64,000 bases of DNA, taken from contig CM000154.2 of NCBI GenBank assembly GCA_000004695.1, forward strand, positions 3,712,001-3,776,000. The letters run 5' to 3'. The position numbers and the translations under genes are program-made. This DNA is from Dictyostelium discoideum. Taxonomy: Eukaryota. Below, in pieces: positions 1 through 64,000 of this stretch (positions are counted from its first letter, which is position 1; each line of letters begins with the position of its first letter). The notes under the pieces were generated by a model. It was not told the origin of the DNA and made no database searches. It worked only from the letters and a program-made list of their open reading frames with translations.

Positions 1-217
1 AATTACTATTATTATTTGATTTTGACTTTTTGGACTTGATCATTTTTTTTTTTTTTTTTTTTTTGATTTTTTTTTTTTTTTTTTTTTTTTTTTATATATA
101 TATATTATTTATATGTTATTATTTGATTATTATTTTTTTTTTTGATTTTTTTTTTTTTTTTTGATTTTTTTTTTTGATTTTTTTTTTTTGATTTTTTTTG
201 ATCTAAAAATAGAATAT

Positions 218-1933
218 TTAAACTGGTTCTATTATTGGGTTTTCTTTACCATTATTATGATTATTTAAATCAGCACCATTATTAGTTGGTTGTAATTGTT
301 GTTGATTTTGTGATTGTTGATTATTAGTTTGTTGTTGTTGATCTTTTCTAGAACAATTTTTTGGAATAGCACTAATTTTCATTGGATAAATAAAGATTGT
401 TGCTAAAAGGAACCAAAATGAACTAATACCAAAAACAATAGCATAACCATATTGTGAAGAAATTTTAGTACCATTTTCAAGGGTAATTTGAGTAGCTTGT
501 AAGATGCTACCAGTGATAGCTGGAGCAACTACAGTTGGAGCGATAAAAGAGATATGCCAAATACCCATATCTTTGCCAATGGTTTTATTTGGTAATGAAT
601 GAAGTGCCAATGCCCAATCAACACATTGATAAGCACCATAACCAACACCTAAGAAACCTGATAGAATCAACAAACCAGCAAATGAAGGATTGAATGAAAT
701 TGTGATTAATAAAGCTATAGCCACAACTTGAATACCACTACTAATGTATACTAATAGTTTTGTACTGTAAAAATCAGCTAAATAACCACCAGCGATTGAA
801 GCGGGTATGGAACACATGACCAACACCACTATGATATAACTATTTGTCATTAAATTCGTTTGACCAATGATATCAGTGGCGAAATATAACAAGAAACTAA
901 AGATCATGTAGATACCAAGTGTATTGAAGAAACGGGTGATTAAGACCCAATAAAAGTTGAAATAGATACTTGATGGGAGATGCAAAGATTTGAAGAAACT
1001 TGGTAAACTACCATCGAATGACCATTCATCATTAGAATCTTCATGCATTGTACAGATGGTGATCAATGCGGAAATACCAAGGAAGGCAATGGTTGCACCA
1101 TACAAATACCATGTATGAATTACATTTTTCACTTCTAATAAAGTACCAAACAAAATTGTACCAATCAATAGACCCAATGAAAAACCAACACCTAACCAAC
1201 CACTTGCAATACCAGATTGTGAAGGATGTACAACATCTGGAATGATACCAGAGAATGCACCACCTGCAATACCTTGACCAAGTTGATAACCACTACAAAC
1301 TATAATAAATCCACCAATTGAATGATATGGTTGATCAAATGTTGCCTCTAAACATAAAAATATAATCATTATCATCGTTCCAACCAATAGATATGGTCTT
1401 CTTCTTCCAAATGGTGTTTTTGTATGATCACTAATATATCCAAATATTGGTGTAATCAATAAATTTATAAACATTCCACTAATTGGTAATATACCATTCC
1501 AATATGTTTTATCTTCTGGTCTTAATATTGAAACTTGATATGGAATTGCAAATGCTGCTGTTGCACCTTGAACAACACTATATCCAAAAAACCATCTTTT
1601 AAAAAAATTAAAAAAAAAAAAAAAAAACAAATAAATAATAAATTAAAAAAAAAAAAAAATTAATATTAAATTTATTATAATAATTTTATATTTATATATT
1701 TCTATATATGTATATTTTTATAAAATTATAATAATAATAATAATAATAATTATAATAATTAATTACATTGATATTTTTATAAAAAATAAAGATGATGATA
1801 TAAAGCTACTTCTAATTTTAATATTATCACGACTATCTTTACTACTTGCTTCTGATATTATTTCTGAACTTTTTGTATGTTCTGATGAATATGTTAAGGT
1901 GGTTTCTGATGTTGCTGATTCCATTTTATCCAT
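218..1933 (-). CDS. MFS permease of the GPH/sucrose-H+ symporter (SLC45/SUT-like) family, 2 exons
   Basis: Exons complement(1767..1933, 218..1595). Exon 1 encodes MDKMESATSETTLTYSSEHTKSS... and ends at donor GTAATT. Acceptor is AAAAG at 1596-1597. The protein has ~12 predicted TM helices and the SUT-family signature FGRRRPYLLVG after TM2. The C-terminus has a Q/N-rich tail. The ORF-track start MFFFFFF is a poly(A) artefact. Confidence 0.75.
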
Positions 1934-2344
1934 ATTCTTTTAATTATATTAATAATAAAATTATTTTTATTATTTTTATTTATTTTTAAAATAGTTTTTT
2001 TACTATTATTGTTGTTTTTTTTATTGTTTCTATTATTTTCTTTTTTTTCACTTCTAATACTATAAATATTTCTATTTTTATTGTTTTTACTATATTTAAA
2101 ATTTACAAAATATAAAATAATAAAAATAACAATAATAATAATTATTTTTGAATTTAAATAATTAATTTTTGAATTTGTATAATTATGAACTATTTCTATT
2201 TTTGATCATTAAAAATAAAATAAATAAAATAAAATAAATAAATTAAATTAAATTAAATACATTAAAAATAACAATAATTAAAATTTAAAAATAAAGTATT
2301 ATTATTAATGTTTTTAAGGTTTTCCCTTTTTCTTCTTCCCTCTC

Positions 2345-2399
<55 letters not shown>

Positions 2400-2834
2400 T
2401 TTATTATTTTTATTATTTTTATTATTATTATTGATTTAAATAAATCTATTTATAATTATTTTTTTTTTTTTTTTTTTTTTTTTTATTTTTTATTTTTTTT
2501 TTTTTTAAAAAAATAAATAAAAAATTTAATATGTATATATAGAGAGAGGAGTGAATACTATTATTGGTTATTTGATAATTTAATTTGTTTTTTTTTATTT
2601 TTTTTTTTTTAAAAAATAAAAAAGGTGATTAAAACAAAAAAAAAAAAAGAAAAAAAAAAAAAAAAAAAAAAAAAATTAAAAGGTTCAAATTAAATCAATA
2701 AAATATTGTTATTTTTTATTTATTGTTGTTTTTGTTAAAAAAAAATTATTATATGATAATATTTTAATTTTTTTAATAATTTGATTAAAAAAAAAAAAAA
2801 AACAAATAAATAAGAAGATATTTTGGTTTTACTA

Positions 2835-2953
2835 TATATTATAACAATATTAANNNNNNNNNNNNNNNNNNNNNNNNNNNNNNNNNNNNNNNNNNNNNNN
2901 NNNNNNNNNNNNNNNNNNNNNNNNNNNNNNNNNNNNNNNNNNNNNNNNNNNNN
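2835..2953. other. assembly gap (N run)
   Basis: 119 consecutive N. Confidence 0.99.
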
Positions 2954-3375
2954 AAAAATTTTATAATATATATATGTGTGTATGCAAGTATAAAAATTAT
3001 CATATATAGTCAAAAGAGCAGTAAACCCATTTTTTTATCATTATACTTTATTTATTTTTAAAAAAATAAATATAAATAAAATAAAAATAAAAAAATAAAA
3101 TTAAAAACTATTTTTATTTTTAATTATTTTTTTTTATTTTGAACGATTCATTTTATTTGTATAATAAATTAAATTTTATTTTTGTTACTAAACATGGAGT
3201 GAGGGTAACCATTTTTGAAATATGATTCAAATCTTATTTTTTGTAAAAAATAAGATAATCACTGATAGATGTTATGTTAAAAAGTGTAAAAACAACACCA
3301 CAATTAATAAAAAACATTTAATAATACAAATAATCTATTGACATTTTGAAAAGTCATTTTTTTTTTTTTTTTGAG

Positions 3376-3407
<32 letters not shown>

Positions 3408-4193
3408 AATAATAATTAAATTTAAAAAATACGAATATGATAATATTATTGGTAATAGTATATTTGTGGTGAAAATAATAATGATTATTTTAATTTTTTT
3501 ATTTTATTTTAAAATTTTTGGTTGTCTATGTTTGTTAATAAAGATATTGTTTCTTTGATAAATTGTAAAATATTATAAAAAAGACCAATAGGACTAAAAT
3601 CATTTATAATAAATAAAATAAAATAAATATATATATATACACACACCACACATAACACATCACATTTCGATTTTTTTTGTTTAGAGTTATACATTTATTT
3701 AGTATATATATATATTGGGCAAGGTTAAAAAAAAATAAAAAAAAATAAAAAAAAACCAAACGAAACAAAAATAAATAAAAAAATAAAATGATGATTATTT
3801 TAAGATTAAATTATTTTTTTTCTATTTTAAGACTATATGTAAAAATAAAATTCGAAAATTAATGCGGAAATATAATAGTGGTCATTATTTTAAATATAAT
3901 TTAAATAAAAAAAAAAATAAAAAAAAAAGTGTCTTTTACTAAATTTAAATTTGGTGGATATTGCGAATGTGTATTTATTAAATTTAACTTCTATTGAAAT
4001 TTTTTTTTTTTTTTTTTTTTTTATTTTATTTTGTTTTGTTTTCAATTAATATTTTAATTTTTATTTTTTATTTTTTTATTTAATTTTAAAAAATAAAATG
4101 ATATGATTGTGATGAAGATTATGATTATGATTATGCATTTACTATTTTAGTAATTTTTTTTATTATTTTTTTTAAATTTAAAATTTAAAATTT

Positions 4194-4293
4194 NNNNNNN
4201 NNNNNNNNNNNNNNNNNNNNNNNNNNNNNNNNNNNNNNNNNNNNNNNNNNNNNNNNNNNNNNNNNNNNNNNNNNNNNNNNNNNNNNNNNNNNN
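4194..4293. other. assembly gap (N run)
   Basis: 100 consecutive N. Confidence 0.99.
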
Positions 4294-5212
4294 TTTTTTT
4301 TAGATGATTTATTGAAATACTAGTCTCATATATATATTAAATTTTATATTCTATTGTACAAAGAAATTGATCATTATCAATTTACCCTTTAAAAGATGAG
4401 TAACAAAAATAAAAAATAAAAAAAAAAAAATAAAAATAAAAATAAAAAAAAAATAAAAAAAGTAAAAAAAAAAAAAATTATATTAAATACACAAAGACAT
4501 ATTAATAGAAAGAAAAAAAAAAAAATCAAATAATTATTTGTTTTTTTTTTTTTTTTTTTTTTTTTTAGGATAATTTAGTGTTAAAATATTGTTTTTTTTT
4601 TTTTTTGGGTGTGTTAAAATTATTTTTTCCATTTTTCATCACATAATAATAAAAATAATAATAGCATATATTACACCCACATTCTCCTTCAAATATTTGA
4701 AAATATAATAAAAAAAAATACCACCCCACTCAACATAAATACTAAAATAATTAAAAAAATAATTAAATTAAATTATATAAAAAAAGAAAGAAAAACCCAC
4801 TTACAAACATCATGTGATGTGGTAGTTAAAAACATATAAAAAAATAAAATTCCTCATTAAAATGCTATAGTGTTTTTTATGTCATCTAACTTGCAATATT
4901 ATCCATCTTTGTTAATTCACATTTTTATTTAATTTTTTATTTTTTTCAAATTTATATATTTAATTTGTTTTGTTTTTTTTTATTTTGTCTTGTTTTTTTT
5001 TATTTTTGTTTTGTTTTTTTTTTTTTTTTTTTTTTTTCTCACTCAAATCGTAAGATGTAAAAAAAAAACGTTAATTATTTTAATTACCACACTGTCACTA
5101 TTTCCTATAAGCAGTATAAACATTTTTTGAAAATTATTTTTTTTAAACATTTTGAATATGGTAATAACAATATAAAAAAAAAAAAATGAATTTACAAACA
5201 AATTGGCAATTG

Positions 5213-5246
<34 letters not shown>

Positions 5247-5346
5247 NNNNNNNNNNNNNNNNNNNNNNNNNNNNNNNNNNNNNNNNNNNNNNNNNNNNNN
5301 NNNNNNNNNNNNNNNNNNNNNNNNNNNNNNNNNNNNNNNNNNNNNN
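5247..5346. other. assembly gap (N run)
   Basis: 100 consecutive N. Confidence 0.99.
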
Positions 5347-5776
5347 TAATAATAATAATAATAATAAAAATAATAATAATAAAAATAATAATAATAATAA
5401 AAATTATAGTACTAAAAAATGAAATAAAATATACTATATAAAATCGATTGATTATTTATTTATTTAATTTTTTCTTTTTTCTTTTTTTGTTTTTTTTCTT
5501 TTTTTTTTTTTTCTTTTGATCATTACAAATTATTTGATATATTACTTTTTTTGAATTTTTTTTTTTTTTTTTTTTTTTTTTTTCTTGCTCGCGAACAAGG
5601 AATACACAATTTATACTATTACTGTGATAATTTTCATTTGTTGTTTTAATTATTATTACTATTATTATTATTACTATTATTTTTTGATTTTTTTTTTTTA
5701 ATTTTTGATTTTTTTTTTTTTTTTTTTTTGGTTCCAAAAAAACCTGGAAATAAATTTTTTTTTTTTTTTTTTTTTT

Positions 5777-7423
5777 TTAATCCTTTAAGATTGAATCAGC
5801 TACATAAGTGAAACCTTCAAAGCTTGTATCTTTACCCATAGCATCACCTAAAGCACTTGTTTCAACCAAACTATCCATTGGTCTTTCTTGAGTGAAAACT
5901 GGATCAATTTGACTAATATCTGTGCCAGATTTAACTTTTGGTTTAAAGTGAACTTCAACTTCTTTTCTATCCAATTTCTCCCAGTCAATATTTTTGAACC
6001 ATGGATGTTGTTTAACTTCACCACCACCTTTAGTTCCAAGTCTTTTATCAACTTCTCTAGTTAATAACTATAAAAAAATTTAAAATTTAAATAAAATAAA
6101 ATAAAATAAAATAAAATAAAATGTTATTAATTATTAATTATTATTATTAAATATATTGTGTATACATACACCTTCTAATAATGATTTTGCTTCTGGTGAA
6201 ATATAAGTTGGAATTTTTAATTCACCATTTAAAATTTTTTGATACATTGTTGATACATTTTGAGAGTAGAAAGGTGGTAAACCAGTTAACATCTCATAGA
6301 GAAGAGTTCCAAGAGACCACCAATCGACGGCACAACCATGACCATGACCATTCAATACCTCTGGTGCTAAATACTCTGGTGTACCACAGAAAGTGAATGT
6401 ACCATCGGTTGTTTCAATCTTTTTAGATAACCCAAAATCAGTGATACAAATATGACCTTCACTATCTAATAAAATATTCTCTGGTTTCAAATCACGATAT
6501 ACAATATCTTGTTTATGTAAATGATCCAATGCTGATACAATCTCTGCTGCATAAATCTTTACTCTTGGTTCTGAAAATCTACCTTCTCTCTTTAAATGGA
6601 AAAATAATTCACCACCATTAACAAAATCTAATACCATATATAATTTATCTTTTGTCTAAATATAAATATAAAATAAAATAAAAAATAATTAATATTATTT
6701 TTTAAATTTTTATAAAAAAAAAAAAAAATAAAAAAAAAGTACTTATTACTTATTACTTACTTGAAAAGCATAATGTAAATTTACAATGAATGGATGAGAA
6801 ATACATTGAAGGATAGTTTTCTCAGATTTAGTATGATTGACTTGTTTACGAGCAATGATAGCATCTTTACGTAAAACTTTCATAGCAAAGATTTTATCTT
6901 CACCCTTTTTCTTAACTTGCATAACTTTACCAAAACTACCTTTACCAATTACATTTAATAATTCAAAATCATCTTTTGTTGCTGATTGTTTATTCTTTGA
7001 AAAAATGACTTCCTCTGGTCCTTCATCTTCATCATCATTACCATTTCCACTACCATTTGGTGAATCTGGTGAACTTGATGCTTCATTTGATGCACCATTT
7101 ATATTATTATTATCTGTATTTTTTTGTGATTCTTCAATAGTTGGTGTACCTGTTTGAGTAATTGGTGTTTGGGTAGCTGGTGCTGGTATATTTTGTTGTT
7201 GTTGTTGCTCTTTATTATCTAATGAAACTGCTGCTGTAGTCGTTTGTTGTTGTTGTTGTTGTTGTTGTGCACTATTATCTAAATTTTGTTGAGTTGGTGT
7301 TGGTGTTGGTGTAGGTGTTGATGTTGGTGTTGTTTCATCATTTTTATTTCCTTTTTTTGGTTTTCCTGCTTTGGCGGGTTTACCTGATCCTCCATTCTTT
7401 ATTTTACTTTGTCCTTTTCCCAT
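5777..7423 (-). CDS. pkgB: AGC-family Ser/Thr protein kinase PKBR1 (Akt/SGK-related, myristoylated, no PH domain), 3 exons, 479 aa
   Basis: Exons complement(6761..7423, 6170..6655, 5777..6067), with donors GTAAGT and GTATGT. N-terminus MGKGQSK is an N-myristoylation motif. Kinase motifs are [22 protein letters not shown] and the activation loop [14 protein letters not shown]. An AGC C-terminal extension carries the hydrophobic motif [10 protein letters not shown]. The spliced length of 479 aa matches PKBR1. Confidence 0.9.
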
Positions 7424-7661
7424 TTTTTTATTTTTTTTATTTTTCCTTTAAAATAAAGAAATAATCAAAAATAAATATGTAATAATAAATATAATAAATA
7501 AATTAAAATAAATAGATTTTTTTTTTTTTTTCTCTTCTTTTTGTTTTGGCTTTTGTTTTTTTTTTTAAAAAATTTTAATTTGATTTTGATTTTAAATTCT
7601 TGATTTTTGTGATTATTTTTTTAACTAAATCTAAAATTATTTAATTTAATATTAAAATTAT

Positions 7662-7692
<31 letters not shown>

Positions 7693-8018
7693 GAGAGAGA
7701 AAGAGAGTGTGTTTGAGAGAGAGTGTGTGTGTGTGTGTTTTAAAAAAAAAAAATTTTATTATTGTTTTTTAAAAATAGGTGCGTTTCTAAAAATAAATAT
7801 TTATTGAAAAAAAAAAAAAAAAAAAACCCCCCCCAAATAAAATAAAAAAAAAAAAAAAATAAAAAAACCCAAATAAAAACCCAAAAAAATAATTTTATAA
7901 TTTAAAAATTATTGATGAGAGTGATATTTAATATTTAATTGGTGATAAAATTGTATATAAAATGAAAATAACAATTTATATTAAAAAAAAAAATTAAAAA
8001 AAAATTAAAAATAAAATA

Positions 8019-8054
<36 letters not shown>

Positions 8055-8055
8055 A

Positions 8056-8093
<38 letters not shown>

Positions 8094-10018
8094 AATAATA
8101 ATAAAAAAAAAAATTTAGATAGGGTGTGATAGTGAGTTTGGTGGTTGAATGATTTTTGTGTCTGTGTTATTGGTGTGAGAAAGAGAGTGAGAAGAAAAAA
8201 AAAAAAAAAAGAGTTTGCTGAATTATATTTTGATATAATAAAAAAAAAAAAAATAATAATAATAATAATAATAATATTTATATTTTTATTTTATTTATAT
8301 TTAAATTATGATTATGATTATTGATGATTGTACGGAGATGTAATAGGTTAAATTGTTTTATATATTTATACATATTTTAAAACATTATATATATATAACA
8401 AGGTTTGTATATTGTAAAGTGGTTATAATCATCACATATTATTATTATTATTACTAATGAATATACTTTTTTTTTTTTTTTTTTTTTTTGTTAAAGGAAT
8501 TAATAATAATAAAAAAATTAAATTAAATAAAGTGGAATAAAATAAAACCAAACCCTTTTTTAAAAACTTTTTAAATAAATATATATTCCCCAATTATTAT
8601 TGATTACAGCCGCCGGGTTAAAAAAAAAAAAAAAAAAAACCAATAAAAAAAAAAAAAAAAATCAAAAAAAATCAAAAAAAAAAAAATCAAAAAAAAAAAA
8701 AAAATTTTAACTGTCTAACGCCTTTTTCTTTTTGATTTATTATAATAATTGTACAAATATGAAAATATTTTAAAAAATAAAATAAAAACAAAAAAATAAA
8801 AGGAAAAAAAAAAAAAAAGAAAAAGAAAAAAAAAAGATATAAAAAGTAAAAGAAATTGTATTTTTACTTTAATTTTCTTTTTAATTATTTTATTATTTTT
8901 TGTGGGCCGCAAGAAAAAAAAAAGAATAAAAATAAAAAAATAAAAAAATAAAAAAATAAAATAAAAAAAAAAGATATTTTTTGGAGTAGTGGGAACATGG
9001 GTGATAAAAAATAAAATAAAAAAATAGATATTTTCATTTCAATATTACCACTTTAAGATACTGCACGTGAGAAGTTACAACAATGTAGAAAAAAAAAAAG
9101 TTAAAAAAAAAAGAGAGATTTAAATAAAGTTAATCAAATTTGGGGGCTCTATTACTTTTTTATCATTTTTTTTTTTAATTAATTCTTTGGTGAATTTACT
9201 TTTTTTTTTTTTTTTTTTTGGTTTCACAATAAAAAATATTTTCCCCCATCTCACTATCAAATCGATCGGACAAAAAAAAAAAAAAAAAAAATTAAAAAAA
9301 AAAAAAAAAAAAAAAATCCAATTGTATTTCAATACAATCACTACACATCTAATAGATTGTGGAACTGTTTAATTAAATTTTATTTTTTATTATTTTTTTC
9401 TTGTTTTATATTTTTTTTATTTTTTTTTTTTTTTTTGGTTTTGTTTAAAAAAAAAAAAAAAAAATTGGAAATTTATTTTTCTTTGAGGTGGGGTGGTTAT
9501 TTAAAATTAGTTTTTTTTTTTATTATTATTTTAAATATTTTAATTATTCTTTTTTTTTTTTTTTATTACTTTAATAAAAGGGACTTTTTTTTTTTTTTTT
9601 TTTCTTAAATGAAAGAAATGGAATTGGAAATTTCCCAAAAAAAAAAAAAAATTTTATTTCTTAAAATGGACAAACTCCCAAAAAAAAAAAAAAAAAGGGG
9701 TGTAACAACAAATGTTTTTTATTAAATTAATTTAATTTATTTTTTATTTTAATTTAATTTTTTATTTTTTTTTTTATTTTTTTTTTTCTCTTTCATTTAA
9801 TACTTTTTTTTTTTTTTAAAATTTTTATATATATAAAAAATTAATTTTATCTTTCATATCATTTTTTTTTTTTTTTTTTTTTTATTATCTCTTTTTTTTA
9901 TTTTTAAAATTACATTTTTTAGTATTACTATAATTTATATCATACAAGTAAATATTAACTAATTAAAATTATTAAAACATTTTTTAAAATATGTGATACT
10001 AATTTTTTTTTTTTTTCC

Positions 10019-10115
10019 AAGATTAAAAAAAAAACTGAAAAACTGAAAAACTAAAAAACTAAAAAACTAAAAAAACTAAAAAACTAAAAAAACTAAAAAA
10101 CTAAAAAACTAAATC
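10019..10115 (+). repeat. (CTAAAAA/CTGAAAA)n minisatellite, ~12 units, immediately upstream of the miox start codon
   Basis: Direct tandem 7-8 bp units read in the sequence: actgaaaaactgaaaaactaaaaaactaaaaaa... Confidence 0.9.
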
Positions 10116-10126
10116 TTAAAAAAAAA

Positions 10127-11282
10127 ATGATAGAAACTAGAACAACAACATCAACAAGTGAAATTAAACATGATAATTCATTAAAAACTGGATTTGAAAT
10201 TACTAAAGAGGTTGAAGAATTTAGAAATTATGAAAATAGTGAAGATAGAGTATCAGAAGCTTATAGGAATAGTCATACTTATCAAACATATGATTATGCA
10301 ACTGAAAAGAAGAAACAATATTCTCAATTGGATACAAGTATAAAAATGGGATTATGGGAAGCTGCTGAACTATTAAATACAATCATTGATGAAAGTGACC
10401 CAGATTCAAATATTCCTCAAATTAATCATTGTCTTCAAACTGCTGAAGCAATTAGAAAAGTATACCCTGATTCAAAATATGATTGGTTTCATTTAACTGG
10501 TTTCATTCATGATCTTGGTAAAGTTTTATTATCTAAAAAATTTAAAGAACAACCACAATGGGCAACTGTTGGTGACACTTTTCCATTAGGTTGTAAATTT
10601 GATGGTAAATATATATATATTAAATTAATATATAAATTTATAAAGAAAATAATTATTAATTAATTTTTTTTTTTTTATTTTTTTATTTTTTTATTTTTTT
10701 ATTTTTTAGAAAGTAATATTTTTTATGAATTTTTTAAAATGAATCCAGATTATAATGATAGCAAATATAATAGTGAATGTGGTATATATAAAAAGAATAT
10801 TGGATTGGAAAATGTTACAATGAGTTGGGGACATGATGAATACTTTTATTTGGTTTGTGTTGGAAATAAATGTTTATTACCTAAAGAATCGCTTTATATG
10901 ATTAGATTCCATTCTTTTTATCCATGGCATAGACATAATAAATATACTCATTTAACAAATGAAGAAGATGAAAAAATGCTAAATTGGGTAAAGGAATTTA
11001 ATAAAGTAAGTTTTTTATTTATTTATTTTTTTTGGAAAATAAAAGAAATTTTTTAAAAAAAAAAAAAAAAAATTATTATCTTTTTTTTTTTTTTTTTTCT
11101 TATACTAATTTATTGATTTTTTTTTTTTTTATTTTATTTTTTTTTTATAATAATATTAATAATAATTACTACATAAGTTTGATTTATATTCAAAAGACAG
11201 TGAGCCAGTGGATGTTGAATCTTTAAAACCATATTATCAATCTTTAATTTCAAAATATTTCCCAAACGAACTTCATTGGTGA
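10127..11282 (+). CDS. miox: myo-inositol oxygenase (MIOX), 3 exons, 292 aa
   Basis: Exons 10127..10604, 10710..11005, 11178..11282, with donors GTAAAT and GTAAGT. MIOX HD-domain motifs are present: DPD, HCLQTAEAIR, HLTGFIHDLGK, FPLGCKFDES, MSWGHDEYFYLV, RFHSFYPWH. The C-terminus is ...KYFPNELHW*, collinear with human MIOX. Confidence 0.9.
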
Positions 11283-11540
11283 TTAAAATTTTCACTCTCC
11301 CCAATTAATGCACAACTTTGTGTAAATTCAAAGAAAAAAAATAAAATAAAAAAAATAAAAAAAAAAGAAAAGAAAAATTAATGAAAAAAAAAAATAAAAA
11401 AACAAAAAATAAAAAAAATAATAAAAAAAGATATATAATAAAAAATAAAATACTTTATTTCATTTATTTTTTTCTATTTTTATTTACATTATCATTTTTT
11501 CATTTTCCCAAAAAATTAAAAAAAATTTAGAATTAATAAT

Positions 11541-11574
<34 letters not shown>

Positions 11575-11871
11575 TTTTTTTTGTTTTTTTTTTTTTTAAT
11601 TTATTTTTTTTTTAATTTATTTTTTTTTTTTTTTTTTTTAATTTAATTTGAAACTCAAAAATTTTTTTTTTTTTTTTTTATTTTTTTTAATATAAAAATT
11701 ATATAAAACACATAGTCAAAAAAAAAAAAATTTTAATATCACACCACTACTATTACAACTTGTTATCATTACCTATTTACATTTTCCTCCTTATTTTATT
11801 TATTTTTATACAAATAATTTAAAAATACACACACACACAACATAAATAATTAATAATAATAATAATTAAAA

Positions 11872-12975
11872 ATGGTTACAGAATTAGTTGATAAAGCCAC
11901 AAATGAATTATTAATTCAAACCGATTGGACAACAGTTTTACAAATTAGTGATATCTTAAATAGAGATCCAATTCAGTAAGTATTAAAATTTTTTTTTATT
12001 TTTTTTTATTTTTTTTTATTTTTCAAAATTAAATAATTAACCTAAACTTTAATTTAAAGTGCAAGAGGAGTTGTTAGACAGGTTACGAAAAAGTTAAAAG
12101 ATAGATCAAGAGTTATTTTATTAGCTTTGGAGTTAGCAGATTCTTTACTCCAAAATTGTCATTGCACTCATGTCTATTTTGCAGAGAGAACTTTTCAAAC
12201 TGAATTATGTAGATTAATTATGAATAAAAAGGTAAATATTTATTTATTTATTTTTATTATTTATTGTTTATTATTTATTAATTTTATTTTAATTTTTTTT
12301 TAATTTTTTTTAATTTTTTTTTATCATTTTATTATTATTAATAATAATTTAGACAAAATTGAATGTTAAAGAAAAAACATTAGAAATTGTAGAGAGTTGG
12401 GGAAATGCATTCCAAGCTAGACACGATGTACCAGGATTTTATGAAACTTATTCATTTATTAAACGTTCTGGTTACAAATTCCCACCAAAACCAAGCGATG
12501 CACCAATTTTGAATTTTAATAATTCACCAGCAAAGAGAACAGTTAGTACTACCATCTTAACTAATAATAGTCATTCAACTACTCCACCACAAGCAAATGT
12601 TCCATCATTTAATAATGTATCAAGTGTTGGCTCCAACAACGCTGGTGGTGGTGGTTCATCCTCTCAACCAATAAAGAATCAAGAAATCTCTTCAATTAAA
12701 GGTTCAACTTCTGTATTCAATGAAATGATTTCCTTCTTGAATGTTGAAGATGAAGATCCACAAGAAAATGATTTAATCAAAGAGTTGTTTGAAACTTGTA
12801 AACAATCCCAAATTAGAGTAAAAGAAATGATTGAATCTGGTTCAACCAATGAAAGAGATTTAAATGTTTTATTGAAATTAAATGATGAAATTAATAATGC
12901 ACTAAATGATCATGAAGCTTGTATAAAAAGAAGAAGAGCATTCGTTGAAAATGGATATAAGCCAGTCCCACCACC

Positions 12976-13040
<65 letters not shown>

Positions 13041-13874
13041 CACATTCAAATAATCATAATGGTACTACAACTACAACCACCACAAATAATAATAATAAAA
13101 ATCCATCATATCTTACAAAGCATAAAGAATTAGAAGAAATTGATTTCTTTAAAGCACCTGACGGAATCAGTCCATATTCTGTTCAACAACAATTACAACC
13201 TTTCCAACAACAACAATTTAATAGTACTTATAATCCATTTGCTCAACCTCAACCTCAACAATTCCAACAACAACCACAACAACAACTCCAACAGCAACCA
13301 CAACAACAACAGGGATTTAATCAAAGAATACAGCAACCACAACAACAAGCAGATGCTTTTGATTTATTTGTAGCAAACAGACAACAAAGTAATAATAATA
13401 ATAATAATAATAATATAAATAATACTACAAGTAGTTTTGGAGCAAATAATCCATTTGCAAATAATAGTAGTAATAATAATAATACTAATGGTGCAATTCA
13501 ACCATACATACCAAATACAGCAAAGTCACTTCCGCCAGTTTCACAACAACTACAACAACCAATGCAAAATCAATTCTCACCACAACCACAAAAATTTGTT
13601 GGATCATCAATAACTCCATCTGCACCACCTCCATTTAAACCAAATACAACTCAATCAAACCCATTCAATACCTCTCCACCACTTAATAATATGAACAACC
13701 ACAACAATAATATGATGCAACAACAACAACCACAACAACAACAACAACAACAACCACAACAACAATTTAACCCAATGTATAACAATAACGCAATGGCTCC
13801 AAGTTACCCAAACTATAACGCAATTGGAGCTGATAATCAACACAATACTAACCCATATGGTATGATGAATCATC

Positions 13875-13906
<32 letters not shown>

Positions 13907-14068
13907 CCAATGATGAATCAAATGAATAATTTTTCAGCACCAACATACTCTCAATTTACAAACTACGCCCAACCAAACCAACAACCATACAATAATAACT
14001 ATGGAGGAATGAACCAATCAAATATGTATCCAAATAATAATATGAGTGGTAAATCATCTCTTATTTAA
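11872..14068 (+). CDS. tom1: Tom1-like VHS + GAT domain protein (ancestral ESCRT-0 component) with long polyQ/polyN C-terminal region, 3 exons
   Basis: Exons 11872..11975, 12060..12231, 12353..14068, with donors GTAAGT and GTAAAT. The VHS domain begins MVTELVDKATNELLIQTDWTTVLQISDILN... and runs to ...AFQARHD. The GAT region is IKELFETCKQSQIRVKEMIE...LNDEINNAL. A (CAA)20 tract follows. The exon-2 acceptor phase is approximate. Confidence 0.8.
12981..13040 (+). repeat. (CAA)n coding microsatellite (polyQ in Tom1)
   Basis: About 20 perfect CAA units. Confidence 0.95.
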
Positions 14069-14286
14069 ACACATTCAAAGAATAAAAATATAAAAAACAA
14101 AAAAAAGTTAAACAAAATGTAATATTGAAATAAAAAAGAAAAAAAATATAAAAAAAAAATAAAAAAAAATAAAACTTTTTTTTAAAATCATTTTATAAGA
14201 TATAAAAATAATTATTATTTGATTTATTATTTTTTTTATTTTATTTTTTTTTAAATGAATGGGTTAAATATAATCTATTTTATTCC

Positions 14287-14336
<50 letters not shown>

Positions 14337-14518
14337 TTTCAAAACTTTTTAATTGTTAAAAAATATTGTTCTTTTTAAGAATAAATTTGATTATTTATAA
14401 AATAAATTATCAACTGATTTTACTTTATTATTTTCATCGTCTTCTTTCTTTTCTGTTGACAAAAAAAAAAAAAATTATTTTTATTTTATTTTAATTTAAA
14501 TATTTACAATTTTATTTA

Positions 14519-17302
<2,784 letters not shown>

Positions 17303-18537
17303 TTTTTTTTTTTTTTCTTTTTTTTTTTATGTGAGTGTGTATTTATATATTTAATATTTAATATTTATTATATTGATATCATAATAAAAAGAAAATATTT
17401 TAGTATTTTGGGATTAAATTAAAAAAGTTTTTTTCATTATGACGTTATCACCTAATCATTTTGAAAAATTAATTTTATTTATTTTTTTATTTTTTATTTT
17501 TTTTTTTTGGTGCTGTTTTTTCCATTTTTAATTTTTTTTTTTTTTTTTTATTTTTATGGTGTGAAAGTCTGAGCTTTTTTGTTAATTTTTTATTTAACTA
17601 AACATTAATTCCAATTCAAAAAAATTTAACTAAACATTAATTTAAATTAATCACAATTGTTAAATAAATGAAAAAAAAAAAGATAATTTTTTTTTTTTAA
17701 AAGTGTCAGATTAGAATGTTTTAATAATGATTTAATTTTATTCATTTTTAATATGAATTTAGTATGGATAAATAGATCACCCAAAAATATACAAAATGAT
17801 ATAAAAAATAAAAAAAATTAATGATTGCAAGAGGGAATATATAAATTTTTTTTTTTTGTACACAAAAAATTAAAAAAACAATAAAAATAAAAAATTTAAA
17901 AAAAATAATAAAAAATAAAACAATTTAATTAAATCAATTTTTTTTTAATTTTACATTTTAAAACAAATTATTTATTTTTTTTGTGATGGATTAATTGGAT
18001 TTGAGATAGAAACCATAATTTCATTTTTTGATTGGAATGAGTTGAGTCTATTTTCATTATAAACAATTGATTGAGAGTTTGAATTTGAATTATTCATTCC
18101 CATTGACAATAAAGATTCTAAATAATTTTTAAAAAAAAAAAAAAATAAGTTTAATTTTCCAAAAAAAAAAAAAAAAAAAAAAAACAAAAAAAAAAAAAAA
18201 AAGTTTAATTTAACTTACTGAAGATTGACATTTATTACTTGGATACAATTACAATTTAATATTACAATGTTTTTTTTTTTTATCTAATAATTTTTCTTTT
18301 TGTTTCTTTTTTTATTAAATACTTTTTTTTTTTTTTTTTTTTTTATTTCTTTTGTGGTGCATTTTATTTTTTTTAATTTTTTATTTTATTTTATATTTAA
18401 TATCAAATTTTATGGCCAATCTTTTTTTTTTTTCACATAAATAAGATGTAATATCTAAAAATTCTAATTTTAAATTCACCACTAGATAATCTCACATTTT
18501 ATCCTCATCAGCCACATAACCCTCAAATTCTAAAAAT

Positions 18538-18576
<39 letters not shown>

Positions 18577-18692
18577 AAACCTTTTCAAATATATAAAATT
18601 ACAAAATCATTTTGCCACACTATTGAAAAGTTTGTCTTTTATTTTTATTTTTATTTTTTTTTTTTTTTTTTTTGTTTTTTTTTTTATTTTAA

Positions 18693-20178
18693 TTAACTGT
18701 GATTAAACATTTTATTTAAAGATTGAGCCATATGAACTGGGCCAGAGAATGGTTTATTAATAATATTTGACCAAACATCATTTATTATATCAAAATGAGA
18801 GAAATTTATAAATGCATAAGGATCAACCCCAACCAAAAATATGGCTTCTTGTCTTGGTGTTAATAATGAAGAAATTGATGAAAATGTATCCAACATTAAA
18901 CCACCGTTCAAAGTGAGTTTATTTTTTAAAGATTCTAATTTACCTGCGAGTTCTAATTGTTTATCAATAGCAGGTAGTGAATAAGAATCAATTGGTGTTG
19001 TTGTTGTTGAATTGTACACTAATTCAGTTGGATTTAATGAAGATAATGGATCAGATGGATATGAGAATATAAATTTATAAAAAAATGATTTTATCTCTAA
19101 ATCTAACATTTGAATTTCTTTAAACATTGATGCACTAACTTTAGTATGTTGAAAACGAATTGAATCCAATTTATTTGATTGTTCAGGTGTAATATTTGCT
19201 TCTTTTTTAAAAGTGTTATACCAATTATGATCATTAGTTACCTTTTGATTATCACCATCATCATTATTATCATTGAAAATATTTAAAACAAATGGACAAA
19301 ATTGACCTGGTGTATAACCTACGATTGATAATCTTAATTGAACGTATGGATTTGCAACTTTTTCAGCCTCGTATTCAATATGTGAGTATCTCTCTTCAAT
19401 AACACGATGATATTGATGTAATAGATAAATCAATGATCTATCATCATTCCTCTCCAATGATAGTTTTAATTGATTTGTGATGGTTTTACAATCTGTCATC
19501 ATTTTCATTATATCATTACTTGGTTTCATTAAATCGACAGAACCTGTTTTTCTTAGAGTTTGATTTTCTTTTTGAATTTTACTATTCTCCATTTCTAATA
19601 ATGATAATTTATCCTCAATCTCCTTTATATAATCTTTCTTTTTTTGTCTATAATTTCTACTTGCTTTATTTTGATTCATTTTTTTAATTGATTCTGTTGA
19701 TTTTTCTTGTTTTTTAGTTTCATTTATAATTTTGGTTTTTTCATTTGTTTCTTCTAAATTTATTTTTGTTGTTTTTGTTGTTGTTGTTGTTAATATTGGT
19801 GTTGGTGTTGGCGTTGGTGTAATTGGTGCAATTGTTGTTGGCGTAATTAGAGTTGGTGTTATTGTTGGAAATGTAGTAAGAGTTGGTGTAATTGTTGGCG
19901 TAATTATTGGATTATTGGTATTATCCAAACTAATTTTGTATTGAGGTATTTTGTAACACTCTTGTTGTTGTTGTTGTTGTTGCTGTTGTTGTATATTTAT
20001 TGGATTATCATTAAAGGGTGGAAATATTGGTTTATTTTGGGAAATTGCATTATTATTTACATTACTAACTACATTACTATTTACATTATTATTTACATTA
20101 TTTGCACCAAGATTTATATTATTTAAATTATTTATACTGTTTACATTATTAATATTGTCGGTTGTTTTATTATTATTA

Positions 20179-20275
<97 letters not shown>

Positions 20276-20643
20276 TATTATTACTATTATTACTATTGTT
20301 ATTGTTATTCATATTATAATTTATACTAGTAATATTGTTATTATTATTATAATTTGAAAATATTTGATTACATTGATCAATATATTGTGAAGGTAATTCA
20401 TAAGGTTTTTGATATTGGTCTTGATATTGTTGTTGACGTTGTTGATATTGATCTTGATATTGTTGTTGATAATTTTGTAATTGTTGTTGGATTTGTGTTT
20501 GTTGTTCTTGTTGTTGCTTTTGTAATGATTCAAGTCGTTCATTGAAATTAAAATTATTATTATTTAAGTAATTATTTGATTCGATACTTTGGACATTTAT
20601 TCCATCATTTGTATATTGTTGTGGGAATTGTTGTTGTTGTTGC

Positions 20644-20719
<76 letters not shown>

Positions 20720-20730
20720 GCTGTTGTTGC

Positions 20731-20761
<31 letters not shown>

Positions 20762-20843
20762 GAAGTTGTGAAAAATCATCCAATAAAAGTAACCACGTAT
20801 TATTTTCTGGCGGAATTGGTAAGAAATTTTGATATCCATCCAT
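18693..20843 (-). CDS. bZIP transcription factor, paralog 2, single exon, 716 aa
   Basis: N-terminus is MDGYQNF...WLLLLDDFSQLQQ followed by polyQ. The basic region is [28 protein letters not shown], followed by a leucine zipper. LIYLLHQYH is present. The C-terminal domain contains LTPRQEAIFLV. Confidence 0.8.
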
Positions 20844-20941
20844 TATTGTTCATATAATTAATATACTATGAATAAAAAATTAAAAAAATTAAAAAAATAA
20901 AAAAAATAAAAAATAAAAAATAAAAAAAAAAAAAATAAATA

Positions 20942-20978
<37 letters not shown>

Positions 20979-21306
20979 ATAATTTTCAATAATTATTTTT
21001 ACTTAATAATTTCCTCTAAAGGATATTCCAAGATTTTAAAATTATCAATACGTGTTGAATCTTAACAAAGAATTAAACTTTTTTTTTTTATATATATATA
21101 TACTTTTTTTTCACATTCATTTTTTTAAATAATTTTGAGTATTTTTGGGTTCTCAATGTATTTATTTTAATCATATTAATAAATAAATAAAATTAAATGA
21201 TTGTTGTAAATGGAAAAAAAAAAAAATGGAAATAAAGCTTGAAATGTATTTTTTTAATTTGTTTAGAAAAAAAAAAAAAAAAAAAAAAAGGAAAACATTA
21301 TTTTAT

Positions 21307-23560
21307 TTATTGATTTGTTGGGTTTCTAAATAATTTTTTTAAAGTCTCACCAATATCAATTGGACCAGAAAAAGAATTTTGAATTATGTTTGACCAAACA
21401 TCTTTAACCAATTCGAAATCTAAAGAATTAGCACAAGCGAAAATGTTAACTTTTGTTAAGAGAACTGCTTCTTGTTTTGGTGTTAAAATTGCAGAAATTG
21501 AAGAGAAAGTGTCTAAAAATAAACTACAATTAAGAGTTAATTTATTTTTCAAAGTTTCCAATTTATTAATGATATCCAACTGTTCATTGAGATCTAATGG
21601 ACCAAAGATTTCAATTGGAAGTACTTTTGAAGCTGGTATACCTTCGATATTATTATCAGTGATATCATTTCCAAGTTGTAATGCAAATACCTTTTCAAAA
21701 AAGAAAGTTTTAATCTCTGAATCTAATTTCTCAAGATCGAATTGAATCTTTTCACTGACCGCACAATATTGAGCTCTTAACGAGTCCAATTTATTTGACT
21801 GTTCAAGAGTTATATTAACCTCTTTTTTAAATAAATTAATCCATGAATCAGCCTCTGGGCCTTGGAAAATATTAATTCCTGATAGGCTTTGTTTTGGAGT
21901 GTAACCAACTTTTGCCAATCTCATTTGTGTGTATGGATTGGCGACTTTGTCAACCTCTTTTTCCATATATAAATATCTTTTTTCAACAACACAATGATAT
22001 TGATGTAAAAGATAGATCAGAGTTCTTTCATCATTAATATCTAAACATTTTTTCATTTCAAGTAAGATTTTATTACCATCTACCATTAATTTCATTAGCT
22101 CAGGTCCTAATTTCATAGCTTCAGCACCTCCAATCTTTTTTAATGATTCATTCTCTTTATGAAGTTTATCATTTTCAATTGATAATGCTAACATTCTCTC
22201 TTCAATTTCTTTTATATAATCTTTCTTTTTTTGTCTATAATTTCTACTTGCAATATTTTGATTTATCTTTTTTAATGATTTTCTTGATGGACTATCAATT
22301 GGTATTTGTAATGATAAATCAATTGGCACAATTTTTGAATTTTGTAAATTTGTTTGATCCAAATTTCCAGTTTCATTTTTGTTTAGTTTTGTTATAGTTT
22401 TTGTATTTGTTGTTGTTGTTTTTGAGTTTGGTTTTAATGTTGAGTTTGTTGTTGTTGTTGAGATTGAGGTTGAGTTGGATGGAGTTGATGTTAATGTTGG
22501 TGTTACTGTTGGTGTTAATGTTGGCGTTACTGTTGGTGTTAATGTTGGTGTTACTGTTGGCGTTAATGTTGGTGTTGTATTATTTGACAAAATTGAATTA
22601 TTATTATTATTATACATTATTAATTTTTCAATGTTAATATTATTGTTATTTATAAAATCAATTGGGAGTTTATTTAAATTTGATTGTTGTAAAATATCTA
22701 CATTTGTTGGCAAAATTGGAAAAAATTGACTATTATTATTGTTATTATTATTAATATTATTATTAACTTGATCACCAATTGAAAATGATGCTATTGATGA
22801 ATATGACGGTGATTGACTTATTGGAGGTGGATCAACATTTTGTTGTTGTTGTTGTTGTAGTAGTTGTTTTTGTTGTGGTGCTACTTGAGACTGTGTTTGT
22901 AATTGTGGTGAAATTGGTGTTGATTGTGGTAGTGTTTGAGGTTGTTGATTATTTTCTGATAGATAATTTATTATATTTATATTGTTTCCTGATAATAGTT
23001 GATTATAATCGATTTGATTGTCATCACTCGTTATTAATAATGAAGATGGGGATATATATGGTTGTTGATATTGTTGTTGATAATCTTGTTGACGTTGTTC
23101 ATATTGTTTTTGACATTGGTGTTGGTAACCTCTTAAATGTTGTTGTATTGTATGTTGTTGTTGTTGTAATTGTTCTAACAATTGAAGTTGTTCCATCAAT
23201 ACTTGTTGATCATATGTATTATTACCATTATTATTATTATTATTATTTACATCATTATAAATATCATTAATAAAATTATTATTATTATTATTATTATTAT
23301 TAATACTATTCTCATTATTATAATTAATATTATTAATACTATTTTCATTATTACTATTATTATAATTAATACTATTATTATTTAAATTTACATTATTATT
23401 ATTTATAATATTATTTAAATTTACATTATTATTATTATTATTATTATTTTTATTAATATTATTACTATTATTATTATTATTTATAATATTATTTAAATTT
23501 ACATTATTACTATTATTATTTATAATATTACTAATAATATTATTAATAGTATTTAAATTA

Positions 23561-23631
<71 letters not shown>

Positions 23632-23838
23632 AGTATTATTATTATTAATAGTATTTAAATTATCATTATTATTATTATTATTAATAATATTATTTTGGTT
23701 TAAATTAATATTGGTATTATTTTGTTGTTGTGGTTGTTGAGATTTTTGAAATTGATTTTGTTGAAGTTGAGAAAAATCTTTTAACAAAAGTGACCAAATA
23801 TTTTTTTCAGGTGTGGGTAATGGATTTTTACTATCCAT
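21307..23838 (-). CDS. bZIP transcription factor, paralog 3, single exon, 843 aa
   Basis: N-terminus includes [13 protein letters not shown]. The basic region is [28 protein letters not shown], followed by a zipper. LIYLLHQYH and [10 protein letters not shown] are present. (TPTV/TPTL)n and polyN tracts occur. Confidence 0.8.
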
Positions 23839-24206
23839 CTTTTATAATTATTTAAATAAAATTAAAAATAAACTATTTTTAAAATATTTGTTCAAAAAAA
23901 AAAAAAAATTTTGAAATTGGTGAAAGAACGTGGACACATAATTTCGATGTGTAAATATTAAGGTGTTGATAAAAAAAAAAAATAAAAAAAAAATAAAAAA
24001 AAATAAAAAAAAAAATAAAAAAAAATAAAAATAAAAATAAAAATTTATTATTGTTTTTGGTGCTTTGCGGTTAAAGCAAATCCCAATTCAAATTGAGGTT
24101 AACAACTGCAATTATTTTTTTTTTTTTTTAAATTTTTTTTTTTTTTTTTAATTTCTGAAATTAAATTAAAAATAGATTTTTTTATTTTCATTTTTTTTTT
24201 TTATTT

Positions 24207-26432
24207 TTAAGGTTTTTCAAAAATTTGACTTAAATCACCAATTTTAAATGGATCACTTGATTTTTTCATTTTTGATTTATTTGCCCAAACATTTGTGATC
24301 ATTTCAAACTTTTTCAAATTGAAACATGAGAATATATCGATTTCAACCAAAAGTAAAGCTTCTTGTTTTGGTGTTAGTATTTTACTAAGTGAGGAGAAAG
24401 TTTCAAACATTAGACAACTATTTTCAAAGAATTTGTTTTTTAATAATTTCAATTTACAAGCAAATTCAATTTGTTGAGAAAGGTCCAAAGGTTTTGAAGT
24501 TTTCAAAGAGATACTATAAGATTGAAAAACAAAAATATTTTGAAAAAAGAATTTTTTCACCTCAGAATCCAAATCATGAATTTCATCCAACAGTTTAAGA
24601 TTATATTCGCAATATTTTTCACGAATGATATCTAATTGAACCGATTGTTGGGATGTGATATTAGCCTTCTCTTTGAAAAGGTTAAACCAGCTATCAGACT
24701 CTATGCCTTGGAAAATGTTGGTTAGGAAAGGTGTAGATTTCAACACGTATCCAATAGAAGCCAACCTTAGTTGTATTTCCGGACTTGCGATTTGTTCAGC
24801 GTCTTTATCAATGGACGAATATCTTTTAGCCACTGCACCATGATACATGTGCAATAAATAAATTAAGTTTTTTTCATTATCTTCTTTTAAAGCCTCGCCT
24901 ATTTGTCTAACAATACTTCTAATCTCTAGCATTAGTTGCTTCTTTTCTGGTGACGGTTTTAAAATAGCCATTGTACCACCTTCATGTTCTTGTTGTCTAA
25001 TTGATTCATTCTCTTTTTTTAATTTTTCATTCTCTAAAGTTAATTCCATCATTTTATCCTCAATATCCTTTATATGATCCTTTTTTCTTTGTCTAAAATT
25101 TCTATTTGCTATATTTTGATTAATTCTTTTTATTGATTTTTTTGATTCATCATCAAATGTTAAATTAAATTGTTGTTGTTGTTGTTGTTGTTTTTGATAT
25201 TCTAATTGTTGTTGTTCTAATTGTTGTAATGTTAATATTTTATTTATATCTGTTGTTTGTTGTTGTTGTTGTTGTTGCTGTTGCTGTTGTTGTGATGGTG
25301 ATATTTGATTTATATCAGTTGAGTTAGAGTTTATTATAGTTGGTACAGGTGATGATGGAGTAGGTGGTGAAGTATTTTCTTTTTGTTTTTCTATATTATC
25401 TCTTTTTTGGTCTACATTCAATGTATTTATTGTGTTATTCGTTTTTTGAGTTTGAAAATATGATAAAAGGTGTTGATCTAACTTTGGTGTATTAAAAAAT
25501 ATTTGTTGAGAAAGAGGCATTGAATTCGATGACTGCTTTGATTGATTCTTTTTATTTATTTCTTTTTGCTGTATTGTTTGTGGTGGTAATTGCTGCTGCT
25601 GTATTTGTGGCTGTTGTAGTTGTATATGTTGTTGTAGTTGTATATGTTGTTGTGGTTGTATCTGCTGCTGTGGTTGTATCTGTTGTTGTACTTGTACCTG
25701 TGGCTGTTCTATTTGTATTTGTTTCTGTATTTGTTGTGGCTGTGGTTGTGTTGGTATTTGTTGTGATTGTATTTGAATATGTTGTAGTTGTGATTGTTGA
25801 GGTAGCTCATGTTGTATTGGTAGTTGTTGAAACTGAGGCTGTTGTTGGTGTTGTTGGTGTTGTTGGTGTTGTTGTTGTAGTTGTTGTAGTTGTTGTTGTG
25901 GTTGTTGTTGTTGTTGTGGTGGTGATGATGGTGATGGTGGTTGTTGTTGTTGTTGTAAGGATTGTGGTGGTTGTTGTAGATTTTCTTGACCTAAATGAAA
26001 TTGTTGTTGAGGAACTAAATCATTTTTTTCAGAATAAATAAAAGAAGGTGGTGTATATGGTTTTTGATATTGTTGTTGATATTGCTGTTGACGTTGTTGA
26101 TATTGTTGTTGATATTGTTGTTGAAAATTATGTAATTGTTGTTGAATTTGGTCATGTTGCTGTTGTTGCTGTTGTTGTAGAAATTGAATTTGTTCAATGA
26201 TTTGAGGTTTATTTTCAATTGATGTATCACTATTTAATGATTCCTCTAAACTTTGAAAATTTAATCCACTTATATTTGTAGTGGTAACATCGCCAGTGTT
26301 AAAATCTATACTATTTATAAAGTTTTCTTGGTTGTTTTGAACAATTGGTAATTGTTGCAATTGTGAAACATCATCAAATAAAAATAACCATGCATTTTCT
26401 GGTTCTAATATGGAATTGAAAGATTCATCCAT
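24207..26432 (-). CDS. bZIP transcription factor, paralog 4, single exon, 741 aa
   Basis: N-terminus includes WLFLFDDVSQLQQ. The basic region is IKRINQNIANRNFRQRKKDHIKDIEDKM, followed by a zipper. LIYLLHMYH and LTPKQEALLLV are present. A Q-rich central region occurs. Confidence 0.8.
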   Translation of the reverse strand: MDESFNSILEPENAWLFLFDDVSQLQQLPIVQNNQENFINSIDFNTGDVTTTNISGLNFQSLEESLNSDTSIENKPQIIEQIQFLQQQQQQQHDQIQQQLHNFQQQYQQQYQQRQQQYQQQYQKPYTPPSFIYSEKNDLVPQQQFHLGQENLQQPPQSLQQQQQPPSPSSPPQQQQQPQQQLQQLQQQHQQHQQHQQQPQFQQLPIQHELPQQSQLQHIQIQSQQIPTQPQPQQIQKQIQIEQPQVQVQQQIQPQQQIQPQQHIQLQQHIQLQQPQIQQQQLPPQTIQQKEINKKNQSKQSSNSMPLSQQIFFNTPKLDQHLLSYFQTQKTNNTINTLNVDQKRDNIEKQKENTSPPTPSSPVPTIINSNSTDINQISPSQQQQQQQQQQQQTTDINKILTLQQLEQQQLEYQKQQQQQQQFNLTFDDESKKSIKRINQNIANRNFRQRKKDHIKDIEDKMMELTLENEKLKKENESIRQQEHEGGTMAILKPSPEKKQLMLEIRSIVRQIGEALKEDNEKNLIYLLHMYHGAVAKRYSSIDKDAEQIASPEIQLRLASIGYVLKSTPFLTNIFQGIESDSWFNLFKEKANITSQQSVQLDIIREKYCEYNLKLLDEIHDLDSEVKKFFFQNIFVFQSYSISLKTSKPLDLSQQIEFACKLKLLKNKFFENSCLMFETFSSLSKILTPKQEALLLVEIDIFSCFNLKKFEMITNVWANKSKMKKSSDPFKIGDLSQIFEKP

Positions 26433-26709
26433 TATTATTACAATTATGCATTGTTTGTATATTAACAGTTTTTAAAATGAAATAAAAAAAAAAATAAAAA
26501 AAAAATAAAAAAAAAAAAAAAAAATGAAATAAAAAAAATTAAAAATAAAAAAAAAAATAAAAAATAAAAATAAATAATAAATAAAAAAAAAAAAAAAATA
26601 ATTAAAAAATCCTTTTTTTTTTTTTTGAGACAGGGGAAAACCGTCCAAAAATGTTGAAAACTGTTTGTCAAATTTTGATTTATTTATTTTTTTTTTTTTT
26701 TCAATTAAT

Positions 26710-28039
26710 TTAATATGTAAATAAAATTAATGACATTATTATTATTATTAAATTAAATGAAAAAGTTGAATTTATATTATTACTACTATTATCGAAATCA
26801 TGTTTTGAAGGAATACCAAAATATGAAGTCCATAAAACTACATTTGGTCTTTCGACATCAAAAGATTGAATTAAGAATTTACTATTAACATTTCCAGTGA
26901 TTGCAACTGGAACAAAATTTGAACCAAATATAATAGCATCATTTGTATTAATATTATGAGTATCCGTATAAATATTTGCAACACTAATTTCATTATCCAC
27001 ATTGACTTTAGCAGTTGGTAACCAAGAAAAACTAGCGGCTAATGGGAAACCATTTATATTAATTTTATTATTATTATTCATTGAAATATCGTATTCCAAT
27101 ACAGCAAAAAATGAAGTTACAGCCAATTTTGAATTTAAATTATTTGAAGCACCTGTTGAAATACAACCAATTTTAATAGGACTACCACTACCATCATCAC
27201 CATCATCATCACCACCATCACTATCATTACCATTACCATTACTATTTACAATACATTCACTTGAACTTTGTTTATTAATATCACTATTAAAATAATCATT
27301 TATTAAAATATCAAATCTTAATAATTCTGAAGACATAATTTTACCATCACCTAAATAAACTGGATAACTTGAAAAATAAAGTACAATAGTGATTAAATTT
27401 TCATAATCACCAATACTAGTTACATTTAATTGAAATACCATAGCATCTTCAAAGAATGAAGGAGTTTTGTAATTTATATATTTATAATCAAATTTATATT
27501 GTAATTGAGCTAGATCAACATATCCTAAAAATTGATCACTTCCATATTGAAACCCATCTTGGTCATTGATTTCTTCATACTCTATTATAAAAGTTGGCAT
27601 GAAAATTGATGTTATACAATTTGGTATAAACTGATTAATGTCATCATAGATTAATTGATAATCAGAGTTATTAAAATATTGGAAATAAAAAGTAAGTGGA
27701 ATTGATGCTAAACCCAAAGTACTGCTAAGTTTATAGGCTACAGCATCCTTTTCAAATATATTACTATTATTTAAAATTGTTCCTTGATTTGAAAAACCTC
27801 TAAAATCAAAAGATGGTGGAGAATCTGATGTATCTAGAATGAAAATTCTAGATACATCATCACCATCAAGTGATCTTAACATTACACCATCTATTTAAAA
27901 ATAGATAATAATAAATATAAAGAATTTTAAAAAAAAATAAAAAAACAAAAAAATTCTTACCTAAACCAATAGTTGATTGTGAGTTTACAAATGAATGACT
28001 AAAAATGAACAATACATATAAAAAAAAGATTTTAATCAT
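26710..28039 (-). CDS. secreted GPI-anchored surface protein, paralog A, 2 exons
   Basis: Exons complement(27961..28039, 26710..27890). Exon 1 is the signal peptide MIKIFFLYVLFIFSHSFVNSQSTIGL, ending at donor GTAAGA. The C-terminal hydrophobic tail IIIIMSLILFTY is a GPI signal. The protein shares SIFMPTFIIEYEE, IGCISTGASNNLNSKLAVTSFFA and FLIQSFDVERPNVVLW with paralog B. Confidence 0.7.
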
Positions 28040-28463
28040 AATAAAATATTGATATTTATAATTGTTGATTTTCTTTTGTTTTAAACTATTGAAAAAACAA
28101 ATTGTTGAAATGATTTTAAAAAAAAAAAATAAATAAAAAAAAAAAAAAAAAGATTTTTTTTTTATTTTGGTGTTTTGTTTTTAAAACTTGAAAAAACAAA
28201 TTTTTTAAAGTTTTTTATTTTTTATTGTGCGGTTTGGTAAAATATTTTTTTTATTTAAAAAATCCAATATGATAATTTTTTGTGGTAATAAAAAATTAAT
28301 TATTTATACATGTATAAATTAATTCATGTATAAATAATTAATTTTTTCAATTAGATTTTTTTTTTTTTTTTATTTCGGATTTAGAAAAATTATAAATACA
28401 TAATTATTAAATTTAATTTATTTAGAATATATATTGGTTTTTTTTTTTTTTTTTCCAATTAAT

Positions 28464-29633
28464 TTATAAGAATAATACAAATAAAACTAATGATAAGATT
28501 AAACCAAAAGAGAAAATTGTTGAAGTTGCTGAATTATCAACTGAAGCACCAATACTTGGATCCCATAAGAGAGTGTTTGGTCTAACGGCATCAAAAGAGT
28601 GGACTAAGAATTTACTGAAAACTTTACCACTTAAAGCACCATTAACAGAGGCAGAACCAAATACTTTACCATCGGCATCACTGGCGGTGGTATTAGCAAT
28701 GATATTTACAGTTTTAACATCTGAACTACCATCGACTTTAACTTGAGCATTTGAAACCCAAGAGAAACCAGCATTTAATGGGGTACCATCAACATTGATT
28801 TCACCATCACCATTGAGAGAGAAATCTAAACCGACGGTGGCATAGAATGAAGTGAGGGCTAATCTTGAATTTGGGTTTGATGATGGACCAGTTGAGATAC
28901 AACCAGCAGTGATGACATTGCCATTGATTGCACAATCTTTAACATTGTTTGAACCATAGTAACCATTGATTAAAATATCGACTTTAGATTGCTCAGCTGA
29001 TAATCTGCTATCGGCCAAATCGATTGGTGCACCTGATACGTAGAATACCATTTGGAATAAGTTTGCATATTTTGAGCCGGAACTTGTTAAGTTGACTTGA
29101 TAAACTGTGAAATCTTTACCATCAACTTCCAATTGAGTGGTTTCTTTGGAGAGGGTGTATGGTAAAATAGCAAGATTGACATAACCTAATAAATCGTCTT
29201 GACCATATTGGAAACCTTCTTGATTATTGGTCTCCTCATATTCAACGATAAAAGTTGGCATGAAAATTGATGAAAGTGAAGTAGCATTAACATTTATTCC
29301 TTGATTTGTGTCAGCTTTGAAATCAAAGTAATTGAAAAAGTAAGTTGGGAAAACTTTAACGAGACCTCTGATTGTATCAAGTTTAAAGATTGATGTATCA
29401 ACTGAAACACTACCACCCTTTCCACCATTTAAAATAGTTCCACCAACTGAAACACCTGTTAATGTAAATGATGGTGAAAGTATATTACTATCAGTATAAA
29501 CATATGAACGGATTACATCTCCATCCAATGATACTGATGCTGCACCACTTAAACCAACAGTACTTTGAGAGTTTACAAAAGCACTAATGCAAACTAATAA
29601 AAATACAGTTAAAATGAAATTTTTAATCATCAT
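28464..29633 (-). CDS. secreted GPI-anchored surface protein, paralog B, intronless, 389 aa
   Basis: Signal peptide is MMIKNFILTVFLLVCISAFVNSQS. The C-terminal tail is IFSFGLILSLVLFVLFL. It is about 40% identical and collinear with paralog A. Confidence 0.75.
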   Translation of the reverse strand: MMIKNFILTVFLLVCISAFVNSQSTVGLSGAASVSLDGDVIRSYVYTDSNILSPSFTLTGVSVGGTILNGGKGGSVSVDTSIFKLDTIRGLVKVFPTYFFNYFDFKADTNQGINVNATSLSSIFMPTFIVEYEETNNQEGFQYGQDDLLGYVNLAILPYTLSKETTQLEVDGKDFTVYQVNLTSSGSKYANLFQMVFYVSGAPIDLADSRLSAEQSKVDILINGYYGSNNVKDCAINGNVITAGCISTGPSSNPNSRLALTSFYATVGLDFSLNGDGEINVDGTPLNAGFSWVSNAQVKVDGSSDVKTVNIIANTTASDADGKVFGSASVNGALSGKVFSKFLVHSFDAVRPNTLLWDPSIGASVDNSATSTIFSFGLILSLVLFVLFL

Positions 29634-30379
29634 TTTTTTTTTTTTTTTTTTAATTAAATAAATAAATTGTTTAGATAATAATATTGGAAGAAAAAAATAA
29701 AAAAAAAAAAAAGCGTTAAATAGTTTTTGATTTGTTTTAAAAAAAAAAAAAAAAAATATAAAAAATTAAAAAAAAAAAATAAAAATAAATATCTTAAAAA
29801 ATTAATTTAAAAATAAAATAAAATAAAAAAAAAAAAAAGTAAATGTACCGAGGATTTTTTCAAATAAACAATGTTTTCATTAAAAATTTTTGACCATATT
29901 TTAATCATTTTTGTAATTAACCTTTTTTTTTTTTAATCACAACCCAAAGAGAGGTTGGGAAAATATTCATCATTAAAACCTTTTTTTAATTAAAAATAAA
30001 AATAAAAAAAAAAAATAAAATAAAAAATAAAAAATTGAAATCTTAACCCACCCAAAATTAAAGAGTTATATCAAATTTTTCTAATAAGCAATGTAATCAA
30101 AAAAATAAAAAAAAATAAAAAAAAATTAAATTAAATTAAAAAATAAAATAAAAAATAATAATTATTATAAATAAATAATAAGTTCAATGTGATCAACTAA
30201 TACCAATTTGTGTTCAAAAAAACGTCATATATTTTATTTGAACATTGTTTTAATCATTTTTTTTTTTTTTTTTTTTTTTTTTTGAATCCTCTAGAAATAG
30301 AAAAAAAAAAAAAAAAACATCATCAAATGGCGATTAACTGCCAATTTTTTAAATTAAAAGGTTAATTAAAAATGCGACC

Positions 30380-30411
<32 letters not shown>

Positions 30412-30662
30412 CTCTTTTATTATAAAATAATTTTCTTTTATATTATTTTATAATTTTTATTTTTATTTTTTTTATTTATTTATTATATACACATGAAAAC
30501 TATAGTAATTTAATAAAATTCTCTATTCAATGAATGATTTTTATTTTTATTTTTTAGTTTTTTTTTTTTTAGTTTTTTATTTTTTATTTTTTTTTATGAT
30601 ATTGCAACTTTATTTTATTATTTATTTATTATTTATTATTTTATTTTTATTAAACATTTTTA

Positions 30663-33923
<3,261 letters not shown>

Positions 33924-34330
33924 TTTGTACATATATTATATATTGAGTTTAAACAAAAAAAAAAAAAAAAAAAAAAAGTATATATACAATATATTGGATA
34001 TATGTGTAATATATGTATACTGTATACTATATACTATATATACTATATATACAATATTTATGTATATAAATATATATGAATATAAAATACAATGTTTATT
34101 CTTTGATTTTGTTTATATTACTATTGTTATTATTAGTTATTTCTATTTACAAAGGTGGGAGGGTCGAAATTGTTGCTTTTTTATTATTTTTTTTTTTTTT
34201 ATTTTTTATTTTTTTATTTTTTTTTATTTTATTTTATTTTATTTTAAATTAAATTTAATAAAAAAAAAAAAAAAAAAAAAATAACCTGAAAAAAAAAAAA
34301 ATATAAAATAAATTTAAAATTTTTTTTGGG

Positions 34331-34361
<31 letters not shown>

Positions 34362-34429
34362 GAATTTTTCGTGTGTTTTGTTTGATCAAACAAAAATAAT
34401 TCATTATTAAGTCTTTTCTTACCCTTTTT

Positions 34430-34467
<38 letters not shown>

Positions 34468-34722
34468 TGATAAAAAAAAAAATGTTGAAATAAAAAAAAA
34501 TTCTGGAATAAACTAAAAAGGTTTTAGTAAAAAAAAAAAAAAAAAAAAAAACCCTAATTTAGGTAAACCTAATAATGAAAAAAAAATGGAAAAATTAAAA
34601 AATTTGGAATTGGAAAAACAAAAAAAAAAAAAAAAAACATCAAACTAATTTCTAATATATATTTTTATTTATTATTTTATTATTATTATTTATAATTTAT
34701 TATTTATTAATTTATTATTTTA

Positions 34723-37553
34723 TTAATTATTTGATTCAACAAATTTAATAGCTAATTTTTTAACTTCATTTGTAGTGAAATTTGAACCAAATTCTTTTTC
34801 AAATTGTAAGAATCTTTTAAAGAATTGTTTAATATTTCTATCAGAAACTTTCAAAGCGATGGTACGATTGAATAGCATTCTAATTTTTTCTTTTAATTCT
34901 TTACTTGATTTGATGGATTCTTTATCACGTAATTCCATATCCAAGTAGATATTCCAAATATCGGTTCTATTTGGATAATTTGAAACCAAACCTTCGAAAA
35001 TGGTACGACCTCTTTCGATATCACCCAATTTATATTCCAATTGAGCAAATTTATTAATGACTTTAATTTGTTTCTTTTTTGGTAAAATTTCAAGGGCACG
35101 AGATAAGATTGAATTGAAAACCTCGATGTTATTGCATTTTAAGAGGAATTCACCATAACGACACCAAACCTTTGCACTATGTTTACCATCCTTTTTGAAA
35201 AGCATTTTAAAGTATTCTTCGGTACGTTCGAATTTACCAGTGTTTTCCAAAATGTTAATGATTGTGAGATACATTGTTTTTGGATCTTGATATTGAATTG
35301 AACGTTGGAATAATTTTAACAATGAATCTGGTGTACCATAAAGATTTTCAAGATTGTACATTGCAATCCAAATATTTCTTTGTTCCAATACTTGAGTTGG
35401 TATAATCTTTTTAATTGCACGTTCACCGATTTCTCTAGCTTTATTAATTTCACTTAATCCAAGATAATAAGACATGAATTTAATCCAAATATAAGAAGAA
35501 TTTGGTGTACCAAGAATCATTCTTTCAAAATCTTGTGGTCCTTCTGGTGCAACATTATTATTTGCTAATAAATCTTCTCTCTCTTGAATCTCTTGTTCTA
35601 ATTTATTTTTATTTTTATTTTTTTCTGTTTTTTGTTTCTTTTTACTATCAGTAATTTCATCTTCATCAATTTGTTCATCATCATTAATTTCTTTTCTTTT
35701 CTTTGATAATATACTATTAATTAATGATGTTGATTTAAATTCATCATCATCATTATCTTGTTTATTTTCAACTTGTTCTTCTTCTTCTTCTTCTTCTTGT
35801 TCTTTAATTGTTTCTAATTTATTTTTATTTTTATTATTATTATTTATTGTTGTTGTTAAATCAGATAATTGAGTTAAAAATGATTTAATTGGTAATGTTG
35901 AAATTATTTTAGTTGGTTTTAAAGGTTGATAAATTTCTTCAATTGGATCTTCTTGATCCCAATTACATTTAAGATATTGTTCCATATCAATTGATTGAAA
36001 ATGTTCAGGTTTTAAAGTGAATTTAAAGATTGTTTTACCTTTTTCTTTATTCTTTTCTTTACCAATACATTTACCTAAAACAAATTCACCAACTGAATAT
36101 AATTTATCAATTTGTTCTGGATCAACAGGTTCATCATCCAATTCAGAGATATGAGCTAAACCTGAAACTTTTTTATTTTTAACAAATAAACCATAGTTTT
36201 TGATTGAAATGATTTCTAATGGAATAATATCATTGACTTCAATTGTTTTTGGTGTTAATGCAGTTTTATCAACATGTAAATGTGCTTTAACAACTTGTAA
36301 AGAACCTTCAATTGTTGGTTCACTTGAAATTACAACACGTACTAAACGACCAACATCACAACTACTCAATAAGAATGGACCAACATCTTCAACTTGTAAA
36401 ATTGCAATCAACTGACCTTTTAATTCAACACGAATGATTTGTTGAGTCTTTTCAATAACAAAACCCCAAACTTGTGCACCAACTGTAAAATCAGTAGTAA
36501 TTGAACGTTTAACTGAACGTTGATGTTTATATTTTGGATTCATTTCCCAAGTTTTCAAACCTAATAACGATTTATAAGTTGATAATAATATACCTTCTTT
36601 ACCAATTGATTTAACACAAACCATTATCAATGTATCTGTTTTATAGATTGAAAGTGGATTAGTTCTTAGCTCATCATTTAAATCTATTAATCTAACTTCA
36701 CCACTTAGGTTATTATATAATTGAACTTTAATTGATAAATTTCCAACTTCCTTAATTAAACCAATCATTATATCACCAACTTTCATTTTTTCATTACTAA
36801 TTGATTCTTTACCAATTGATAAATAAATTTTATTATCAATACCAATTGATTTAATTAAACATTTAACAAATGTATTTTTTTCTTTTAATGCTATTATAAA
36901 ATTAATTATATATTAATATATATATATATATATATGTGTGTGAGTGTGTGTGTATTCTTTTTATTTTTTCATTTTTAATAAATAAACTTACATTTAAATT
37001 GTGAAATATTTTTAAAATTTGAAATAATTTCAATTGTACCAATTTGAGTTGGTGAAATCCAACAAGTTATTTCATTTACAGAGGTTAAACCATAAACGAT
37101 TGCATCAACTTGTTGACCAACTTTAAATTGTTTAGATTGTGGTTTTAATTGTTCAAACATTGTTAAAGTGATAATTTTTGCAGTTGGTTCAATTGAAACG
37201 ATAAAACAATTGAGTGTATTACCCTTTTTAATTGAATTTAATACTGATTCACCTTCTTTATCTGGTAATGGAATATTACAAACATGAAGTTTACCAATAT
37301 AATCTTCAAAAGTAGTTATAACTTCAAAATCTCTAATCTCTTTAACACAAACTTCAATTTTATTTCCAATTTTAAATTTATCATTTTCATTAATTTCTTT
37401 TTTATTTACAATTTTTTCATTTTTTGGAATTGATTTAGTGGTTGTTGATGTTGTAGTTGATTTTGGAGAAATAGTAGTTGGTTTAGTAATAACTTTTTTT
37501 GTTGATGTAACTGTAGTTGGTTTTGTTGCTGTTTTTTTTACTTTTTCTACCAT
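34723..37553 (-). CDS. RRP5/PDCD11-like rRNA-processing protein (S1 RNA-binding domains + C-terminal HAT repeats), 2 exons, about 909 aa
   Basis: Exons complement(36992..37553, 34723..36890), with donor AAAT|GTAAGT and acceptor TAATAG. S1-like segments include GDIMIGLIKEV..., GAQVWGFVIEK... and VSGLAHISELDDEPVDPEQIDKLYSVGEFVLGKCIG. The HAT region FERMILGTPNSSYIWIKFMSYYLGLSEINKAREIGERAI...NIWIAMYNLENLYG is collinear with the yeast Rrp5 C-terminus. The start ATG is taken at 37553; upstream MKKKKKK is low-complexity. Confidence 0.75.
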
Positions 37554-37809
37554 TTTTAAAAAAATGTTATTTGATCGAAATAAATAATTAAAAATAATCG
37601 TACAACAACGTAAAAAATAAAAATAAAAAAAAAAAATAAAAATAAAAAAATAGTCGTTTTTTTTTTTTTTTTTTTTCAAATTTAATTTTTTTTTATTTTT
37701 ATTTTATTTTTATTTTTATTTTTTTTTTTAAGAAAATCTGGAAAAACGAAAGATTAAAAAAAAAAAAAAAAAAATAAAAATAAAAATAAAAATAAAAATA
37801 AATTAAACC

Positions 37810-39153
37810 ATGGAAACATTATTAACATCACTTAATACAACATCAATTGGTTCTAATATTACAACAACAACAACAACAACAACAATCACAACAACAATCC
37901 CAACAACAACCACAACAACAACAACAATCCCAACAACATCAAATAATAATGATAATAAAGAAGAAGAAATTTTAATACCATCATTATTATCATCAGAATT
38001 AATTTCAAATTCAAAGAATTCAATAATTAAACAATCAAAAGAAAAAGGTAGATATGTTGTAGCAAAAAGAGATATTAAAGCTGGTGAAAGTATTGTATTT
38101 AGAGAAGAACCATATGTAGTTTGTATGAATTATAAAGATCCATATGAAAGAAAGATTTGTCATCATTGTTTTGGATTATCATCAACTACATCAAAATCAA
38201 TGATAACTACACCTGATTTTACATTACATTGTGAAACTTGTAATATCGTTTGGTATTGTTCAAACTATTGTCAATCAAATGACCTTACCTATCATAAACA
38301 TGAATGTTTTACCTATAAAAGAATGCAATCATCATCACAATTTGATACATCATGTAAAACTTCAATTAAATTATTACTAAAATTAATAATTAAACAATAT
38401 TTAGAAATTAAAGAATTATCAATTAAAATAAATAATGATTCTTCATCACCATCATCATCAGTTAAATTTAAAGATATTTTAACATTAGAAACTAATTTAA
38501 ATAAATTTTCAACACAAAGAATTACAGAATTTAGAATGATTTCAAAATTTATTGAAAAAACAATGGATAAAGAATTTTTAAAAATTATATGTCCAACTAA
38601 TAGGGAGGTTATAGAATTTCAAAATAATTTAATAAAGTTAATGTGTATATTAGAGTGTAATTCCCATGATATTTCATTTACTATTCCACAATCAACCAAA
38701 TCATCATATGAATACTGTTCGATTGGTATTGGTCTTTTCTATCATTCATCAATGTTTAATCATAGTTGTAATCCAAATATTTGTAAAGTGATTGAAAGTA
38801 AACAACATGCACAACCAATTTCCAATGAAATGGTGGAATATTCAGGTAACTTTGCAACACATTCAATGATTGCAATTAAAGATATTAAAAAAGATGATGA
38901 AATCTCTTTTAACTATATTCAAATCACACTTTCAAAAGTTGATAGATTAAAAAAATTAGAATCTGCTTATCATTTTCAATGTAAATGTTCAAGTTGTATT
39001 GGTGATATTAATCATAAACCATCAATTAAATCTCATTCACAATTTATTGAAAAATATATTTGTAAATCTAAATCTGGAAATTGTTCTGGAATTTTATTCC
39101 CGTTAAATGATAATTTAATTTGTAATATTTGTAGACCAATAATTTTAAAATAA
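37810..39153 (+). CDS. SET and MYND domain (SMYD-like) protein lysine methyltransferase, single exon, 447 aa
   Basis: The MYND zinc finger is CHHCFGL...HCETCNIVWYCSNYCQSNDLTYHKHEC. The SET C-terminal motifs are FNHSCNPNICKV, ISFNYI and a post-SET CKCSSC. There is an N-terminal poly-Thr tract. Confidence 0.8.
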   Translation: METLLTSLNTTSIGSNITTTTTTTTITTTIPTTTTTTTTIPTTSNNNDNKEEEILIPSLLSSELISNSKNSIIKQSKEKGRYVVAKRDIKAGESIVFREEPYVVCMNYKDPYERKICHHCFGLSSTTSKSMITTPDFTLHCETCNIVWYCSNYCQSNDLTYHKHECFTYKRMQSSSQFDTSCKTSIKLLLKLIIKQYLEIKELSIKINNDSSSPSSSVKFKDILTLETNLNKFSTQRITEFRMISKFIEKTMDKEFLKIICPTNREVIEFQNNLIKLMCILECNSHDISFTIPQSTKSSYEYCSIGIGLFYHSSMFNHSCNPNICKVIESKQHAQPISNEMVEYSGNFATHSMIAIKDIKKDDEISFNYIQITLSKVDRLKKLESAYHFQCKCSSCIGDINHKPSIKSHSQFIEKYICKSKSGNCSGILFPLNDNLICNICRPIILK

Positions 39154-39344
39154 TAAATAAATAAATTAATAAAAATCTTAAAAAGAATACAATATTTTAT
39201 TTTATTTGTTTATTTTATTTATTTATTTTATTTTTTAAAATATTTTAATAATTAATAATAAAATCTTATTTTTTTTTTCTTTATTTTTTATTTTTTTTTT
39301 TCCTTTTTTTTTTTTTTTTTTTATTTTATTTTCTCTTTTTTTTT

Positions 39345-39580
39345 TTAATCAAAATGTAAAGTTGAATAAATTTTCTTTGTAAACCAAAGATTACCTAAAA
39401 AACCAATACTTGAACAAAATAATGAAACCAAAATTGAAAATACTAAACTAAACATAAAATAATAAAATCCAACACCTTCTGTTTCAATTCTTGTAATACC
39501 AAAATAAATAAAATAAATAAATGTATATAAACCTGTTACCATTGGACCAAGTAATGATCTCCACCACCAATTATAATTCT

Positions 39581-39612
<32 letters not shown>

Positions 39613-41712
39613 TATAGAAAGAATTAATAATGGTTTTTAGTTTTGTTATTAATAAGAATTACATATCAGTATATATATATAAATTATTATTATAATTGAA
39701 AAAAACTTACTTCTAAAGATAATTGATAATATTCAATAATCATATTTGTTTCAACAATTGAAATTATCATTAAAATAAAAGTTAAAGCAAAACTTAATGA
39801 ATAAGAATAATGTTCACCTAAAACCCAACTTGATAAAAAGAATGATAAATCTGTGAAAATGATAACAAATGGAATTATACCACCTAGAATCATATGAAGA
39901 TATTGATTTTGATACCATTTTGCAGTTGGAATAAAACGTGGAATTGGATTAATTCTAACTGGATATTCAGCTGGTGGCCATGTTCTAACGAAATATGAAC
40001 TTAACAATGAACATGGTACACAAACCAATAACCACATTGCCAATATGAAAAATACTGTTCCTATTGATGCACCATATGTAAATTTATTTGACCAAACTTG
40101 AAAATATCCAATAAACATTAATAATAAAATTGTAAATGGTATTAATGTTGTTGTCTTTATTAAAAATTAATAAAAAAAAGTATTAGTTTTAATAATTAAT
40201 AAATAAAATAAAAATAATATGTGCACCATTTGTGTTAAAATATAAATATGATACATTACAATTACAGAATTATATAATTTTCTAGTACCACCTAACATTA
40301 TATAAGTTCTCATTGAAGAATAACCATTAAAAATACCAGTAAAAGAGAAAATTAAAATTGAAGCAATTGCCATACCACCAGGTGTAGCGATTGAAGTTAA
40401 ACCAGCCACAGAGAATACCATTAGAATAAAGAGTGATGCAACGATTTGAACACCAAAACCAATGATGATACTAAATGTCATGAAATTATTTGGAGATCTA
40501 AATACGTCGGCATAAATTGATTTCCAACCACCATCATCTGGTGATAATTGTGTATAGGTTTTACTATTTGTTTTTCTAAAGATTTTCAATAGAATGATTG
40601 CTAAACAAGCTGAAACTGCCAATACTATTATAAAACTCATTATTATATCAATATTTGATAGTTTGAATTGATTTACATAATAAATTGACCAACTTTGAAA
40701 TGATTTACCACTATTGGTAGTGGTGGTTTCATGATTTCGAATTGAATATGTATATTGAATTGTTAATTGCTTGATTTTATCATCATCAAATAATTCTGGA
40801 CTAATTTCAACACCACCAATACCAGAATCAATTTTACAATCAACACATGAATATGGTTCAACATTAACCGATTTTATCGTATAGAATCCTTTATCACTTT
40901 TAGTTGATGTTGAATTTATAATTATAATTAAATGATTATATAAATAATATTTTGAATTATATTTAAATCCAATTGGATGACCTAAATAAATATGATCATT
41001 CTCTGTATCATCATCATCTTCTTCTTCTATTGATGATGATGGTGATGATGATGAAGATGATGATGAAGATGGTGATGATGGTGGTGATGTTATTTCTGAT
41101 GATTTTGAATTACTATTATTATATTCTACTAATCTATTATTTTTAAATAACTCACCAATTGGCAAATCATCAATAAAACTAAAAATAATATAAAATTAAT
41201 AAATTTATTTTATTTTATTTTATTTTTTAAAAAATTACATACAAATTTATTCTAAAATGTTTATCAATTAAATATTTTAATTGATTAACATCATCTAATG
41301 TATAATTGATTGGTTTACCTAATGCTATACAATCTACTGATGTATGTAAACTTACTTCATCATATAGTGAAGTTGAATTTAAATCACCTGCCAACTTTGA
41401 CATAAATGATTGTTTATATTCTATTGTACTTGGTTTTGGGAATGGATATTTATAATAATCAAATATTGATAGTCCTGACCTAACATTATTCATCTAAAAT
41501 ATGAATAAATATATATCTATATGTTAATTATATTACTACCAATCATCTACTACCCTACTTTTAATAATAATAATAATAATAATAATACTTACATATACAG
41601 GTATCTTGTCATTTGTTTTATAATAATTTGGTTTAGAATATGATATATAACGTGAATCTATAACATTATTAGAAAAAAATAATAATAATAGTACAACTAT
41701 AATATTTAACAT
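39345..41712 (-). CDS. transmembrane 9 superfamily (nonaspanin / Phg1-like) protein, 5 exons, about 653 aa
   Basis: Exons complement(41593..41712, 41243..41493, 40266..41178, 39711..40154, 39345..39578). Exon 1 is the signal peptide MLNIIVVLLLLFFSNNVIDS. Luminal N-domain features include YYKYPFP and GHPIGFKY. The C-terminal half has nine TMs with TM9SF signatures NGYSSMRTY, IIEYYQLSLE|NYNWWWRSLL and GFLGNLWFTKKIYSTLHFD*. An acidic/Ser-rich insert SPPSSPSSSSSSSSSPSSSIEEEDDDD is present. The exon-3 donor is ambiguous between 40266 (GTAATT) and 40260 (GTAATG). Confidence 0.8.
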
Positions 41713-41920
41713 ATTTATTATTACTATTTTATTTATATGTTTATTTTTTTATTTTTTTTTTGGTTTATGTCCTTCAAAATAAGAAAAAAAAAAAAAAAAA
41801 AAAGGGAGAAAAATAAAAAGAAAAAAATAAAATTTTAATTTTCAAAACAAAAAAAAAAAAAAATTAAAAAAAATAAAATTAAAAAAAAAAACTTATCCGA
41901 ACTAGGTGGTCAACTTAACC

Positions 41921-41960
<40 letters not shown>

Positions 41961-42059
41961 CCTGTTTATTTTTTTTTTTTTTTCGATTTTTAGATTTTTT
42001 TATTTTTTAGATATTTTATTTTTTATTTATTTTATTTTTAGATTTATTTTTATTTTTAT

Positions 42060-43076
42060 TTATTTATTAATTAAATATTCTCTTTCCATTTGTTTATTTG
42101 GTTTATTTACAACTTTTCTTTTCATTAATTTTAAGAATTGAGGAGAGGTTGCCCAAACTAAACTATTTGCTAAAGCTTGTAAACTAACGGAAACAGCATC
42201 TAATAGAATAAAGAAAGTTTTCTCTATTCCAAAATATTCTAGAGTTCTTAATACAGTAGCAGGGAGCCAAAATATGATGAAAATCAATACGAATTTCATT
42301 AATTGAATTTTGAATTCCCTAGCTTGTTGATTGTATCTCATTGATTCTGTGGGTAATAGTGATGATGGTTTACTTTTCTTCATCTTTACTAAAATCAATA
42401 TTAAAATGATAATCGATGTTGTAATTGTGAAATACAATGGCACCAATTCAAAGAATCTATAAGGATTATTAGCACCAACTATCCAACAACCTGTTGATGA
42501 TGGTCCATATTGTTTACTTATACCAATTATCGTTGCATTAACTAAACAAAATCCCCATACAAATAAATGATACCATTTTAATGTTTTATCAATTGAATTT
42601 TGTTTATTACTATTATTACCACCACCACCACCACCAATATTATTACTACCAATATTATTATTATTATTCTTTTTTTTCATTTCAAAATAACTGTGAAACA
42701 CTTTCACAGTCATAGTATATGACCACATAATTGTTGCTTGTCCAAAAAATTGTGAAAATAATCCTAATGAAAACTAAATAAAATATTAATAATTTTTTTT
42801 TTTTTATTTTTTTTTTTAAAAAAAAATACATACACAATAAGGATTAGTATCAGTTGATGAGGTTTCGTCACTGAATTGTGGTATATTTATATAATAGAAT
42901 ATAATTGTTATGATATATTTGGATGTAAAAAAGAAATCGGAAATTGCTTGAAAGAATATAAAATTTGAACCACTATTTTTAAGCTTCGCATATAATAACC
43001 ATGTAATTATAATAAATAATGACCCTATCATTGATATGGGCGCACATATCATATAAATTAATATGATATCCTTCAT
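42060..43076 (-). CDS. 7TM receptor, cAMP-receptor-like (Dicty CAR/Crl family) GPCR, 2 exons, about 318 aa
   Basis: Exons complement(42834..43076, 42060..42773), with donor CCTTATTGT|GTATGT and acceptor TTATTTAG. Seven hydrophobic helices are predicted. GCWIVGANNPYRFFELVP resembles the cAR ECL2/TM5 region with its WCWI motif. A poly-N/G loop is present. Family assignment is by weak similarity only. Confidence 0.5.
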
Positions 43077-43804
43077 CTTTTATTATTGAAAAAAAAAATA
43101 AAAAAAAAAAAATAAATAAAAAAAGTATTTATTTTTTTTTTTTTATCTTTTGTGTAATATTTTCTAAAAAAAAAAAATAAAAAAGTGAATAGAAAAAAAA
43201 AAAAATAAAAAAAAATAAAAAAAAAATAAAAAAATAAAAATAATAGAGTGAGATTTATGTGGGTTATGAGAGAGAATGTCACTTTTTTTTTTTTTTTTTT
43301 TTTTTTTTTCAAAGTTTTTTAATTTTTTAATTTTTTTTATTTATTTTTTTTATTTTTTTCAGTCTGAATGGATTTAAAATTTGTGATTAAAAAATGATAT
43401 TAAATTGATTGAAATATTATAATCTAATAAATGATAAAATTTTATTATTTATTTTTATTTATTTATTTATTCTATTCTAATAAATTTTTTTATTTTTATA
43501 TTTTTATTTATTTTTATTTATTATTTATTTTTATTCTTATTTTTTTTTAATTTTTATTTTTTTTTTTTTTAAACTCCAACCGACAAATTTTAAAAAAAAA
43601 AAAAAAAATATAATTTAAAGATATTTACAATGTGGTGGTTTGATAGTTTATTTTTTTAATTTCAATCCAAATGATTATCACTTTCATTTGGATTGAAAAA
43701 AAAAAATAAAAAAATAAAATTAATTATTTCTTGATTCAGAAAAAAAACAAAAATTAATTATTACTTTTTTTTTTTTTGGAATGGAATAAAAAAATTTAAT
43801 ATTT

Positions 43805-43910
43805 GGTCGGATGGTATAGTCCCTTATAAGGCTATCATAATAGATCATTTCAATTGGTCAGATGGGTAGTCCCTTAGTTATCATAATTAACGATGTTACG
43901 AAACCTAAGG
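43805..43910 (+). other. two tandem degenerate copies of a tRNA-Val 5'-half-like sequence (A-box region)
   Basis: GGTCGGATGGTATAGTCCCTTAT...TATCATAAT and GGTCAGATGGGTAGTCCCTTAGTTATCATAATT resemble positions 1-25 of the bona fide tRNA-Val at 49819 (GGTCGGATGGTGTAGTCGGTTATCAC). No T-arm or acceptor 3' strand is present. Confidence 0.4.
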
Positions 43911-44291
43911 TTGTTTATTACAAATTTTAAATTATTATTTTCACTCTGTTCATTATTATTTCTAAAATTAGAATTATTTTAATTATTCTCTTATAGTAAA
44001 TTATGTGTTGTAATATAATTGTGTAAATATGCAATTATTGTAAATTATTAAATATGTTTATTATAATTTTTCAAACATAATCAACCTTATTATATTTAAT
44101 TTCTTAATTTATTTAATTGTATTTCTCTAATAAAAGGTTTTAACATAACATGAGCAATAATTTATGCGAGTATTTTAATTATTTTATTAAGTTTTTAATT
44201 ATATATAAAATTATTGTGGAGATATTCAGCAATTATGTCGATTCATTTTATACAGTTTAAAAGAAAATTAAAATTTATTTTTTTATTAGTT

Positions 44292-44370
44292 TTTATATTT
44301 TTAATTCAAGGACTAAGAGACCCAGAAGTTGAAACTGAGAATCGAACTCACGACATTAAAATTGCGATTC
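44292..44370 (-). repeat. ~90-bp dispersed repeat R (copy 1) carrying a tRNA B-box-like motif
   Basis: On the minus strand it reads AATCGCAATTTTAATGTCGTGAGTTCGATTCTCAGTTTCAAC...AGTCCTTGAATTAAAAATATAAA. It is about 90% identical to 49702..49790. GAGTTCGATTCTC matches the pol III B-box consensus GGTTCGANTCC. Confidence 0.6.
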
Positions 44371-44495
44371 TTTTTTTTTTTTTGAATTGGATAACGCAAT
44401 TATTATTTGCTTCTCCTTGAGATGTTAGATCTCATTTTATTTTATTTTTTTTTTTTTTTTTACAGGGTCTCTAAAAGAGGGGTTAGTTTACTTTT

Positions 44496-46079
44496 TTTTT
44501 TTTTTTTTTTTTTTTGTTTCGAATTTTGAATTGTATTATTACTTTTGATTAAAACATCTTTTTTGTCCAAACTTTTTTCTAAATCTTTTTTTATTTTATC
44601 GTCTGGTTCGTGATTGATGTTTATGACGTATTTGAATTGTTTTTTTTTTAATTGAGTTTTATCCACAATTTCGCTTATTTTTTGTAGGCATTTGTGTTGC
44701 TTAATATTTGTGGTGTTGTTTGTAATTTTCATTTTATTTTCTTTCTATTTTTTATATTTTTCTTTAAAAAGTTAAAAATCTGGAAATTTTCTGATTAACT
44801 TGGTTCCCAGNNNNNNNNNNNNNNNNNNNNNNNNNNNNNNNNNNNNNNNNNNNNNNNNNNNNNNNNNNNNNNNNNNNNNNNNNNNNNNNNNNNNNNNNNN
44901 NNNNNNNNNNATTGCGTGAAGAGGTGAGTTCCATTGTCTGCTAAATTGTAATAGCTTTAGCGAGATTAGTGAGTCTAATTTATTTTGTTCTTCTGGCCGT
45001 TGTTTTGATTTGATTCTTAATGTTTTGTTTATAACCGCTTGTGTCCTGTCCCATGCAGCTCTTTGTGTTTTAATTAGTTCACGTATGACTTGTTGTCTGT
45101 GAATTATTATTTCTTTTTCATCGTGAATGAGTTTATTTCTTTTGTGCCAGATTTTATCGAATATAATAGCTATTAAATTGGCTACTAGTGCAATTTGTAG
45201 ATGGTTTAAAATCTTCACATTCCAGGTGTGAGTGGTGTGTCCAGACTTAGTTAGGGTGTAGTTGAAGATTTCTTGTGTGTTTTTGATGTGGGCTTTGCAG
45301 TTGAAGAATATATGTTCTGAGGTCTCATCTTCCCCACACTGTTGGCATGGCATGTTGTATATTTTTGGTAGTGCTTTCAGTGTGTATCTCCATAATAGAT
45401 CTCTACCTTTCATGTTTATTATTTTTTTGATTTCTTTAAATGGAAGGTGTTTGCTATTAATTTTGGTCATTATTTCTTTTTGGCCAGGAGTTGGTATGAA
45501 TTTGTTGTGTTCAGGAGATTGAGTTGTCATCATATCCTCGTATATTTTTTTTAATTTTGGGAGGTGTTCGTAGTGTGTTTGTTTATTTTGTGGAGTTTTT
45601 AATTGGGTCCATGCTTGCTTGCATTGCCAGTGTAGTTGTAGTTGATTTTGTTTTGTTGTTGTTTTGTTGTTGTTGTTGTTTTTGAGTTCCTCTTCCCACA
45701 GTTTTATATATGAACTAGGAGTGTTACTTACTCTTTGGTGGAGGTATCTTTCGAATAACCATGCTTTCTGTGCTAGTTCTCTTGTCTTCAGGTTCCATAA
45801 GTTTAGGCCACCATTGATATAGTTGTTTTGTCTTCTTTGTAGTGAAAGAGAGTTTTTAGATTTTGTGTTGAAAACGAATTTTACGATGTTATTTTCAATA
45901 CTATTGTGTTGTGGTGTGGTGTTGATGTAAGTGTGGAACGTTAACTGAGATAGTGCATATGTTTTTGCCATTATGAGTCTGCCCATATAGGTTGATGAAG
46001 TTGAGTTCCATGTTACTAGTTTAGCTCTGATGTTGTCTGAGATTGTATTGATTTTGGATTTGATACCCTTATTGTGAAG
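44496..46079 (-). mobile_element. 5'-truncated non-LTR (TRE-type LINE) retrotransposon copy, 3' end with poly(A)
   Basis: The minus strand encodes the C-terminal part of an ORF2 (44772..46079, interrupted by gap 44811-44910) with a Cys-His knuckle CQQCGEDETSEHIFFNC. It is homologous to the C-terminal regions of the two other RT ORFs in the window (GGLNLWNLKTRELAQKAWLFERY against GGWNIWNIELRQLAQKLWIINQF). A T22 run at 44496-44517 is the poly(A) tail. The element runs into gap 46080-46179. Confidence 0.75.
44811..44910. other. assembly gap (N run)
   Basis: 100 N. Confidence 0.99.
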
Positions 46080-46179
46080 NNNNNNNNNNNNNNNNNNNNN
46101 NNNNNNNNNNNNNNNNNNNNNNNNNNNNNNNNNNNNNNNNNNNNNNNNNNNNNNNNNNNNNNNNNNNNNNNNNNNNNNN
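46080..46179. other. assembly gap (N run)
   Basis: 100 N separating two inverted retroelement copies. Confidence 0.99.
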
Positions 46180-48319
46180 TATAAAATCCACTCAAAGCTA
46201 ATAAACAATAGAATAATCCCAATACTAACGAAAGTGATCAACCACAATCAAAAAGGTTTCGTACCAGGCAGATTCATTCTAGATAATATCATATCAATGA
46301 ACGAATTAATCAATAAAAGAATTGATAAAAGAATTAACGGAATAATTACACTATATGATTTCGAAAAAGCTTTTGACTCGATCTCACACGGTTCAATACT
46401 TAGATCACTACAACACATCAACATTCCAACCAATATAATCAACCTGATAATGAATCTACTCACCAAATCTGAAGCAAGAATTGAAATTAATGGTAGAACT
46501 ACTATACCCTTTGAGATCAAAAGAGGAGTTAAACAAGGAGATCCACTATCACCCACCCTGTTCGTCCTTGTAATAGAGGCTTTAGCTAGAAAAATTTTAC
46601 AAGATGACCGAATTACTGGCCTTCCTCTAAACAACAGCAACCACAGAGAGAAATTCCAAAGCTTTGCAGACGACTCGGCTTCAATGGTCCCAGACTCTCA
46701 ACAACTTGAATTAGTACTACAACACTTCAATTCATTTTGCAAAGCCACTTCCTCAAAACTAAACATCGACAAATCTTCATCAATTCTTATATGCAACCCA
46801 GACAATACCAACCAAAGAATTCCAATATCTACAAATCCAGAAAGATACTTGGGATACTTCTTCACAGGCAAAGGGATAACAAGAAAAATGCCAGAAATAT
46901 TAAACACAATAAGATCATCCTTAGTACTATGGAAAACCACTGACTCAACAATCAAAACCAAAACCAACATCCTCAAAGCATTCGCACTCTCTAAATTAAC
47001 CTACTATTCATATGTAGAGAACTTTAAGAAAGAGGAATTAAACCAAATCAATAAATTAGTCGAATGGTTTTTATCGGCACCAAACAACAAAAATGCTAGT
47101 GGATTTCAAGTTATTAATTTAATGAGAACCAAAAGAGCAAGATACCCACTAAAAGTAGGGGGTTGGAACATTTGGAATATAGAATTGAGACAACTGGCGC
47201 AGAAACTTTGGATCATAAACCAGTTCATCCTAGCACTAGAAACCAAACAAACAAACTCATCGCATCACAAAAGCTGGGAATATCAGATCCAAAAAAACAA
47301 ATTCACATCCAGATACCTAAAAGAAAACTTAGACGAATGGAACAAAATAAGAATAAAAAAAGCAATCTTCAACAATAATCTCACATCCATAAAAAACGAA
47401 AATGGACAACCACTTTCACTGGCAGAATGGTATACCACAATTCAAGACCAAAATCCAACCATCCCTAAAACGGAATTCCAATCATCTCTAAACTTAAGAG
47501 GCTACAGCTATAATCAACTCTTCAACAACATACTGAAGATAAAAGACCCTAAAACAAGAGACACAATGTTTAGATTCCATGCCAGATGCCTTCCAATAAA
47601 CTACCTTCACAACAAACAATGCCCACTCTGCAAAGAAGATATGAGCAAAGACCCATACGGTCACCTGTTCTTCTCATGCAAGAAAACAAAACAATTCATC
47701 TATATTACCACAGGCAAAGGTAAAAACTGGCACCATACAAGAATTAGGCAAAATAACAATTTCATTAATAGAATAACTCCAAAATTGTCACCGACAGCCA
47801 AAAAAGATCAAGAAGTGAATGCAGATTACGCCAACCACAGATTCCACAAAGAATACTTTGAATGGAACTATAAAGCAATAGACTATGATCTAACCAGATC
47901 ATTCGCATATAGAAACCTAATGGCCCTTATCCTCCACAACATTTGGATTTGGATTTGCAATCAAATATACAGTGAAGATCCTTTAACAGATGAATCACTA
48001 TCATACAGCTCCCTTCTAAAGAAATGGCACAAATTGGCCCCTTTAGAATACATCAAAAAAGCAAAAGATCTGAAAAACTTATCAGCAAAAGACCATAATA
48101 ACTTCAAAGATCCTAAGATCCTTCTCACTTCAACGATCAAGGTAAGAAAAACAACAGCTAATTACTATTGTATTCCAGAATCATTTTTCCCAAATATTAT
48201 ATCTTTTGATCAATTCATATGATTAAAATAACCCTTCAGCTAAATGATAAGCCTTTAAATAAATATTAAATAAAACTCGTATTTACACAGATGGGCATAT
48301 ATCAATTTTGTTTATCCCA

Positions 48320-48356
<37 letters not shown>
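46180..48356 (+). mobile_element. 5'-truncated non-LTR (TRE-type LINE) retrotransposon copy: RT domain to 3' end
   Basis: An open frame enters from the gap: YKIHSKLINNRIIPILTKVINHNQKGFVPGR is RT motif 0/1, LYDFEKAFDSISH is motif A, KRGVKQGDPLSPTLF is motif B and FADDSASM is motif C. The C-terminal knuckle is CPLCKEDMSKDPYGHLFFSC. Stop is at 48222, followed by a 3'UTR and an A32 tail at 48325-48356. The track's GTG start at 46234 is not a real start. Confidence 0.8.
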
Positions 48357-48360
<4 letters not shown>

Positions 48361-49701
48361 GGATGTCATTTGAGCAATATCACAAACAAATTTTTTTTTT
48401 TTTTTAAAATTTTTTTTTTTTTTTTTTCCAAAGAAGGAATTTCAATAGACACAATTAAAAATTATATTTACAGTTAAAACATTCTTCAAATATACAAAAG
48501 GTAATGTTTAGATTTTCCGCCATAAGTTTAATATTAAATTAATTAAAAAAAACCTAAACTGGATATATTTAATACAAACATATTTAAATGGTGTTAGTTT
48601 TAAAAATTCAAGAAGTAGCTTTTCTTTGGTTCCTTGTTCAACTGTTTCAAAGGGTCCAATTTTGGTTGTTTCTAATAATTAAAAAATTGAAAATAAAATA
48701 AAAAAATTAATTTCACAACCACTCAAAGGAATTGAATATATATTTATTTTTAGATTTTAATTATTTGTGAGATCTAAACCTCTGTGTCATGGCAATTTTA
48801 TCACATATTAATTGTAGACCACCCGAGATTAATATTTAAATTAACATGCTGGTCCAAACTGAGAAGTATGATTTGTTAACGCCATTATGTTTCTTCATGA
48901 GAAGGATCTGAATGGGTAAAAATTTACACATTTATATCCCCATTCAAAGTATTCTATGAGGAATCTAAGATTTGGGTAGTCAATGTTGAACCTCATGACC
49001 TTTTTACATATTTGGTGGAGTTATTGGCATAATTCTGTTACATTGAGTAGGAAGTTTTTTAATTAGATAGGTTGTTAAATTCTCCTTATGAAACTTGATC
49101 TCATTTTATAATAATTTACATGGCCTCTAAATGAAAGATAGGTTGGAATTTGTTAAAGGTTTTTTTTTTCACTAAAAAAAGAAATTAATATATTTAATAA
49201 TTATTAATAAAATTTGGCAAATTGAAAAGCTGACAGTGAATATAGTTTTTATTATCTTAATAATTATTTATTATTTTTTATATAATTTTATTTTATAAAA
49301 TTTATATGGTATATATTTATTAATTTTTAACTTTATTTATTTATTTATTTATTTATACAATTTGTTAATTAGCGTTTGTAAATTTGTAATTTGAAAATTG
49401 AGTTTTTAGGAATACAGAGTTTCTGACTATTGATATTAATAACTTGTAGATTATTAAAATGGTTATTTTCCGAGATGAAAATTGGGTAAGATATTTGGAA
49501 ATTGTTGATGTTTAATAATTAAATTATCTTGTTCAATCCTAAAAAATTCTTATTTTTAATATTTAATGTTCTGGAACCAAACTAAAGTAAATATAACGAA
49601 AGTGGTCAAATGTAATGTTTATTTCTTAATTTTGGAATTTAAATTCTCTTAATATTTATAAATTTATTTATTTTTAATACCTTTTTAGGCATATAATTTC
49701 T

Positions 49702-49790
49702 TTTATATTTTTAATTCGAGGACTTATACATCTAGAAGACTGAAGTTGAAACTGAGAATCGAACTCACGACCTTAAAATTGCGATTATCT
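49702..49790 (-). repeat. ~90-bp dispersed repeat R (copy 2) with B-box-like motif, ending 29 bp upstream of tRNA-Val
   Basis: On the minus strand it reads ATAATCGCAATTTTAAGGTCGTGAGTTCGATTCTCAGTTTCAACTTCAGTCTTCT...AGTCCTCGAATTAAAAATATAAA. Flanks are unrelated to copy 1. Confidence 0.6.
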
Positions 49791-49818
49791 CAAACCATCA
49801 AAATTTATTGTTTCACAT

Positions 49819-49892
49819 GGTCGGATGGTGTAGTCGGTTATCACGGTTGCTTTACACGCAACAGGTCTCGAGTTCGATCCTCGGTCGGATCA
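49819..49892 (+). tRNA. tRNA-Val (anticodon UAC)
   Basis: GGTCGGATGGTGTAGTCGGTTATCACGGTTGCTTTACACGCAACAGGTCTCGAGTTCGATCCTCGGTCGGATCA. The A box is TGGTGTAGTCGG. The anticodon stem GTTGC/GCAAC flanks the loop TTTACAC, giving anticodon TAC. The T arm is TCGAG-TTCGATC-CTCGG, containing the B box. It is collinear with eukaryotic tRNA-Val at about 80% identity. One G-G mismatch at positions 5-68 and one G-U pair occur in the acceptor stem. Confidence 0.8.
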
Positions 49893-50090
49893 TATCTTTT
49901 AGTTTTTTAATCTTTTTTGCTAAAAAAAAAAAAAAAAAAATAAAAAACCGAAAAAACAAAGAAATAAACGAGAATTTATACATATAATAAATAAATCACT
50001 GTTATATCTTCACCGCCACATTCATTCCTCTTAATTTTACCCTTTTTTGCTCAATAAAGCAAGGGCTATCGTCCTATATACTTTTCAACA

Positions 50091-51299
50091 ATGGCTGATG
50101 ATCACTCAACTGAATTACAGTTAAATCATACAGATAACAACACAACCAATACAAATAATACCTCCACAACCTCAACAACAAAAAACAAAAGTGCAAAAAT
50201 CGACACACCTAAAAAACAAACCCCAACAAACCAACTCTCACTAAACAAAGGACTTGATAATCAATTAGATATCATTGCACCTCCATCAATCACAAGACCA
50301 CTCTCTTTCTTAGAAAAAAACAATAACACCATCAACATTAAGTGTTACTTTAATCAACCACACATCCGTGAAGAATTAACCTCAAAAGATGACACAAGAA
50401 TTCAACAAATTCACAAAAACATTCACAAACTCTTCGAAGATATACTGTCGCCATCAGCATTCAAAATAATTGGTGCAACTGCCTTCGTAAATTGCAACGT
50501 TGATAAATTAACTTCAATAATCAACCTTCAAAACCAACTTGCACTAAATATCGACAAACTCAACTATAGATTCGATATATCATCAAATGATTATGCAATC
50601 ATTAAAACATTCATTAAAACGTACTCACCCAAACATGCAAACGATGCAATTACAAACAACCTCACTAAATTCACCAGTTGTACATCAATTGAATCATTTA
50701 CTGTCACATACTCATATGCTGTTGCGTTTAAAAGCTACATTATAACATATCATCTAATTGATCACACACACAACATTGTTGATCAAAAGATCGAACAACC
50801 ATCTGGTATCACAAGATATATCAAAGCTGCAACACGTAGTGTCACTAAACACAAAATTCAACATGCAAAAAATGCAGATATGGCAACAACTATAAAAAAT
50901 GCCATCACAAACCCAAACATGAACAAAAACAATCAACCACCAAAAAACAACATTAAAACCCCACCAATCAACGAAATTGCAAATTCCAATCGCAATAATA
51001 ACTCACTTCAAAATAGTGGTTCAAAAGCTATACTAAATGAATCACTTGATATTAACAATCAATCCCAAAACAATAATGAAATTTCACACAAAAGTGATTC
51101 TTCAAATAATAATAACGGGAAAAACTCATTATCAATGAGCAATCCAACCGATCCAACAATTGTACCACAAAAACCTCTACAATCTCAACCAAACAAACCA
51201 AGTGCACCAACTCCAAATCCAATAAATACAAGAAGAAGCAGCAATGCCCTGACTACACAACCAGTCAATACTGGTGCTGCCAAACCTAGTAAGGTATGA
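50091..51299 (+). CDS. retrotransposon ORF1 protein (Gag-like), 402 aa
   Basis: The reading frame is continuous, with Thr/Asn/Pro-rich N- and C-terminal parts. It is immediately followed by ORF2 with a 4-nt overlap. Confidence 0.7.
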   Translation: MADDHSTELQLNHTDNNTTNTNNTSTTSTTKNKSAKIDTPKKQTPTNQLSLNKGLDNQLDIIAPPSITRPLSFLEKNNNTINIKCYFNQPHIREELTSKDDTRIQQIHKNIHKLFEDILSPSAFKIIGATAFVNCNVDKLTSIINLQNQLALNIDKLNYRFDISSNDYAIIKTFIKTYSPKHANDAITNNLTKFTSCTSIESFTVTYSYAVAFKSYIITYHLIDHTHNIVDQKIEQPSGITRYIKAATRSVTKHKIQHAKNADMATTIKNAITNPNMNKNNQPPKNNIKTPPINEIANSNRNNNSLQNSGSKAILNESLDINNQSQNNNEISHKSDSSNNNNGKNSLSMSNPTDPTIVPQKPLQSQPNKPSAPTPNPINTRRSSNALTTQPVNTGAAKPSKV

Positions 51300-53595
51300 G
51301 CTCAAAAATCAACTTTATAACTTGGAATTGTAGAGGATTCACTGAAAACCCAAACAATCAACACAATTCCTACCAAAAAGCTGTTGACACACCCCAACTA
51401 CTTATATCAAAACTTCCACCTCGTCCAACAATCTCAATACTCACTGAACTCAATTCATCACCATTACAAATTAAACATGATTTTCCCGATCACATCATCT
51501 CTGTCACCAAACGAGGAAATGGTGTAATCATCATTAACCATAACCCAAACACACTCAAACTCAAACACATATCAACAATTGATGGTAGAGCTATTTTANN
51601 NNNNNNNNNNNNNNNNNNNNNNNNNNNNNNNNNNNNNNNNNNNNNNNNNNNNNNNNNNNNNNNNNNNNNNNNNNNNNNNNNNNNNNNNNNNNNNNNNNTC
51701 AGCCACTTTATTTGTAATTGTAATTGAAATATTAGCAAGAACAATAAATGCAGACAATTCAATAATTGGATTACCAATTTCACCCAATCCACAAATTAAA
51801 ATCAAAATTTACCCAATTTGCAGACGACTCTACAACATACAACATCAACTACGAACAACAACAACAATCAATCAAACATTTCGATAATTTCTGTGCTTCA
51901 ACATCATCATCTTTAAATTTTGACAAAAGTGCAATAATAGAAATCAACCCCCACAAAATCACTGATAAACACATAATAAACAACATTCCACAATCAAAAA
52001 GAATTCCAATAACCAAAAAAGATCAATCAGAAAGAGTTCTTGGCTATTTCTTTAATCATAATGGTTTACATAGGAAATTACCAGAAACAATGAAAACACT
52101 GTTTAAATCATTAGTGCTATGGAAAACTAGTGGTACAACATTAAAAACAAAAACAACCATCATAAACACCTACTCACTATCACCAATAACATATTTATCA
52201 TACCTTGAAGAATTTACAAAAGATGAAGAAATTCAAATTAATAAATTAATCTCATGGTTTATGAATTCTCCCGCAAATTCTGAATCACCAACTCTCAATA
52301 CCAATTCCATTGAAAACAACACATCAACCATCCATTCACGTGCAAAAATACCTTTGATGTGTTATGATAGATCATTAAAACCATTAAAAGAAGGTGGTTG
52401 GGGTATGTGGAATATACAATTACGTCAAGTTGCTCAAAAGATTTGGATATACAACAGATTCTTACAAATGCATAAATCTGCAAACAATTCAATATACATG
52501 ATAAGTTGGATGGATCAAATCATCAACAAATCAATCTCTTCTCCATACCTTATAAAAATAAAAAAAGAATGGGAAAACTATGCAACTCAAATTGGACATC
52601 TAAAAGATAAAGTTCAAATCCTACAACCAATATTAACAAAAAACCAACCCTCTCAAACATTAAACACAAATAATATTTCACTACCACCAACACTCAAAGA
52701 AATCTACTCGACAATACTAAACAATCACCAATGCAAATCAAAAGACTATATTGGCAAGAAATATTCAGATCTACTTCTTACTTCGCACCAACAATCAATA
52801 CAACTATTATGGAAATACACATACGACCAACTTTTTGTCAAAATTCAAAAATTAAAAGATCCAAAAGGCCGAGATACAATGCAAAGATTCCATGCTAGAT
52901 GTCTTCCGATTAATCATCTACACAACAAAGTTTGCCCCATTTGCAACAATGAAATGAATAATGATCCCTATGGTCATTTGTTTTTCAATTGTCAGCACAC
53001 AATCAACTTCATTAACCACGACAAATTAAAATATTTTATATATAAAAATTGCAATGGAAACAAAAACTGGTCACTAACAAAAAACCAAACAACAAAATTA
53101 TACACACTCATCTATAAACCACAAACAAACAACAAAGCATTTAAACCAGATCCAACTATCAATATTAATTTTCATTTTGCAGAAAACGCACAATATAAAA
53201 AATACAGGTTCAACTGGAATTATATAAACACAAATCTTGATCTAGTCAGAACACATGCATATTGGAACATAATCTCATTAGTTATTCACCAAATATGGAT
53301 ATGGTTATGCAAATCATTATTTGACATCAATATAACTCAATCAATTGATAATTGGAACAACCAAATAAACAACACAACACTAGATTATGATATATTAAAA
53401 TCAAAATGGCACAAGCTAATAAGATTGGAATATTCAAGAACTTTATCAAACTTTAACCAATACTCAATTAAAAACAACCTCACAAAAACTAAAAAAGAAA
53501 CCCAATGGTCCGAAACCATCAAAAAATTTAAAAAAGAATGGAGCATAAACACAAATGAACCAATTCCAACAATTACACCACCAATTAATTATTAA
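51296..53595 (+). CDS. retrotransposon ORF2: apurinic-endonuclease-like domain + reverse transcriptase + C-terminal Cys-His knuckle (interrupted by assembly gap)
   Basis: The N-terminus KINFITWNCRGF is the APE/EEP nuclease start. After the gap, RT motif C is FADDSTTY. The C-terminal knuckle CPICNNEMNNDPYGHLFFNC is collinear with the 46180..48222 copy. Confidence 0.8.
51599..51698. other. assembly gap (N run)
   Basis: 100 N inside ORF2. Confidence 0.99.
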
Positions 53596-54462
53596 TTACC
53601 TAATCTAAAATATAATACTATTTTAAATTCACAAAAACTAAAAAACCTAAAATAAATAAATAAAAATAACATACTAATTGTATACTACAATAGTTTATTT
53701 ATATCAAAAAAAAAAAAAAATTTTTGCTAAATCTACCTTATTATAGTTCTTGCTACCGATTCATGCAAGTTTCACTAATTTTGCATGTCATTCAAGCATG
53801 TATCATTACAAAACATTATTTTTTATTTTTTTTAATTTTTTTTTACAATCCAAAACACATAATTTTTTATTTTTAACAAATAATAACAAAGAAAAAAAAA
53901 AAATGACGTCACCCCCATACAAATCCAATACACCTTTTTCGACACCTAAATTTTAATTATTCACATTTATTATTTATAAAAAATAGTTTAATAAAAAAAA
54001 AAAAAAAAAGAAAGATAATATTAGGAAATAAAAAAAAAAAGATTATATTAATTATTAAATTTTATTTACCAAGAAAATGATTTTTTTTTTTTATGTCCTT
54101 TCATAAATTATTTTTTAAATTTTCAGACTTTTTAATTTTTCGTTTTTAAAATTTATTTTATTTTTTTTGTAGATATTTAATTTCTTGTGTTTATTCAAAA
54201 TGTCATTGTTGCTAATTTAATAATTTTATTTTGATATTTTTGTTTTTTTAAATTTTTAAACACAACAAAAAGCATCAAAACTCAAAAATGTTCATGATCA
54301 AAATAAAATTCTCTGAAAAATGTTTGATTTGTTTTTTTATTTTTTTTTATTTTTTTTTTTTTTAAAAAAAAAAATATCGGTTATAAAAAAAAAAAAAAAA
54401 AAAGTTATTTTTGAAAAAGATAAAAATAAAAAGTTTTATTTCTCTTTTCTTTTTATAAAAAA

Positions 54463-55577
54463 ATGGATGAGAGACATACATTAAATGTTCAAATAATTGA
54501 AAATGGTGTTGATGGTAGATGGTAAGAAAAATCAAAAAAATTTGGATAAAATCTTTAAATTATATTTTTTAATCATTTTTTAATCATTTTTTTTTTTTCT
54601 TTTTTTTTTTTTAATAAAAGGGATAAAAAATTCATTATAATTGAAGGATCTGAAATTAGAGTAAAAGAAAATAGAGATAGTTTAATGATTTCTTTTTCAA
54701 TAAAATTAAATCATGTGGAAGTTTTACCAAATTATGGTGAAAGTTATGTTACAGTTACATCTGAAGAGAATAGTGGTGGTGGTGATGTAGAAATGCAAAC
54801 CAAAAGTAATACAGTTATAAGATTAAAACCATTATTTTCGCCAACTCCAATTATATATGCATTTGAATTAAAATCTCAAACTGAATATGATCGTTGGGTT
54901 TCATTTATTCAAAATAGTAAAATAATACAAGAACCAAAGGAAGAAGAAGAAATTAATTATAAATCTCCTTCATCTTATAATGAAGAACCAAAATCTTACA
55001 ATACTCATCATGGTGGTAAAGGATGGAGACACACTTTAAAAAAAATTGCTCAAAAAACTGGATTAGTATTAGGATTTTTAGTTTATACAGTTTTATTAGC
55101 TGCATTATTTGGAGCAATGTGGATTTATTATGTTGGTCCAATTGTAACGATTGATGAAATGGAAACAACATGTTATATTAATTCTAGTGAGTAATGTATC
55201 AAAAAAAAAAAAAAAATTATTTTATTTTATTTATTTTATACTAATAATTATTTTTATTTATTAATAAAAAAAATAGATGGGGATATATAACCAAAGGATA
55301 TTATAGTGTTGATTTTAATGTTACATATCAAATTGAATCTGGTGAAATATTAAATAATATGATGATTCAATATTGTAAAGGTTTTTTATGTACAGTTGGA
55401 TTGGATGCCCAATATCAAGTTTCAACAAATAATACATGTTATTATGATAATAAGGATACAAATTATGTTTACTTTTTCTTATATCCAATGATTGATTATA
55501 GATTAACAATTACATTTGGTATATGTGGTTCATTATTTGGAGTTTGGATAATTTTCTTAATTATTGTGTATGTGTAA
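54463..55577 (+). CDS. hypothetical small membrane protein (two predicted TM helices), 3 exons, about 309 aa
   Basis: Exons 54463..54521, 54621..55190, 55277..55577, with donors GTAAGA and GTAATG and consistent phases. Exon 1 is MDERHTLNVQIIENGVDGR. TM 1 is LVLGFLVYTVLLAALFGAMWIYYVGPIV. The C-terminal TM is LTITFGICGSLFGVWIIFLIIVYV. No domain was recognised. Confidence 0.5.
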
Positions 55578-55705
55578 ATCATTAAATGTATTATTTATTT
55601 ATTTAAAATCATACTAATATTATATATTTAATTTTTAGAATTTATGTACTTTATAAACATTTTAATAAAAAATAAATTAAAAATAAAAATAAATTTGGAA
55701 TATCA

Positions 55706-55736
<31 letters not shown>

Positions 55737-56536
55737 CATTTTTGTTTTTAAAAATAAAATTTTTTAACTCTCAAAGAAGTTATAATTTTTTTATTTTTAA
55801 TTTTAATTATTATTAAAAATTTTAAATTTGAATCCAATCATTTATTAATTTATAAAACTAAAAAAAAAAAAAAAAAAAATTAAAAACAAATTTTATAAAT
55901 AAATATATATCTAAAACATTTAATGTTGTATGTTTGGCCAAACATATAATTACCAATCCAATTGCACAAACCCATCAACTTGTAAAACAAAAAAAGTTTT
56001 TTCTATTTTGAAGATTCAAAATTACTATCAAAACTATCCTATTGAGAACTCAAATATTTAATTGCATTAACAGTCAAGATCCAGGAATTTCATTTGGTCA
56101 TTTCATTTCCAAATCAAATGAGAAAAAAATGATGTTTTCAGATAGTTACAAATTTCAACATATGCTCTTGCATTTCTTTCAACTCAACCTATTTTAATTA
56201 TAAAAATTATTTTAATTCTGTAGGAATGATAAATTGATATTTATATATATATATCTTATAGGTATACCCTCAGGCTTCCACAATTTGAAAATCTTCTTTT
56301 TTTCGAATGTTATTTCAATAAAAAAGGAAATTTTACCCTTTTTCAAAGATATTTTGTTTTTTTTTTTTTTTTTTTTAGTTAAAATAGTATACTAAATTAA
56401 ATTTATTAATTTAAAAACATTTTCTATGAACAATTGATGGATCAGATTAATCATATTCTTCTTTAGAAATCCACATTTGTTGGAAAGTTGAGAGTGGATT
56501 TCAAAAGAAGAATATGTTGAAATCTTATAGAACGTT

Positions 56537-56848
56537 ACGTTCTGGTGGAGCAATGATTTTAATTTTCATTGTTGATGGTGCTAAAGCAGTTAATTCTTTA
56601 TTCATACGATCTGCAATACCTGGGAACATAGTTGTACCACCTGATAAGACTACATTACCACATAAATCTTTACGAATATCAACATCACATTTCATGATTG
56701 AATTGTTGGTGGTTTCATGAATACCAGCTGATTCCATACCTAAGAATGATGGTTTAAAGAGAGCTTCTGGACAACGGAAACGTTCATTACCAATGGTGAT
56801 AACTTGACCATCTGGTAATTCATATGATTTCTCCAATGCTGATGATGA
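56537..56848 (-). pseudogene. actin pseudogene fragment (corresponds to actin residues ~233-337 only)
   Basis: [104 protein letters not shown] is about 96% identical to actin. Homology stops abruptly on both sides: the upstream is non-actin, and after APPER comes NVL* instead of KYSVWIGGS. Several non-conservative substitutions occur (Q to K, Y to N, Y to C). Confidence 0.8.
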
Positions 56849-57696
56849 ATTTAATAAATAATCATTTTTAAAAAAAAAAAATCTTTTTTTCATATAAAAT
56901 CTAAACCAAAAAAGTAATTTAAAGGAAAAAATTGGTTCTGATTTTTTTTTTTTTTTTTTTTTTTGCTTTTAATTTTTAATTAACAAAAAAAATAATTTTC
57001 TTTAAAAATAAAAAATAAAAAAAAAAAAAAAAAAAAAAAAAGATATAATCCCATATGAAACTACCTATTTTAATATTTTTTCTCAAATTTTCCAAAAAAA
57101 AAAAAATAAAAAAAAAAAAATTATTTAAAACTTGATAATATTCTTTTTCATCATAAAAAATGTTTAACACATAAAAATAAGTTTTTACATTGTGGTTACT
57201 TTTTTTTCGATAGACATTGTAGGTTTGGTGGCAAAAAAAAAAAAAAAAAAAAAAAAAAATTATTTTAAAATTATCAAAAATTAAAATAAAAATAAGGAAT
57301 TTGTAAATAGAAATACCCCATTTTGTTTTGAAAAATGATTTTTTTGTTGATGTAATTAAATTTAAGTTATTTTACAATCATTGTCAAAAACTGAAAATTT
57401 AATATGTGAAATATGAAAAAAAAAAAAAAATAAAATAAAATAAAATGGGGTTTACCATGAAATTTGTAAACATGTATTTTAATTATTTATTAAATTTAAC
57501 AAATAATTTTTTTTTTACAATAATGTAATATTATTATTATTATTTTTTTTTTTGTGAAGTATTTTTAAAATTTTTTATTTATTATTTTATTTTAATCATT
57601 ATATTATTAATTTTTTTTTTTTTTTTTTTTCTTAACATTTTACTATTGTTTTTTTTAACCAAACCTCCAAAAAAAAAAAAAAATATCGTTTAGGAA

Positions 57697-58580
57697 ATGA
57701 AAATTTTAATATTATCATTTTTCTTAATTTTAGGAATAAATTTAGTATTTTGTCAAAGTTCTATTTCTTTAAGTGCCACTATTTATGATCAAAGGTAAAT
57801 TTAATTTTTTTTTTTTTTTTTTTTTTTTATAAAACATTTAATTATTCTTTTTAAAAGTTTTTAATTTTAATTAATTTTATTTTATTTTACTAATATATTT
57901 TGAAAGTCCTGCACGTAATCGTATGTAATTTTTTTATTAGTTTTTTTATAAAACTTTTTTTTAAAAAACATATTTATTTTTAAAATTAAATAATAATAAT
58001 AATAAAAATAATAATAAAATTAATAATATTTAAAATTTTAATAATAATAGCTGATTTCGAAATACCAAATGCTCCAAATGCTGTAGTTAAGAATATGGTT
58101 CTAAGTACTTTAGGTGCTGATAAAACTCCAACCTATTGTTGTGGTGATAATGGTGTTTATTATAATGGTCAATTTGATATTCATAGCCAATCCACATTTG
58201 ATTCCTGGTTCCATGAAATTGAAGGTATCAGTTATGCCGTTCCATACGAATTAGTTTTAATTGAATCGAAAGACGAACCAGGAATTTATGTATATACCTC
58301 TAGTTCTTTCTTCCCAATTGGTAATTAATTTAATTTATATTTTAAAATTTTTTTATTTAAATAATATTTTTTATTATTATTATTATTAATATTATTATTT
58401 TCCATATAATCCATAGATGGTAAAGGTTTTGATAATAAAACATTATACCCAGATGAAATCACCTATAATGGTCACAACTACCATTTTTGTATGAAAATTC
58501 ATAGTAGTTTTACCTATCATGGTGGTGAATATGTATGTATTTATATTTTTTAAAACCTTTTATTTTATTTTACTAAAAAC

Positions 58581-58615
<35 letters not shown>

Positions 58616-59078
58616 TATTTATAATAGTTCACATTCGCTGGTGATGATGATGTATGGTATGAATTTAAAAATATATTGTTATTGTATAATTTGTAAAAAA
58701 AAAAAAAAAACAAAATTTTAATTATTTATCAAATAAAAATAAGGGTATACTTTGATAATAACCTTTTAATAGATTTAGGTGGTTTACATACAAGTGCATC
58801 TGAAACAGTTTACTTAGATAACCTAGGTCTCACTATTGGACAATCATTCCCATTTGATTTCTTTTACTGGTAATTTATTTAATATTGATATTAATTTTTT
58901 AAAAAATATAATCCAATTAATACTTATTAATCTATAAAAATTATACCAATAATTAAAAAATTATAACAATTTAAACTAAAGTGAAAGACATACATATGAA
59001 TCTAATTTAAATATTATTACAAACTTGAATTTAACATGTATTGAATATGACGCATGTGGAGTTTGTCTTGGTAAATAT

Positions 59079-59118
<40 letters not shown>

Positions 59119-60385
59119 TTACAATTAAATTAAATTAAGGTAAAAATGATACGTGTTGCTTTGTAAATAAATGTGAAACCATTAATAGATGTTTAGAAGC
59201 TGACTGTAATGAAGGAACCAATTTCCAATGTGATTACCATATAAAGAATTGTAGTGATGGTGATATTTGTGAGTATTTTTTTTATTTTTATAACAAAAAA
59301 TTCTTTTTCTAACCTTAAAATTTCCCACATAAAACAGGTTCAACTGATGGTTGTGATATTGGTTTTGGATGTGTAAGTTGATTTTAATTTTTCTTTATTA
59401 TAAACAAAAAAGATTAAATTTTTTTTTTTTTTTTTTTTTTTTTTCTTCTTCTCTTTCTCTCCTCTAAAGATTAATTTACCTATAAACTGTGATGATGGAA
59501 ATTATTGTACTAAAGATTATTGTGATCCAACATATGGGTTTGTATTTAATATTATTATATTCATTTATTAATTTAAACACAATTCAATATTTATTAGCTC
59601 TCTCCCCTTTTTTTTTTTTTTTTAAAAAAAAATAGATGTTTACATATCGAAACTGCAAATTGCACTGAATGTTTAGAAACAGGTTGTGTAAGTTTAATTA
59701 TATTTTTAAATAACATTTTGGTTTATAAAATATTTATTAATTAAACTATCATAATTTTCTATAGATAACTGTTCTCCCATGTTTCCCAGTAACATGTGAC
59801 AGTTTAAATAGTAGCCACGTAAGTATTAATTTAATTTATTTTAGTTTTAAAAACCATTTTTTATAGTTATAATAAAATAATATTAACTAAATAATTATAT
59901 TGATTTTTAAATAGTGTGTTGCTAGTGCTATGAATTGCTCAGATAACGATCCATGTACATCAACAGAATGCGTTAATGGAGAATGTACATATGAGTGGAT
60001 TTGTGGATCAGAAGATTCATCATCTGGTGTTGTAGATTCATCATCTGGTGTTGTAGATTCATCATCTGATGTTATTGATTCTTCAGATATTATTATTGAT
60101 TCTTCATCCGATATCCCAATACCAACACTATCACCTTCCCCTCAACCATCACGTTTCCCAACTGATACACCAACTAATACACCAATGCCACCAACCCGTC
60201 CTCCAACTCCAACTGAAGATCCAAAGATCTATGAAGATCCAGAAGATTTAGATAAAGATTGTTTACATTGTAAAGATTTAGGTTGCATACTAACTGGTAA
60301 AAGTTGTGGTTACTTAAAAAATGAAAAATACGAAAAATCAAATTGTAAAGAGAATTGTTGTTCACATACTCCAACTTGTTTTTAA
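57697..60385 (+). CDS. secreted PA14-domain protein with C-terminal Cys-rich modules (prespore-cell-inducing factor / psi family-like), 13 exons including a 14-nt micro-exon, about 516 aa
   Basis: Exons 57697..57794, 57907..57920, 58051..58320, 58407..58522, 58628..58656, 58744..58869, 58982..59070, 59140..59268, 59338..59372, 59470..59537, 59636..59687, 59765..59818, 59915..60385. All introns are GT-AG (GTAAAT, GTATGT, GTAATT, GTATGA, GTGAGT, GTAAGT, GTTTGT) and phases are consistent. Splicing yields the signal peptide [21 protein letters not shown] and ...[23 protein letters not shown]. The PA14 core is [25 protein letters not shown]. The tail is Cys-rich and P/T/S-rich. Confidence 0.7.
57907..57920 (+). 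CDS. 14-nt micro-exon (TCCTGCACGTAATC) of the PA14/psi-family gene
   Basis: Without it, exon 1 (phase 2) joined to 58051 gives an in-frame TGA. With it (acceptor AAAG, donor GTATGT) the frame is restored and encodes SPARNP. Confidence 0.6.
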
Positions 60386-60466
60386 ATTTTCAATTTAATT
60401 TTAAAAAATAAAAAAATAAATAAATAAAAATAAAATTAAAAAAATAAAAAAATTATAATATTTTTT

Positions 60467-61465
60467 TTATTTATTTTCTTTTTCTTTTTCTAATTGTTCT
60501 CTTTCTTCATTTTCAAAATTATCAGTCATTTTTTTACAAAATAAATACATTGGACTATCAGGTTTATCAGCCAATTCAATGACAGCAGCTTTACAAAAAC
60601 GTATATAGAGTTGTCTACGAATTTCAATCATACGATCAAGTGCATTACGATCTACTTTTTCACCAATTGTTGGTTCATAACCTTGTAAGAGTAAGTCAAT
60701 GTATTGTTTTGGATTTGCCAATGGAACTGGACCACCCATACCAAATTTCTCTAAAGAAACTACACCCCAAATTGGAGCACTCAAGTCATATAGTAACCAA
60801 GACTCTTGTAATTGATCCCAATCAAACATAGATGGCATACCTATGGAAGCATCCCAATGATAATTACTTGGATTAACATCACCATGAATGATAGTAAATT
60901 GATTTGGATCCTTTGAACTCTCAATATCTAATTGATTAACTGGTACACCTTTTAATACACCACTATGTAATGTTTGCCAATGACGTGCTTTCTTTGACAT
61001 CTCTGGATACTCTTTGACAAATGAACGAGTGAGTTTATGAAGTTCACCAAACCAACGACCTAAACCAATTGCCATTTCTTGATTTTCTAACCATTTCCAT
61101 TCAACATAATTAATTGATTCACCAGTTGCATATTTAAATAAACAAATGATTAAATCATCAATCACTACCATACCTTCACCATCAACAAGGTTTGCTATGG
61201 TTGGACATACTGGTAATTTATTATCATTTAAATAATTCAATAATTTAACTTCCAATTTGGTTGATTCAATTCTTTCCTTCTTTGGATCTGGTGTAACACG
61301 AAGAATAAAATTCTCAGACTCTTTGGTAATTTCATTGATTTTACTAACTAAAAATGTATGATTTTGTGATGATTTTAAACATTTACCTAATTCAACACCC
61401 CAATATTTAAGTGCAATTGATTTAAGTTTATCATTATCCACTTCAATTTTTTCGAATAATCCCAT
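60467..61465 (-). CDS. aminoglycoside/choline-kinase-type phosphotransferase (APH, protein-kinase-like fold) family protein, intronless, 332 aa
   Basis: The Brenner motif is HGDVNPSNYHW (HGDxxxxN). A D-x-D-type metal-binding region is MFDWDQL. Length and layout are typical of PF01636-like enzymes. Confidence 0.7.
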   Translation of the reverse strand: MGLFEKIEVDNDKLKSIALKYWGVELGKCLKSSQNHTFLVSKINEITKESENFILRVTPDPKKERIESTKLEVKLLNYLNDNKLPVCPTIANLVDGEGMVVIDDLIICLFKYATGESINYVEWKWLENQEMAIGLGRWFGELHKLTRSFVKEYPEMSKKARHWQTLHSGVLKGVPVNQLDIESSKDPNQFTIIHGDVNPSNYHWDASIGMPSMFDWDQLQESWLLYDLSAPIWGVVSLEKFGMGGPVPLANPKQYIDLLLQGYEPTIGEKVDRNALDRMIEIRRQLYIRFCKAAVIELADKPDSPMYLFCKKMTDNFENEEREQLEKEKENK

Positions 61466-61876
61466 TTTTTTTTTTTTTTTTGTTTTTTTTTTTTTTTTTG
61501 AGTTTTTTTTTTTTGAGTTTTTTTTATCAAAAAATAATTATAAAAAACTTATTATTTTGGTATAAGAAAAAAAAAAATTGTTTTACAAAAACAAAAAAAA
61601 TTTTTTACTTTTTTTTTTTTTTGTTTGACATTCTTTGATTTTTAGCAGATTAAAAAAAAAAAAAAAAAAAATTTTTTTTTAAACCTTAACTTAAAAACAA
61701 ATACAAAATCCTGGAACCAAAAAAAAAAAAAACCGATCATACCCCAAAAAACAAACGTTATTTCGGAAGTTCATCTCAAAAACTAAAAAAAAAATTATTA
61801 ATATTCCCAAAAAAATAAAAAACAAAATATTAATAATTAATTCACCCACTCCACACAAATAAAATTAATTTAATTG

Positions 61877-61929
<53 letters not shown>

Positions 61930-62012
61930 AATAATAATAAAAAAAAAAAATAAAATAAAATGTAATCCAATGTGTTTGGTGGGAACATTGTTTGAAAGAA
62001 TTAAAAAAAAAA

Positions 62013-62067
<55 letters not shown>

Positions 62068-62101
62068 TTAAATTAATTATCATAATAATTATAATTATAA
62101 A

Positions 62102-62572
62102 ATGCATAAAATTATTTATTTATATTATAGAATTGATAGAAATTTATTTCAATTAAGAATTTTAGAGAATGAATATGGTATGTTATTTAAACAAAAAGCT
62201 CATGATAATAAAGATGTTTTAATTGATGCATCAGGTCATTGCTTTGTAATGCCAATTAAAATGGGAAATAAACCACCAAGATGGTTTACAATTTGTTCGT
62301 TGGAACATAAAACTTTTAAATCGGTAGAGTTGAATAATTTATCACCAAATTGTTTCGAAGTTATGCATATTGGCCATGAAGATTTAAATGATCCACAAGT
62401 TAATGAAAAAGGTGCTTCGAAATTCAAAGAACATACTTTACACATCTACAGATCAAATCAAACTGATAATGCTTATCAAGAAATGATCTTTAAAGATTTT
62501 TTTTCAAATTCTTCAAATGATTATCAAGTTCAATTTAATAATTATTTTGGTATAATTGGAAAAGAAGAATAA
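62102..62572 (+). CDS. hypothetical protein (start uncertain; may begin at ATG 62180, MLFKQKAHDN..., or have an upstream exon ending at acceptor ttatattatag near 62130)
   Basis: There is a 156-codon open frame of non-low-complexity sequence: GHCFVMPIKMGNKPPRWFTICSLEHKTFKSVELNNLSPNCFEVMHIGHEDLNDPQ. No domain was recognised. Confidence 0.35.
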   Translation: MHKIIYLYYRIDRNLFQLRILENEYGMLFKQKAHDNKDVLIDASGHCFVMPIKMGNKPPRWFTICSLEHKTFKSVELNNLSPNCFEVMHIGHEDLNDPQVNEKGASKFKEHTLHIYRSNQTDNAYQEMIFKDFFSNSSNDYQVQFNNYFGIIGKEE

Positions 62573-62766
62573 CCAAAAATAAAAAAATAAAAAAAATAAA
62601 AAAATAAAAAAATACAATAATTATTTTTTATAGAATAATAGATAGATATAATTTATCTTTTTTTTTTTTATTTCTTATTTCTAATTTTCTTTTTTTTTTT
62701 TTTTTTTTTACTTATGGTGATATTGTTTTTTTATTTTTTTATTTTTTTTTTTTATTTATTTTTTTT

Positions 62767-63698
62767 TTAAGATCTTGGACTATTTGTACTTGAAGTATTA
62801 TTAGGTTGTGGAGATAATATTGGAGAAGATATTGGGGACATACCATTTAATGGAGTTGATGGCATTGAATTACCAACACAAGATAAATAATTTTTTGGTG
62901 ATACACTTTCACCACCACTACTACTAACTTCTAAACTATTTAAACTATTTGAACTATTTGAACTATTTTGTTTAGATATTTGAATTGGAGGTGAAGTTTT
63001 TGTATTGTTGTTATTATTATTTAAAGCTGTTTGTAAATTATTTGAAGAACTATTTAAACTATTATTTGATTTTGAAGAACCAAAATCAAATAAAGAAAAA
63101 CCAGGTTTAATTGATTTCTTTAGAATATTCTTTTCAACTTGATCGGTTACAGAACGACTTCTACGATGACCAAACTCTAATTTCTTTTTACGTAACTCTG
63201 AAATCGAAGAGAGACCACCCCATAACGAAGAGATACCTCCACCACTAAGATTGGCTTTACTTGGACTAGTTGCCAATGCTTCCATCTCTAATTTCTTTTT
63301 TGATTCTTTTAATTCATTAATTTGAACTTCAGAATCACGAAGTTGTTTTTTAATTGAACTCATATCGACTTTTGTATTATCTTTCTTTGCCATCTTTTGG
63401 TATTCAATTAATACCTCTTTTGATTTCTCTTCCATTAAAATCAATGATTCCAATTTCTCCAATGTTCTAATACTAGTTTTATGACGTTCTTGAATTGATA
63501 ACATCAATTTAACCGCATTCACTGTAAACAATTGAGTATAAAAGAAACCTTTAAAAAATTCTTGATATTTCTTTGGTAAACATTCTGTAATATCCTTTAT
63601 ATTATTTTGATCCTCTAAAAAGTGAATACTTTGCCTATTTAATAATTCAATACTTGAAACTGCATCAATTGTAAAATTTTCCATATTAATTATTGGTA

Positions 63699-63785
<87 letters not shown>

Positions 63786-64000
63786 CTTGTGATTGAACTC
63801 GTGGTGACGCTATTATTTCTTTTTCATTTACATTATTATTATTATTATCTACATTAATATTATTATTGTCATTATTAAGACTACTATTATTATTATTATC
63901 ATTATTGTCATTATTAGTATCACTATTATTATTATTATTACTATCATTCTCATTACTATTACTATTATTTATTTCTTTATTCAAACTATCTTCTATATTT
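62767..64000 (-). CDS. hypothetical coiled-coil, Ser/Asn-rich protein, 3' part only (N-terminus lies beyond the window end)
   Basis: The ORF is open from the window edge to the stop at 62767. The central region MEEKSKEVLIEYQKMAKKDNTKVDMSSIKKQLRDSEVQINELKESKKKLEMEALA has coiled-coil character. A polyN tract is encoded by (ATT)n on plus. Confidence 0.45.

Follow-up and report, generated by a model that had tools for sequence, protein, structure and literature searches.

Introduction

TRE3-B and its preference for sites behind tRNA genes are already known and have been catalogued genome-wide in Dictyostelium discoideum. TRE3-B has been observed 34-188 bp and TRE3-A 14-228 bp away from the tRNA gene (Table 1, PMC5006619), and the range observed for TRE3 elements overall is about 14-300 bp, ~100 bp being typical (PMC5006619). 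TRE3-A, TRE3-B and TRE3-C have consensus lengths of 5,229, 5,279 and 4,734 bp, respectively (PMC5006619). The genome contains 418 tRNA genes (PMC5911963), which are also targeted by TRE5-A and TRE5-B, related non-LTR elements of this host whose ORF2 has its domains in the same order. However, TRE5 elements insert ~50 bp upstream of the tRNA gene and in the opposite orientation, and in TRE5-A targeting proceeds via the binding of ORF1 to TFIIIB (PMC5911963). A -1 frameshift of ORF2 has been stated for TRE3-A and TRE5-A (PMC5911963). On the other hand Skipper-2, a Dictyostelium chromovirus (Ty3/gypsy), has a target window which overlaps with that of TRE3, 8-23 bp downstream of tRNA genes (PMC5911963). 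As Skipper-2 is an LTR element and has an integrase, its likeness to TRE3-B is convergent and not homologous.

Mammalian L1 belongs to the same clade as TRE3-B (Table, PMC5911963). The two have in common an APE-type nuclease, a reverse transcriptase (RT), poly(A), target-site duplications, 5' truncation and 5'-end heterogeneity, whereas L1 does not target pol III genes and its ORF1p is unrelated to the ORF1 of TRE elements. The shared features include target-primed reverse transcription as the common mode of integration.

The present study describes a locus in a 64-kb stretch of D. discoideum DNA (the window), which very probably carries one copy of TRE3-B, a non-LTR element of the L1 clade, 32 bp downstream of a tRNA-Val(UAC) gene and in the same orientation. 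It resembles TRE3-B in its near-identical ORF1 and ORF2, the overlap of the two ORFs, the arrangement of APE nuclease, RT and zinc knuckle, the poly(A), a reconstructed length of ~5.3 kb and the co-oriented position behind a tRNA gene. There is no difference in kind; particular to the window copy are a 1.6-kb unassembled interior, a 1-bp frameshift and the 32-bp distance. TRE3-A (formerly Tdd-3, probably the P0011 family) shares the architecture and the targeting side with the window element. It is a separate subfamily, ~39-43% identical to TRE3-B in ORF2 and ~67-72% identical at the nucleotide level in the RT region.

Results

The features of the locus are as follows (window coordinates).

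49819-49892, + strand: tRNA-Val(UAC) gene, anticodon TAC, the pol III target (ARAGORN; Rfam RF00005, 53 bits, E=1e-10)
49871-49881, + strand: B-box region of the tRNA-Val gene, AGTTCGATCCT
49897-49918, + strand: T-runs T4, T6 and T6 behind the tRNA-Val gene (read from the sequence)
49914-49924, + strand: 5' copy of the target-site duplication, TTTTTGCTAAA (11 bp)
49925-53720, + strand: element assigned to TRE3-B, 3,796 bp in the assembly, of which 100 are N
49925-50090, + strand: 5' UTR, an A-rich variable head and then the conserved CGAAAAAACAAAGAAATAAACGAG... (six 5' ends aligned)
50091-51299, + strand: ORF1 ("gag"), 402 aa (ORF call)
51296-51598, + strand: N-terminus of ORF2, aa 1-101, with the beginning of the APE nuclease domain
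51599-51698, no strand: assembly gap, 100 N in place of 1,629 bp (comparison with the intact copy L002)
51699-53595, + strand: C-terminal part of ORF2, carrying RT motif B from its second half onwards, FADD, the C-terminal region of the RT and the zinc knuckle
52933-52992, + strand: zinc knuckle CX2CX10HX4C, CPICNNEMNNDPYGHLFFNC
53596-53705, + strand: 3' UTR
53706-53720, + strand: poly(A) tail, 15 A (read from the sequence)
53721-53731, + strand: 3' copy of the target-site duplication, TTTTTGCTAAA (11 bp)

ARAGORN and Rfam agree on the tRNA-Val gene and confirm its end at 49892, as given in the initial annotation. Its acceptor stem has one G.G mismatch. A scan of the entire window with Rfam at the gathering threshold returned no match, and as a scan of 500 bp gives the gene 53 bits, the empty result was treated as a filter artefact. 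The T-runs that follow the gene are presumably pol III terminator signals. T4 and the first T6 are upstream of the element and were kept intact, and the insertion point is directly beyond these first terminator runs.

It was found that the element starts at 49925 and not near 49960 as had been supposed. This start is given by homology to five other copies as well as by the target-site duplication, and in the six-copy alignment of 5' ends similarity stops upstream of an A-run with CGAAA..CAAAGAAATAAACGAG. The flanking duplication that was to be looked for is present: TTTTTGCTAAA occurs twice in 64 kb when both strands are searched, both times exactly at the junctions of the element. Because the 5' end is at 49925, the distance from the end of the tRNA-Val gene is 32 bp, in place of the ~100 bp proposed earlier, and the two share strand and transcriptional orientation. 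A distance of 32 bp is near the lower limit of the published range. It is 2 bp under the TRE3-B minimum of 34 bp, a shortfall that may be merely a matter of boundary definition.

The element had been described as full-length. In the assembly, however, a gap of 100 N replaces 1,629 bp of ORF2 and conceals aa 102-644. Most of the nuclease domain is lost to view, including its GDFN and SDHNP motifs, and in the RT the gap covers motif A as well as the first half of motif B. Thus, of the predicted APE nuclease and RT motifs A-C, the start of the nuclease, the second half of motif B and motif C (FADD) are readable in the window, while the remainder is hidden, and a Pfam search of the readable pieces of ORF2 gave no nuclease domain and no RT domain. 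An intact relative carries Exo_endo_phos (aa 8-231) and RVT_1 (aa 502-733) by Pfam. The hidden nuclease and RT domains are supplied by the intact contig L002, which is about 99% (99.5%) identical to the window copy, and with the interior taken from L002 the reconstructed true length is ~5,325 bp, variable A-run and tail included. In addition, the A-run at 51804-51807 has one A too many, which could be a sequencing error and which breaks the ORF2 frame shortly upstream of FADD. An uninterrupted pair of ORF1 and ORF2 is therefore absent from the window copy, and because of the incomplete assembly and the frameshift the copy may be inactive.

A gap of this size also leaves room for the two sides to come from different TRE3-B copies, either through chimeric scaffolding or because a tandem or nested array was collapsed there, and 49925-53720 would then not be one element. 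Gaps of 100 N are found in or beside each retroelement of the window (44811, 46080, 51599), which shows that the assembly was broken by repeats, and TREs arranged in tandem at one tRNA gene have been reported (PMC5391098) and were seen here in L008 and L011. Against this, TTTTTGCTAAA is present at both ends of the element and nowhere else in the window, as a single insertion event predicts, and both halves are about 99% identical to, and collinear with, the one contig L002. From the matching duplication at both ends we infer a single uninterrupted element across the 1.6-kb gap, and a composite origin is improbable.

ORF1 begins at the ATG at 50091, as noted before, and differs from the GenBank gag AAD43056.1 (UniProt Q9Y1H6) at 2 residues (400/402 identical). 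The literature was searched for the GenBank and UniProt accession numbers of the matches and no mention was found. A Pfam scan of the 402 aa gave no domain. A PDB sequence search with ORF1 gave no match and an AlphaFold2 model made without an alignment reached a pLDDT of 36, so that the protein offers no structural clue. Homology searches with ORF1 returned matches confined to its own family, in agreement with the literature, according to which TRE ORF1 proteins are mutually dissimilar. The ATG of ORF2 (51296) shares ATGA with the stop of ORF1 (51296-51299), so that ORF2 is read in the -1 frame with respect to ORF1; this overlap and the zinc knuckle CPICNNEMNNDPYGHLFFNC had both been recognized correctly.

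The C-terminal part of ORF2 is 84-100% identical to D. discoideum proteins, the best match being P0001 (98%). One of the proteins, P0037, is DDB_G0291686, for which the dictyBase product name is "TRE3-B ORF2" (Table 2, PMC12405889). Window positions 52261-52971 show 97.5% amino acid identity to DDB_G0291686, as compared to 43.5% to the next family, which is the most abundant related one. The best match therefore belongs to the TRE family, as the initial reading of a co-oriented TRE3-type non-LTR element downstream of a pol III gene had predicted, and by the dictyBase label quoted in PMC12405889 together with protein identity the subfamily is assigned as TRE3-B. Could the element nevertheless be another TRE, such as TRE3-A, TRE3-C, TRE3-D or TRE5? 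The name comes by way of a named gene product rather than an alignment to consensus records, and the reconstructed 5,325 bp, whose interior is unassembled in the window copy, fits TRE3-B (5,279 bp) and also TRE3-A (5,229 bp), two lengths too close to be separated by size. A wrong label is very improbable all the same in view of the gulf between 97.5% and 43.5%; the third family of the window is merely 23-28% identical to the element, and a TRE5 element would sit upstream of the tRNA gene and be oppositely oriented (PMC5911963). TRE3-C was ruled out, since its length of 4,734 bp (PMC5006619) is incompatible with 5,325 bp.

The geometry of the TRE3-B insertion was compared over six copies, namely the window copy and L001, L006, L006b, L008 and L009, which were drawn from one further D. 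discoideum assembly and some Logan contigs. Exact look-ups of the AX4 proteins P0002, P0003 and P0022 and of the window ORF1 matched no contigs. The expectation of a consistent distance to tRNA genes was borne out, as four of the six copies are 22-67 bp downstream of different tRNA genes, all co-oriented. The distances from tRNA end to element start are as follows.

Window copy, tRNA-Val: 32 bp
L006, tRNA-Phe: 22 bp
L008, tRNA-Thr: about 41 bp
L009, tRNA-Gln: about 67 bp, with an external B box, GGTTCGATTC, 30 bp upstream of the element start

The target-site duplications of other copies are ~8-11 bp long (TCATCATTTC in L001, ATTCAAAAA in L008 and AATCTTTT in L009). For L001 and L006b no tRNA gene was found in the 1.8-2 kb of upstream flank examined. 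With 418 tRNA genes in a genome of about 34 Mb, a random co-oriented insertion within 70 bp downstream of a tRNA gene has a probability of ~4e-4 per copy, and four of six copies would be so placed by chance with ~5e-13. Mere coincidence of the element with the tRNA gene, to which the two copies lacking such a neighbour would lend themselves, can thus be dismissed almost entirely against the other four and the 39 of 43 TRE3-B copies reported 3' of tRNA genes (PMC5006619).

Other elements are present nearby. A P0011-family element occupies 46180-48357, upstream of the TRE3-B copy. It is probably TRE3-A, a name we infer since no gene IDs of the P0011 family were found in the literature searched. 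A minus-strand element at 44.4-46.1 kb is of a TRE5-type family by its geometry (L010) and is 23-28% identical to TRE3-B; published TRE5-A primers gave no match to it. The gap at 46080-46179 probably hides a further tRNA gene between the TRE5-type and the TRE3-A-like element. A repeat search of the whole window returned low-complexity AT repeats only, and a bacterial promoter and terminator scan was set aside, the host being eukaryotic.

Discussion

By homology to L1-type elements the following course of integration can be proposed for TRE3-B. The RNA of the element would code for ORF1 ("gag") and for ORF2 with its APE nuclease, reverse transcriptase and zinc knuckle. Since ORF2 has the -1 frame and its ATG shares ATGA with the ORF1 stop, its translation would depend on frameshifting or on termination-reinitiation. 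The ribonucleoprotein would then be guided to a tRNA gene bearing pol III factors. The cue would most likely be the B box with its TFIIIC complex, read from the downstream side, and such recognition by TRE3 has been hypothesized in the literature. The nuclease could nick the DNA a few tens of bp beyond the B box, where the reverse transcriptase would copy the polyadenylated RNA starting at the nick (target-primed reverse transcription), and a staggered cut of the second strand would give rise to the 11-bp duplication.

The position of the B box deserves attention here. Where a copy is associated with a tRNA gene (four copies), the nearest B box, internal or external, is 30-52 bp upstream of the element start, which is a correlation. 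L001, which comes from another strain and is inside a polyketide-synthase-like gene, is ~57-67 bp past a cryptic B-box-like GATCGATTC. A clear external B box was sought downstream of the tRNA-Val(UAC) gene and none was found. A weak CGATTC core near 53757-53762 was spotted by eye and was left out of the B-box tally. On these five loci it is conceivable, if rather unlikely, that the nearest B box, and not the tRNA gene itself, is what TRE3-B uses to gauge where it inserts.

The main value of the present analysis lies in the correct annotation of the locus and there is little beyond it. As 1.6 kb of the copy is an assembly gap, the annotation should call it neither full-length nor active. If true, a distance rule based on the B box would refine the hypothesis in the literature with regard to internal versus external B boxes, and solitary B-box or TFIIIC sites could serve as occasional mutagenic off-targets of TRE3-B.

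Results

The tRNA-Val gene and the element downstream of it

The window contains one tRNA gene by ARAGORN, a tRNA-Val gene with anticodon TAC and a single G.G mismatch in its acceptor stem. An Rfam scan limited to 500 bp placed this gene at 49819-49892; its score of 53 bits exceeds the gathering score of 29. A scan of the whole window at gathering threshold gave no match, although the tRNA-Val gene is present. The window is strongly AT-rich (GC about 0.2), and the speed filters of Rfam seem to fail in such DNA; thus, the scan may have overlooked further small RNAs in the window. The tRNA-Val gene is followed by a non-LTR retrotransposon in the same orientation.

Features of the tRNA-Val gene and the retrotransposon (window coordinates)
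49818-49893, tRNA-Val gene (ARAGORN)
49897-49900, first T-run, read as a pol III terminator signal
49903-49908, second T-run, read as a pol III terminator signal
50091-51299, ORF1, 402 aa
51296, ATG of ORF2, overlapping the ORF1 TGA as ATGA, -1 frame
51599-51698, assembly gap of 100 N, interrupting ORF2
52933-52992, zinc knuckle CX2CX10HX4C
3' UTR, 110 bp
53706-53720, poly(A) tail, 15 A

The tRNA-Val gene, the ORF1 ATG at 50091, the ATGA overlap and the knuckle are present as the initial annotation had described them (ARAGORN, Rfam and the window sequence). It had also taken the element for full-length, which the sequence does not bear out. L002, a Logan contig with an intact copy, carries an unbroken ORF1 and 983 aa of ORF2. 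Its identity to the window is 99.5% on one side of the gap and 99.1% on the other, and the comparison revealed that the 100 N represent 1,629 bp. Compared with L002, the A-run at 51804-51807 is also longer by one A, which shifts the frame just upstream of the FADD of RT motif C. Because of the gap and the extra A, the copy is not demonstrably full-length or intact. In the intact ORF2 protein Pfam places Exo_endo_phos at aa 8-231 and RVT_1 at aa 502-733, and the ORF2 pieces present in the window give neither a nuclease nor an RT domain by Pfam. Of the ORF2 domains originally listed, the knuckle and motif C are seen in the window sequence. The gap hides aa 102-644, to which GDFN and SDHNP of the nuclease, RT motif A and the N-terminal half of motif B belong; RT motifs A-C as a set cannot have been read from the window.

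The element is TRE3-B, and the original interpretation as TRE3 was right. The C-terminal part of ORF2 shows 84-100% identity to D. discoideum proteins, the best match being P0001 (98%). ORF1 differs in 2 of 402 residues from the GenBank 'gag' AAD43056.1 (UniProt Q9Y1H6). The 90% cluster that holds the ORF2 matches includes P0037, which is DDB_G0291686 and has the dictyBase product 'TRE3-B ORF2' (Table 2, PMC12405889). P0037 is 97.5% identical to window 52261-52971 as compared to 43.5% to P0011, which represents the commonest related family. With the interior of L002 placed between the ends seen in the window, the reconstructed element has 5,325 bp; the consensus is 5,279 bp long in TRE3-B, 5,229 bp in TRE3-A and 4,734 bp in TRE3-C (Table 1, Spaller et al. 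2016, PMC5006619).

Boundaries and target-site duplication

The 5' junction was compared with that of five further genomic copies at the fetched loci L001, L006 (two copies), L008 and L009. The flanks are unrelated. The shared sequence opens with a variable A-rich head and continues with CGAAA(AA)CAAAGAAATAAACGAG, which puts the 5' end in the window at 49922-49942. The 11-mer TTTTTGCTAAA lies directly before the A-run (49914-49924) and again directly after the poly(A) tail (53721-53731), and it has no other occurrence on either strand of the 64 kb. The search for a target-site duplication that had been proposed was thus positive. The junction alignment and the positions of the 11-mer together define the element as 49925-53720, at 32 bp from tRNA-Val, and replace the previous estimates of a start near 49960 and a distance of about 100 bp. 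The insertion point is 3' of the first two T-runs, and the duplicated target overlaps a third one. Own duplications were found for the copies in L001 (TCATCATTTC), L008 (ATTCAAAAA) and L009 (AATCTTTT). An unoccupied allele of the site is expected to read ...AATCTTTTTTGCTAAATCTACC..., with the 11-mer in single copy.

Association of TRE3-B copies with tRNA genes

Proximity to a tRNA gene in the same orientation is shared by other genomic copies; it was observed in four of the six, at 22-67 bp downstream.

Distance from tRNA end to element start (all in the same orientation)
Window copy, tRNA-Val, 32 bp
L006a (5'-truncated at the ORF1 ATG), tRNA-Phe(GAA), 22 bp
L008, tRNA-Thr(AGT), about 41 bp
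L009, tRNA-Gln(TTG), about 67 bp; 30 bp past an external B box GGTTCGATTC

In these four copies the element starts 30-52 bp past the nearest B box. A tRNA gene was absent from the fetched flank of the remaining two, L001 and L006b, and the latter belongs to an inverted pair of fragments. The D. discoideum genome is about 34 Mb in size. With 418 tRNA genes (PMC5911963), the chance that a random insertion falls within 70 bp downstream of a tRNA gene in the same orientation is about 4e-4, and the association in four of six copies is far beyond chance. It has been reported that 39 of 43 TRE3-B copies lie 3' of tRNA genes at 34-188 bp, the range for TRE3-A being 14-228 bp (PMC5006619). Insertion is in the same orientation, and the reference point may be an internal or an external B box (PMC5911963). 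The 32 bp of the window copy are at the short end of the published range.

The L001 copy (2056-8442; GCA_054883475.1, CM142511.1) lies within a polyketide-synthase-like gene, which has ketoacyl-synthase domains. There is no tRNA gene within 2 kb of it, and about 57-67 bp upstream of its insertion point is a B-box-like GATCGATTC. Nested in this copy is a 1.13-kb insertion (4200-5329) that is flanked by a 12-bp duplication of element sequence and resembles none of the other loci or proteins fetched. In L008, a 'mini' TRE3-B of about 60 bp (about 7010-7080) lies directly 3' of the TRE3-B poly(A) tail. In it, the first ~26 nt of the element are joined to the last ~20 nt and a poly(A) tail; it may have arisen by tandem insertion of a product with an extreme internal deletion.

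Neighbouring retroelements

The tRNA-Val gene is within a small retroelement cluster.

Neighbouring features (window coordinates)
44368-46079 (-), element of a third TRE family (P0057 cluster), with gap 44811-44910 inside
46080-46179, gap of 100 N
46180-48357 (+), copy of the P0011 family, poly(A) tail 48327-48357
48390-48427, T-run
48868-49020 (-), 51-aa remnant
49733-49775 (-), tRNA-like sequence AAGGTCGTGAGTTCGATTCTCAGTTTCAAC

The P0011 cluster, with 79 members, is a second TRE3-like family and more abundant than the first. The plus-strand copy shows 97% aa identity to it over aa 371-1059 and lacks its 5' part because of gap 46080-46179; it is probably TRE3-A. The P0057 family has only 23-28% identity to the two TRE3 families. 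At locus L010 a member of this family has its start about 48 bp 5' of tRNA-Met(CAT), in opposite orientation, which is the TRE5-type geometry; published TRE5-A primers do not match the window element. The 5' ends of the TRE5-type and the TRE3-A-like element both point into gap 46080-46179, which therefore probably contains a tRNA gene flanked by both.

With about 50% identity to aa 915-965, in the C-terminal region of the TRE3-A-like ORF2, the 51-aa remnant is a degenerate fragment of TRE3-like type. Its former poly(A) tail may be the T-run that lies about 450 bp to the left. The tRNA-like sequence resembles a variable loop, T arm (B box) and 3' acceptor strand; it lacks a 5' half and is not called by ARAGORN or Rfam. 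It may represent what is left of a tRNA gene, or else an isolated B box once targeted by the minus-strand fragment to its left.

There are six runs of exactly 100 N within the window, which is thus a scaffolded draft. Further gaps of this kind, at 2854-2953, 4194-4293 and 5247-5346, lie in an extreme AT-rich stretch (GC 0.12-0.14).

Discussion

By homology to elements of the L1 clade, the APE nuclease of TRE3-B would nick the target DNA and the RT would prime at this site, with the polyadenylated element RNA as template; a second, staggered cut would then create the target-site duplication. On this analogy the poly(A) tail, the duplication, the heterogeneity of 5' ends and the 5'-truncated L006a are footprints expected of an L1-type process. 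Expression of ORF2 requires either a -1 frameshift or termination-reinitiation at the ATGA; a -1 frameshift is stated for TRE3-A and TRE5-A (PMC5911963). Targeting is presumably through the complex of pol III factors on the B box. ORF1 gave no clue to targeting, with no Pfam domain and no PDB relative by sequence, and its single-sequence AlphaFold model was uninformative (pLDDT 36).

In L006, two TRE3-B ORF1 fragments (3622-4557, plus strand, and 5719-4577, minus strand) lie tail-to-tail beside tRNA-Phe, and L011 (1-7308) has a tandem pair of TRE3-A-like copies. Both loci illustrate that one target site can be used repeatedly, as the literature has described. The insertion next to tRNA-Val is a real finding, a TRE3-B element in a configuration already known, in a model organism.

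Follow-up and report, generated by a model that had tools for sequence, protein, structure and literature searches.

The psiC locus and its exon-intron structure

The plus strand of the window (the whole stretch of 64,000 nt of Dictyostelium discoideum DNA that was analysed) carries at positions 57697-60385 the gene psiC of D. discoideum AX4 (DDB_G0290245, UniProt Q1ZXC5). Its spliced product of 516 aa displayed 100% identity and coverage to PsiC (P0001, equivalent to XP_001134513.1, EAS66830.1, and UniRef100_Q1ZXC5), and the mapping of PsiC to DDB_G0290245 was taken from the supplements of PMC12821622. dictyBase, UniProt, and RefSeq already list both the gene and the 13-exon model. The neighbours of psiC are the same in the window and in the loci L001 (D. 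firmibasis) and L010: an actin fragment lies on the upstream side and a gene with an APH domain on the downstream side.

One GT..AG exon chain gives an open CDS of 1551 nt, made of 13 exons and 12 introns. These are the 13 exons originally predicted from the sequence alone, and the chain reproduces the annotated PsiC exactly. The features are as follows:

57697..57794, + strand: exon 1, 98 nt; start codon, signal-peptide-like N-terminus, ...SATIYDQ plus AG of a Ser codon; end phase 2; equal length in L001 and L010
57795..57906, + strand: intron 1, 112 nt, 6% GC, GTAAAT..AAAG
57907..57920, + strand: exon 2 (micro-exon), 14 nt, TCCTGCACGTAATC, 50% GC, encodes (S)PARN(P)
57921..58050, + strand: intron 2, 130 nt, 5% GC, phase 1 in RN/P
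58051..58320, + strand: exon 3, 270 nt; N-terminal part of the PA14/fibro-slime region
58417..58532, + strand: exon 4, 116 nt; DGKGFDNK...HGGEY
58628..58656, + strand: exon 5, 29 nt, the second small exon; FTFAGDDDV(W)
58744..58869, + strand: exon 6, 126 nt; end of the PA14/Fibro_Slime domain (..FDFFY C)
58982..59818, + strand: exons 7-12 with introns 7-11; exons of 89, 129, 35, 68, 52, and 54 nt; Cys-rich region, Dicty_CTDC repeats
58982-59070, + strand: exon 7, phase pair 2-1
59140-59268, + strand: exon 8, phase pair 1-1
59338-59372, + strand: exon 9, phase pair 1-0
59470-59537, + strand: exon 10, phase pair 0-2
59636-59687, + strand: exon 11, phase pair 2-0
59765-59818, + strand: exon 12, phase pair 0-0
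59915-60385, + strand: exon 13, 471 nt; last CTDC-like unit, Ser-rich tandem repeat (21-nt period, 60013-60085), Pro/Thr-rich linker, tail CLHCKDLGC...CCSHTPTCF, stop codon

The introns of psiC are 69-130 nt long with 5-20% GC, and its exons have 19-50% GC. Donors are of the GTAAGT/GTATGT type and acceptors are TAG, AAG, or CAG, with a preference for A/T-TAG throughout the subfamily to which psiC belongs. Searches for non-coding RNAs within psiC (Rfam, E up to 0.1; ARAGORN) found none.

So many introns and such tiny exons might be annotation artefacts, or the locus might be a decaying pseudogene. Models in this family have indeed been wrong: an earlier automated model of 560 aa (P0121) departs from the present, revised one in intron 9 and in its 3' end, and P0012 of D. 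cf. discoideum is plainly a fused mis-prediction with no exact GT..AG chain, for which reason the intron map excludes it. Against this, for each annotated protein one GT..AG chain, and no other, reproduces it exactly. When compared with an almost intronless homologue, the spliced products run collinearly and without gaps over the junctions, and the lengths of exons 1-12 are the same in three genomes. All introns are AT-rich and frame-breaking; those inferred in the compared genes have about 10-14% GC and all of them either break the frame or contain a stop. Mass spectrometry found the protein itself in fruiting bodies, and at no developmental stage before this last one (protein-level data; PMC12821622), and psiC is present on an expression array (PMC2906285). 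Since the protein is detected, psiC is not a pseudogene, and the unexpressed pseudogene that had been considered along with the original prediction is ruled out by both kinds of detection. The reading of the structure as artefact or decay is contradicted for psiC, and we regard it as very improbable. PsiC accumulates late in development.

Domain architecture of PsiC

The locus had been proposed to hold a PA14/psi-family gene, and profile searches bear this out. PsiC matched Pfam PA14 (PF07691) at aa 140-245 with 45.7 bits against a cut-off of 24, Fibro_Slime (TIGR02148) at aa 147-235 with 124.2 bits against a cut-off of 45, and, C-terminal to PA14, Dicty_CTDC (PF00526) at aa 308-328 with 29.7 bits against a cut-off of 27. 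More CTDC-like units of four Cys were found by pattern search. The hydrophobic N-terminus resembles a signal peptide, and PsiC was placed among signal-peptide proteins in a proteome study (PMC12821622). The protein thus displays, in order, a hydrophobic N-terminus, the PA14/fibro-slime domain, Dicty_CTDC repeats, a Ser/Thr/Pro-rich linker, and a C-terminal Cys-rich tail, which is common to the secreted-type subfamily. A sequence search of PsiC against solved structures gave no match at E up to 1. In other proteins, the PA14/fibro-slime domain is a carbohydrate-binding fold. By analogy with PsiA and DicA1/PsiF, PsiC is most likely a glycan-binding protein of the extracellular matrix or associated with spores, or else a signal.

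A 14-nt micro-exon rebuilds a conserved motif

Exon 2 was claimed to be needed to avoid a stop and to rebuild the conserved segment IYDQSPxRNPDFE. Joining exon 1 directly to exon 3 yields IYDQS followed by a stop, so the former claim stands with a qualification: among all the other GT..AG single-intron joins from exon 1 to exon 3, which were enumerated, 12 are stop-free, and each of them deletes conserved residues. The latter claim agrees with the translation, in which the micro-exon encodes the S-PARN-P (SPARNP) of the conserved block. The interval contains just two stop-free micro-exon candidates, of which the 14-nt one alone brings back the conserved RN. The 8-nt version, which uses the in-frame donor at 57915 and encodes SPAP, loses the conserved Arg-Asn, and its donor GT is missing in D. 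firmibasis. Shuffling the 256-nt interval 20000 times never produced an AG-N14-GT candidate encoding [ST]P.[RK][ND]P. A loose regular expression for the motif matched about 50 of 120 homologues.

The orthologues of the micro-exon are TCCTGCTCGTAATC (L010) and TCCTGCACGAAATC (L001, D. firmibasis), and their changes are solely synonymous and at third positions. The AG before the micro-exon and the GTATGT after it are kept in both loci, and the introns on its two sides have diverged from those of psiC, with indels. Polysphondylium violaceum P0011 encodes TPSRNPDFE in one uninterrupted exon. The 14-nt exon is real and well supported. It appears to be constitutive, with no sign of regulated inclusion. 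We infer its use in mRNA from conservation and annotation; the 15-residue peptide of PsiC that spans the junction is absent from the proteome supplements of PMC12821622. The annotations of D. firmibasis and of newer Dictyostelium genomes were built with the D. discoideum proteome as evidence, and their models are not independent (PMC11193728). The conservation of the micro-exon at the DNA level is independent of those models.

The distribution of the two flanking introns provided insights into how the micro-exon may have arisen. The position of intron 2 is common to psiC and three D. purpureum paralogues (P0005, P0006, and P0008). Intron 1 is confined to the D. discoideum/D. firmibasis clade, being missing in the same three paralogues and in P. 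violaceum P0011; in D. firmibasis P0010, an intron lies at a distance of 1 nt from this position. The presence of intron 2 and the absence of intron 1 in D. purpureum indicate that intron 1 is the younger and that it created the micro-exon. We propose that, once D. purpureum and the D. discoideum/D. firmibasis lineage had separated, the latter gained intron 1 at a point 14 nt upstream of the older intron 2. With introns so short and so sharply unlike the exons in composition, each intron can be recognised singly, and splicing would proceed by intron definition, in which case an exon of 14 nt poses no obstacle.

Evidence against exon shuffling in the Cys-rich region

The original prediction also saw in exons 7-12 one Cys module per exon, with all exons ending in phase 0 or 1, a layout that would permit exon shuffling. 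This part did not hold. The end phases are 1, 1, 0, 2, 0, and 0, exon 10 ending in phase 2, and the correspondence of modules to exons is loose, with 3, 7, 2, 3, 4, and 2 whole Cys codons in exons 7-12. Only two of the six exons are phase-symmetric (exon 8, 1-1, and exon 12, 0-0), so the other four fail the test of symmetric phase for shuffling.

Had the Cys-rich half been assembled by shuffling or duplication of one-module exons, the introns would be relics of module boundaries. Exon 10 (68 nt) does hold the sole CTDC match detected by Pfam (aa 308-328), and introns 9, 10, and 11 lie near the last Cys of successive units. However, with the phase pairs 2-1, 1-1, 1-0, 0-2, 2-0, and 0-0, the frame is kept upon insertion, deletion, or duplication for exons 8 and 12 only. 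The units also span exon borders: introns 8, 9, and 10 interrupt those at aa 285-308 and 309-333. The last unit (aa 368-390) lies wholly within exon 13, free of introns. Nor are the introns placed at repeat borders or common to the family. Introns 8-12, in the CTDC-repeat part, occur in the D. discoideum/D. firmibasis clade only, with one exception common to D. purpureum P0008; P0005 has no intron at aa 283-364 and P. violaceum P0011 has none across the Cys-rich region. Comparing intron positions with other psi-family genes had been suggested as a check, and it turned out against the prediction, with the D. purpureum orthologue P0005 lacking all of introns 8-12. The shuffling reading is already contradicted, and we give it very little credence. 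On this comparison, introns 8-12 are best read as later insertions, not as module boundaries.

Intron turnover in the secreted psiC-like subfamily

Spliced genes of D. discoideum have a mean of 1.9 introns (PMC3188802). The 12 introns of psiC are far above this mean, as had been noted when they were called exceptional, and they are typical for the secreted psiC-like subfamily. In group-4 Dictyostelium, the members of this subfamily carry between 8 and 20 introns each, a density of about 8 per kb of CDS (7.7 per kb in psiC), and their exons are as small as 8 nt, as in P0015 (L009 624-631) (introns per gene: P0005, 12; P0006, 13; P0008, 8; P0015, at least 9; P0010, 20). This intron density is vertebrate-like. 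Membrane-type psi genes of three species have 4 (psiK), 3 (P0017), and 3 (P0020) introns, and P. violaceum P0011 has a single intron, the 5'-most.

Across 256 aligned conserved codons of nine genes, we found 38 distinct intron positions. P0005 groups with the psiC clade at 100% bootstrap (NJ tree), yet it has only 1 of the 12 psiC positions in common. The intron before exon 4 (phase 1 in PI/DG) is also found in P0006 and P0008, and psiK has an intron 3 nt (one codon) off. At the site of psiC exon 5, D. purpureum P0005 and P0006 display a 21-nt exon with borders displaced by 3 and 5 nt. A few sites recur, at which the introns of different paralogues lie within 1-5 nt of each other, a pattern suggestive of preferred sites where introns were repeatedly inserted or have slid. 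A common source of these introns, such as introner-like elements or transposons, was considered and rejected: all-against-all blastn of 91 introns found only low-complexity poly-T/ATT similarity of at most 54 bits, with shuffled controls reaching 38-48 bits.

We propose that the intron richness of the subfamily arose by repeated, largely lineage-specific gain with some loss, and not by exon-shuffling assembly. To the joint reading (the identity of psiC, a micro-exon that arose from the gain of intron 1, and subfamily-wide introns by lineage-specific gain and some loss, without shuffling) we assign a probability of about 0.85. Nine genes and an NJ tree do not fully separate gain from loss, and the ancestor of the secreted psi genes could already have been intron-rich, so that the discordance would be due mainly to differential loss, with some sliding, rather than to gain. 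Losses outnumber gains several-fold in Dictyostelium (441 versus 40 putative gains in D. discoideum, 202 versus 58 in D. purpureum; PMC4683709), and P. violaceum P0011 keeps only its 5'-most intron, as predicted for loss mediated by cDNA or reverse transcriptase. Four psiC positions are common to the more distant P0008 yet lost in P0005, so loss does occur, and the many positions 1-5 nt apart between genes are compatible with sliding. Nevertheless, 38 positions in 256 codons would require of an all-ancestral model an intron about every 20 nt, the membrane-type genes of three species have 3-4 introns only, and the near-coincident positions are not interconvertible by a simple GT/AG shift in the present sequences. 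We therefore consider an intron-rich ancestor unlikely and retain lineage-specific gain with some loss as the preferred reading. We also lean slightly towards regarding the secreted psiC-like subfamily of group-4 Dictyostelium as a hot spot of intron turnover in an intron-poor genome. No such hot spot is described in the genome-wide survey of intron gains and losses in Dictyostelium (PMC4683709), and psiC is missing from its supplementary lists.

Few recent intron gains are well documented, and how they come about is disputed. In this subfamily, dozens of discordant positions and intron pairs separated by 8-29 nt can be set against a relative that is nearly free of introns and serves as a control. 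If our reading is true, it would be a compact system for the study of landing sites of new introns, of sliding, and of the splicing of 8-14-nt exons between short AT-rich introns. Overall, the original observation was partly confirmed and its interpretation partly supported; what is new here is the comparative support for the micro-exon and the removal of the exon-shuffling reading, with little else changed. Literature searches on the gene, by name and by gene ID, and on Dictyostelium genes with many introns or with micro-exons brought up no description of the structure of psiC, and the intron turnover of the subfamily is the part of interest, possibly undescribed so far.

Comparison with known systems

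PsiC belongs to the same family as PsiA (PSI-1, the prespore-cell-inducing factor) and DicA1/PsiF of D. discoideum. It differs from its relatives psiK and P0016-P0019, in which a transmembrane segment is followed by or combined with an NPLY tail, in belonging to a shorter, secreted-type subfamily with the C-terminal tail CLxCxDLxC...CCxxTPTC, and its introns are three to four times as many as those of membrane-type psi genes. The PA14/fibro-slime core (124 bits) is shared with bacterial fibro-slime proteins (TIGR02148) and with myxobacterial PA14 proteins such as TraA; dozens of bacterial proteins containing the fibro-slime domain match about 40% of PsiC with E-values of 1e-35 to 1e-57. Unlike PsiC, these bacterial proteins are intronless and have neither Dicty_CTDC repeats nor the C-terminal tail.

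The micro-exons of other eukaryotes are coding, well under 30 nt, and essential for the frame, and they encode conserved residues, as does exon 2 of psiC. In contrast to those, the psiC micro-exon is flanked on either side by a short intron, in a genome poor in introns, and two insertions 14 nt apart would explain it. With regard to introns in Dictyostelium at large, Ma et al. 2015, applying strict criteria, counted 40 putative gains across the D. discoideum genome and 58 across that of D. purpureum, and for nearly all of these gains they identified no source sequence (PMC4683709). The introns of the psiC subfamily are like those gains in being lineage-specific and in having no identifiable source, and unlike those genome-wide counts (PMC4683709) in that dozens of discordant positions fall within one small subfamily.

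Gene model and identity of psiC

The gene psiC (DDB_G0290245) lies in very AT-rich surroundings, where blocks of ~30-40% GC alternate with blocks of 5-15% GC. Its exon chain was assembled by hand from the ATG at 57697 and afterwards verified by exhaustive search.

Exons of psiC (window positions, GT..AG chain)
57697-57794, +, exon 1
57907-57920, +, exon 2 (micro-exon)
58051-58320, +, exon 3
58417-58532, +, exon 4
58628-58656, +, exon 5
58744-58869, +, exon 6
58982-59070, +, exon 7
59140-59268, +, exon 8
59338-59372, +, exon 9
59470-59537, +, exon 10
59636-59687, +, exon 11
59765-59818, +, exon 12
59915-60385, +, exon 13

The spliced ORF comprises 1551 nt (516 codons plus stop), and all introns are GT..AG, 69-130 nt long, with 5-20% GC. 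A depth-first search of all combinations (introns of 40-800 nt) left exactly one GT..AG chain that reproduces the PsiC protein, so the exon coordinates of the original prediction are correct. The product is identical (100%, full length) to "Protein psiC" of D. discoideum AX4 (XP_001134513.1, EAS66830.1, UniProt Q1ZXC5). The micro-exon was already present in an earlier automated model of 560 aa (P0121), whose intron 9 and 3' end were different. Hence both psiC and precisely this exon structure are already in public annotation; no description of its exon-intron structure was found in the literature.

PsiC contains PA14 (PF07691, 45.7 bits), Dicty_CTDC (PF00526, 29.7 bits) and fibro-slime (TIGR02148, 124 bits) domains. 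Many bacterial "fibro-slime domain-containing proteins" match its PA14 core at E-values of 1e-35 to 1e-57 (P0029-P0120 among the listed homologues), Polyangia metagenome bins included, and lateral transfer between bacterial and dictyostelid members is possible.

Evidence for and origin of the 14-nt micro-exon

The micro-exon had been proposed as necessary for an open frame, and this holds: when exon 1 is spliced straight onto exon 3, a stop comes right after IYDQS, and retention of intron 1 also leads to a stop. Within the 256-nt interval that separates exon 1 from exon 3, only two AG..GT candidates are in frame and free of stops, namely the 14-nt exon (SPARNP) and an 8-nt exon (SPAP) that removes the conserved Arg-Asn. 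In 20000 shuffles of this interval, no AG-N14-GT candidate encoding [ST]P.[RK][ND]P arose. The micro-exon has 50% GC and the introns on both sides 5-6%. At the orthologous loci of D. firmibasis (L001) and of a second D. discoideum-like genome (L010), the first 12 exon lengths are identical, and a single synonymous change at a third position separates each micro-exon (TCCTGCACGAAATC and TCCTGCTCGTAATC) from that of AX4; the bordering AG and GTATGT are conserved there, and the introns around them are full of indels. The Polysphondylium violaceum homologue P0011 carries nearly its entire CDS in a single exon, with the equivalent TPSRNPDFE unbroken, and a loose regular expression of the motif matches ~50 of the 120 homologues listed. 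Frame, conservation and the uninterrupted P0011 motif together support the micro-exon, which on these comparative grounds we consider very probably real (probability about 0.9).

The 8-nt candidate would use an alternative in-frame donor within the micro-exon (GTAATC, GT at 57915-57916), yielding IYDQSPAPDFE. It is unlikely to be a conserved version, since D. firmibasis has CGA instead of CGT and thus lacks this GT; minor alternative splicing at this donor in AX4 is conceivable.

Intron 2 (phase 1, RN|P) occupies an identical position in the D. purpureum relatives P0005, P0006 and P0008, and intron 1 is missing from these and from P. violaceum, which means that the micro-exon arose through a later intron 1. 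This second intron appeared 14 nt upstream of the older one, after the split from D. purpureum and before that of D. discoideum and D. firmibasis. P0005 and P0006 independently carry an 18-nt exon, placed across that old intron from the micro-exon. Each of the 12 introns of psiC, short and AT-rich as they are, may be recognised on its own, which would make very small exons tolerable.

The Cys-rich region

The original prediction was accurate except for its statement that exons 7-12, read as one Cys-rich module each, all end in phase 0 or 1, a layout that would permit exon shuffling. The end phases are 1, 1, 0, 2, 0 and 0, and only two of the six start-end pairs are symmetric (2-1, 1-1, 1-0, 0-2, 2-0, 0-0). 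Introns 8, 9 and 10 cut the CTDC-like units (aa 285-308, 309-333 and 368-390), the last of which is intron-free. Comparison with other psi-family genes points the same way, with no introns in the aa 283-364 stretch of the D. purpureum orthologue P0005 and none across the Cys-rich region of P0011. Because most of these exons are asymmetric in phase, units are cut and relatives lack introns there, these introns are not conserved module boundaries, and shuffling of one-module exons is not supported.

Exon 13 contains a 21-nt tandem repeat (60013-60085) that codes for (DSSSGVV)n, in 3.5 copies with 92% matches. The Ser-rich plus Pro/Thr-rich stretch of PsiC is a fast-evolving linker, as its length and sequence differ among the homologues P0002, P0003, P0004 and P0005.

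Intron number and turnover in the secreted subfamily

Twelve introns are exceptional, as had been claimed, against genome means per spliced gene (D. discoideum 1.9, D. purpureum 1.51; PMC3188802), but not against the closest relatives, which have 8-20. Exact exon chains were rebuilt for annotated homologous proteins on their own genomic DNA.

Intron numbers of psiC homologues
D. purpureum P0005, secreted, 12
D. purpureum P0006, secreted, 13
D. purpureum P0008, secreted, 8
D. purpureum P0015 (partial), secreted, at least 9, with 8-nt and 15-nt exons
D. firmibasis P0010, secreted, 20
P. violaceum P0011, secreted, 1
psiK (P0086), membrane, 4
D. purpureum P0017, membrane, 3
D. firmibasis P0020, membrane, 3

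The inferred introns have a mean GC of ~10-14%, and none permits in-frame read-through. Common to the intron-rich genes is a CLxCxDLxC...CCxxTPTC tail at the C-terminus, where it replaces the transmembrane segment.

The P0015 protein (locus L009) is reproducible only with an 8-nt exon (624-631) and a 15-nt exon (412-426), bordered by introns of ~60-70 nt; if confirmed by RNA, the former would rank as very short for a constitutive coding exon. P0010 (L005, 1501-5550) is the nearest paralogue that does not belong to the psiC clade; its 2.4-kb CDS is divided among 21 exons, some of them of 18, 20 and 22 nt, and no AX4 counterpart of it occurs among the 120 best matches. P0012 of D. cf. discoideum (L008, 1501-5732; 831 aa annotated) is a psi-type gene fused to the adjoining BPL_LplA_LipB gene, with part of the PA14 region missing; it is probably mis-predicted, since no exact GT..AG chain was found for it at L008.

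In a neighbour-joining tree from 227 conserved columns, P0005 groups with the psiC clade (100% bootstrap), followed by P0006 (91%) and P0008/P0012 (76%). Nevertheless, of the 12 introns that psiC and P0005 each have, just one lies at exactly the same position; psiC has two in common with P0006 and four with P0008. Nine genes display 38 different positions within the 256-codon conserved N-terminal block, many of them within 1-5 nt of one another at a handful of sites (HFCMKI, EYF|TFAG, DDDVW|V, FFYC|ERH, DACGVC), and in present sequences no simple splice-site shift can interconvert these. Repeated lineage-specific gain with some loss explains this pattern most economically. A very intron-rich ancestor followed by extensive differential loss is possible, with lower probability: P0011 keeps only its 5'-most intron, which fits cDNA-mediated loss, the dominant process genome-wide (PMC4683709). 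The same study reported only 40 and 58 putative gains in the two Dictyostelium genomes, and its supplementary lists do not contain psiC. When the 91 introns were compared all against all, matches were confined to homopolymer and ATT stretches and scored barely higher than shuffled controls, giving no indication of a shared mobile source. The noteworthy remainder is intron proliferation and turnover across the subfamily.

Neighbouring sequences

Features flanking psiC (window positions)
51766-53595, +, 609-aa intronless ORF, Asn-, Lys- and Ile-rich, with a Cys/His motif (CPICNNEMNNDPYGHLFFNC)
56525-56893, -, actin fragment, 122-aa ORF
60467-61465, -, 332-aa ORF, tail-to-tail with psiC, ~80 nt past its stop

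The 609-aa ORF resembles a portion of a retroelement ORF. An actin-like fragment lies upstream of psiC at the same place in L001 and L010, and the equivalent downstream neighbours there encode an APH (PF01636) phosphotransferase domain; with these equivalent neighbours, local gene order is conserved. Rfam matches to mir-3533 and mir-1 in or beside the actin fragment (56444-56740) are sub-threshold, far below gathering scores, and probably reflect chance or coding-sequence resemblance.

Expression and possible function of PsiC

Mass spectrometry detects PsiC at the final developmental stage only, where it falls with PsiA in a late cluster that contains many proteins with signal peptides (PMC12821622). 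The gene is also represented on an expression array, with a reduced level in lrrB- cells (PMC2906285). Detection of the protein and of the array signal excludes an unexpressed pseudogene. Late accumulation of the protein is established, as are its gene structure and domain content. By analogy, PsiC may be secreted and bind glycans, serving either in the matrix or as a signalling protein. This suggestion draws on its paralogues PsiA and DicA1/PsiF, extracellular signals whose PA14 plus CTDC design (PMC3325183, PMC4931340) is common to PsiC.
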